Part shown: positions 1 through 32,000 of the stretch, in pieces
Layout of the letters: each line of letters opens with the position of its first letter
Position numbering within the stretch: the stretch's first letter is position 1
DNA from: Candidatus Electrothrix yaqonensis
Lineage (GTDB): Bacteria; Desulfobacterota; Desulfobulbia; Desulfobulbales; Desulfobulbaceae
Length of the DNA: 32,000 nt
Assembly: GCA_047651235.1 (NCBI GenBank)
Contig: CP178758.1
Span: 3,240,001 to 3,272,000 of the forward strand
Direction: 5' to 3'
The notes under the pieces: generated by a model
Seen by the model: only the letters and a program-made list of their open reading frames with translations
The model's database searches: none
Told to the model about the DNA's origin: nothing
Translations under genes and position numbers: made by a program

Positions 1-49
1 ATTTTTTCAGTTTATCTGCCTGCATTCCATTCCTCACAAAAGATAGACA

Positions 50-85
50 TAAAAAAAGCCACAGTTCATGCACTGAACCGTGGCT
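50..85 (-). terminator. Rho-independent terminator (read on minus strand)
   Basis: On the minus strand there is a 12-bp stem (agccacggttca / tgaactgtggct, one G-U pair) with a 5-nt loop. A run of 7 T follows (plus-strand a51-a57). Confidence 0.5.
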
Positions 86-334
86 GCCGGATTGTTTCTG
101 TTCTTTTCTTCTTTTTAACTGCTCAGAACAGACTTCTTCCTTCTGCCACAGCCGCGCTGTGCAGTCCGGATAGGAGGCCAAGAAGGAGAAGAAGTCTGTT
201 GAAAATCATAGTCGCTTGTTTCCTGATGATACCTCCCATCATAAGACAGGGTTCTGCATTGTCAAGCATCAATTTTGCTTTGGGAAAAAATAACTTCTGA
301 ATTTACTGTGAGCTACGTTACTGCAATTCCCCTG

Positions 335-363
335 TTGACACGGGAAGATATGTTTCGTAAATT
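335..363 (+). promoter_or_regulatory. Sigma-70-like promoter candidate (TTGACA-17 nt-TAAATT)
   Basis: A perfect -35 TTGACA sits at 335-340. A 17-nt spacer follows, then TAAATT at 358-363 (4/6 match to TATAAT). It lies about 230 nt upstream of the eptA-like start. Confidence 0.35.
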
Positions 364-381
364 GATTGATCGTAATGTTTC

Positions 382-430
382 AATATAGAAGCATGTTTTC
401 CAGACAGCTTCTATATTTTATCGTGTTTTT
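382..430 (+). terminator. Hairpin plus T-rich tract just downstream of the candidate promoter (attenuator or short-transcript terminator)
   Basis: The stem is atatagaagc (383-392) paired with gcttctatat (407-416), with a 14-nt loop. The T-rich tract tttatcgtgttttt follows. Confidence 0.35.
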
Positions 431-596
431 CTTGCAGAAAAACTCATGCAGGGGAATTGCAGCAAAAAAATGAATAATCAGTATTCGTTCCCGGAATTCC
501 GAACAGAATATCGGATAAAATGAGGATAAACGGAAGCGATAAAGCGTTCCGGGAAACTGAACATTCTCTCCTGTCAGTCAAGTCAGTCAAAAAAGG

Positions 597-2231
597 ATGT
601 TGGCAAATTATCTTTCCGACCTTATTTCTGGAAAAAGGCAGATCACAGCAACAAAACTTTTGTTCCTTCTCTCTCTGTTCTTTGTTGCTATATACAACAT
701 AGCTTTTTTTCGCCACATCTTAGCAGTATACCCTTTGTCTCCAAAGAATTTTTATTTTTTAATCTCATTAACTGCCGGAATAACCTTTGTTATATTTTTA
801 TTGTTCACCCTGATAACCTCAGCAGGCGGAACAAAACCGATCCTGATATTTTTTCTTATAACATCATCCGTTGCAGCATATTTCATGGACAGCTATGATG
901 TCGTCATAGACCACATCATGATGCAGAACATAGCTGAAACAGACTGGTCGGAAACCTATGATCTGCTGAATATAAAAATACTGTATTATCTTCTGCTCCT
1001 CGGCCTGCTGCCGAGCTGGTTTGTATACCGGGTCAGGATTACAGCCGAATCTCTGAAAAAATCGATTTTCCGCAAAATACGGGATAGCTTTGTTGCCGTC
1101 CTGTTAATCTTTGCAATAATTTTAACATTCAGCAGGTTCTATACTTCATTCTTCAGAGAGCATAAGCCGCTACGGTATTACAGCAATCCCGGGTATTATG
1201 TTTATTCCTTCGGGAAATACATAAGCCAGAACTTCAATCTGCATAAAAAAACAGTCTCTCCGCTCGGGCTTGATGCGGAAGCAACTGAGCCCACTCATGA
1301 CGAACAGCAAAAAGAATTGGTGATCCTCGTTGTCGGAGAAGCGGCCAGAGCAGATCATTTTTCCTTAAACGGTTATCCGAAAGAAACAAATCCTCTGTTA
1401 AAAAAAGAGGATATCATAAGTATGAGCAGAGTATTCTCCTGCGGGACATCTACAGCGTATTCCGTTCCCTGTATGTTTTCTGTTTTTCCACGAGCAGAAT
1501 TCAGCCACAGCAGGGGCAAGGCAAATGAAAATGTATTGGACGTATTGCACCATACAGGTTTTGTCGATATCTTATGGCGGGATAACAACTCTGATTCAAA
1601 AGGTGTTGCCCTGCGTGTTGCTTATGAAGATTACAGCCTTCCGGAAAACAATACTCTTTGTTCAGATGGGGAATGCAGAGACGAGGGTATGCTGGTCGGG
1701 CTTGATCAGTATATTGCGGAACATCAGGGGAGAGATATTCTGATCATTCTCCATCAGATGGGAAATCACGGTCCGGCCTATTATAAAAGATACCCGAAAG
1801 CATTTGAACAATTCACCCCGGCCTGTACAACAAATCAGCTAGAAGAATGCACGCAGGAGGAAATAATCAATGCGTATGACAATGCGCTGTTATATACAGA
1901 CTACTTCCTGTCCAAGGTGATTGATCTGTTAAAAAAATATGATAAAAACCATGAAACGGCGATGATCTACTTCAGTGATCACGGTGAGAGCCTGGGAGAA
2001 AGCGGCGTATATCTTCATGGTCTGCCGTATATGATTGCCCCGGAATCCCAAAAGCATATCGGGGCGCTGATGTGGTTCGGAGACCATTTTACAAAAGACA
2101 TTGACGTTGACTCGATCCAAAAAAAGAGAGACAGGGAGTACAGTCACGACAACCTGTTTCATACTCTGCTTGGACTCTTTGAGATAAAGACCGAGGTCTA
2201 TAATCGGGAATTGGATATACTGCACGATTAA
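597..2231 (+). CDS. eptA: Phosphoethanolamine--lipid A transferase (EptA/MCR family; N-terminal membrane domain plus sulfatase-type catalytic domain)
   Basis: The 544-aa ORF has a hydrophobic N-terminal region. It carries family-typical motifs: VVGEAARADHFSLNGY, the CGTSTAYSVPCMFS catalytic Thr region, HQMGNHGPAYYKRYP and YFSDHGESLGESGVYLHG. Confidence 0.9.
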   Translation: MLANYLSDLISGKRQITATKLLFLLSLFFVAIYNIAFFRHILAVYPLSPKNFYFLISLTAGITFVIFLLFTLITSAGGTKPILIFFLITSSVAAYFMDSYDVVIDHIMMQNIAETDWSETYDLLNIKILYYLLLLGLLPSWFVYRVRITAESLKKSIFRKIRDSFVAVLLIFAIILTFSRFYTSFFREHKPLRYYSNPGYYVYSFGKYISQNFNLHKKTVSPLGLDAEATEPTHDEQQKELVILVVGEAARADHFSLNGYPKETNPLLKKEDIISMSRVFSCGTSTAYSVPCMFSVFPRAEFSHSRGKANENVLDVLHHTGFVDILWRDNNSDSKGVALRVAYEDYSLPENNTLCSDGECRDEGMLVGLDQYIAEHQGRDILIILHQMGNHGPAYYKRYPKAFEQFTPACTTNQLEECTQEEIINAYDNALLYTDYFLSKVIDLLKKYDKNHETAMIYFSDHGESLGESGVYLHGLPYMIAPESQKHIGALMWFGDHFTKDIDVDSIQKKRDREYSHDNLFHTLLGLFEIKTEVYNRELDILHD

Positions 2232-2258
2232 CCACTTGATATGACTTGATATATAATC

Positions 2259-3068
2259 ATGCGCCGTGCAGCAGCATCAGGAAAAGTTGGCAGCTCTATG
2301 GAAAACATCCCGTTCATGGTGTTTTTCCCGTGTCTGCTGTTAATCTTTGCCCTGATTTTTGAGTACAGCGGCATAGATATCTGGTGGGTTTCTCATTTTT
2401 ATGATCCCGGCAATAACATATGGCCGTACCGGGAACATTGGCTGTTCGATCATATTATTCATTCCGGCGGACAATTGCTCGACTGGTCTTTTGCGGCGAT
2501 CTGGCTCCTGTTCTTCCTTCTGATCAACATCAGGAAAGACCTCAGAATATACCGAAAAATAGCTCTCTATTTTTTTGTCGCTACTGCAGCAGGACCTCTG
2601 CTGGTCGGTATAGGAAAAAAATTTACCCACATTTATTCTCCCTGGGATCTGCAGCTGTTTAACGGGCCGGAGCCGTATATCAGAATGCTGGATGCCGTAC
2701 CCGCCAACGCGCCAAAGGGACACGCCTTTCCGGCCGGACATGCCTCCGGAGGATACTGCTTTCTCAGTATATATTTTGTCCTGCTGCGATACCGATCCGC
2801 GTACAGAGGATACGGCCTGATCTTCGGCTTGGTTCTCGGATTAATTTTCGGCTTGGGACAGCAGATAAGGGGTGCCCATTTTCCCAGTCATGATATGATA
2901 ACTGTGCTGATCTGCTGGTATGCTTCACTGGCTTGTTATCTTCTTTTTTATCCGGAGGAATGGCAGTTCTTGAAAACGGAACGTATCCTCCTGCCAGGGA
3001 AAGGGGATAAAACGATGAACCTGTCTCAAAAAAAACTGTATTACATATCATGGGTAAACACTATTTAA
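2259..3068 (+). CDS. PAP2-superfamily membrane phosphatase (divergent)
   Basis: The 269-aa polytopic ORF has FPAGHASGG (PSGH-like C2 motif) and IRGAHFPSHD (C3-like motif). It lies directly downstream of the eptA-like gene. The start could instead be the ATG at 2298 (MENIPF...). Confidence 0.75.
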   Translation: MRRAAASGKVGSSMENIPFMVFFPCLLLIFALIFEYSGIDIWWVSHFYDPGNNIWPYREHWLFDHIIHSGGQLLDWSFAAIWLLFFLLINIRKDLRIYRKIALYFFVATAAGPLLVGIGKKFTHIYSPWDLQLFNGPEPYIRMLDAVPANAPKGHAFPAGHASGGYCFLSIYFVLLRYRSAYRGYGLIFGLVLGLIFGLGQQIRGAHFPSHDMITVLICWYASLACYLLFYPEEWQFLKTERILLPGKGDKTMNLSQKKLYYISWVNTI

Positions 3069-5725
3069 ATAAACTGTTTGAGCCAAGCTCGGTCGCGGTG
3101 TTCGGCGCCAGCGACCGCGAAGGCGCAGTAGGAAATCTCGTTTTCAAGAATATGATTGAAGGCGGCTTTCAGGGTGAGGTTTTTCCGGTCAACCCCAAGC
3201 ACGAAGAGGTGCAGGGCCGCAAAGCCTATCCTGATCTGAAGAGTATCGGGCAGCCGGTGGATCTGGCGGTGATCACCACTCCGGCGGCAACTGTGCCCGG
3301 CATCATCGATGCCTGCGGCAACTACGGCATCCGGGATGCGGTGGTGATTTCAGCCGGTTTTCGTGAAGTCGGGCTGCGGGGAAAAAAACTGGAGCAGGCG
3401 GTTACGGAGAATGCCCGCCGCTACGGCCTGCGTTTTATGGGACCGAACTGCCTCGGCCTGATGCGCCCCAGCACCGGACTCAACTGCACCTTTAACAAGG
3501 GCGGGGCTGCCCCGGGCAACATTGCTCTGGTTTCCCAGTCGGGTGCGCTCTGCACCGCGATTCTCGACTGGGCCGCCGCCAACAAGATCGGTTTTTCCGC
3601 TGTGATTTCCACCGGCATTTCAGCGGATATCGATTTCGGCGATGTACTGGACTATCTGGTCAATGATCCGAAAACCAAGAGTATTCTCCTCTATATTGAA
3701 GGAATCCATGATGCGCTTTCCTTTATGAGCGGCCTGCGGGCAGCGGCCCGTTTCAAACCGGTCATTGCCCTCAAAGTAGGGCGTCACGCCAGCGGCTCCA
3801 AGGCCGCCATGTCCCATACCGGTGCTCTGGTTGGCTCGGATGACGTGTTTGAGAGTGCTCTGCGCCGAGCCGGTGTGCTGCGCGGCCTGCGGATTGCCAA
3901 CCTCTTTTCCGCTGCCGGAACCCTGACCTTTCCGATCAAGGCGGCCGGTGACCGGCTGGCGATCATTACCAACGGCGGAGGACCGGGCGTGATGGCCACG
4001 GATCGGTTGGCGGATCTTGATCTGCCTCTGGCTCAGCTGTCCGAGGAGACAATGAGCAGGCTGAACGAGGTGCTACCGCCCACCTGGTCCAAGAGCAATC
4101 CGGTAGACATCATCGGCGACGCAACTCCGGAGCGCTATGCCCAGGCCGTGGAGGTCTGCATGAAGGATTCCGGGGTGGACGGCCTGCTTGTCGTGCTCAC
4201 CCCCCAGGCCATGACCGATCCGGCCGGGGTAGCCGAATCGCTGATCGCCTTGAATACCAACGGCAAACCGCTTCTGACCTGCTGGATGGGCGAAGTTCAG
4301 GTAGCAATAGGCCGCCGCATCCTGCGCGATGCCAATATCCCCACCTTCAACACCCCGGAAACCGCAGTGGATGCCTTTTCCTATCTGGTCAACTACAGCC
4401 GCAACCAGAAGCTGCTTCTGGAGACTCCGGGACCGATTTCACGGGACAAGGCCCCGGATGTGGAAGGAGCGCGGCTGATCATCGAAAGCGTGCTGGGTGA
4501 GGGACGCAGGGTACTCAGCGAATCTGAATCCAAGGCCATCCTCCATGCCTTCCATATTCCCACAGCACGGGCCAGCATTGTCCGTTCGGCCAACGAGACC
4601 CTAATTCAGGCGGCAACTATCGGCTTTCCGGTGGCCCTGAAGATCAACTCACCGGATATCACCCATAAATCCGACGCAGGCGGGGTGCGGCTTGGGATCA
4701 GTAATGCCCAGGCTGCCCGCAGCGCCTATAACGAGATGATTGCTGCTGTGCGCAAGAACCGGCCGGAGGCCCGTATTGACGGGGTGACCATTCAGCCGAT
4801 GCTGCAGCGGCCTAACGGTCGGGAAATCCTGGTCGGCTTGGTGACAGATCCGGTCTTCGGGCCGGTGATCACCTTCGGGGCAGGCGGAACAGCCGTAGAG
4901 GTGATGGGCGACCGGGCTGTGACTCTGCCGCCGCTCAACCGCCGTCTGGTCCAGGATCTGATCCGGCGGACCAGGGTATCCAAACTGCTCGACGCCTTCC
5001 GGCACATGCCCAAGGTGGATATGGCGGCTCTGGAACAGGTGTTGCTGCGGGTTTCGGAAATCGCCTGCGAGCTGCCCCTGGTCAAAGAACTGGATATCAA
5101 CCCGCTGATTGTTGACGAGAACGGGGCGGTAGCCCTGGATGCCCGCATCGTAGTGGATTATCACACTATGACCTCGGACCGCTACAGTCATATGGCCATC
5201 TATCCTTATCCGGCCCATCTGGTCATCCGGCGGCAGCTGCCCGACGGCACGGACATGGTGATCCGGCCCATCCGGCCGGAGGATGCCGAGCTGGAGCAGG
5301 ACTTTGTCCGCAACCTCTCCGAGCAGACCAAGTACTTCCGCTTCATGCAGACCATTGATGAACTCAGCCCGCTGATGCTGGCCCGCTTCACTCAGATCGA
5401 CTACAATCGGGAAATGGCTCTGATTGCGGTGCTGGAAAGCTATGGCAGGGAAAAACAGATCGGTGTGGCCCGCTACAGCATCAATCCGGACGGCCAAAGC
5501 TGTGAATTTGCCATTGTGGTGGCAGACAAATGGCAACGGCAAGGCATTGCCCATCTGCTGATGCAGCGGCTGATCTCCACAGCCCGCAGTCACGGACTGC
5601 GGATCATGGAAGGTGATGTGCTGGCCACCAACAGCGACATGCTTACCCTGGCAGCCAAACTGGGCTTCACTATCACCCCCAGCGGAGAAGAGCCTGATGT
5701 GGAGCATGTGGTGCTGCGGCTGTAG
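3050..5725 (+). CDS. Pat/PatZ-type protein: ADP-forming acyl-CoA synthetase-like domains (CoA-binding, ATP-grasp) fused to a C-terminal GNAT acetyltransferase
   Basis: The 891-aa ORF begins with LNKLFEPSSVAVFGASDREGAVG (CoA-binding). It has a succinyl-CoA-synthetase-like middle region and an ATP-grasp region. The C-terminal GNAT region reads FAIVVADKWQRQGIAHLLMQRL. Length and architecture match bacterial protein lysine acetyltransferase Pat. Confidence 0.88.
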   Translation: MGKHYLNKLFEPSSVAVFGASDREGAVGNLVFKNMIEGGFQGEVFPVNPKHEEVQGRKAYPDLKSIGQPVDLAVITTPAATVPGIIDACGNYGIRDAVVISAGFREVGLRGKKLEQAVTENARRYGLRFMGPNCLGLMRPSTGLNCTFNKGGAAPGNIALVSQSGALCTAILDWAAANKIGFSAVISTGISADIDFGDVLDYLVNDPKTKSILLYIEGIHDALSFMSGLRAAARFKPVIALKVGRHASGSKAAMSHTGALVGSDDVFESALRRAGVLRGLRIANLFSAAGTLTFPIKAAGDRLAIITNGGGPGVMATDRLADLDLPLAQLSEETMSRLNEVLPPTWSKSNPVDIIGDATPERYAQAVEVCMKDSGVDGLLVVLTPQAMTDPAGVAESLIALNTNGKPLLTCWMGEVQVAIGRRILRDANIPTFNTPETAVDAFSYLVNYSRNQKLLLETPGPISRDKAPDVEGARLIIESVLGEGRRVLSESESKAILHAFHIPTARASIVRSANETLIQAATIGFPVALKINSPDITHKSDAGGVRLGISNAQAARSAYNEMIAAVRKNRPEARIDGVTIQPMLQRPNGREILVGLVTDPVFGPVITFGAGGTAVEVMGDRAVTLPPLNRRLVQDLIRRTRVSKLLDAFRHMPKVDMAALEQVLLRVSEIACELPLVKELDINPLIVDENGAVALDARIVVDYHTMTSDRYSHMAIYPYPAHLVIRRQLPDGTDMVIRPIRPEDAELEQDFVRNLSEQTKYFRFMQTIDELSPLMLARFTQIDYNREMALIAVLESYGREKQIGVARYSINPDGQSCEFAIVVADKWQRQGIAHLLMQRLISTARSHGLRIMEGDVLATNSDMLTLAAKLGFTITPSGEEPDVEHVVLRL

Positions 5726-5848
5726 GGAATGTTCAGGTCATCCGATTTCTGGCCGGGTTCGGACAGAAGGCCCCGGGCTTCGCAAGTATACCCCCGCCGC
5801 TGCCCGGGAAACCAGCCAGCAAAGACAGGATCGCTTTGAAATCGGGAT

Positions 5849-6811
5849 ATGCATATCGGCTCAGTTCTTCTGAAGAATACCTTTGTCCTTGCCCCGCTGG
5901 CCGGGTATACTGATCTGCCGTTCCGCCTAGTCTGCCGGGAACAGGGAGCCGGGCTGACCGTTTCCGAGATGATCAGCTGTCACGGACTGGTGTACGGGCA
6001 TGACAAGACCCTGGCCATGCTCAGAACCCTGCCTGCGGAACGGCCTTGGGCAGTACAGCTTTTCGGCAATGAGGCGGAGATCATAGGCCGGGCTGCTGCC
6101 CTTCTTTCCGAACATCCGGCGGATATTCTGGATATCAACATGGGCTGCCCGGTGCGCAAGGTGGTGAAAAAGGGATCCGGGGTTTCCCTGATGAAGCCGG
6201 AGAGTCTGGCCAAGGCGGAAGCCATCATCCGGGCTGTGATCGCCAACACGGACCGTCCGGTGACCGTAAAATTCCGCAGCGGCTGGAACGACCGGTCAAT
6301 CATTGCGCCGGAGTTTGCCCAAATGTGCGAAGCTGCCGGGGCAGCCGCAGTGACCATTCATGCCCGAACCTGGGCCCAGCAGTTCGGCGGCAGGGCTGAC
6401 CGAAAAATCATTGCCGCAGTGAAGCAGGCCGTTTCTATCCCGGTCATCGGCAACGGTGACATTCTCACGCATGAGGATGGGCTGGAGATGATGGCGGAAA
6501 CCGGCTGCGATGCCGTCATGATCGGTCGGGGTGCTCTGGGTAACCCCTGGCTCTTCCGACCCGGCGGAATGCCGGAGACCCTGGCCGGGCGCCTGCCCGT
6601 CATTCTCTGTTATCTGCAGCTGGCCGAAGAGCATCTGGACACGGAACGCCTGCTCTTCCGGATCAAAAATCACACCGGTCGTTTTCTGAACGGTCTTCCC
6701 GGAGCAGTAAAGATGCGGCAGGAGATTATGGGTTGCCGTTCTGTGGGAGAGCTCAGGGCATTGCTGCAGGAGAAGATACTGTCCGGTTCGGGCGCTGCTC
6801 ACCCGCTTTGA
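5849..6811 (+). CDS. dusB: tRNA-dihydrouridine synthase (Dus family, DusB-like)
   Basis: The 320-aa ORF carries LAPLAGYTDLPFR, DINMGCPVRKV and a TIM-barrel FMN pattern (GNGDI). Confidence 0.85.
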   Translation: MHIGSVLLKNTFVLAPLAGYTDLPFRLVCREQGAGLTVSEMISCHGLVYGHDKTLAMLRTLPAERPWAVQLFGNEAEIIGRAAALLSEHPADILDINMGCPVRKVVKKGSGVSLMKPESLAKAEAIIRAVIANTDRPVTVKFRSGWNDRSIIAPEFAQMCEAAGAAAVTIHARTWAQQFGGRADRKIIAAVKQAVSIPVIGNGDILTHEDGLEMMAETGCDAVMIGRGALGNPWLFRPGGMPETLAGRLPVILCYLQLAEEHLDTERLLFRIKNHTGRFLNGLPGAVKMRQEIMGCRSVGELRALLQEKILSGSGAAHPL

Positions 6812-6862
6812 TTTCTCTGCTGTCTCTCTGTGCCGCCTTTCTATGTCGCACTTGGCAGCCCC

Positions 6863-6892
6863 AAAAAAGCCCCTTCCAACGGAAGAGGCTTT
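6863..6892 (-). terminator. Rho-independent terminator of the sigma factor gene (possibly bidirectional)
   Basis: On the minus strand the sequence reads aaagcctcttcc-gtt-ggaaggggcttttttgggg. This is a 9-11 bp stem with one G-U pair followed by TTTTTT. It sits between the convergent dusB and sigma genes. Confidence 0.6.
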
Positions 6893-6920
6893 GCAGGCGG
6901 ACAGAAAAAGCTGGCCGGAA

Positions 6921-8240
6921 TCAGTCGAGAAAAAAACGAAGTTTTTCCCGGCGGCTGGAATGGCGCAGTCGGTTCAGGGCCTTTTTCTCTATCTGGCGGA
7001 TACGCTCGCGGGAGACATTGAATTTTTTACCGATTTCCTCAAGGGTATACTCGGCCTTTTCTCCGATCCCGAAACGGAGACGGATGATTTTTTCCTCCCT
7101 GTTGGTCAGGGTGGATAGGACTTCTGTTACCCGGCTGGCCAGTTCACGATTTTCCACGGTGTCGTAGGGTGATTCCGATTCCTGATTTTCCAGAAAATCG
7201 CCGAGCGTGGAATCATCATCACCCACCGGGGTTTCCAGCGAAATCGGCTCACGGGATGCTTCCAGGATGGCCAGGATCTTGTCCATAGGCAGATCGGTCA
7301 TCTCCGAGATCTCTGCCGGAGTCGGTTCGCGGCCCAGCTCCTTGAGCAGAGAATAGAATGCCTTGAAAAACTGGCTGCGCAGCTCCAAAAAATGCACCGG
7401 CAGCCGGATGGTCCGAGTTTTATCCAGAATCGCCCGGGTGATGGCCTGCCTGATCCACCAGGAGGCATAGGTGGAAAATTTATTGCCTTTGGTGTAATCA
7501 AACCGGAACACCGCCCGCATAAGGCCCAAATTGCCTTCCTGGATCAGATCTGCCAAGGTCAGGCCCTGATGCATGTAGCGTTTGGCGATCGAAACCACCA
7601 GCCGGAGATTGGCCCGGATCATGCAATCCTTGGCTGTTTCAATAGACCGGTTATAGGCCCCCATTCTGGTGTGGAGCTCAAACAGCTCCCGCTTTTCCTG
7701 ATACCGCGCCGCAGCATTTTCCACACACTTGCGCATGTAGTTCAGCTGCTGCTTTTTCGGCTTCAGCGTCGGGTCACGCCGTTCCCAGAGGTCGATCCGT
7801 TCCTTCAGACTCCTGAGTTCCGGTACCTCTGAGGTGTCTTCCCGAACTGCATCGATAATAGCGCTGAATCCTTCCCGGATTGCCCGGGAATAATGCGCTT
7901 CCTCTTCCGGGGTCAGGAGATCAAACTGGCCCATCTCCCGCAGGTACGTGGTCGTAGTCTCTTCGGATTCGTGCTCTTCCGCAACCGCGACCGTAGTCCG
8001 CTCATCTTCTTCTTGGAACTCCTCTTTTCCGGTCCATTCCTCACCGGAGAGGGTTCTCTTTTTTCCGGAGTCTTCAACGGTCACAATTTCAATGTTGTGT
8101 GCAGTCAAAAAATCAAAAACCGCCTCAATCGCCCCGGGATCTTTTATATCTTCTGGCAGCAACTCGTTAAGATGTTTAAATGTAATACATCCTTCACCTT
8201 TTCCGGCCTTAAGAAGGTCTTCCTGAATACTTGCCAGCAC
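6921..8240 (-). CDS. RNA polymerase sigma factor, sigma-70 family (RpoD/SigA-like, regions 1.1-4 present)
   Basis: The 439-aa ORF has YLREMG (region 1.2), ANLRLVVSIAKRY...LIQEGNLGLMRAVFRFDYTKGNKFSTYASWWIRQAITRAI (region 2) and a C-terminal region 4 HTH (YTLEEIGKKFNVSRERIRQIE). It is shorter than typical proteobacterial primary RpoD, so primary versus group-2 status is unresolved. Confidence 0.88.
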   Translation of the reverse strand: MLASIQEDLLKAGKGEGCITFKHLNELLPEDIKDPGAIEAVFDFLTAHNIEIVTVEDSGKKRTLSGEEWTGKEEFQEEDERTTVAVAEEHESEETTTTYLREMGQFDLLTPEEEAHYSRAIREGFSAIIDAVREDTSEVPELRSLKERIDLWERRDPTLKPKKQQLNYMRKCVENAAARYQEKRELFELHTRMGAYNRSIETAKDCMIRANLRLVVSIAKRYMHQGLTLADLIQEGNLGLMRAVFRFDYTKGNKFSTYASWWIRQAITRAILDKTRTIRLPVHFLELRSQFFKAFYSLLKELGREPTPAEISEMTDLPMDKILAILEASREPISLETPVGDDDSTLGDFLENQESESPYDTVENRELASRVTEVLSTLTNREEKIIRLRFGIGEKAEYTLEEIGKKFNVSRERIRQIEKKALNRLRHSSRREKLRFFLD

Positions 8241-8503
8241 CTGCCCGCAACCCCCTGCATTATGTATAACTCTCTATATTTAAAAAGCGAAAACAGACTT
8301 TCGCACATATGAAAAATATTTAGTGAATAAACTTCTATTAGATAGTATATTTTTCCAAAAAAAGCAAACAAAGAGTTCCCGGCCCGGATTTTTTCTCCGG
8401 CCTGCTGCCCGATGAACGATGCATTCCGGACGCAGCTTTTCCCCTGAAAAAATAATTTCTGCGTACTCAGGATCATTCACTCCAATCATTTATATTTATT
8501 TAT

Positions 8504-10129
8504 ATGTCCAAGAAAGACACCGAAACGCCTTCTCCGGCCGGAGACCAGCACAGGATTTTTTCAACGAAAAATCGGTCGTCCGGCATTCTTCTGCATGTTT
8601 CCTCTCTGCCCGGCCCATACGGCATCGGTGATTTCGGTTCCGGCAGCTTTAACTTTATCGATTTTCTTGCTCAGAGCGGCCAGCAGTACTGGCAGGTTCT
8701 GCCCCTCGGGCCGACCCACGAAGTTTTTAGCAACTCGCCGTATATGAGCAGCTCGGCTTTTGCCGGTAATTCGCTGTTCATCAGCCCGGAACAGCTCATC
8801 CGGGACGGCCTGCTGAAAGAGGAAGAAGTGCCTGCGCAGAACTTTTCTCCATATCATGTTGACTTCACAGCTGTATCAGCCTGGAAAAAAACAGTCTTTC
8901 AAACAGCCTGGCAGAATTTCCAGCAGTTGACCACCCCGGAAGGCAGGGAGCGCCTCTTTGCGGAGCTTGTCGGCAGACATCCCTGGATGGAAAAATACAG
9001 CCTGTTTATGGCCTTAAAAGAGCATTTCAGTCAGCAGGGCTGGTTGGAATGGCCTGAACCACTCCGCCGCTGTGAACCGGATGCCGTGCTGGAGGCCGAA
9101 CAGACCTTTGCGGAAGAAATACGCTACTTCCAGTTTGAGCAGCATCTCTTTTTCACGCAGTGGCAGAAAGTGCATGAGTACGCTGCTGCCAAAGGGATAC
9201 GGATTATCGGCGATCTGCCCATCTATGTCGGCCTGGATTCTGCCGATGTCTGGGCGAATCAGGATATTTTTACCCTGTCTCCCGCAACCGGCCGTCCCAC
9301 CCATGTGGCCGGTGTGCCGCCGGATTATTTCAGCAGCACCGGTCAGCTCTGGGGCAATCCTCTGTACCGCTGGCACAGTACCGCTTCGGTCAGAAGGAAA
9401 CTCTATGACTGGTGGGAACAACGCCTAGACACGGTGCTTTCAACCGTGGATGTTATCCGTATTGATCATTTTCGCGGCTTTGAGGCATATTGGTCTGTCC
9501 CGGCTGCAGAAAAAACCGCGCTCAACGGGGTATGGAAAAAAGGTCCCGGAATCGGGTTCTTTGAGGATATGATACGGCGCCTTGGTCGCCTGCCGGTCAT
9601 TGCCGAAGATCTGGGCGTCATCACCCCTGCTGTGGAGAAACTGCGGGATGATCTGGGGTTTCCCGGCATGAAAATCCTGCTTTTCGCCTTTGACGGCACC
9701 CCGGATAACGCCTATCTGCCCCATAATATGACCAGGGACTGTGTGGTCTACACTGGTACGCACGACAACGACACGGCAGTGGGCTGGTATCTCAGCTCAA
9801 AGGTCGCTGAAGGACCAAAAAAGCAGGCTAAACGCTATGCGAACTGCCATGATCCCGATGCCTCGCATTTTCATCTTCAGATGCTCTACTTGGCCCAGTC
9901 TTCCGTAGCCGGGCTCTGCATCATGCCGATGCAGGACGTTCTCGGATTCGGCAATGACTGCCGAATGAACACGCCCGGTACGACAGACGGCAACTGGCAG
10001 TGGCGTTGTGCCCGGCATTTCTTTACCGACCATCTGGCCGGACAGCTCAGAAAAACGGCTGCTCTGTTCGGCAGGCTTCCGGTTCCTGAACAAGAAAAAG
10101 ATCTTGACGAAGACGGGAAAACAGTTTAA
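8504..10129 (+). CDS. malQ: 4-alpha-glucanotransferase (amylomaltase, GH77)
   Basis: The 541-aa ORF carries SGILLHVSSLPGPYGIGDFG, IRIDHFRGFEAYW and YTGTHDNDT motifs. Confidence 0.9.
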   Translation: MSKKDTETPSPAGDQHRIFSTKNRSSGILLHVSSLPGPYGIGDFGSGSFNFIDFLAQSGQQYWQVLPLGPTHEVFSNSPYMSSSAFAGNSLFISPEQLIRDGLLKEEEVPAQNFSPYHVDFTAVSAWKKTVFQTAWQNFQQLTTPEGRERLFAELVGRHPWMEKYSLFMALKEHFSQQGWLEWPEPLRRCEPDAVLEAEQTFAEEIRYFQFEQHLFFTQWQKVHEYAAAKGIRIIGDLPIYVGLDSADVWANQDIFTLSPATGRPTHVAGVPPDYFSSTGQLWGNPLYRWHSTASVRRKLYDWWEQRLDTVLSTVDVIRIDHFRGFEAYWSVPAAEKTALNGVWKKGPGIGFFEDMIRRLGRLPVIAEDLGVITPAVEKLRDDLGFPGMKILLFAFDGTPDNAYLPHNMTRDCVVYTGTHDNDTAVGWYLSSKVAEGPKKQAKRYANCHDPDASHFHLQMLYLAQSSVAGLCIMPMQDVLGFGNDCRMNTPGTTDGNWQWRCARHFFTDHLAGQLRKTAALFGRLPVPEQEKDLDEDGKTV

Positions 10130-10145
10130 ATAGCTATTCACTCAT

Positions 10146-10220
10146 GGCCCCATCGTCTAGCGGTCAGGACGACGGCCTCTCACGCCGTAAACAGGGGTTC
10201 GATTCCCCTTGGGGTCACCA
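10146..10220 (+). tRNA. tRNA-Glu (anticodon CUC), CCA encoded
   Basis: A manual cloverleaf fits: acceptor stem GGCCCCA/TGGGGTC, anticodon stem ACGGC/GCCGT with loop CTCTCAC (CTC anticodon), a GGTTCGATTCC T-arm and a terminal ACCA. It closely resembles canonical bacterial tRNA-Glu. Confidence 0.9.
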
Positions 10221-10231
10221 GGGAAATACAG

Positions 10232-10265
10232 GGAGTCAGCAGAAATACTGCTGACTCCTTTTTTT
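10232..10265 (+). terminator. Rho-independent terminator after tRNA-Glu
   Basis: A perfect 11-bp stem (ggagtcagcag / ctgctgactcc) with a 5-nt loop is followed by TTTTTTT. Confidence 0.8.
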
Positions 10266-10323
10266 GTTTCCCAACACTATCCCCGGCAGATAAACGGATT
10301 TATCTGTCCCGGCTTGTTTTCCG

Positions 10324-10668
10324 CTAACAGGTTAGATGGAAACAGGCGGCAACCTTTCTGCCCTGCTCATGCAGGGTATTGTATTTCTCTGCGGCTTCTT
10401 TGGTGGGCATAACCTCAATTTCAATGCCTCTGCTTTCGAGTTCCCTGCACAGGGTTTGTTCCGGCTGCATCATGCCGGGACTGCCGGTTCCGATGACAAG
10501 AATATCCAGGGCGGCGGCAATGATTTCCTGAATGTCGGGCAGGGAAAGGGTGTGTCCGGCTTTGCGCCACCAAGGATGGAGAATTGTTTTGTCTGGCAGG
10601 ATCATCAGGTCTTTGCGGTAGGGCTTGTTGTTGATTTCCATGCAGCCGAAGGAATAGGAATTGATCAT
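10324..10668 (-). CDS. Mth938/NDUFAF3-like (DUF498) domain protein
   Basis: The ORF track gives 10324..10767. The conserved domain (INNKPYRKDLMILPD...DILVIGTGSPGMM...GIEIEVMPTKEAAEKYN) starts near the internal ATG at 10668. The upstream 33 codons look like read-through. Confidence 0.7.
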   Translation of the reverse strand: MINSYSFGCMEINNKPYRKDLMILPDKTILHPWWRKAGHTLSLPDIQEIIAAALDILVIGTGSPGMMQPEQTLCRELESRGIEIEVMPTKEAAEKYNTLHEQGRKVAACFHLTC

Positions 10669-11033
10669 GGTGTTGTTTTTGGATAGCAGGTAATTGCTTA
10701 ACAACATACTGAAGAGCAAAAAAATTACCCTTCTATTAGGAACTGATGTTACGCAGCCGAAACGCAAAATCGGCAGATTCTACGCTTTGTGCTCAAAACA
10801 GGCAGGGAGCCTGAATCTACATCCTGAATTCCGCCGCTGTCCGCAGGTCGGGTGGATAGTTAGCAGACCAACCGGGTTCCCCGGCCTCGTTCGTTAAAGC
10901 AGCTTGATATCCACAACACATTAATTTAACGATACAGTTTCGATCAACTTGAAAGCTGGATTAATCATTTTTTGGCGGCGCAGTAGGCGGTCAGTTGGAG
11001 CGGCTTATTGGCACCAAGTGCGACCGAGGAAGG

Positions 11034-11077
11034 CGCAAAACAGGGTGTGTCCACATACATAGTTGGGTGAACACGCC
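11034..11077 (-). terminator. Candidate terminator downstream of the Cys-rich gene
   Basis: On the minus strand the sequence reads ggcgtgttcac-N12-gtggacacacc. This is an 11-bp stem with 1 mismatch and 1 G-U pair, followed by ctgtttt. Confidence 0.35.
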
Positions 11078-11089
11078 TTTCACTGCCTG

Positions 11090-11560
11090 CTAACGGCAAG
11101 TTCTCCTGCTACCAAGACCGCGGCATTGTCCAGAAAGGCTGTCACCGTTCTTATGACATCTTTCCCCGTTTGCCAAACGCGTCCTCACACATTCATTTTG
11201 CCCAACTTTGCGGCAGCGCCAGTCGGAACCAGAGAAGAAATCAATGCAATCCTGATCTGTGTTGCAAACACAAATGTCACGATCGCATTGTCCGGTTCTG
11301 CAATCAGAGTTTTTATTGCAGATCTCACCGATTTCTCCATTGATTTTGATACATTCGTTTAGACCGACAGTCTTACAGCGGTATCCTGAAGGGCAGTCAC
11401 AGTTGTCGTTGCAGACGCATTTGCCTCGACGGCACTGGTCGCTCTGGCACTGAGCGTTTCTGTCGCAATCCGCCCCGGATTGCAGTTGTGTGCTCGCCGG
11501 CACGGAAAGCGGCAGCACGGCGCAGACCCGGTTCGCCAGCATCAGCAACAGGGAAATCAT
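11090..11560 (-). CDS. Secreted cysteine-rich protein with 2.5 tandem ~45-aa Cys modules (no family recognised)
   Basis: The ORF track gives 11090..11662. The internal ATG at 11560 yields a signal-like N-terminus (MISLLLMLANRVCAVLPLSVPAS). A repeated pattern follows: G-x2-C-x5-C-x4-C-x4-C-V-C-N...C...R-C-[KR]-x-V-G-x-N-E-C. No good SD precedes either start. Confidence 0.6.
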   Translation of the reverse strand: MISLLLMLANRVCAVLPLSVPASTQLQSGADCDRNAQCQSDQCRRGKCVCNDNCDCPSGYRCKTVGLNECIKINGEIGEICNKNSDCRTGQCDRDICVCNTDQDCIDFFSGSDWRCRKVGQNECVRTRLANGERCHKNGDSLSGQCRGLGSRRTCR

Positions 11561-12053
11561 GCTGGTTCCGCATATTCCGGCCCAGTCCAACCCGTGGAAC
11601 AACGAGTACACGGTGTCTGTCACCACGCAATATACAGAACACGGCTCGACCCGCACCGGCATCTACGGGGGCAGGCTGCGCACACCGCTCACGGTGCCGG
11701 GCCTGTCCTTAGTCTCGCCGCCGGAAACCGGCATTCTTACCGGCAGCGCAGCAACCGCCAATGTCGGGATCAACGCAGGCACACTCACGGCGGACGAGCG
11801 GCTCCGTATCCAGGTCGAGCATGAGCCGGGAAATGATATGCTGATCTTCCGCCTGCTTGATATGCAGGACGGCGGCGCGGCGGGTACGGTTGTTCCGGTC
11901 ACCGGGGACGGGGAATACATTCTGCCCGGATTCACCGGCTCGGCTGTGAGCACCCTGGAGATTACAGTCAATGACTATGCCGCACTCAAGGCAATGGTCG
12001 TCAACGACTACGACGGCAGGCTGGTGGATATTCTGGATGTGAAGATGCTGTGA
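11559..12053 (+). CDS. Hypothetical protein (no recognisable domain)
   Basis: It is the only long ORF covering 11.66-12.05 kb. The opposite-strand ORF (11663..11971) has shadow-like composition. The start is uncertain: GTG 11490, ATG 11559 or ATG 11838. Confidence 0.35.
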   Translation: MLVPHIPAQSNPWNNEYTVSVTTQYTEHGSTRTGIYGGRLRTPLTVPGLSLVSPPETGILTGSAATANVGINAGTLTADERLRIQVEHEPGNDMLIFRLLDMQDGGAAGTVVPVTGDGEYILPGFTGSAVSTLEITVNDYAALKAMVVNDYDGRLVDILDVKML

Positions 12054-12155
12054 GGGGGGATGCGCAGGTTTTATTAAATGCAGCGAAAGCAGATGATTTG
12101 ACTAATGAGTTGTCCGTTTTCTTGTGTTCAGGCCGACCTGTGCTGCTGGCTACTT

Positions 12156-12542
12156 CTAATTGTCAATTGGACCAACAGGGCAATCTGATGGTCGGAGTTC
12201 ATTCCATGTTTGTATGAGTTTTGGCCTTGCCCTTGCGTGCCAGTACTGAATCAGTCTTCTGTCGCGGCTAGCCACAAATCCTGTCAATAGTTTGCAGTCG
12301 AGGATATCGAAGGTTGCATCAATGTTTGGGGTCTTGATGTGAAAATGAGGTGGTGGATGCTCATTGGCGAATATATGGATTTTCAGACCACTTACAGCTC
12401 CGACCTGCTGGCGAATGAAGTGCAGAGTGCCATCATGATCAACCTGAATATTTGAGGCGATGAGTCGGTCGAGTATCTCGGCCAGTTCCTCAATTGTGGA
12501 GGCATTCTGAATGTGATGAGTTATTGCATCGTCTGGGTACAT
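12156..12542 (-). CDS. DUF4160 domain protein with N-terminal extension
   Basis: The 128-aa ORF has the IHIFANEHPPPHFHI signature typical of DUF4160, followed by a W-containing C-terminal helix (QYWHARARPKLIQTWNELRP). Confidence 0.65.
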   Translation of the reverse strand: MYPDDAITHHIQNASTIEELAEILDRLIASNIQVDHDGTLHFIRQQVGAVSGLKIHIFANEHPPPHFHIKTPNIDATFDILDCKLLTGFVASRDRRLIQYWHARARPKLIQTWNELRPSDCPVGPIDN

Positions 12543-12615
12543 GGTATGTATTCAGAGGTATAGCAAAGAATTATACAGAATCGTATATCCTGTCGGTTCA
12601 AGATGATATACAGCG

Positions 12616-12643
12616 GTAGGGTCACGGCGTGCCGTGACCCTAC
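12616..12643. repeat. Perfect 13-bp-arm palindrome just downstream of the ilvC stop
   Basis: gtagggtcacggc gt gccgtgaccctac. The arms are exact reverse complements. No adjacent T-run is present on the minus strand. Confidence 0.7.
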
Positions 12644-12663
12644 GATTCTCCCGCAACCAATCC

Positions 12664-14133
12664 TCAAATAATCGGCTTCATCGCACTCATGTAGCCGCGC
12701 AGCTTTGCGCCGATGGCCTCGATGCCGGTGCTGCGGATGGCCTTATTGACCGCGATCAGCTCCACATTGCTGACGTGGTTGTCCTTCACATCCAGTCCCT
12801 TGCCGATCACGTCGGTGTTCACGGTCTTCATGAAATCCTGGAGCAGGGGATAGGCGGCATGGTTGAACAGGTAGCAGCCGTATTCCGCCGTGTCCGAGAT
12901 CACCACGTTCATCTCGTAGAGCTTTTTCCGGGTGATCAGGTTGGCGATCAGCGGCAGCTCGTGCAGGGACTCGTAATAGGCTGATTCCTCCTTGATACCG
13001 GCGGAAACCATCGTGTCATAGGCCAGCTCCACGCCCGCCTTGACCATCGCCACCATCAGGATGCCCTTGTCAAAGTACTCCTGCTCGCTGATCTCCACAT
13101 CCGCCGCATCGGTTTTCTCAAAAGCGGTCTCGCCGGTTGCTTTCCGCCAGTTCAGGAGATTGGCATCGTCATTGGCCCAGTCCTGCATCATGGTCTCGGA
13201 AAAATGGCCGGACATGATGTCGTCCATGTGCTTATTAAAAAGCGGTGTCATGATCTGCTTCAGTTCCTCGGCTAGAGCATAGGCCCGGATCTTTGCCGGG
13301 TTGGAGAGCCGGTCCATCATATTGGTGATGCCGCCGTGCTTGAGCGCCTCGGTAACGGTTTCCCAGCCGTTCTGGATCAGCTTGACCGCATAGGCCGCAT
13401 CCATGCCCTGCTCAACCATTTTATCAAAACAGAGCAGAGAGCCGGTCTGCAGCATACCACAGAGGATTGTCTGCTCGCCCATCAAGTCGGATTTTACCTC
13501 GGCAACAAAGGAGGATTCCAGACAACCGGCCCGGTCACCGCCGGTACCGCAGGCGTATGCCTTGGCGATATCCCAGCCGATGCCCTGGGGATCGTTTTCC
13601 CGATGCACAGCCAGCAGGGTGGGTACGCCGAAGCCGCGTTTGTACTCCTCACGCACCTCGGTGCCGGGACATTTCGGTGCCACCATAATAACCGTGATGT
13701 CGTCGCGGATCTGCATTCCCTCCTCAACAATGTTGAAGCCGTGCGAGTAGGAGAGACAGGCATTTTTTTTCAGCAAGGGCATAACTGCTGCAATAACATT
13801 GGAATGCTGTTTATCCGGGGTCAGATTGAGGACCAGATCGGCATCAGGCAGCATTTCCTCATAGGTGCCGACTTTGAAGCCGTTTTCCGTGGCCCGTTGC
13901 CAGGACAGCCGCTTCTCGGCAATGGCTGTCTCGCGCAGGGTGTAGGATACATCCTGCCCGCTGTCGCGCAGATTGAGGCCCTGATTCAGGCCTTGGGCAC
14001 CGCAGCCGACAATGACGATCTTTTTCTCTTTCAGGGCTTCCACGCCGTTGAACTCGGAAGCCTCCATAAAACGGCAGCGGCCCAGCTCCTCTAACTGCAG
14101 GCGCAGGGGCAGGGTATTAAAATAGTTGGACAT
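12664..14133 (-). CDS. ilvC: Ketol-acid reductoisomerase, class II (long form)
   Basis: The 489-aa ORF has the N-terminus [23 protein letters not shown], close to E. coli IlvC. It also has the [26 protein letters not shown](H) site. Confidence 0.95.
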
Positions 14134-14273
14134 GATACAATCTCCCTTATGCGGATTAAAAATAGTCGATATAAGGGAGCTATTATTACCCGCAAACAGG
14201 ACGGCGTAAAGTATTTATTTGCTGTGATGGTGCCGGGAGTTCTATTTTGGCAGCTTGGTGAAAAACAACCGGT

Positions 14274-14320
14274 GAAAAGAAATGCGGCACCTGATCTCTG
14301 TCGATCGCGCAGGTGCCGCA
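14274..14320 (-). terminator. Terminator of CZB paralog 1
   Basis: A 10-bp stem (tgcggcacct / aggtgccgca) is followed on the minus strand by TTTCTTTTC. Confidence 0.55.
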
Positions 14321-14358
14321 TAAAAAGGAAGTGAAAAAGGAGAGAAGAGAAAATATTA

Positions 14359-14718
14359 CTACTGCTGCTTGGCCTGCGCTTCCAGATTTTCTAGTATATC
14401 AACAAGCCTATCGCATTTCGTCTTGAAGTGAGCCAATGCCTGCTTTCCTTCCGCGCTTTTTCTTGTTTCTTCCGGCATCTGCACAAGACGTTTGATCTCG
14501 TTATGGACCTCTTTATGGGCAGAGTCAAGCCTGTCTGTTCCGGACAGTTCGGCAAGCTCCTGCAATCCTGAAGAGTAAAGCCATTTGCCGAGTTCGCAGT
14601 GCGTATGATCCGGCACCTGCGAAGCATTCAGCTCTTCTACTCCGTAAAAAAAGTCAGATAATTTTGATTTCCATTGCAGATGTACGATAGTTGCTGCCTG
14701 TAATTTGGCGACGTCCAT
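14359..14718 (-). CDS. Stand-alone CZB (chemoreceptor zinc-binding) domain protein, paralog 1
   Basis: The 119-aa ORF has the CZB 3His/1Cys pattern: HLQW..., DHTHCELGKWLY, AHKEVHNEI. Confidence 0.8.
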   Translation of the reverse strand: MDVAKLQAATIVHLQWKSKLSDFFYGVEELNASQVPDHTHCELGKWLYSSGLQELAELSGTDRLDSAHKEVHNEIKRLVQMPEETRKSAEGKQALAHFKTKCDRLVDILENLEAQAKQQ

Positions 14719-14929
14719 AAGAGCCTCCTTTTTTTATTGCCGATAGAGATAAATTCACTACAATCCTTTCATTAAGAAGTATATGAAATTTACTTTTGAT
14801 TTGTCAAATTATATTTATATTTTCATTATTGATTTGAGTTAATAATTATGCCGGAATGATAATTTTTCAGGTCGGTTTCTGAGAGTCTTGATGAGTTCTG
14901 CCCAGCGGAGAAAAATAATGATCGGCAGG

Positions 14930-14974
14930 AGAAAAGAAAACGGCAGCTGTGACTTGGTTTGCCGCAGCTGCCGT
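14930..14974 (-). terminator. Terminator of CZB paralog 2
   Basis: A 10-bp stem (acggcagctg / cagctgccgt) is followed on the minus strand by TTTCTTTTC, the same T-tract as the paralog 1 terminator. Confidence 0.6.
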
Positions 14975-14999
14975 ATCGGAGGAAAAGAAAATCTACTTG

Positions 15000-15359
15000 T
15001 TATATATTTTTAACTTTTCCCTCCAACGTGTCCAGAATTTCGACAAGTCTGTCGCATTTTTCCCTGAACCGATCCAGAGCCTCTCTCCCTTCCGTGCTCT
15101 TTCTTTGTTCCGGGGACATCTCCACAATCTGTCTGATCTCGTTATGCACTTCTTTGTGCAGCTGTTCGATTTTTTTCATTTCATCAAAACGACCAAAAGC
15201 CCGCAGTCCGACGCTGTATAACCATTTGCCGAAATCACAGTTCGTATGGTCAGAGACCTCTGAAGCTCTCAGCTTTTCCACACCGTGAAAAAAGCCAGAT
15301 AATTTTGCTTTCCAGTGCAGATGTGCTATGGTGGCTGCCTGTAACTGGGTAACGTCCAT
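15000..15359 (-). CDS. Stand-alone CZB (chemoreceptor zinc-binding) domain protein, paralog 2
   Basis: The 119-aa ORF is colinear with paralog 1 over its full length, with roughly half the residues identical by eye. Motifs: HLHW, DHTNCDFGKWLY, LHKEVHNEI. Confidence 0.8.
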   Translation of the reverse strand: MDVTQLQAATIAHLHWKAKLSGFFHGVEKLRASEVSDHTNCDFGKWLYSVGLRAFGRFDEMKKIEQLHKEVHNEIRQIVEMSPEQRKSTEGREALDRFREKCDRLVEILDTLEGKVKNI

Positions 15360-15588
15360 GTGTTCTCCTGTTGCCTGGATTATGTTGAAGGCTATAGAAA
15401 TATCCTTGTTATCTAATTAGCGTAAATAATAATCATTCTTTCTCTGAAAGTCAACAAACATCGTTGATTTCATGCGGGGTTAGAGATGTTTTTTTTATTC
15501 TTCATAGGCTCTTGATTATATGGAACAATTATCAGGGGATAACGAATAACAGCTTCATGTACAGCAGAAGAGGAAGAGGATCCCGGAC

Positions 15589-16053
15589 ATGGCAGTAATC
15601 GAAGCAATTTGTATCAGCAGAAAAAAAGGTATTCCCAAAACAGCGGTGGACCAAGCAACCTTTGAGGTCGGTTTCGGGATCGTGCATGATGCGCACGGCG
15701 GGGACTGGCACCGGCAGGTGTCGCTGCTTGCCGGAGAAAGCATTGACACGGTGAAAAAGCAGTTGCCTCAGTTAAAGGACGGTGCTTTTGCGGAAAACAT
15801 CATTACCAGAGGCCTTGACCTGACCACAGTTGCGGTTGGTGATACGTTGAAAATCGGTGGAGAGATTCTTCTGGAGGTGACCCAGATCGGTAAAAAATGC
15901 CATGACAGCGGCTGCGCAATTAAAAAAGCAACTGGCGACTGTATCATGCCGAAAGAGGGCATATTTGCAAAAGTTCTGCAGGGCGGAGCGGCCAAGGCCG
16001 GTGATTCGATAGAAGTAGCAGAAGTAGCGCAGGCCGATGGTGCTGCGGAATAA
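15589..16053 (+). CDS. MOSC domain-containing protein
   Basis: The 154-aa ORF shows the typical short MOSC pattern: ISRKKGIPK...VHDAHGGDWHRQVSLL...ENIITRGLDL...GKKCH. A GAGGAAGAGGA SD region lies upstream. Confidence 0.75.
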   Translation: MAVIEAICISRKKGIPKTAVDQATFEVGFGIVHDAHGGDWHRQVSLLAGESIDTVKKQLPQLKDGAFAENIITRGLDLTTVAVGDTLKIGGEILLEVTQIGKKCHDSGCAIKKATGDCIMPKEGIFAKVLQGGAAKAGDSIEVAEVAQADGAAE

Positions 16054-16288
16054 GCTGCTGCTGCGTTAAGGAGTATGAGTCAGGATTGCTCTTGCGTCCG
16101 GCAGCTCTGGCAGGAATCACCTTGACTGCCGAACTGATTTGTCGGCATTTTGCAGCATCAGAAATAATCGTGAGTGAAATTTACCGAACCATTGCATATA
16201 TCAATCCAACTGAACCGGCTGCTGTTGTGCCTGATAAAAGGCTGTCGCCGGAGCATCCCGAACAGGGCAACAGGTCTAGTTTTTCATT

Positions 16289-18868
16289 ATGCAGAAAATA
16301 CCTCTTGATTCCATCCTCCCCCTTGTTGAAAAACCAGGACGCTACATCGGCGGCGAACTCAATTCCGTCCGCCCTGACTACAGCAGGGGTAACCTTTCTT
16401 TTGCCTTGGTCTTTCCGGATCTCTACGAGATTGGCATGTCCCACCAGGGCCTGCAGATCCTCTATCATATTCTCAACCGGCAGCCCGGTCTGGCAGCAGA
16501 GCGCTGTTTCACCCCGGACACGGACATGGAAGAGCAGCTGCGCCGGCATGGCCTGCCCCTGTTTTCTCTGGAATCCCGCAGGCCGCTGGCCGAATTTGAT
16601 GCGATAGGCTTCACGCTCCCTTATGAGCTGTGCTATACGAATATCCTGACCGTGCTTGATCTTGCCGGAATTCCCCTGCGCGCGGCGGAACGCGGCGAGG
16701 ATTTCCCGTTGATCATCGGCGGCGGGGCCTGTGCCCTGAACCCGGAGCCGGTGGCGGACTTTTTCGATCTGATTGTCCTGGGAGACGGGGAAGAGGTGAT
16801 TCTTGAGCTTGCTGCTGTCCTGCGTTCAGTTAAGGAAGCGGGCATCTCCCGCGCCGAGGCTCTGCAGCGCTTTGCCGAAATACCGGGCGTGTATGTGCCC
16901 TCCCTGTTTGAGGTGCAGTATGACGAAGATAACGGGCAGCGACTGACCGCAGTTAGGCCGCTGAAAGACGGGTATCCGGCAGTGAGCCGCCGTATTGTGC
17001 CGGAGCTGCCGCCGGTGGAGCTACTCATCCGGCCGCTGGTGCCCTTTGTCAAGCCGGTGCATGACCGCCTGGGGGTGGAAATTGCCCGGGGCTGTACCCG
17101 GAGCTGCCGCTTCTGTCAGGCCGGGATGATCTACCGGCCGGTCCGGGAGCGCAGTGTTGAGCAGATTATGGAGCTTGCCGAGCAGGGTGTGCAGCATTCC
17201 GGTTTTGAGGAACTGGCCATGCTTTCCCTGTCCACCGGTGATTATTCCTGCCTGCCGGAACTGCTCACCGGCCTGATGGACCGTTTTGCCGACGATCATG
17301 TTTCCGTGGGGCTGCCGTCCATGCGGGTCGGCACCCTGACCCCGGAGGTGATTGAGCAGGTGAAACGGGTGCGTAAGAGCGGCTTCACGGTGGCGCCGGA
17401 GGCCGGAACCGACCGGCTACGCGAGGTGATCAATAAGGGCATTACGGAAGAGGATCTGCTGACCGGTTGCCGGGATGCCTTTGCTGCGGGCTGGAATGTC
17501 CTCAAGCTGTATTTTATGATCGGGCTGCCCACGGAAACAAGCGAGGATATTGACGGAATTATTGACCTGGCTATCCGGACCGGTAAGGAGGGCAGGGGAG
17601 GCAGGGCGCAGATCAATGTGTCCGTGTCCACCTTTGTGCCCAAGCCCCACACGCCGTTTCAGTGGCACGGCCAGCTGTCCATTGCAGAGACCACAGAGCG
17701 GCTCAATTATCTGAAGCGGAAACTGCCGCGCCGGGGATTCCGTCTGAAATGGCATGAACCGTATCAGTCCTTTCTGGAAGGCGTTTTTTCACGCGGCGAC
17801 CGCAGGCTCAGTGCTCTGATTGAAGCGGCTTGGCAGGACGGGGCCCGTCTGGACGGCTGGTCAGATCATTTTCGCCTGGAGCGCTGGCTGACTGCCGCAG
17901 AGCAGCTCGGATTGGACCTGGACAGTTATCTGCGGACCAGAGAGCAGGACGAGGTACTGCCTTGGGATCATCTCCATACCGGAGTGGACCGACGCTTTCT
18001 CCGCCAGGAATACGAAAAGGCCCTGACGCGCGCCTACACCCCGGACTGCCGTGAGCACGGCTGTCAGCAATGCGGGGTCTGCGACTTTAAAACAGTCCGG
18101 CCTGTGGTGCAGAAGAAAAAGGACAGGGCAGGGCAGGAGCCTCCGGCAACAACGGGCAGTAGAGCGGCAACAGGAACGCCGGGCCGTTCAAAGGGTGGGC
18201 AGCAGACCGTGTTCCGCTACCGGGTGCGTTATTCCCGGCTGGAGGACGGCCGATTCCTCGGGCATCTGGAGATGCTCCAGCTCATTTTCCGCAGCCTTCG
18301 GCGGGCTGGACTGCCAGTCCTGTTTTCCCAAGGGTATAACCCGTCGCCCAAGGTATCATTCAGCCCGGCTCTGCCTGTGGGCATGGAAAGCGAGATGGAG
18401 TATTTTGATCTGGACCTGTCCCGGCCGCTCAACCGCCCGACGGAAACTGCTGCTCAACTGAACAGCCATCTGCCTGCCTTTCTCACGGTGCAGGAAATTC
18501 TTCCGGTGCGTAAACAGACGCCCCGAACCGAAATCATCCGTTACACCTGCATCCTGCCGGAATCTGCTGATCTGGACCGGGCTGCCGTCGGAATTCAGAC
18601 TTTTCTTGCTGCAGAGCAGTTTATGATTGAGCGGCAGCGAAAAAAGAAAACCCAGGAGCTTGATCTGAAAAAACTGATCAGCAGGCTGGCACCGGCAGGG
18701 GAGGAGAGCAGAGAGCTGGCTGTCGAACTTGTTCATCCCCACGGTGCTGCCGGGACCAATCCCCGCGAGGTGCTGGAAAAGGTGCTCGGCCTGAGCCGGG
18801 AACAGGCCCTGCTGACCCGGCTTGTCAAACGCAGTGCACGGCAGCCGGAGCCGCAGGAAGGTCGGTAA
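16289..18868 (+). CDS. B12-binding-domain radical SAM protein (TIGR03960-like) fused to a DUF2344/TIGR03936-like C-terminal domain
   Basis: The 859-aa ORF has an N-terminal VEKPGRYIGGELN motif and a CTRSCRFCQAG CX3CX2C cluster. A low-complexity linker follows, then a C-terminal FRYRVRYSRLEDGRFLGHLE... domain. Confidence 0.85.
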   Translation: MQKIPLDSILPLVEKPGRYIGGELNSVRPDYSRGNLSFALVFPDLYEIGMSHQGLQILYHILNRQPGLAAERCFTPDTDMEEQLRRHGLPLFSLESRRPLAEFDAIGFTLPYELCYTNILTVLDLAGIPLRAAERGEDFPLIIGGGACALNPEPVADFFDLIVLGDGEEVILELAAVLRSVKEAGISRAEALQRFAEIPGVYVPSLFEVQYDEDNGQRLTAVRPLKDGYPAVSRRIVPELPPVELLIRPLVPFVKPVHDRLGVEIARGCTRSCRFCQAGMIYRPVRERSVEQIMELAEQGVQHSGFEELAMLSLSTGDYSCLPELLTGLMDRFADDHVSVGLPSMRVGTLTPEVIEQVKRVRKSGFTVAPEAGTDRLREVINKGITEEDLLTGCRDAFAAGWNVLKLYFMIGLPTETSEDIDGIIDLAIRTGKEGRGGRAQINVSVSTFVPKPHTPFQWHGQLSIAETTERLNYLKRKLPRRGFRLKWHEPYQSFLEGVFSRGDRRLSALIEAAWQDGARLDGWSDHFRLERWLTAAEQLGLDLDSYLRTREQDEVLPWDHLHTGVDRRFLRQEYEKALTRAYTPDCREHGCQQCGVCDFKTVRPVVQKKKDRAGQEPPATTGSRAATGTPGRSKGGQQTVFRYRVRYSRLEDGRFLGHLEMLQLIFRSLRRAGLPVLFSQGYNPSPKVSFSPALPVGMESEMEYFDLDLSRPLNRPTETAAQLNSHLPAFLTVQEILPVRKQTPRTEIIRYTCILPESADLDRAAVGIQTFLAAEQFMIERQRKKKTQELDLKKLISRLAPAGEESRELAVELVHPHGAAGTNPREVLEKVLGLSREQALLTRLVKRSARQPEPQEGR

Positions 18869-19243
18869 ATGCAGTCGGTCAACATAATCGCAGAGAAAAT
18901 AGAAAACATGAGCGAAGAAAAAAAGAAAAAAAAGCAGGTTGTCCTGAACGGAAAGCAGAAAAAATTTCTGCGCGGCCTGGGACACCATCTGGAGCCGGTG
19001 GTTTATGTAGGCAAAGAAGGCATTTCCGAAAATGTGGAGCGCTCGGTTGCTGATGCCCTGAAGGCACGGGAGCTGATCAAGGTCAAGTTGGGGCAGAACT
19101 GTGAGGTACCGAAGAAAGAGGCGGCCGGGCAGCTTGCCGAGGTCTCCGGGGCTGCGCTGGTTCAGCTCATCGGCAAGATGGTTCTGCTCTATCTGCCCAA
19201 TAAAAAGCTGAAGCCGGATCAGCGCCTTACCCTGCCCAAATAA
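18869..19243 (+). CDS. yhbY: YhbY/CRS1-type RNA-binding protein (ribosome assembly)
   Basis: Motifs are LNGKQKKFLRGLGHHLEPVVYVGKEGIS...ELIKVKL. The ATG directly follows the upstream stop (taaATG), with AGGAAGG 7 nt upstream. An alternative start lies at 18908. Confidence 0.8.
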   Translation: MQSVNIIAEKIENMSEEKKKKKQVVLNGKQKKFLRGLGHHLEPVVYVGKEGISENVERSVADALKARELIKVKLGQNCEVPKKEAAGQLAEVSGAALVQLIGKMVLLYLPNKKLKPDQRLTLPK

Positions 19244-19269
19244 TCCCGACCGGAGACCGGGCTGTTATC

Positions 19270-19710
19270 ATGACTGATCAGAATCACTTTCGTATCACCG
19301 CTGCCGTGGTCCTTCCGGCTGCCGAGCTGTCGTTCAGTTATTCGCGCAGCAGCGGTAAAGGCGGGCAGCATGTGAACAAGGTCAATACCAAGGTATCCCT
19401 GCACTTTGACTTGGCCGCTTCGCAGAGCCTGACTGATGAGCAGAAAACGCTGATCCAGCAGCGGCTTGCCGGACGGATAAACAATCAGGGCGTACTTCGG
19501 CTGGACAACGACCGGCAGCGCAGCCAAAGGGGCAATCAGGAGGAGGTGATCCGGCGGTTCATCAGCCTGCTGCAGGCCGCCCTGCACGTCCGCAAAAGTA
19601 GGCGCCGAACCCGGCCTTCGCGGAAAGCCCGGCAGCGCCGACTGCAGACGAAAAAGCAGCGCAGTCAGCTCAAGCGGCAGCGGACGCAGCGGGATTTTGA
19701 GAAGGAGTGA
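19270..19710 (+). CDS. arfB: Alternative ribosome-rescue factor ArfB (peptidyl-tRNA hydrolase, GGQ domain plus basic C-terminal tail)
   Basis: The 146-aa ORF has a GKGGQHVNKVNTKV GGQ motif and an Arg/Lys-rich tail (RKSRRRTRPSRKARQRRLQTKKQR). Confidence 0.88.
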   Translation: MTDQNHFRITAAVVLPAAELSFSYSRSSGKGGQHVNKVNTKVSLHFDLAASQSLTDEQKTLIQQRLAGRINNQGVLRLDNDRQRSQRGNQEEVIRRFISLLQAALHVRKSRRRTRPSRKARQRRLQTKKQRSQLKRQRTQRDFEKE

Positions 19711-19716
19711 GGCTGC
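19686..19716 (+). repeat. Direct repeat, left copy (covers the last 7 codons and stop of arfB)
   Basis: gcagcgggattttgagaaggagtgaggctgc matches 21144-21174 at 29 of 31 positions. Confidence 0.85.
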
Positions 19717-19743
19717 GGGATAAGAAGCTTATAAAAGAACAGC

Positions 19744-19953
19744 TCATTCTTTCTTGAAGATTTTATTTATGCTTTCTTGGTAATCACTTTTTTTCATTTG
19801 ATTTATTTCCCCAAAACGATTAAGAGTAAACTTAAATTCATTTGGTGCTATCTGATTTGTGTCATCTATGTAAATCCTTGATATACCTTTTGAATTATCC
19901 TTTCCCAAAAATAGAGTTGTATTTTCTGAACGTCCAAATAATATTTTCTGCAT
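19744..19953 (-). CDS. Hypothetical small protein (69 aa), last gene of the islet
   Basis: The ORF starts 12 nt downstream of the preceding ORF's stop codon on the same strand. Its AT-rich codon usage is consistent with the islet. No motif was recognised. Confidence 0.45.
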   Translation of the reverse strand: MQKILFGRSENTTLFLGKDNSKGISRIYIDDTNQIAPNEFKFTLNRFGEINQMKKSDYQESINKIFKKE

Positions 19954-19964
19954 AGCATCCCCTT

Positions 19965-20390
19965 TTAAGTTAATTGCTTGGAATCTTTCATTTCTACAAG
20001 GACATTATCCAAAACAGAGATCATCTTTTCTTCAATATACCGTTCCATGCCAAGCACAACAACTTTGCGGTTTTTAACGATATGGCTAAGTGAACGTTCA
20101 AGACGAATATATTCAGCAAGAGAATCTGCAAAAGTACAAGCTAATTGAACATCGTCTTCATTAAATACATTTTCTTTTTTACTTCCAATACACAATAAAG
20201 CATAAGGTATGCCATGCAGTATCACAGGAGCTACGAGGCCTGACTTATAGTGTTTAGTGAATTCTTGTTGAATTTTAGTAAATCTATCTACAAATACTAC
20301 TCTTTTAGTGAAGAAACATTTCCAAAATAATGTTTGTCGAAGTTTTTGCATTTGTATTTTCATCAAAATCAAGATTATCGACAATATCAT
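19965..20390 (-). CDS. C-terminal half of a GAF-like domain protein (probably the downstream part of a frameshifted gene)
   Basis: SGLVAPVILHGIPYALLCIGSKKENVFNEDDVQLACTFADSLAEYI resembles the C-terminal half of GAF domains. The first ~25 codons overlap the upstream ORF in another frame and look non-native. Confidence 0.5.
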   Translation of the reverse strand: MILSIILILMKIQMQKLRQTLFWKCFFTKRVVFVDRFTKIQQEFTKHYKSGLVAPVILHGIPYALLCIGSKKENVFNEDDVQLACTFADSLAEYIRLERSLSHIVKNRKVVVLGMERYIEEKMISVLDNVLVEMKDSKQLT

Positions 20391-20970
20391 CAGGTCTCAA
20401 AGGATCACTCGAAGGGTCACGGAACAATTCCAACTCTTTCAATTTAAAAGGAATTTCCTTGTAAGACTCTTTGTTTGAAACATCTAACCTTTCAGAATCC
20501 TTGTAACATACTCCTTTAATTGATACCCTGAGTCCTCCGTTTGCCAACAAGGAGTGGCGGTGTCTCATGGCTTCTCTATAACCACTAATCAAATTTACAA
20601 TATATTTTCTTAAAAGGTTTAGCATATCCTCCATTCGCAAACTATTGCTGTTATCTTCACCTAACTCTTCGTCTTCAACCATTTTGTCGATGAATCTCTT
20701 GTACATATGCCAAGAGTTATGAGTCTTGTAAAATATCTTATGATAACTGTCAACCACATAATAAAGTTCGCGAGCCTTCCGAGTACGATTGATCAACATT
20801 AAAAACAACGTAATAGTTAACATAACCATTACTACGGAAAGAGAAGCAAAATACCACTTGCCTACATCTTGAATAGCCATTGCAACAGTTATAACAGAAG
20901 CAACCAACCCAAAACTTATTGAAGCTGCTTGGCTAAATTCTATCAGTAATTCTTTTGTTCGCTCGATCAT
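20305..20970 (-). CDS. 2-TM membrane protein with the N-terminal half of a GAF-like cytoplasmic domain
   Basis: The 221-aa ORF has two hydrophobic helices (AASISFGLVASVITVAMAI and WYFASLSVVMVMLTITLFLMLI) followed by a soluble region. It overlaps the next ORF by 86 nt. Confidence 0.55.
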   Translation of the reverse strand: MIERTKELLIEFSQAASISFGLVASVITVAMAIQDVGKWYFASLSVVMVMLTITLFLMLINRTRKARELYYVVDSYHKIFYKTHNSWHMYKRFIDKMVEDEELGEDNSNSLRMEDMLNLLRKYIVNLISGYREAMRHRHSLLANGGLRVSIKGVCYKDSERLDVSNKESYKEIPFKLKELELFRDPSSDPLRPDDIVDNLDFDENTNAKTSTNIILEMFLH

Positions 20971-21108
20971 ATTAACAGGAAGGCATACTTATATTTTAAA
21001 GAAAAAACTTCTAAATGAAAAGAAAAAAAACAAAAATCATACAGAGGTAATATATTGAAATAAAACCTAAAAACAAAGCCGAACACGGATCAACGATATT
21101 AAATATAA

Positions 21109-21137
21109 ATTATAGTGCATTTTCTTGAAAAAGACAA
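21109..21137 (-). promoter_or_regulatory. Near-consensus sigma-70 promoter driving the islet genes (TTGTCT-17 nt-TATAAT)
   Basis: On the minus strand the sequence reads TTGTCT (21137-21132), a 17-nt spacer, then TATAAT (21114-21109). It lies about 140 nt upstream of the ATG at 20970 and abuts the right direct repeat. Confidence 0.55.
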
Positions 21138-21143
21138 GTTTTG

Positions 21144-21174
21144 GCAGCGGAATTTTGAGAGGGAGTGAGGCTGC
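21144..21174 (+). repeat. Direct repeat, right copy (pseudo-3' end of arfB)
   Basis: gcagcggaattttgagagggagtgaggctgc. In the arfB frame it would read QRNFERE-stop, versus QRDFEKE-stop in the left copy. Confidence 0.85.
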
Positions 21175-21539
21175 TCAATATTCAGCAGGCTGCCGCTCAA
21201 CCTCGCTTATCAGATTGACCACTAGTGCTTTGTAAAACCTAAAATTTAGGGTTGAACATATCGCACTCGTTTAATATTCGTATCTTATTTGGAGATAGCA
21301 ATCCTAAAATTTAGCTATGACTGAGCAATAGGCGGATAAGCAGATCCTTTTGCTCCGGCGAGCTGGAGGCAATGAGCAGAGTCAGGACCAGGGAAATTCA
21401 AGCCAGCTCCTGACCGGAAAGTCAAGATACTTGCACGAAACCGGGCAGGAAGGTATATTCAGCATTCATTCAGAATTCTGTCGGTTGAGATACCGCCTCT
21501 CTGGAACCAACAAACGAACCTACTGCCGGGAAAAGCATA

Positions 21540-23141
21540 ATGACCATTGAGTTTTACGACACCACCCTCCGGGACGGCACCCAGGCCGAGAACTTCAATC
21601 TTTCGGTTGACGATAAGATCAAAATTAGCCATCAGCTGGACAAGTTGGGGATTGATTTTATCGAAGGCGGCTGGCCTGGTTCCAATCCCCTGGCAGTGGA
21701 GTATTTTGAAAAGATGAAGGGCGTGGAACTCAAACATGCCCGACTCACCGCCTTCGGCGCGACCCGGCATTTTCAGAATCCGCCGGATAAAGATCCGAAT
21801 CTCCAGGCCCTGCTGGCTGCCGAGACTCCGGGAATCACCATTTTCGGCAAGAGCTGGGATATCCATGTCCACGATGCCCTGCGCATCGAGCTGGAGGACA
21901 ATCTGCAGATCATCGAGGATTCCCTAGCCTATCTGCGTCCCCATGTCCAACATCTGATCTATGATGCCGAGCATTTTTTTGACGGCTTCAAGAATAACCG
22001 GGAATACTGTCTGGCGACCCTGGAACGGGCCGTCCGGGGCGGAGCGGAAACCTTGGCCCTGTGCGATACCAACGGCGGCACCCTGCCGCATGAAATTCCG
22101 CCGATCATCGAACGGGTTAAACAGTTTCTGGAGGAACTGGGCAGCACAGCTAGGATTGGTATCCATCCTCATAACGATTCCGAGACCGGGGTGGCCAATG
22201 CCCTGCTGGGGGTTTCTCTGGGAGCGGGTCAGGTCCAGGGCACCATCAACGGCTACGGCGAACGCTGCGGCAATGCCAACCTGACCTCGATCATCCCGGC
22301 GGTGATCTGCAAGATGGGCCTGGAGGCTGAGGTGGGCAAGCATATCGACAAGCTCTATACCACCTCCCGGCTGATCAATGAACTGGCCAACCTGCCCCAC
22401 AACCGGTATCAGCCCTATGTGGGCGAGTCCGCCTTTGCCCATAAGGGCGGCATCCATGTCAGTGCAGTGCAGCGCAATCCCCTGACCTATGAACATATTG
22501 AGCCGGAGAAAGTGGGCAATGTCCGCCGCATCCTGATCTCCGACCAGGCCGGCAAGTCCAATGTCATGCACAAGGCGGTCAAGTACGGCCTGAATCTGAA
22601 GGCCGATGATCCGGCCATGTCCCAGATCGTCCGTGACCTCAAGGAGCTGGAAAACCAGGGGTTTCAGTATGAGGGGGCAGAGGCCAGCTTTGAGCTGCTC
22701 ATGCGCCGGGCAATGGGGATCAAACCCCGTTTTTTCATTCTGGAAAGTTTCCGGGTCATGAATAATAAATACCGGATGGATTCCGCTTCGCTCACAGAGG
22801 CCACCATCCGCCTGACCGTGGACGGCGAAGAGGCCCATACCGCTTCGCTGGGCAACGGCCCGGTCAATGCCTTGGACAAAGCCATGCGTAAGGCCCTGCT
22901 CCGGTTTTATCCCCGCCTGGAGGAAATGGAACTGGTGGACTACAAGGTGCGGGTGCTGTCCGGCGAACACGGCACCGGGGCCAAGGTCCGGGTTCTGGTG
23001 GAGAGCCGGGATGCGGACAGCCACTGGAGCACGGTCGGCGTTTCCCTGAATATCATCGAGGCCAGCTGGCAGGCCCTTGAGGATGCCGTCAACTACAAGC
23101 TAATGAAGGATGCGCGGAGGGAGAGAGGTGCATCCGCATGA
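21540..23141 (+). CDS. cimA: Citramalate synthase (LeuA-related, isoleucine pathway)
   Basis: The 533-aa ORF has FYDTTLRDGTQAENF, HPHNDSETGVAN and a C-terminal LeuA-dimerisation-type domain. Length and N-terminus fit the CimA/TIGR00977 type rather than LeuA. Confidence 0.85.
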   Translation: MTIEFYDTTLRDGTQAENFNLSVDDKIKISHQLDKLGIDFIEGGWPGSNPLAVEYFEKMKGVELKHARLTAFGATRHFQNPPDKDPNLQALLAAETPGITIFGKSWDIHVHDALRIELEDNLQIIEDSLAYLRPHVQHLIYDAEHFFDGFKNNREYCLATLERAVRGGAETLALCDTNGGTLPHEIPPIIERVKQFLEELGSTARIGIHPHNDSETGVANALLGVSLGAGQVQGTINGYGERCGNANLTSIIPAVICKMGLEAEVGKHIDKLYTTSRLINELANLPHNRYQPYVGESAFAHKGGIHVSAVQRNPLTYEHIEPEKVGNVRRILISDQAGKSNVMHKAVKYGLNLKADDPAMSQIVRDLKELENQGFQYEGAEASFELLMRRAMGIKPRFFILESFRVMNNKYRMDSASLTEATIRLTVDGEEAHTASLGNGPVNALDKAMRKALLRFYPRLEEMELVDYKVRVLSGEHGTGAKVRVLVESRDADSHWSTVGVSLNIIEASWQALEDAVNYKLMKDARRERGASA

Positions 23142-23698
23142 AAAACATATTTTTCTCGTGTATTCTGCTGATCTGTTCCTTTTTTATTATTTCCTGCAAT
23201 CGGGAAGGACAGAAAGAAAAGACAGCCGGTTCGAAGACGGGACAAAACGAAACAACGGCAGTTGCAGTAGCAGCTGTCGGCCACTCGGCACCGGACTTCA
23301 CCCTGAAAGATGTTCTGGGCAGAACGTGGACGTTGTCGGAACTGAAAGGGCAGGTGGTCTTTGTCAACTTTTGGGCAACATGGTGCCCGCCCTGTATCAG
23401 TGAAATGCCTTCGATGCAGAATCTGTACGAGACGCTGCCGAACGACCAGTTCAAGATGCTGGCCGTCCTCAACCGGGATAAGCCTGCAAATGCAGACAAG
23501 TTTATTGAAGATTTCGGCATTTTCATCCCCATCCTGTATGATCAGGATAACACGGTCGGGGCAAAATACGGTCTCACCGGAGTGCCTGAAACCTTTATCG
23601 TGGACAAGCAGGGTATTATCCGGGAGAAGATTATCGGCCCGGCAGAGTGGGATTCCCCGGGTGCAATGCAGATGCTGCGGCAGTATCTCAATCAATAG
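23138..23698 (+). CDS. TlpA/ResA-like thioredoxin-fold thiol:disulfide oxidoreductase lipoprotein
   Basis: The signal peptide has a lipobox-like IISC. The WATWCPPC active site is present. The start overlaps the cimA stop (ATGA). Confidence 0.85.
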   Translation: MKNIFFSCILLICSFFIISCNREGQKEKTAGSKTGQNETTAVAVAAVGHSAPDFTLKDVLGRTWTLSELKGQVVFVNFWATWCPPCISEMPSMQNLYETLPNDQFKMLAVLNRDKPANADKFIEDFGIFIPILYDQDNTVGAKYGLTGVPETFIVDKQGIIREKIIGPAEWDSPGAMQMLRQYLNQ

Positions 23699-23715
23699 CA
23701 GACGGGCAGTTTCCG

Positions 23716-24186
23716 GTGCGGCAGGAATCATCACACCGCGACCTTCGCCTTCCTGTCCTCCTTTTTCTCGGCGTAATCATTCTCGCTGCAGGTCAGTACA
23801 CGTCGGAGCCGGACAGTCGGGCGGGTGCATATTATCTTGCCCTTTCTGCCGGGCAAAACAAGGACAGACCGGAGCTCGTTCGGATCAGCGGAACAGAGCC
23901 GAAGCACCTCGCCGGTTTCCGGAAAATAACGCCTGATCTTCCCTGTGCGGCAACCCCGCCGGAACTTGCCCTGCTGTTCAATCTGCCCCTGCCCATCAAT
24001 CGGGCTGACCAAGATACCCTGACCATGCTGCCGGGAATCGGCCCCAAGCTGGCAGAGAGAATCGTTGCTTTTCGGAAAAAACAGGGCGACATCACCGGGC
24101 CGGAAAATTTCATCCGGATCAGGGGCATCGGCCCGAAACGGACCGCACGTCTGACTCCGCTGCTCTGCTTTGCCGGAACAATGTGA
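23716..24186 (+). CDS. ComEA-like helix-hairpin-helix DNA-binding protein with N-terminal membrane anchor
   Basis: The C-terminus has INRADQDTLTMLPGIGPKLAERIVAFRKKQG...IRGIGPKRTARL (two HhH motifs). The TM segment is LRLPVLLFLGVIILAAG. The start is ambiguous: GTG 23716 avoids overlap, while the track start GTG 23647 overlaps the upstream gene by 52 nt. Confidence 0.75.
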   Translation: MRQESSHRDLRLPVLLFLGVIILAAGQYTSEPDSRAGAYYLALSAGQNKDRPELVRISGTEPKHLAGFRKITPDLPCAATPPELALLFNLPLPINRADQDTLTMLPGIGPKLAERIVAFRKKQGDITGPENFIRIRGIGPKRTARLTPLLCFAGTM

Positions 24187-24386
24187 GCACAAAAAAGCGC
24201 GTACAACTCCTGCAGTGCGCCGGGAGATTCAGCTTCCGACCATAGCCGCTATATTAACAGAATCTGATCAACTGCGTAACACCTAACTTCTTTGCAATTT
24301 TTTCGGAACGCTGTATGCTGTTTTTCATGTTTTCTTTCTTTTTTTATTCTCCAGTTTTTTCCGCAATACAGAAATAATCAAAAATA

Positions 24387-25739
24387 ATGACAGACAACAG
24401 CCGGAATCGGATTTCCATTTGGGAGGCCAAGAACCGACTGGCCTTTAATGAACCGCTCAAGCCCGGTGATCCGCTCTTTGTCGAGACTGACTCGGCCCGT
24501 GGGGATTTCAGCCTCAAGCGACTCTACCGGGAACTGAACGTGGATAACCAGGGCATTGCCCATAGCAAACCTGCTGCGCCCCCTAAGCAATACACCCTCT
24601 TGACCGGGCATCGCGGTTGCGGCAAAAGCACCGAGCTGCTGCGTATGGCCGAGTATCTCCATGATCCAGCCCGCTATTATGTCATCCATCTGGACTGCCT
24701 GGAAAAACTGGATATCCACAATCTGAAATACTCGGATGTGCTGCTGGCCCTGGCGGCTGCCCTGTTTGACCGCCTTGAAAAGGAAGAGGGGATCGAGATG
24801 GAACAGGTGCATCTGACCCGCCTGGAAAACTGGTTCCGGGAGAAGGTGGAGGTGCATAGCGATCTGCGTGAATTTACCGCAGAGGTCAGAGGTGCGGTCA
24901 AGGCCAGGACCGGCCTGCCCTGGCTGGTCAAGCTCTTTGCCGAGCTGACCAACAAGATTAATATCGGCTCGACCTATCGGGAAGAACTGCGCCTGGTGGT
25001 ACGTAACAACTTCAGTGAATTTGCCGAGGCCTTTAACCAGCTCATCCGGGCTGGTGAAGAAAAGATCCGGACTGAAGGCAAGGGGCAGCGTATTCTGTTC
25101 ACCGTGGACGGCACGGATCGGCTCAACAGTGAGGACTCCAGCAAGTTCTTTGTCGAAGATGTCCATCAGTTGACCCAAATTTCCGGCCTATTCATCTACT
25201 GCGCCCCCATCCACCTGCTCCATCAGGACAACTGCCTTAATGCCAGCTTCAGCCAGTCCTTCCGTTTGCCCATGCTCAAAATTCGGGACCGGGACAATGA
25301 CGAAATCCCGGAAAATGTCGCCGTGATGCGGGAACTGGCTCTGCGCCGGGTGCCGGAATACCTGTTTGACGATCTTGCCACCCTGGACTATCTGATCTCA
25401 TACAGCGGCGGCCATCCCCGCGATATGATCCGGCTGCTCAACACAGCGGTCAATTTTGCCGAGGAGGAACGTATTGACCGGGCCGCTGCGGAAAAGGCGA
25501 TCAAGCAGGTAGCCAATGAATACCGCCGTTTTATCAACACTGACGACTACGTCCGCCTAGTCCAGATCGATCTGCATCCGGATGCGCCTGATGACTTCAC
25601 TGACCAGCAGAGCAGTGAAATGCTCTACAATCTGCTCCTGCTGGAGTACAACGACTACGACTATTTCTGGAAAAGCCACCCGGTGATCACCAGCCTGCCG
25701 GGCTACCAGAAGGCTCTTCAGGCAACCGGCTGTGTCTGA
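24387..25739 (+). CDS. P-loop NTPase of AAA+/STAND-like type (Walker A GHRGCGKST, Walker B ILFTVDGTD), no effector domain recognised
   Basis: The 450-aa ORF has Walker A at LLTGHRGCGKSTELL and a NACHT/Cdc6-like Walker B at RILFTVDGTDRL. The later GGHPRDMIRLLN resembles an AAA+ lid/sensor-2 region. No SD is visible before the ATG. Confidence 0.7.
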   Translation: MTDNSRNRISIWEAKNRLAFNEPLKPGDPLFVETDSARGDFSLKRLYRELNVDNQGIAHSKPAAPPKQYTLLTGHRGCGKSTELLRMAEYLHDPARYYVIHLDCLEKLDIHNLKYSDVLLALAAALFDRLEKEEGIEMEQVHLTRLENWFREKVEVHSDLREFTAEVRGAVKARTGLPWLVKLFAELTNKINIGSTYREELRLVVRNNFSEFAEAFNQLIRAGEEKIRTEGKGQRILFTVDGTDRLNSEDSSKFFVEDVHQLTQISGLFIYCAPIHLLHQDNCLNASFSQSFRLPMLKIRDRDNDEIPENVAVMRELALRRVPEYLFDDLATLDYLISYSGGHPRDMIRLLNTAVNFAEEERIDRAAAEKAIKQVANEYRRFINTDDYVRLVQIDLHPDAPDDFTDQQSSEMLYNLLLLEYNDYDYFWKSHPVITSLPGYQKALQATGCV

Positions 25740-26970
25740 ACAGAAGCACTGGCAGCTCCGGCCGGAGCACTCCGGCTGCCTGCTCCGCCTGCAGAAGATA
25801 CTGGAGCGGGTGCGGGGTTTCCGCGTGCTCATCCTGCAGCATAACCGGCCCAAATACCGGGACGGGATAATTGCCTTTCTCCGGGAGGCTGAGCCGGACA
25901 GCGCCCTGCTGGATCTGAAGGAGTCAGGCAGCTTTGCCGCTTTTGAGGCCGAGTTGGGCAAGTACAGCCTGATCCGGCAGCTGCATCTGATCAATCTGGA
26001 AGCGCTGCCCAGGGCAGAGCAGCAGGCCTTTTTCAAGGGGCTGAATTATCACCGGGAACACCTCGCCCGCACCTGCAGCGGCATTCTTCTTTTCTGGCTG
26101 CCGGACCATCTCATTAATCAGCTGGCTGTGGAGGCCCCGGATTTCTGGGCCTGGCGGGAGCAGGTGTTGGATTTCAGTGTGCCGGTTGAGCCGGTGGAGC
26201 GGATGACCGTTGACTGGGTTAAAAGCTGGAACTTGGAGCTTTCTGGGAAACAGGAACGGATAAAGGAGATTGAGGATTTTCTCGCCCGTCCCGCCGAGGA
26301 GCCTTCCTTAACCGCTGCCGATCTCAAACGGGAGCTGGGCAATCTGTATGAATCAATCGGCGAATACACTGAGGCTAAAAAAATACTGGAGGCCGCAGTT
26401 GACGAGTACGGCCAGCTGGACGAAGCTCAAGCCCGCGCCTCTGCCCGGCGTGATCTGGCTGAGCTGCTGGCTACTCAAGGTGATCCTGATCAGGCTCTGA
26501 TTATGCTCAGAGAACAGGTACTTCCTGTCTTCCGGCAGTTAAACAATGTACAGGAAGAGGCTGAAACCAAAGACCGGATCGCGGACATTTTTGAGCGGCG
26601 GGGCGAACTGGATGCGGCTCTCAGAATTCGGGAACAAGAAATATTGCCGTTTGTTGAGCGTCTCGGTGATTTACGTAATAAGGCCGTGACCATGGGGAAG
26701 ATAGCCGACATCCTTGAGACGCGCGGCCAGCTCGACGACGCTCTCAAAATCAGAGAGCAGGAAGAGCTAACCATATATGATCGGATCGGCGATGTGCGAG
26801 AACTATTGCTTTGCCGAACCAAGATTGCGCTCCTACTTCATGAAATGGATGCTGAAACGAATCAAGAAAGGATTGAAAAATTGCTGCGCCTCGCCTTGGC
26901 TGATGCCCGGCGGCTCAAGCTGCCCAGGGAAACAGCATGGATTGAGGGGATTATACGTAAAACAAAATGA
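25732..26970 (+). CDS. TPR-repeat protein with an N-terminal degenerate NTPase-like region
   Basis: The 412-aa ORF has a GTG start overlapping the upstream stop by 8 nt. The C-terminal half has repeated ~40-aa units (GELDAALRIREQEILPFVERLGD / GQLDDALKIREQEELTIYDRIGD). The N-terminus has strand-like FRVLILQHN without a P-loop. Confidence 0.7.
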   Translation: MSEQKHWQLRPEHSGCLLRLQKILERVRGFRVLILQHNRPKYRDGIIAFLREAEPDSALLDLKESGSFAAFEAELGKYSLIRQLHLINLEALPRAEQQAFFKGLNYHREHLARTCSGILLFWLPDHLINQLAVEAPDFWAWREQVLDFSVPVEPVERMTVDWVKSWNLELSGKQERIKEIEDFLARPAEEPSLTAADLKRELGNLYESIGEYTEAKKILEAAVDEYGQLDEAQARASARRDLAELLATQGDPDQALIMLREQVLPVFRQLNNVQEEAETKDRIADIFERRGELDAALRIREQEILPFVERLGDLRNKAVTMGKIADILETRGQLDDALKIREQEELTIYDRIGDVRELLLCRTKIALLLHEMDAETNQERIEKLLRLALADARRLKLPRETAWIEGIIRKTK

Positions 26971-27097
26971 GGTATGAGTCGCACCTCCCGACAACAATAT
27001 ACAGATCTCACCTGCTTTAACTCCTTGACAAAAAAGTTTTTCTGGTCTTCTATCTGCAACAGGACTCTCTCATATCAACCTAAAAAAGGAGGAAGCA

Positions 27098-28111
27098 ATG
27101 AACCCTGAACTGCGCCCGGATTTTTCCCTGCAGGGCGAGGACGAAATTTTTCAGCAGATGATCAAGCTGACCGTGAAGATGATGGAGGAGTCGAAAGACG
27201 GATGTCCGCTCCGTGTGCAGCACGCAAAGGCGACCGCCTGTGTGACTGCCAGCTTTGAGATCGAGCAGGATATACCCGATGACCTCCGTTACGGGATCTT
27301 CACGCAGCCCGGCAGAACCTTTGACGCCATTGTCCGATTTTCCAACGCTCAGGGAAGCATTGAGCCTGACGGAGAAGCAACAGGACGGGGGCTGGCCATC
27401 AAACTGCCTGAGGTTGACGGCTCCCGTGCCCTGGAAGGAGATACCGACAGAAGCCAGGATTTTCTGTTCGTGAATCATCCTGTGTTTCCTTTTCCGACCC
27501 CGAAAGAGTACCTGGAAATTATAGAACGCAAAAACATTCCGCTGGTTGGGGATCTGCTGACTCTGGCCCACTTGTTCTTTGACCGGGACCAGCTTGAGAT
27601 TATCAAGAAGATAAGGGCGAAGTCCATTGCCAGTCCTCTCAGCAGCCCCTACTGGAGCGGTGCGCCGTTCTGGCTCGGAGATGCTGCCGGGACAACAGGC
27701 CAAGCCGTGAAGTACTCGGCAATTCCTGCTGCGCATACCCCCGGGCCTGCTGACCCGGAAAAAATGTCTGCAGATTATCTGCGGGAGGCTGTTGCCGAGC
27801 ACCTTGCGCAACAGGAAGCGATTTTCGACTTCATGGTGCAGCAGCAGGGTGACCCGGTCAAAATGCCGATTGAGGATGCCTCTGTATACTGGGATGAACA
27901 GAAGTCAGTGCCTGTGAAGGTGGCGACGCTGCGTATCGCTATGCAGCCTGTCGAGAAAGGCAGTGAGCTGAAAAAACGCTGTGAAGCCATGTCGTTTACC
28001 CCTTGGCATGCGCAGAAAGAGCACCGCCCGTTGGGCGGGATCAACCGTCTGCGCAAAGCGGTGTACTCTGCCAGCTTTACTGAGCGGGAGCGGCGGAAGA
28101 AAGCGGTGTGA
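27098..28111 (+). CDS. Catalase-related haem protein (mini-catalase / catalase-family protein)
   Basis: The 337-aa ORF has LRVQHAKATACV (distal His region), VRFSNAQG...GRGLAIKL and a C-terminal RLRKAVYSAS (candidate proximal Tyr). A strong SD AAGGAGGAA lies upstream. Confidence 0.7.
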   Translation: MNPELRPDFSLQGEDEIFQQMIKLTVKMMEESKDGCPLRVQHAKATACVTASFEIEQDIPDDLRYGIFTQPGRTFDAIVRFSNAQGSIEPDGEATGRGLAIKLPEVDGSRALEGDTDRSQDFLFVNHPVFPFPTPKEYLEIIERKNIPLVGDLLTLAHLFFDRDQLEIIKKIRAKSIASPLSSPYWSGAPFWLGDAAGTTGQAVKYSAIPAAHTPGPADPEKMSADYLREAVAEHLAQQEAIFDFMVQQQGDPVKMPIEDASVYWDEQKSVPVKVATLRIAMQPVEKGSELKKRCEAMSFTPWHAQKEHRPLGGINRLRKAVYSASFTERERRKKAV

Positions 28112-28206
28112 AGTGTGAATAGCTTAACTTCAGCAGATATTGCGTCCCCGGCAGGGACAGCATCCATTAAGCCGGTATTTCCACCGGGTTTCAGGGAGGA
28201 ACCCCA

Positions 28207-29391
28207 ATGTCCGAAGACAGTTTCACCGAAGTCACTGAGCAGTCCTGGTTCAGCCGAATCGGGAAATCCATCACAGGCATCTTTTTCGGCCTTCTTCTCT
28301 TTGTCGCCGCCTTTCCGCTCCTGTTCTGGAACGAAGGCCGGGCCGTGAAGACCTATAAGACCCTGAAGGAAGGCGCGGGAGCTGTTGTCTCCGTTCCTGC
28401 GGACCGGGTTGACCCGGCCAATGCGGGCAAACTGATTCACATTACCGGCAGGGCAGTCACAGAGGACACGCTGACCGATCCGGTCTTCGGTCTTTCCGCT
28501 AATGCCCTGAAACTGCTGCGGCGGGTGGAAATGTATCAGTGGGAGGAAGAATCAAGCAGCACAACGGAGAAGAAGGTCGGCGGTGGCACAAAGACTGTGA
28601 CCAAGTATTCCTACAGCAAAACATGGTCAGACCGTGCAATCAATTCCTCCAGCTTCAGAAAATCCGGGTACGATAATCCCGGTTCCATGCCGTATGCAAA
28701 TGCGGAGCAGATTGCGGACAGGGTTATGCTCGGCGCCTTCACGCTCCCGACCTCATTGGTCAGCAAAATCGGCGGCGCGCAGCAGCTGCCGGTTAGCAGC
28801 GAAACCCCTTTGCCTGATGAACTGGTAGGCCGGGCACAACGGCATGATAGCGGTATCTATATCGGCAATAATCCGTCTGATCCACAGATAGGGGATGTCC
28901 GCATTCATTTTGAGACCGTGCCGCAGCAGGAGATCAGCGTGGTTGCCCAGCAGACCGGCAGCAGTTTCACTGCCTACCAGACCAGCGCAGGCGGCACCAT
29001 TGAACTCCTGCAGACAGGCACCAGAACCGCTGAAGCCATGTTCCAAAAGGCGCAGACCGACAACAAGATCCTGACCTGGATACTGCGGGTTGTCGGGTTC
29101 ATCCTGATGCTTATCGGCCTGAACCTGATCTTCAAGGTGTTCTCCGTGCTCGCAGATGTCCTGCCGTTCCTCGGCAGCATTGTCGGGGCCGGAACCGGCA
29201 TTATCTCCTTTCTGATTGCCGGAGTGCTCTCCCTGATCACCATTGCCGTGGCCTGGATCGTTTTTCGCCCCATTCTGGGTGCTATCCTACTGGCGGCGGC
29301 TGTGGTGCTGATCGTGCTGATCGGCGGCAGGATTAAGGCGGGCAGGGCAAAGGTGGCAACGCCTCCGCCTCCTCCTCCGGCAGCGGCATGA
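28207..29391 (+). CDS. TMEM43/DUF1625 family membrane protein with C-terminal poly-Pro tail
   Basis: The 394-aa ORF has the N-terminus SWFSRIGKSITGIFFGLLLFVAAFPLLFWNEGRAV, typical of the family. C-terminal TM helices are present, and the protein ends PPPPPPAAA. Confidence 0.7.
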   Translation: MSEDSFTEVTEQSWFSRIGKSITGIFFGLLLFVAAFPLLFWNEGRAVKTYKTLKEGAGAVVSVPADRVDPANAGKLIHITGRAVTEDTLTDPVFGLSANALKLLRRVEMYQWEEESSSTTEKKVGGGTKTVTKYSYSKTWSDRAINSSSFRKSGYDNPGSMPYANAEQIADRVMLGAFTLPTSLVSKIGGAQQLPVSSETPLPDELVGRAQRHDSGIYIGNNPSDPQIGDVRIHFETVPQQEISVVAQQTGSSFTAYQTSAGGTIELLQTGTRTAEAMFQKAQTDNKILTWILRVVGFILMLIGLNLIFKVFSVLADVLPFLGSIVGAGTGIISFLIAGVLSLITIAVAWIVFRPILGAILLAAAVVLIVLIGGRIKAGRAKVATPPPPPPAAA

Positions 29392-29492
29392 GAAAAAAAA
29401 TGAGGAGAAACGGAGAGCTGTTCCGAAGCGGAAAAAGGCATTTCTTCAGAGAATTACACACAAGGATCAACTGAAATAACAAGGAGGAAAAA

Positions 29493-29921
29493 ATGAAACG
29501 AGTACTGATGTTGTGCGCCTGTCTGTTCATACTTGCCGGCTGCGGCGGAACAGGCGGGACCGGCGGAATCGGGGGGGATGTAGAACTCCCGTTCACCGTG
29601 GATCTGAGGGCAGGGGCTTCCACAAGGATAAACAGTGACCTCACCATCCGTTTTGTCGGGGTGACCAATGAGTCCCGCTGTCCCACCGGTGCGCAGTGTG
29701 CCTGGGCGGGGAATGCGGAAGTGGAGCTGGCTCTGAGCGGTTCCGGTGATCAGGTTACCCATCTGAATACAGGCGCCCAGTACCCCCGGACAGAAAAATA
29801 TCACGGCTATACCATCACCCTGCAGGAGCTGAAACCGTATCCTGTTGCCGGGCAGACCATTAGCCCCGGTTCCTATACTGCTGTGTTGGTCATTGCGCAG
29901 GAGGCGCCTGCTTCTCCCTGA
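29493..29921 (+). CDS. Small lipoprotein (hypothetical)
   Basis: The signal peptide has a lipobox LAGC followed by a Gly-rich linker. A conserved-looking ESRCPTGAQCAWAGNAEV motif follows. An AAGGAGG SD lies upstream. Confidence 0.7.
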   Translation: MKRVLMLCACLFILAGCGGTGGTGGIGGDVELPFTVDLRAGASTRINSDLTIRFVGVTNESRCPTGAQCAWAGNAEVELALSGSGDQVTHLNTGAQYPRTEKYHGYTITLQELKPYPVAGQTISPGSYTAVLVIAQEAPASP

Positions 29922-29975
29922 AAAGCTGTTTTTTTAATCCTGCCGGGAAATGGATATATAACGCTGACTCCTGGA

Positions 29976-30013
29976 GCGGGTACGGCCATATTTTATGATA
30001 CGGCCGTACCCGC
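29976..30013. repeat. 12-bp-arm perfect inverted repeat at the junction with the comM remnant
   Basis: gcgggtacggcc (29976-29987) and ggccgtacccgc (30002-30013) are separated by a 14-nt AT-rich loop. Confidence 0.7.
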
Positions 30014-30035
30014 CATTCACCATTCCGTACTTTTT

Positions 30036-30256
30036 CATAATCGCAACAAACTGGATTCAGGCAGAAATCAATAGATCCAGCAATTCTGGACACTGCTGAA
30101 GACTCTGTCCCTGTTGGGCCTGTCCGCACGGGCCTTTCACCGTATTGTCAAAATTGCCCGCACTATTGCCGATCTGGCCGGAGCCGAGCGGATCGATGCT
30201 GCCCATGTGGCTCTGAGGCGGTGCAGTACCGGCGGCAGCAGTTTGATGCGGGGTGA
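30036..30256 (+). pseudogene. comM: 5'-truncated, decayed 3' remnant of comM/yifB (Mg-chelatase-like ATPase)
   Basis: Translation gives ...IQQFWTLLKTLSLLGLSARAFHRIVKIARTIADLAGAERIDAAHV, matching the conserved ComM/YifB C-terminus. There is an in-frame TAG at 30072-30074. A -1 frameshift near 30210 moves the expected EAVQYRRQQFDAG-stop ending (to 30256) into another frame. The 5' boundary is approximate. Confidence 0.7.
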
Positions 30257-30317
30257 TTTCTGCAGTACAAATACCTTGGCCTTGCGTAGCAGCAATGAAA
30301 CTCACGTGGAGATACGT

Positions 30318-30713
30318 ATGCCCCTTGACGACTTGGCCTGGCGCTTCAGCGATCTGATTTTCAACGGCTGCTTTCCCTCCACTGTGCATGAGCGGCTTGC
30401 AGGTGAGCTGGTCAAGGCACGGCTCATGAAGGCGTCGAACCGGTTTGACGAGGCCCTTGAGATTATCAACAGGACGCTTGACAGACTGCCTGATTATCCC
30501 GAGGCATTACTCCTCAAGGCGCAGATACTCTGGGAAGGATATGCCGATTATCCGAGAGCAAAAGCCTGTTTACAGCAAGTCATCCGAATGAAGCGAACGA
30601 AGAACGAACAGGATGAAATCATCCGCCGATGGTGTGAAAATCTGCTCAAGGAAATGCGTGCGGAGAAACGGGCGCAGCACAGGAGAGCGGAGGCGGATAA
30701 GCGGCGGGGATAG
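30318..30713 (+). CDS. Small TPR-like helical protein with basic C-terminal tail (hypothetical)
   Basis: The ATG at 30318 has a GGAG SD 6 nt upstream. The track ORF from TTG 30114 artificially fuses it to the comM remnant. The TPR-like region reads FDEALEIINRTLDRLPDYPEALLLKAQILWEGY. Confidence 0.55.
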   Translation: MPLDDLAWRFSDLIFNGCFPSTVHERLAGELVKARLMKASNRFDEALEIINRTLDRLPDYPEALLLKAQILWEGYADYPRAKACLQQVIRMKRTKNEQDEIIRRWCENLLKEMRAEKRAQHRRAEADKRRG

Positions 30714-30789
30714 AAAGTGGGTGATGCGGGGTGTTTCCTGATTCACATCCTGCCAGGTGTGCTTCAGTTCGCTCAGAGTAGGAAGCGGG

Positions 30790-30824
30790 GATAAAAATGT
30801 TGGGGAGCACTTCGCTTCCCCAAC
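30790..30824 (-). terminator. Terminator downstream of the alpha/beta hydrolase gene
   Basis: On the minus strand, gttggggaagc-gaagt-gctccccaac forms a stem with a 1-nt bulge, followed by ATTTTTAT. Confidence 0.5.
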
Positions 30825-30846
30825 CTACGGTGCTGCTTCACTCATA

Positions 30847-31824
30847 TCAAACCTCGGTAATGATGCTTGTCCGGCGGAATTCGTCTCCAGGGAACACGCG
30901 GCCCGTTACCAAAGTGGAAAAGATATGGTCAAACACCAAACCAGATTTCCCTTGCACTCTGCCAGACCTGAAGTAACTGTGGCCCTTTGGCCAGTCGTAG
31001 GCATTGTTGATGTCGTCGCAGTCAACAGCATAGACGTTTGATGGGGTTAGCTTCATATTATCAGGTCCCGTGTGCCCGAGCCGCCGTGACGCGACTTTAT
31101 TCTTGAGGTTGGCCGCTTTGCTGGCGCGTAGAGCGAGGTCGTCAGATGCGTAATATACAATGACGTTGCGGGAGGCGTGGCAGATCAACTCTCCCTTCTT
31201 CCCGGGCTCAAGCGACTCATTTACTATATCTGCTGCAACCAAGAACGTATTCCTGAATATAAATGGCACCCCGTCTGCCAGATCGTATTTGTTCCACGCT
31301 GCTAAGGTCTCACACAACACGCGGTTTCCCATAGAATGGGCCAGAATATTGATCCTTTTCAGGCAGGGATCTGCTTGGGGGTTGTGTTGGTCAGTGTTTC
31401 TCCACGCTATGAACTTCTGTAGCACCCGCGCGAAGGAATGGTCACTGGCATCCGCCGACTTCTGGTCATCCCAATAGTCCTTAACTACCCCCAAATCATT
31501 GTCACAGGGCCACACCAAGGGGACAACGAGAACCTCACGATCTTTCTTGGCATCGCAGAGTGCTTGAAATTCATTAACGGCTTTGAACACGTCTTCGGGA
31601 AGGTTTGAAAAACCGTGAATGTAAATGAGCACCTGACGATAGGGAGATTGCTTCAAGCGTGACAAGAAGTCAATGCTGCCAATCTCCGTGGAAGCACCAT
31701 CGGACGTGCGTTCGCAAAAGAACACCGACTTGCTTGGTGTATTGTTATTCAAATCAAACTCAAACGTACGTCCAACTCGTGTGCGGATACTCTGCCGCGG
31801 AAAACGATTAGTGATATAAAGCAT
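30847..31824 (-). CDS. Alpha/beta hydrolase of the DUF900 type
   Basis: MLYITNRF..., VLIYIHGFSN and the nucleophile elbow AHSMGNRV are present. The ATG at 31824 is preceded by GGAGGAGAGGAA. The track ORF start at 31884 is probably too far upstream. Confidence 0.7.
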   Translation of the reverse strand: MLYITNRFPRQSIRTRVGRTFEFDLNNNTPSKSVFFCERTSDGASTEIGSIDFLSRLKQSPYRQVLIYIHGFSNLPEDVFKAVNEFQALCDAKKDREVLVVPLVWPCDNDLGVVKDYWDDQKSADASDHSFARVLQKFIAWRNTDQHNPQADPCLKRINILAHSMGNRVLCETLAAWNKYDLADGVPFIFRNTFLVAADIVNESLEPGKKGELICHASRNVIVYYASDDLALRASKAANLKNKVASRRLGHTGPDNMKLTPSNVYAVDCDDINNAYDWPKGHSYFRSGRVQGKSGLVFDHIFSTLVTGRVFPGDEFRRTSIITEV

Positions 31825-32000
31825 TTCCTCTCCTCCTAATTTGTATTTACCGCGATTCCTATAGACAGAAGTCTCAGGGAACAAATTATACTACAGTTTC
31901 CCCCTGTCGAGCAGAATTGCATGATAACCAGAAAACTGTCAGACTTTCTCAAATGCAGGCTCTTGTTATCTTTGTACAGGATTATCATACCTCGCGTCAA

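Follow-up and report, generated by a model that had tools for sequence, protein, structure and literature searches.

How does a short block of AT-rich DNA come to lie directly behind an intact gene, enclosed by two copies of that gene's 3′ end, and what does it bring along? This question is raised by the region between arfB and cimA of Candidatus Electrothrix sp. YB6, which was analyzed within a stretch of 32,000 nucleotides (the window), and on which an earlier note had reported the repeats and the islet between them. The host is a cable bacterium, that is, an organism which is not genetically manipulable and about whose mobile elements very little has been learned. The islet would represent a clean and very small case of a core translation-rescue gene serving as landing site for foreign cargo while remaining undamaged, and the protein pair encoded by the cargo is very rare. 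The answer favored here, to which we attach about an even chance, is that a small, self-promoted conflict module, similar to toxin-antitoxin or abortive-infection modules, entered the 3′ end of arfB by a Campbell-type insertion and is now decaying. The features of the locus are compiled in Table 1.

Table 1: Features of the arfB-cimA region (positions within the window).
Feature	Position	Strand	Remarks
arfB, alternative ribosome-rescue peptidyl-tRNA hydrolase	19270-19710	+	146 aa; Pfam RF-1, E 5.5e-15; XOF33350.1 at NCBI (Ca. Electrothrix sp. YB6)
Left 31-nt direct repeat copy (attL-like)	19686-19716	+	GCAGCGGGATTTTGAGAAGGAGTGAGGCTGC
Junction hairpin, predicted	19700-19755	+	AGAAGGAGTGAG (3′ half of left repeat) pairs with islet CTCATTCTTTCTT; U-rich run follows
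69-aa partner gene, intact	19744-19953	-	XOF33351.1; homologous small proteins
TM-GAF gene, 3′ part (C-terminal half of GAF)	19965-20390	-	Frame differs from 5′ part
TM-GAF gene, 5′ part	20305-20970	-	221-aa hypothetical protein ACL93V_15325; two hydrophobic helices, long helix, first GAF strands
Frameshift site, A5 run on coding strand	20343-20347	-	AATGCAAAAACTT; three-frame translation, homologue alignment
Predicted sigma-70-like promoter	21109-21137	-	TTGTCT-17-TATAAT; 10/12 consensus matches
Right 31-nt direct repeat copy (attR-like)	21144-21174	+	58% GC; relic of arfB 3′ end
Spacer, right repeat to conserved cimA promoter region	21175-21444		Without homologue in relatives
cimA, citramalate synthase	21540-23141	+	Pfam HMGL-like, HCS_D2, LeuA_dimer

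The Repeat Pair at the 3′ End of arfB

Direct comparison confirmed that the last portion of arfB recurs downstream as a 31-nt direct repeat with two mismatches. The copies are identical at 29 of 31 positions, both differences are transitions (G at 19693 versus A at 21151; A at 19703 versus G at 21161), and identity ends exactly at the limits of the 31-mer on either side. The left copy comprises 22 coding nucleotides with the last seven codons of arfB, the TGA stop codon, and six further nucleotides. Upon translation, the open frame and stop that had been described for both copies were found again; read by hand in the arfB frame, the left copy ends in QRDFEKE and the right copy in QRNFERE. None of 100 dinucleotide-preserving shuffles gave two matches to the 31-mer, and a 31-nt repeat at this identity is beyond chance expectation. 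The two copies are the only ones in the window when up to three mismatches are allowed.

The 31-mer was found neither in the 98 fetched loci nor in JGI metagenome contigs or IMG/VR, and no approximate version of it (≤8 mismatches) was present near other copies of the module carried by the islet. As it was not found elsewhere, it is demonstrable neither as the att site of a mobile family nor as a dispersed repeat. The right copy, in its portion cggAATtttgag (RNFE), is closer than the left copy to the arfB end of Desulfobulbaceae S24.Bin023 (KRNFEQE), and an ArfB ending in QRNFERE, the reconstructed "ancestral" form, is absent from a collection of 15 billion proteins. A 12-mer motif related to the repeat is present beyond the right copy, which was counted against an insertion. 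For an empty site, the expected junction would be CAGCTCAAGCGGCAGCGGAC, the 31-mer, and TCAATATTCAGCAGGCTGCC; for an excised circle, it would be GAAAAAGACAAGTTTTG, the 31-mer, and GGGATAAGAAGCTTATAAAAG.

Composition and Edges of the Islet

The DNA between the repeats is foreign by composition. Its 1,427 bp (1,458 bp, or about 1.46 kb, counting one repeat copy) have a GC content of 32.6% and constitute the lowest 1.4-kb stretch of the window, where the median is 54%; GC3 is 0.23-0.35 in the islet genes versus 0.735 in arfB and 0.725 in cimA. The AT-richness of the islet relative to arfB, which had been estimated by hand, stands, with the values amended from 35-38% to 32.6% for the islet and from about 68% to 59.9% for arfB (62.9% over its last 286 nt). 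The right repeat has DNA of 24% GC on its left and of 37% GC on its right; the latter runs on for 156 nt past the repeat, and this also was held against an insertion. Two palindromes CCTAAAaTTTAG, at 21238 and 21303, are contained in the spacer that follows. The non-coding gaps between the operon of the islet and the repeats measure 27 nt and 173 nt, and Rfam and tRNA scans gave no matches in or near the islet.

The predicted promoter, some 140 nt ahead of the start codon (ATG at 20970), would read into the islet operon. The hexamers and the spacing on which the promoter claim was based are present; the number of promoter-like sites in the region, being 5 versus 4.7 in shuffles, is not above expectation. 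At the opposite edge, the junction hairpin could terminate transcription between arfB and the islet operon, which converge there. Its RNA fold amounts to -18.2 kcal/mol (z = -2.3), a weak signal with 5 of 200 shuffles folding equally well.

The Two-Gene Cargo and Its Frameshift

The earlier note had listed two to three unrecognized minus-strand ORFs. These ORFs exist; as the full-length homologues P0002-P0005 show, the three are a single operon of two genes, one of which is frameshifted, and a GAF domain is recognized in it. The frame changes at the A5 run, where the upstream frame ends in ...NTNAK and the downstream frame continues with ...KLRQTLFW, and where homologues are longer by four residues. 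Programmed frameshifting was ruled out, the full-length homologues all being single ORFs. If repaired, the protein (TM-GAF) would comprise about 330-334 aa with two transmembrane (TM) helices, a long helix, and the GAF domain. The 3′ ORF aligns to the C-terminal halves of full-length homologues and matches the Pfam families GAF_2 (PF13185; E 6.8e-7, 30.0 bits at a cut-off of 28.6, restricted to profile positions 52-135) and GAF (PF01590; 28.9 bits at a cut-off of 22.4). In the hydropathy profile, residues 14-36 and 38-64 form peaks. Modeled with AF2 (pLDDT 83.5), the repaired protein has helices at residues 2-33, 38-101, and 109-138, after which comes an alpha/beta GAF fold, and a Foldseek search of this model against the PDB gave 78 matches at E ≤ 1e-3, the best 50 of which are all GAF-type sensor-domain proteins. 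The predicted GAF identity is, thus, backed by Pfam, the AF2 model, and Foldseek, and according to the positive-inside rule the domain would be cytoplasmic. The N-terminal two-helix hairpin and the long helix would hold this sensor domain at the membrane. The 69-aa partner is 52-57% identical to small proteins encoded just downstream of TM-GAF homologues; searches of Pfam (E ≤ 1), PHROGs, NCBIfam, and PADLOC returned no match for it, and its AF2 model is uninformative (pLDDT 48).

That the islet or the frameshift is an artifact of assembly or sequencing is hardly credible. Suspicion might arise from the ONT-based metagenome assembly and from the position of the frameshift in a homopolymer; however, the genome, an ONT R10 assembly, was polished with Illumina data (PMC12093952), and two separate Logan assemblies (SRR31704081 and SRR31704082) agree with the window at 100% identity over 8.0 and 4.7 kb, which takes in the repeat pair as well as the A5 run. 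With its main gene interrupted by the frameshift, the cassette probably has no activity in YB6, where the module would probably be a decaying passenger, and this copy is probably of little importance for the biology of the strain.

Homologues of the Gene Pair

About 25 representatives of the large protein were found among 1.84 billion sequences, and the family of the small protein has 11 members. The pair of large and small gene is conserved in L083, L084, L085, L088/L089, and L099, and in L084, L085, and L088 the DNA similarity spans exactly the two genes. One contig with the pair bears a relaxase gene and has an internal repeat period of 23,486 bp, consistent with a circle; within 10 kb of the pair, it also encodes a CBASS cyclase (4e-195), a 2TM effector (8e-85), and UzuA (1e-54). 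In L083, the pair adjoins a C-terminal fragment of a type IIG restriction-modification enzyme (8e-15) and an AriA/PtuA-like ATPase, and on an IMG/VR viral contig a 5′-truncated copy of the module lies in a low-GC patch. The genomic-context evidence comprises three informative loci only. With a two-gene operon whose homologues sit among defense genes, the compact cargo module envisaged beforehand is borne out. Around the other module copies, a search for flanking repeats gave only short matches at chance level, a further point against the insertion.

No defense model of PADLOC-DB 2.0 was matched by the ORFs of the window or by the intact homologue P0005, and PHROGs, NCBIfam, a PDB sequence search, PLSDB plasmids, and INPHARED phages yielded nothing beyond GAF. 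That no family beyond GAF is recognized in PADLOC, PHROGs, NCBIfam, and Pfam counts against a defense or toxin role. Genomic company and architecture suggest that TM-GAF and its partner may form a conflict module of the toxin-antitoxin or abortive-infection type. In such a module, the GAF domain would sense a ligand or trigger, the membrane and helical part would damage the envelope or cell division, and the small partner would restrain the TM-GAF protein. A bolder version of this idea, which we regard as decidedly doubtful, would make the pair an undescribed two-gene defense system, abortive-infection- or toxin-antitoxin-like, that moves among plasmids, phages, and chromosomes as a self-promoted cassette of about 1.2-1.5 kb; the YB6 islet would be such a cassette, integrated into, and in principle excised from, the arfB 3′ end by a recombinase acting in trans.

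Proposed Arrival of the Islet at arfB

According to the favored reading, one reciprocal (Campbell-type) recombination would have placed the foreign DNA at the 3′ end of arfB, the partners being the last 31 bp of arfB and a 29/31-identical copy on a circular donor. One repeat copy would complete arfB, and the other would be a displaced relic. The recombinase would come from outside the islet, either supplied in trans or replaced by short-homology recombination; mobilization in trans is, on our part, pure inference. No recombinase or transposase was detected in the islet (Pfam, PADLOC) or among the main ORFs of the window, in agreement with the earlier observation that the islet lacks a recombinase. 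We infer the event from the anatomy of the locus; the way in which the exchange went and what the module does are deductions as well. Regarding the integration into a gene's 3′ end that had been proposed, the foreign DNA, the repeat corresponding to the arfB end, and the full-length arfB are all in place, whereas an empty site was not found, which, like the lack of a recombinase in the window and of further copies of the 31-mer, tells against the favored reading.

Comparison of the locus with relatives covered arfB from 80 genomes and cimA from five Electrothrix lineages. ArfB of YB6 shares 66-71% identity with ArfB of other Electrothrix and Desulfobulbaceae. Relatives are homologous at the DNA level up to 19706-19710, where the arfB stop codon lies, and again from cimA onward, with identities of 81-84% beginning at 21528-21540. 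In none of the compared relatives is arfB next to cimA; this adjacency is unique to YB6, which is why the fetched relatives offer no empty site. Upstream of cimA, each Electrothrix genome that was examined has a gene content of its own, namely, lysC, lysC plus an FG-GAP protein, TPR proteins, an SLFN-like plus a PtuB-like HNH protein, or rpsB-tsf. Since the arfB-cimA junction is lineage-specific and located in a very rearranged region, the repeat may belong to the rearrangement instead. In that case, which we judge quite unlikely, the junction would be a rearrangement scar in a recombination hot spot, the AT-rich DNA would belong to the content of that hot spot, and the second arfB end would be a local duplication from break and repair, with no discrete element involved. 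The unique adjacency and the variable genes upstream of cimA would fit, as would the 270 nt without homologue to the right of the repeat and the lysC-cimA indel of L092/L093, a replacement at the same hot spot that has no flanking repeats. However, the left-hand change in composition falls exactly at the repeat, a single promoter-plus-operon unit is precisely what the repeat encloses, and arfB regains a complete end from it; moreover, there is no obvious mechanism for repair duplications of 31 bp that are separated by 1.4 kb of foreign DNA.

Two candidate parallels were rejected. A creD-like gene follows arfB in L014 and L001 (not in L002) without a long flanking repeat, so that arfB was not retained as a recurrent hot spot, and for a possible islet at tRNA-Glu (10146-10220) a search for a second copy of the tRNA end was negative.

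A larger integrated element, such as a genomic island, an integrative plasmid, or a prophage, may have entered the 3′ end of arfB with its own integrase and later been reduced by internal deletion to the cargo operon and two att sites. This origin of the islet as a stump is unlikely, though it accounts for several features, namely, the att-like repeat with two mismatches, the presence of other module copies on a relaxase plasmid and a viral contig, the decay of the cargo gene, and the heavy rearrangement of cable-bacterium genomes around the locus. On the other hand, given non-coding remainders of no more than 27 nt and 173 nt, the deletion would have to end almost exactly at both att sites, and the ORFs include no integrase fragment or recombinase remnant. 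Very unlikely is a target-site duplication of 31 bp, generated by a transposition-like or staggered-break insertion and altered by two later substitutions. In its favor are direct repeats placed immediately beside the insert, and two transitions are what drift would give; yet the islet has neither terminal inverted repeats nor a transposase, 31 bp is atypically long for bacterial transposons (those known to us make far shorter target duplications), and a divergence of 6.5% between the copies is ill-suited to an otherwise open, unameliorated cargo.

Comparison with Known Systems

Taking up the Campbell-type insertion again, the islet resembles an integrase-less, att-flanked islet of the CIME type. 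CIMEs are cis-mobilizable elements, of which the ICESt1/ICESt3 family members at the fda 3′ end in Streptococcus thermophilus are an example. Shared with them are att-type direct repeats that copy the 3′ end of a protein gene, the gene itself staying intact (the arfB ending is normal), and accessory cargo without integrase or transfer genes, the genes of the islet being only those for TM-GAF and the 69-aa protein, with none for recombination or conjugation. With about 1.46 kb, the islet is, however, much smaller than described CIMEs, and we know of no cognate ICE or IME, nor of any integrase, for the arfB site. Genomic islands that enter the 3′ ends of tRNA, tmRNA, or protein genes supply a replacement end, as is reportedly the case for the ssrA islands of Dehalococcoides. 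The islet has in common with them the imperfect direct repeat of a gene's 3′ end, the sharp compositional step, and the accessory cargo; unlike them, it has no tyrosine or serine recombinase of its own beside one att site and no room for a remnant of it. Two further element classes were discarded. An insertion sequence, MITE, or transposon does not agree with the lack of terminal inverted repeats at 19717/21143, the lack of a transposase, and the 31-nt duplication; an integron gene cassette does not agree with the islet's own predicted promoter, with repeats that are arfB sequence and not attC, and with the absence of intI from the window.

Concerning the cargo, PycTM (Pycsar) and 2TM (CBASS) effectors are TM effectors with a nucleotide-sensing domain. 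They are comparable to TM-GAF in combining a small-molecule sensor domain with two TM helices and in occurring in defense islands. They differ in that no cyclase lies beside the module in YB6, L083, and L099, and in that the sensor of the module would be a GAF domain and not a cNMP-binding or SAVED domain, with no PADLOC match. The T4-type (class III) holin T with its antiholin RI likewise combines a membrane anchor and an alpha/beta domain with control by a small partner. In Foldseek against BFVD, the TM-GAF model matches holin T weakly (E 2e-3, TM-score on target 0.60), and generic GAF domains score better; moreover, holin T has one TM helix and a periplasmic domain, in contrast to the two helices and the predicted cytoplasmic domain of TM-GAF, and shares no sequence similarity with it.

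The experimentally validated toxin toxFtsL(D9) of the pair toxFtsL(D9):PanA of Gelidibacter mesophilus (WP_027127282.1 / WP_027127283.1) is composed of TM, helical, and GAF parts (Ernits et al. 2023; PMC10440598). It is likened to TM-GAF by its described architecture, that is, a TM segment, a long helical region, and a GAF domain, the corresponding parts of the islet protein being predicted from hydropathy and the AF2 model. With 281 aa versus about 330 aa it is shorter, and it is paired with a Panacea-domain protein. The 69-aa partner, in contrast, lacks any Pfam match and is not of the Panacea type, which was counted against the favored reading. In both cases, a small partner, neutralizing in the case of PanA, is encoded adjacently, and toxFtsL(D9):PanA is part of a toxin-antitoxin/phage-defense network (PMC10440598). 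Given the CBASS, Uzume, restriction-modification, and AriA/PtuA-like neighbors of its homologues and this likeness to a validated membrane GAF toxin, the pair carried by the islet is a reasonable candidate for a conflict or defense module.

Boundaries and Composition of the Islet

The direct repeats that the earlier note had described at the 3' end of arfB, 31 nt long with two mismatches and with an open frame plus stop in either copy, are borne out. Both differences within the 31-mer GCAGCGGGATTTTGAGAAGGAGTGAGGCTGC are transitions (19693/21151 and 19703/21161), and outside it the similarity of the two flanks ceases exactly on both sides. The left copy covers the final seven codons of arfB together with the TGA stop, plus six further bases; the arfB frame reads QRDFEKE-stop in the left copy and QRNFERE-stop in the right one. 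Such a pair arose in 0 of 100 shuffles. No third copy with up to three mismatches is present in the window, and the 31-mer was not found in the fetched loci, the JGI metagenome contigs or IMG/VR. Its termini, GCAGC and GCTGC, form a 5-bp dyad, a weak signal. The right copy has cggAATtttgag (RNFE) in common with the arfB end of Desulfobulbaceae S24.Bin023; this single base hints that the right copy may be the displaced native end.

With 32.6% GC, the 1,427 bp that separate the copies are lower than any other stretch of equal length in the window (median 54%). The islet genes have a GC3 of 0.23-0.35, compared with 0.735 for arfB and 0.725 for cimA. The contrast between AT-rich islet and GC-rich arfB therefore stands, whereas the figures first given for it (35-38% and 68%) have to be replaced by 33% and 60-63%. 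Likewise, the near-consensus promoter is present (10/12 matches to consensus) but not distinctive, the region holding five promoter-like matches versus 4.7 expected for AT-rich DNA.

Rfam and tRNA scans revealed nothing near the islet. The lack of a recombinase, already claimed for the islet, extends to the main ORFs of the 32-kb window, among which neither recombinase nor transposase was found.

Positions of features in and around the islet
Feature	Position	Strand	Remarks
Left flank			radical-SAM gene, yhbY, arfB
Left repeat copy	19686-19716
Junction hairpin	19700-19755		-18.2 kcal/mol, z = -2.3
69-aa partner ORF	19744-19953	-	intact
TM-GAF 3' part, 141-aa ORF	19965-20390	-	GAF_2 30.0 bits (cut-off 28.6), C-terminal half of profile only
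TM-GAF 5' part, 221-aa ORF	20305-20970	-	overlaps 141-aa ORF in different frame
12-mer TAAAACCTAAAA	21061-21072		related to palindrome
TTGTCT-17-TATAAT	21137-21109	-
Right repeat copy	21144-21174
Palindrome CCTAAAaTTTAG	21238-21249, 21303-21314		65 nt apart
Right flank			cimA, AhpC-like gene, ComEA-like gene

The palindrome lies just right of the right repeat and the related 12-mer in the 5' untranslated region of the islet; they could be operator sites common to both sides of the supposed element boundary. At the other end, a hairpin forms between the first islet bases and the 3' half of the left repeat and is followed by a U-rich run; it could be a terminator between convergent genes, made at the junction.

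The window belongs to Candidatus Electrothrix sp. YB6, a cable bacterium whose closed genome was assembled from ONT R10 reads with Illumina polishing (PMC12093952). An assembly or sequencing artefact is rejected as having hardly any probability, because two Logan assemblies of the project's sequencing runs match the window with 100% identity over 8.0 and 4.7 kb. Both assemblies stop at 21267 or 21290, ahead of a cimA contig that begins at 21303, with no break at the repeats; a polymorphism or poor coverage of the AT-rich DNA may be the cause.

Cargo Genes

The minus-strand ORFs, earlier counted as two to three unrecognised ones, are three in number and represent two genes, one of them frameshifted and with a GAF match. 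Joined together, the 221-aa and 141-aa ORFs can be aligned over their full length with homologues that are single ORFs of 317-341 aa (40-47% identity). The frame of this TM-GAF gene breaks at an A5 run at 20343-20347 (coding strand AATGCAAAAACTT), where YB6 is also four residues short. Since both Logan assemblies carry the identical run, the frameshift is real. A programmed frameshift was rejected, as the homologues are unbroken; the frameshift is thus a mutation. What remains is a membrane fragment of 221 aa, possibly alongside a separate GAF fragment of 141 aa, so that the YB6 module is most likely dead.

The repaired TM-GAF protein has hydrophobic helices at residues 14-36 and 38-64. Its AF2 model is confident (pLDDT 83.5) and comprises helices 2-33, 38-101 and 109-138 and then an alpha/beta domain matching generic GAF domains in the PDB. 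By the positive-inside rule, the basic NRTRKAR after helix 2 suggests a cytoplasmic GAF domain. The 69-aa partner shares 52-57% identity with small proteins whose genes lie immediately 3' of those for TM-GAF homologues; its AF2 model (pLDDT 48) yielded no usable structure.

Distribution and Genomic Company of the Module

The family is rare. A full HMMER pass with the TM-GAF protein over 1.84 billion representative proteins gave 48 matches, about 25 being family members and the rest generic multi-GAF proteins, and for the 69-aa partner 5.8 billion clusters contain 11 relatives. YB6 and a Desulfamplus MAG are the only named hosts. Neither protein has a match in PADLOC, PHROGs, NCBIfam, PDB sequences, PLSDB plasmids or INPHARED phages. 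The arrangement of large and small gene recurs at loci L083, L084, L085, L088/L089 and L099 from other genomes or contigs; between L084, L085 and L088, nucleotide similarity of 74-76% spans exactly both genes and ceases at their ends. L090/L091 is the most distant member; its 72-aa protein, likewise encoded downstream, shows no clear homology to the 69-aa partner.

The intact homologue P0005 is encoded on a 35-kb ENA contig (L088/L089, ctg1004261_1x_c) with relaxase, HU and HTH genes. An internal 99.95% repeat with a period of 23,486 bp is consistent with the contig being, probably, a circular replicon of ~23.5 kb. Within 10 kb of the P0005 module are a CBASS cyclase (4e-195) with 2TM effector (8e-85), UzuA (1e-54) and a TIR-like protein; the defence cluster of this replicon is compact and also includes an MNT-like nucleotidyltransferase. 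At L083, the pair lies between a C-terminal fragment of a type IIG restriction-modification protein (8e-15) and an AriA/PtuA/GajA-type ATPase. On an 80-kb IMG/VR contig (L099, which also appears as L103), a copy without the membrane part, but with the small partner kept, occupies a 45-51% GC patch of 56-62% GC sequence. From these loci it follows that the module is mobile, has a patchy distribution, is often degraded and occurs among defence genes, the defence link being guilt by association at three informative loci and not proof. No flanking repeats comparable to the 31-mer surround the other module copies.

Origin of the Islet

Homology between YB6 and its relatives stops at 19706-19710, the arfB stop, and restarts where cimA starts, at 21528-21540; conservation of the cimA promoter region reaches back only to ~21445. 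In no relative examined does arfB adjoin cimA, so that none of them has an empty site. A phosphorylase gene or a creD-like gene follows arfB, and each Electrothrix genome examined (L092, L093/L094, L095, L097, L098) has different genes upstream of cimA (21175-21540 in the window): lysC, lysC with either a 781-aa FG-GAP protein or TPR and hypothetical genes, an SLFN-like protein with a PtuB-like HNH cluster, or rpsB-tsf. This region has the look of a hot spot for recombination or accessory genes. Since the neighbours of both genes vary, the junction occupied by the islet is lineage-specific and the spot hypervariable. That repeat and islet are a by-product of rearrangement is considered rather improbable. 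The 448-aa creD-like membrane gene stands directly after arfB in L014 (6441-7822) and L001 (4903-6268), in both without a long flanking repeat, and is absent in Ca. E. aarhusensis (L002 6441).

The repeat pair encloses one promoter and operon unit, its left copy coincides with the compositional step, and the arfB end is complete despite the islet. Where attP and attB are not the same outside the crossover, the resulting attL and attR are an imperfect pair, and the 31-nt pair is imperfect in the same manner. The simplest reading, to which we give about even chances, is a Campbell-type single crossover, which would be either site-specific, with the recombinase supplied in trans, or due simply to the 31-bp homology. 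A larger island reduced to a stump is unlikely, there being only 27 and 173 nt of non-coding DNA between operon and repeats. Still less probable is a long target duplication, as the islet has neither terminal inverted repeats nor a transposase.

Summarizing, the segment is a foreign, integrase-less, att-flanked islet for which we infer conflict-type cargo; the earlier interpretation was right to this extent, but the cargo is not intact. The islet resembles known CIME-like islets, i.e., cis-mobilizable elements without their own integrase, or integration remnants at gene 3' ends.

Other Features of the Window

Horizontal acquisition is possible for a second low-GC stretch (597-3068, 39-47% GC), in which an EptA-like phosphoethanolamine transferase and a PAP2 phosphatase are encoded. 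A 41-44% GC segment contains two paralogous genes in tandem for 119-aa CZB-domain proteins (14359-14718 and 15000-15359; 71-80% identical over a 641-nt period). After the ComEA-like gene, where relatives have miaA, an AAA_16/ORC-Cdc6-like ATPase (450 aa) overlaps a TPR protein (412 aa) at 24387-26970, possibly another accessory insertion. At 10146-12600, several small genes of poor conservation (DUF498, a cysteine-rich 190-aa ORF, DUF4160) come after tRNA-Glu(CTC); no repeat of the tRNA end was found there.

Proposed Function of the Cargo

The cargo family, so far uncharacterised, merits testing at the bench. That the TM-GAF protein and its 69-aa partner constitute a conflict module is a tentative assignment, put at slightly less than an even chance. 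The cytoplasmic GAF sensor would control a membrane or helical effector, which would harm the envelope or cell division and would be held in check by the 69-aa protein. This model is proposed on the basis of two likenesses. By architecture, the closest characterised analogue is toxFtsL(D9) of Gelidibacter mesophilus, a 281-aa toxin of a toxin-antitoxin system with transmembrane segment, FtsL-like helix and GAF domain, which blocks divisome assembly and is neutralised by the adjoining PanA protein (PMC10440598). This architecture, as described for that toxin, recurs in the TM-GAF protein, but unlike PanA the 69-aa partner contains no Panacea domain. The T4-type holin with its small antiholin offers a weaker structural parallel.

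What the first reader, a model, noticed from the sequence alone, without database searches (positions are those of the whole stretch)
24387..26970. Translationally coupled P-loop NTPase + TPR protein pair: a split, effector-less STAND-like module
The two genes overlap by 8 nt (GTG 25732 lies inside the stop region of the first gene). The first encodes an NTPase with an intact Walker A (GHRGCGKST), a NACHT/Cdc6-like Walker B (ILFTVDGTD) and a lid-like GGHPRDMIRLL, but no N-terminal effector or C-terminal sensor. The second has an N-terminal region that looks like a P-loop-less NTPase core (FRVLILQHN ... LHLINLE ... ILLFWLP), followed by an array of ~40-aa TPR-like repeats. In known antiviral STAND/NLR-type proteins the NTPase, repeat sensor and effector usually sit in one polypeptide. 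Here the NTPase and sensor are split and no effector is evident. I do not recognise the pair as any named defense or signalling system. It lies in an accessory block that ends at a decayed comM remnant.
Basis: partly seen in the sequence, partly recalled or inferred. Interest (0 to 1): 0.75.

Follow-up and report, generated by a model that had tools for sequence, protein, structure and literature searches.

The report
Two-gene ATPase plus TPR switch
Two overlapping genes in a cable bacterium encode a working ATPase and a partner made of a dead copy of the same fold fused to TPR repeats; the pair recurs across many bacterial phyla, has no name, and most likely acts as a nucleotide-driven sensor switch.

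Summary
ORF A (24387-25739, 450 aa) and ORF B (25732-26970, 412 aa) overlap by 8 nt on the + strand. The window comes from Candidatus Electrothrix sp. YB6.

- **A** is an active ORC/Cdc6-STAND-type AAA+ ATPase. It has Walker A, a NACHT-like Walker B, a lid with GGHPRD, and a C-terminal winged helix.
- **B** begins with a 150-aa domain (B_N). It has a predicted AAA+ core fold, no P-loop and no Pfam family. A TPR array follows.
- **The pair is conserved.** B_N lies directly downstream of A in 73 of 80 loci from about ten phyla. Four of the seven exceptions are contig ends.
- **Nothing else is conserved.** There is no third gene, no enzymatic effector and no evident defence-island enrichment.
- **The downstream genes are not part of it.** Genes 27098-29391 are a strain-specific insertion.
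- **Distant relatives exist on cyanobacterial plasmids.** There the same ATPase is paired with B_N alone, or with B_N fused to nSTAND1-WD40 sensors. Once a TIR protein is also present. NB-ARC, NACHT and TIR genes lie nearby.

Best reading: a heteromeric active/inactive AAA+ switch whose sensor sits on the inactive subunit. Its output and biological role are inferred, not shown. I rate it a new variant of a known kind.

The parts
24387..25739 (+). Gene A: 450-aa active ORC/Cdc6-STAND-type AAA+ ATPase
   Evidence: ORF. More than 524 homologs of 440-455 aa. AF2 model with pLDDT 90.4 and pTM 0.89. Best PDB fold matches are Cdc6 1fnn, ORC4, RuvB, RFC, TnsC and RdrA.
24387..24581 (+). A, conserved N-terminal extension (aa 1-65; W12, P23, L24, R38 invariant in the 18-sequence alignment)
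   Evidence: Alignments. pLDDT of about 91 although mostly coil. Function unknown.
24606..24632 (+). A Walker A, GHRGCGKST (aa 74-82)
   Evidence: G74, H75, G77, G79, K80, S81 and T82 are invariant in 47 sequences.
24696..25073 (+). A helical insert between strand 2 and strand 3 (aa 104-229), at the position of the HEH/initiator-specific insert
   Evidence: Helices 104-229 in the AF2 model. Weak Pfam VMAP-M1 match at aa 137-219.
25092..25118 (+). A Walker B, ILFTVDGTD (aa 236-244), NACHT-like DGxD
   Evidence: F238, D241, G242, D244 and R245 are invariant. NACHT matches 36 of 47 family members.
25407..25424 (+). A lid motif GGHPRD (aa 341-346): GxP plus a sensor-2-type arginine
   Evidence: G341, G342 and R345 are invariant. 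The Pfam ORC-CDC6-like match covers aa 334-392.
25479..25724 (+). A C-terminal winged-helix domain (aa 365-446)
   Evidence: Helices 385-414 and a beta-hairpin at 418-430 in the AF2 model. W428, H431 and P432 are invariant.
25732..25739 (+). 8-nt overlap of the A stop and the B GTG start (GTGTCTGA)
   Evidence: Sequence. Overlaps of 4, 8 or 14 nt are common at homologous junctions.
25732..26970 (+). Gene B: 412-aa protein, inactive AAA+-like domain plus TPR array
   Evidence: ORF. 100% identical to a protein of Ca. Electrothrix sp. YB6.
25732..26181 (+). B_N (aa 1-150): P-loop-less AAA+-like alpha/beta domain
   Evidence: AF2 pLDDT 89 with topology a0-b1-a1-b2-a2-b3-a3-b4-a4-b5. Foldseek PDB top hits are AAA+ modules, and other P-loop NTPases appear further down the list (best E 6.6e-4). 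HNRPKYRD replaces the P-loop. R43, N105, R108, D137 and R142 are invariant. No Pfam hit. 5203 cluster representatives in the public protein library.
26302..26946 (+). B TPR array (aa ~191-405), about five 40-41-aa units
   Evidence: TPR_12, TPR_14 and TPR_7 matches. The repeat consensus is visible in the alignment of homologs. Homologs carry more units and reach about 370-870 aa in total.

Best explanation
The pair is a self-contained two-gene module encoding the two halves of a nucleotide-dependent switch.

**What the proteins are.** A is a catalytically competent ORC/Cdc6-STAND-type AAA+ ATPase. It consists of a nucleotide-binding domain with a large helical insert, a lid and a winged helix. 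B is a catalytically dead AAA+-like domain (B_N) fused to a TPR solenoid.

**Proposed mechanism (inferred).**
1. The TPR array binds a protein or peptide ligand.
2. This frees or positions B_N.
3. B_N docks on A as a pseudo-protomer, much as inactive subunits do in ORC, in clamp loaders and in BrxB-BrxC.
4. Docking changes A's ATP binding or hydrolysis and its assembly state.
5. A's winged helix and helical insert deliver the output, probably by binding nucleic acid or an unlinked partner.

**Likely role (inferred).** The wider family puts B_N in front of STAND sensors and next to TIR, NB-ARC and NACHT genes. The most likely role is therefore surveillance or conflict signalling, here in a minimal form without an effector.

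**Shown versus inferred.** Shown: gene structure, motifs, predicted folds, conservation of the pairing, lack of a third conserved gene, and the variable module behind B_N. Inferred: the physical A-B_N contact, ligand sensing by the TPR array, the output and the biological role.
For: - **Pairing:** 73 of 80 loci across about ten phyla keep A followed by B_N on the same strand, mostly with overlapping stop and start.
- **A is intact:** Walker A, Walker B and the lid arginine are invariant. Its fold is closest to Cdc6/ORC.
- **B_N has the AAA+ core topology but no P-loop**.
- **B_N is the constant partner and the module behind it varies.** It is TPR here. It is NB-ARC plus TPR in L062. It is nSTAND1 plus WD40 in Acaryochloris plasmids, WD40 in Nostoc, and absent in L084 and 38 short cyanobacterial proteins. 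The cyanobacterial ATPases match the A profile over their full length (E 1e-42 to 1e-50). Their partners' N-termini match the B_N profile (E 1e-17 to 1e-22).
- **B diverges faster than A.** Mean identity to the window copy is 34% for B_N against 44% for A. This is expected if B carries the sensing part.
- **Precedents exist for active plus inactive STAND/ORC-type pairs.** These are the nSTAND2 two-gene operon (PMC8195603) and BrxB iSTAND with BrxC (PMC12839542).
Against:
- R142 sits at the base of strand 5, where ORC/Cdc6-type arginine fingers lie. It is invariant in the TPR-type family but not conserved in the cyanobacterial B_N domains. A trans arginine finger therefore cannot be the general mechanism.
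- Intact A persists without B in L004, L024 and L042.
- The fold assignment of B_N rests on marginal Foldseek statistics (best E 6.6e-4, TM about 0.45).
- Neighbourhoods of the TPR type are mostly housekeeping, with no evident defence enrichment.
- A is unusually well conserved for an arms-race gene (about 47% identity across phyla).
Confidence: 0.55

Rival explanations
1. It is a genuine anti-phage or anti-plasmid defence system in which A itself is the effector. After the TPR array recognises an invader protein, A is activated. It then arrests the cell or the invader by binding or remodelling nucleic acid, or by consuming ATP.
For: - Distant relatives lie on cyanobacterial plasmids among NB-ARC, TIR, NACHT, CHAT-TPR and HicAB genes. 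One locus has a TIR protein between the ATPase and the B_N-WD40 protein.
- An A-like module sits inside a protein next to a MoxR ATPase, as in MoxR-vWA ternary conflict systems.
- Many host taxa are filamentous, aggregate-forming or have large genomes. These are the kinds of organisms in which Kaur et al. found such systems enriched.
- In L042, A is joined to an AAA_15/AAA_21 ATPase plus DUF3226.
Against: - No PADLOC model matches A or B significantly.
- The flanks of 61-74 TPR-type loci hold 130-141 different Pfam families, mostly housekeeping, with only scattered defence-like hits.
- No homolog was found in 50,697 phage records.
- The pair is syntenic and evolves at an ordinary rate within Electrothrix.
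- There is no nuclease, TIR, protease or pore-forming domain.
Confidence: 0.25
2. It is a housekeeping or regulatory switch unrelated to conflict. One possibility is a split MalT/AfsR-like transcription regulator, in which TPR-bound ligand and ATP control DNA binding by A's winged helix. Another is an assembly factor for a cellular complex.
For: - A carries a C-terminal winged helix.
- Conservation is high, with 48 invariant columns in 47 sequences.
- The pair appears mostly single-copy in the 80 loci kept, sits in housekeeping contexts, and is inherited vertically within cable bacteria.
- The TPR units are regular and close to consensus rather than hypervariable.
- STAND NTPases include non-immune regulators (PMC13581612).
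Against: - The distribution across phyla is patchy. This points to horizontal spread and dispensability.
- B has been lost in some Electrothrix lineages.
- No target operon or other gene is conserved next to the pair.
- The wider family is tied to STAND, TIR and WD40 conflict-type architectures.
Confidence: 0.17
3. It is a mobile-element accessory function. A would be a TnsC/MuB/IstB-like AAA+ target-selection or transposition regulator, and B its adaptor.
For: TnsC and MuB are among the structural neighbours of A and B_N.
Against: - No transposase, integrase or repeat boundary is conserved next to the pair in 80 loci.
- The pair is absent from phage records.
- Position is stable within Electrothrix.
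Confidence: 0.03

Closest known systems
nSTAND2 two-gene operon (Kaur, Iyer, Burroughs, Aravind 2021, eLife; PMC8195603)
   Same: - Two adjacent genes each encode a STAND-type NTPase module, one active and one with eroded NTP-binding motifs.
- The variable module is fused to the inactive one.
- A hetero-multimer is predicted.
- The operon is mobile and patchily distributed.
   Different: - There the inactive protein carries enzymatic effectors (GT4 or HEPN). Here it carries only TPR repeats.
- Both nSTAND2 proteins keep an arginine finger.
- Sequence relationship to A or B_N could not be tested, because no nSTAND2 sequences or model were available. The only hint is a set of weak DAP3 matches in 6 of 47 A homologs.
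BrxB iSTAND with the BrxC ORC/Cdc6-type ATPase in BREX (PMC12839542)
   Same: [quoted passage not shown]
- It is encoded separately and works with an active ORC/Cdc6-type AAA+ ATPase.
- It is proposed to act as a sensor or regulatory subunit.
   Different: - BREX needs a methyltransferase, PglZ and other genes, none of which is linked here.
- BrxB has a three-stranded cap insert after strand 4 and evolves rapidly.
- B_N has no such strands in the AF2 model, has conserved motifs (NxxRE, PDxxxW) and is fused to TPR.
Single-chain STAND NTPases with TPR or WD40 sensors (Avs, NB-ARC-TPR, nSTAND1-WD40, MalT/AfsR)
   Same: - The domain repertoire is the same: an NBD-lid-winged-helix module plus a repeat sensor.
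- A has a NACHT-like Walker B and a GxP lid motif.
- Some relatives of B are themselves complete NB-ARC-TPR or nSTAND1-WD40 proteins with B_N at the N-terminus.
   Different: - Here the active NTPase and the sensor are on different polypeptides.
- The sensor protein has a dead NTPase domain.
- No effector or DNA-binding output domain other than A's winged helix is present.
P-loop ATPase, Sll1717 family (NCBIfam NF047389)
   Same: - Similar length (454-position model against 450 aa).
- Alignable over nearly the whole ATPase: P0095 aa 39-372 against model positions 9-350.
   Different: - Scores of 40-59 bits are below the curated cut-off of 75.
- No paper in the searched library mentions Sll1717.
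Inactive subunits of heteromeric AAA+ assemblies (clamp-loader delta prime, ORC subunits, Hda-type)
   Same: - B_N's fold matches include ORC subunits, RFC, chain F of the E. coli clamp loader and Hda.
- The logic is the same: an inactive AAA+ subunit completes an active neighbour.
   Different: - There is no sequence relationship.
- Those complexes act in replication and keep the lid domain.

Membership tests
STAND NTPase superfamily (protein A) | Walker A P-loop and a Walker B with additional acidic residues (hhhhDGxD/E type) | tested here: met
   GHRGCGKST and ILFTVDGTD lie on invariant columns.
STAND NTPase superfamily (protein A) | Tripartite NBD, helical lid with GxP, and winged-helix module | tested here: met
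   The AF2 model shows the core, a lid (helices 308-357 with G-H-P-R at 342-345) and a winged helix at 385-430. This rests on a prediction, not an experiment.
STAND NTPase superfamily (protein A) | Sensor repeats and/or an effector in the same polypeptide | tested here: not met
   A ends after the winged helix. Only a 65-aa N-terminal extension is present.
STAND NTPase superfamily (protein A) | Match to a curated STAND model (NACHT, NB-ARC, nSTAND) above its cut-off | tested here: not met
   For the window copy, NACHT scores 15.7 bits against 26.7 and nSTAND_NTPase5 scores 16.9 against 34. Family members give NACHT E-values down to 6.9e-8.
Pfam ORC-CDC6-like (PF24389) | Score above the gathering cut-off over the family profile | tested here: inconclusive
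   27.2 bits against a cut-off of 27, but only 52 of 571 profile positions (the lid) are matched. 32 of 47 homologs match.
NCBIfam Sll1717 family P-loop ATPase (NF047389) | Score of at least 75 bits | tested here: not met
   42.7 bits for the window copy, 59.2 for P0095 and 40.5 for P0058.
Inactive STAND (iSTAND) modules (B_N) | STAND/ORC-Cdc6-like alpha/beta core with eroded Walker A and B | tested here: met
   The model has the AAA+ core topology. Foldseek top hits are AAA+ modules, with other P-loop NTPases further down. HNRPKYRD replaces the P-loop and LHLINLE replaces hhhhDE. Foldseek E-values are marginal.
Inactive STAND (iSTAND) modules (B_N) | [quoted passage not shown] | tested here: met
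   After strand 5 (aa 142-147) there is a low-confidence linker and then the TPR array.
Inactive STAND (iSTAND) modules (B_N) | Third component of a MoxR-vWA ternary system, or a member of a BREX locus | tested here: not met
   No MoxR, vWA or BREX genes are conserved next to the TPR-type pair in 80 loci.
Inactive STAND (iSTAND) modules (B_N) | Sequence similarity to described iSTAND, iSTAND2 or BrxB families | not testable with these tools
   No Pfam family matched B_N at E up to 1. The published iSTAND alignments were not available for comparison.
nSTAND2 two-gene system | Adjacent active and inactive STAND genes | tested here: met
   A is active and B_N inactive, and they are adjacent in 73 of 80 loci.
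nSTAND2 two-gene system | GT4 or HEPN effector fused to the inactive protein; NTPases of the nSTAND2 clade | tested here: not met
   B carries only TPR. Clade membership could not be tested.
Known anti-phage defence systems (PADLOC-DB 2.0) | Significant match of either protein to a system model | tested here: not met
   Best match for A is PDC-S20 at E 0.0016 and 15.8 bits. The matches for B fall in its repeat region.
TPR repeat proteins (B C-terminus) | Pfam TPR models above their cut-offs | tested here: met
   TPR_12 scores 51.9 bits against 30.1, TPR_14 30.5 against 23.5 and TPR_7 29.6 against 27.9.

The most novel reading that the evidence does not exclude
B_N would be a previously unrecognised adaptor domain: a dead AAA+ module used like an effector-associated domain. 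It would recruit one dedicated stand-alone ATPase (A) to many different sensors, including TPR arrays, nSTAND1-WD40 and NB-ARC-TPR proteins. A would be a new kind of non-enzymatic effector that acts through ATP-dependent assembly on nucleic acid. This would define a widespread family of sensor-effector couplings, with thousands of clusters and many phyla, missing from current defence catalogues.
Probability: 0.25. Interest if true: 0.75.

Novelty: new variant of a known kind. Interest (0 to 1): 0.55.

Why it matters
If the model is right, this is a minimal, widespread form of STAND-type signalling. The nucleotide switch and the ligand sensor are separate proteins joined through an active/inactive AAA+ interface, and no conventional effector is attached.

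- It would give a simple two-protein system for studying how an inactive AAA+ subunit controls an active one.
- It would add a domain family (B_N, 5203 cluster representatives, no Pfam entry) to the catalogue of bacterial signalling and conflict modules.
- It would test whether systems of this type can work outside defence islands.

If it turns out to be a housekeeping regulator, it would still assign a function to a large family of proteins annotated only as "ATP-binding protein" and "tetratricopeptide repeat protein".

Tried and rejected
- **Downstream genes as part of the system (27098-29921): rejected.** The catalase-related and TMEM43 genes are absent from the other Electrothrix and Electronema loci. 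Only the lipoprotein gene is syntenic, and only within the genus.
- **A conserved third gene or effector: rejected.** Clustering of about 900 flanking ORFs found none. Pfam and PADLOC censuses of the two genes on each side also found none.
- **B_N as a paralog of A's own ATPase core: not supported.** hhalign gave 42% probability and aligned the elements out of register.
- **R142 of B_N as a general trans arginine finger: weakened.** It is invariant in the TPR type but not conserved in the cyanobacterial B_N domains. The family-wide motifs are NxxRE and PDxxxW.
- **Cyanobacterial A-like ATPases as the Sll1717 family: rejected.** They give no NCBIfam hit.
- **Phage or transposon origin: rejected.** There are no phage matches and no linked transposases.
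- **Literature searches.** Sll1717 returned nothing and DS-41 nothing relevant. Searches on cable-bacterium TPR/ATPase genes and on split STANDs found no description of this pair.
- **Gene calling.** A GC-frame-based caller performed worse than longest-ORF calling and was dropped.
Full report
**Observation.** The window carries two + strand ORFs, A at 24387-25739 (450 aa, ATG) and B at 25732-26970 (412 aa, GTG). The B start codon lies 8 nt inside the end of A, in the sequence GTGTCTGA. An AT-rich gap of about 190 nt precedes A. A 127-nt gap and a strong ribosome-binding site precede the next gene at 27098. B is 100% identical to a protein of Candidatus Electrothrix sp. YB6, a cable bacterium.

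**Protein A.**
- Curated models give only weak, generic matches. These are ORC-CDC6-like at 27.2 bits (lid only), AAA_16, ATPase_2 and NACHT, plus the NCBIfam Sll1717 family at 42.7 bits against a cut-off of 75. PADLOC has nothing significant.
- The family is large and tight. More than 524 homologs are 440-455 aa long, and identity is about 47% across phyla.
- Forty-eight columns are invariant in 47 sequences. They include the Walker A residues G74, H75, G77, G79, K80, S81 and T82, the Walker B residues D241, G242 and D244, and the lid residues G341, G342 and R345.
- The AlphaFold2 model (pLDDT 90.4, pTM 0.89) shows an AAA+ core, a lid and a C-terminal winged helix. A helical insert of about 120 aa lies between strands 2 and 3.
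- The best solved-structure matches are Cdc6, ORC4, RuvB, RFC, TnsC and RdrA.
- A is therefore an intact ORC/Cdc6-STAND-type ATPase without a sensor or effector of its own.

**Protein B.**
- Residues from about 191 onward are TPR units of 40-41 aa. Homologs usually carry more units, and B ranges from about 370 to 870 aa.
- The first 150 residues (B_N) match no Pfam family, even at E up to 1.
- B_N folds confidently (pLDDT 89) into helix-strand alternation with five strands, the AAA+ core pattern.
- The top Foldseek hits are AAA+ modules: NSF/Sec18, Skd3, Yta7, ORC subunits, RFC, a clamp-loader chain, MuB, Hda, RuvB and Cdc6. A few other P-loop NTPases appear further down the list. The statistics are marginal (best E 6.6e-4, TM about 0.45).
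- HNRPKYRD stands where the P-loop should be, and there is no lid.
- R43, N105, R108, A135, D137, R142 and F148 are invariant in both the 38-sequence and the 23-sequence alignments of TPR-type B proteins.
- A profile of B_N finds 5203 cluster representatives in the 1.84-billion-protein library. The domain sits at the N-terminus in all of the best 150.

**Conservation of the pair.**
- A profile of A recovered 80 loci. They come from Desulfobulbales, several gammaproteobacterial orders, Spirochaetia, Acidobacteriota, Verrucomicrobiota, Chloroflexota, Armatimonadota, Omnitrophota, Latescibacterota, Entotheonella and Magnetococcus.
- B_N is encoded directly downstream on the same strand in 73 of them. 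Four exceptions are contig ends and three are real (L004, L024, L042).
- Junctions are mostly overlaps of 4, 8 or 14 nt, measured from the first possible start codon.
- Mean identity to the window copy is 44% for A and 34% for B_N.

**Neighbourhood.**
- Clustering of all flanking ORFs found no third conserved gene.
- Pfam censuses of the two genes on each side gave 130-141 different families. None recurred more than five times, and most are housekeeping. PADLOC gave only scattered hits.
- Within Electrothrix and Electronema the pair is syntenic with the lipoprotein gene at 29493-29921.
- The catalase-related and TMEM43 genes at 27098-29391 occur only in this window. They are an insertion, not part of the system.

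**Wider family.**
- tblastn against plasmids found A-like ATPases (25-28% identity) on nine cyanobacterial plasmids. None was found in phages.
- In the six loci where the A-like gene stands alone (of seven inspected), it is followed on the same strand by a gene whose product begins with B_N. In Calothrix a TIR gene lies between them. The profile E-values are 1e-17 to 1e-22, and the ATPases match the A profile at 1e-42 to 1e-50.
- The module behind B_N varies:
  - nSTAND1 plus WD40 in Acaryochloris;
  - WD40 in Nostoc;
  - two B_N copies plus WD40 in Calothrix, with a TIR protein in between;
  - nothing in L084 and in 38 short cyanobacterial proteins.
- One acidobacterial partner is B_N plus NB-ARC plus TPR.
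- These plasmid loci sit among NB-ARC, TIR, NACHT, CHAT-TPR and HicAB genes.
- In the seventh locus the A-like module lies inside a protein next to a MoxR ATPase. This resembles the ternary systems of Kaur et al. 2020.
- The constant core is therefore A plus B_N, and the sensor is interchangeable.

**Mechanism.**
- The best-supported reading is a heteromeric active/inactive AAA+ switch in which the inactive subunit carries the sensor.
- Precedents are the nSTAND2 two-gene operon (PMC8195603), BrxB with BrxC in BREX (PMC12839542), and the inactive subunits of ORC and clamp loaders.
- R142 lies at the base of strand 5, where ORC/Cdc6-type arginine fingers sit. A has no invariant arginine at the corresponding place.
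- However, R142 is not conserved in the cyanobacterial B_N domains. Their shared motifs are NxxRE and PDxxxW. The trans-arginine idea therefore holds at most for the TPR subfamily.
- The A-B contact, ligand sensing by the TPR array and the output are all inferences.

**Role.**
- Conflict signalling is favoured by the architecture and context of the wider family.
- For the TPR type itself, several findings leave a regulatory or housekeeping role open. These are housekeeping flanks, ordinary evolutionary rate, vertical inheritance in cable bacteria, regular repeats, and the lack of any effector or PADLOC match.
- I put the generic switch model at 0.55, a true defence system with A as effector at 0.25, a non-conflict regulator at 0.17 and a mobile-element function at 0.03.

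**Known or new.**
- No library or paper searched describes this pair.
- The components and the logic are known kinds: STAND/ORC-type ATPases, iSTAND-like dead modules and TPR sensors.
- The specific combination is unnamed. It comprises a stand-alone ATPase, a dedicated dead-AAA+ partner domain at the N-terminus of interchangeable sensors, and no effector.
- I rate it a new variant of a known kind, with interest 0.55.

Noticed in passing
window 30114-30713 (+): The first 33 aa of this ORF match the extreme C-terminus of ComM/YifB (PF13335 positions 56-88 of 94; TIGR00368 positions 461-493 of 499). The ORF then continues into a TPR_19 region. It looks like a comM 3' remnant joined to unrelated sequence.
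   Followed up: no
window 27098-29391 (+): A catalase-related gene (weak PF00199 match) and a TMEM43-family gene (PF07787, 279.6 bits) lie between B and the lipoprotein gene only in this strain. In L001 the order is A, B, lipoprotein.
   Followed up: partly
window ~19500-21000: GC content drops to 0.35-0.39, against about 0.55 around it. Two minus-strand ORFs lie here (19965-20390 and 20305-20970). This may be foreign DNA.
   Followed up: no
L004 2305-4257; L024 8001-9963: In two Electrothrix lineages, including Ca. E. laxa, an intact A gene is followed directly by the lipoprotein gene. B is missing, so A can persist without an adjacent B.
   Followed up: partly
L042 7956-11248 (Methylovulum sp.): A reads through into an AAA_15/AAA_21 ABC-type ATPase, which is followed by a DUF3226 gene. 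There is no B. The locus sits between topA/dprA and obg.
   Followed up: partly
L003, L033, L064, L072, L073, L079, L049: An NtrC-type sigma-54 response regulator lies within 8 kb of the pair in Electronema, Spirochaetia and Pyrinomonadaceae, usually with a PAS histidine kinase (the kinase was not found in L049 and L073). This represents three or four independent occurrences, and chance is not excluded.
   Followed up: partly
L086 4980-11017 (Calothrix sp. NIES-4101 plasmid4): A 697-aa TIR-domain protein sits between the A-like ATPase and a protein with two tandem B_N domains, annotated as WD-40 repeat-containing.
   Followed up: partly
L083 4207-7131 (Nostoc sp. C057 plasmid): An A-like NTPase module forms the C-terminal part of a 974-aa 'SAV_2336 N-terminal domain-related protein'. 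This protein is encoded right after a MoxR family ATPase, an arrangement resembling a MoxR-vWA-type ternary system.
   Followed up: no
window 30847-31884 (-): A DUF900 alpha/beta-hydrolase gene (PF05990, E 1.8e-19) converges on the comM-remnant ORF.
   Followed up: no
window 23138-24186 (+): The TlpA-like redoxin ORF (23138-23698) and the ComEA-like ORF (called from 23647) overlap by 52 nt as listed. The true ComEA start is probably further downstream.
   Followed up: no
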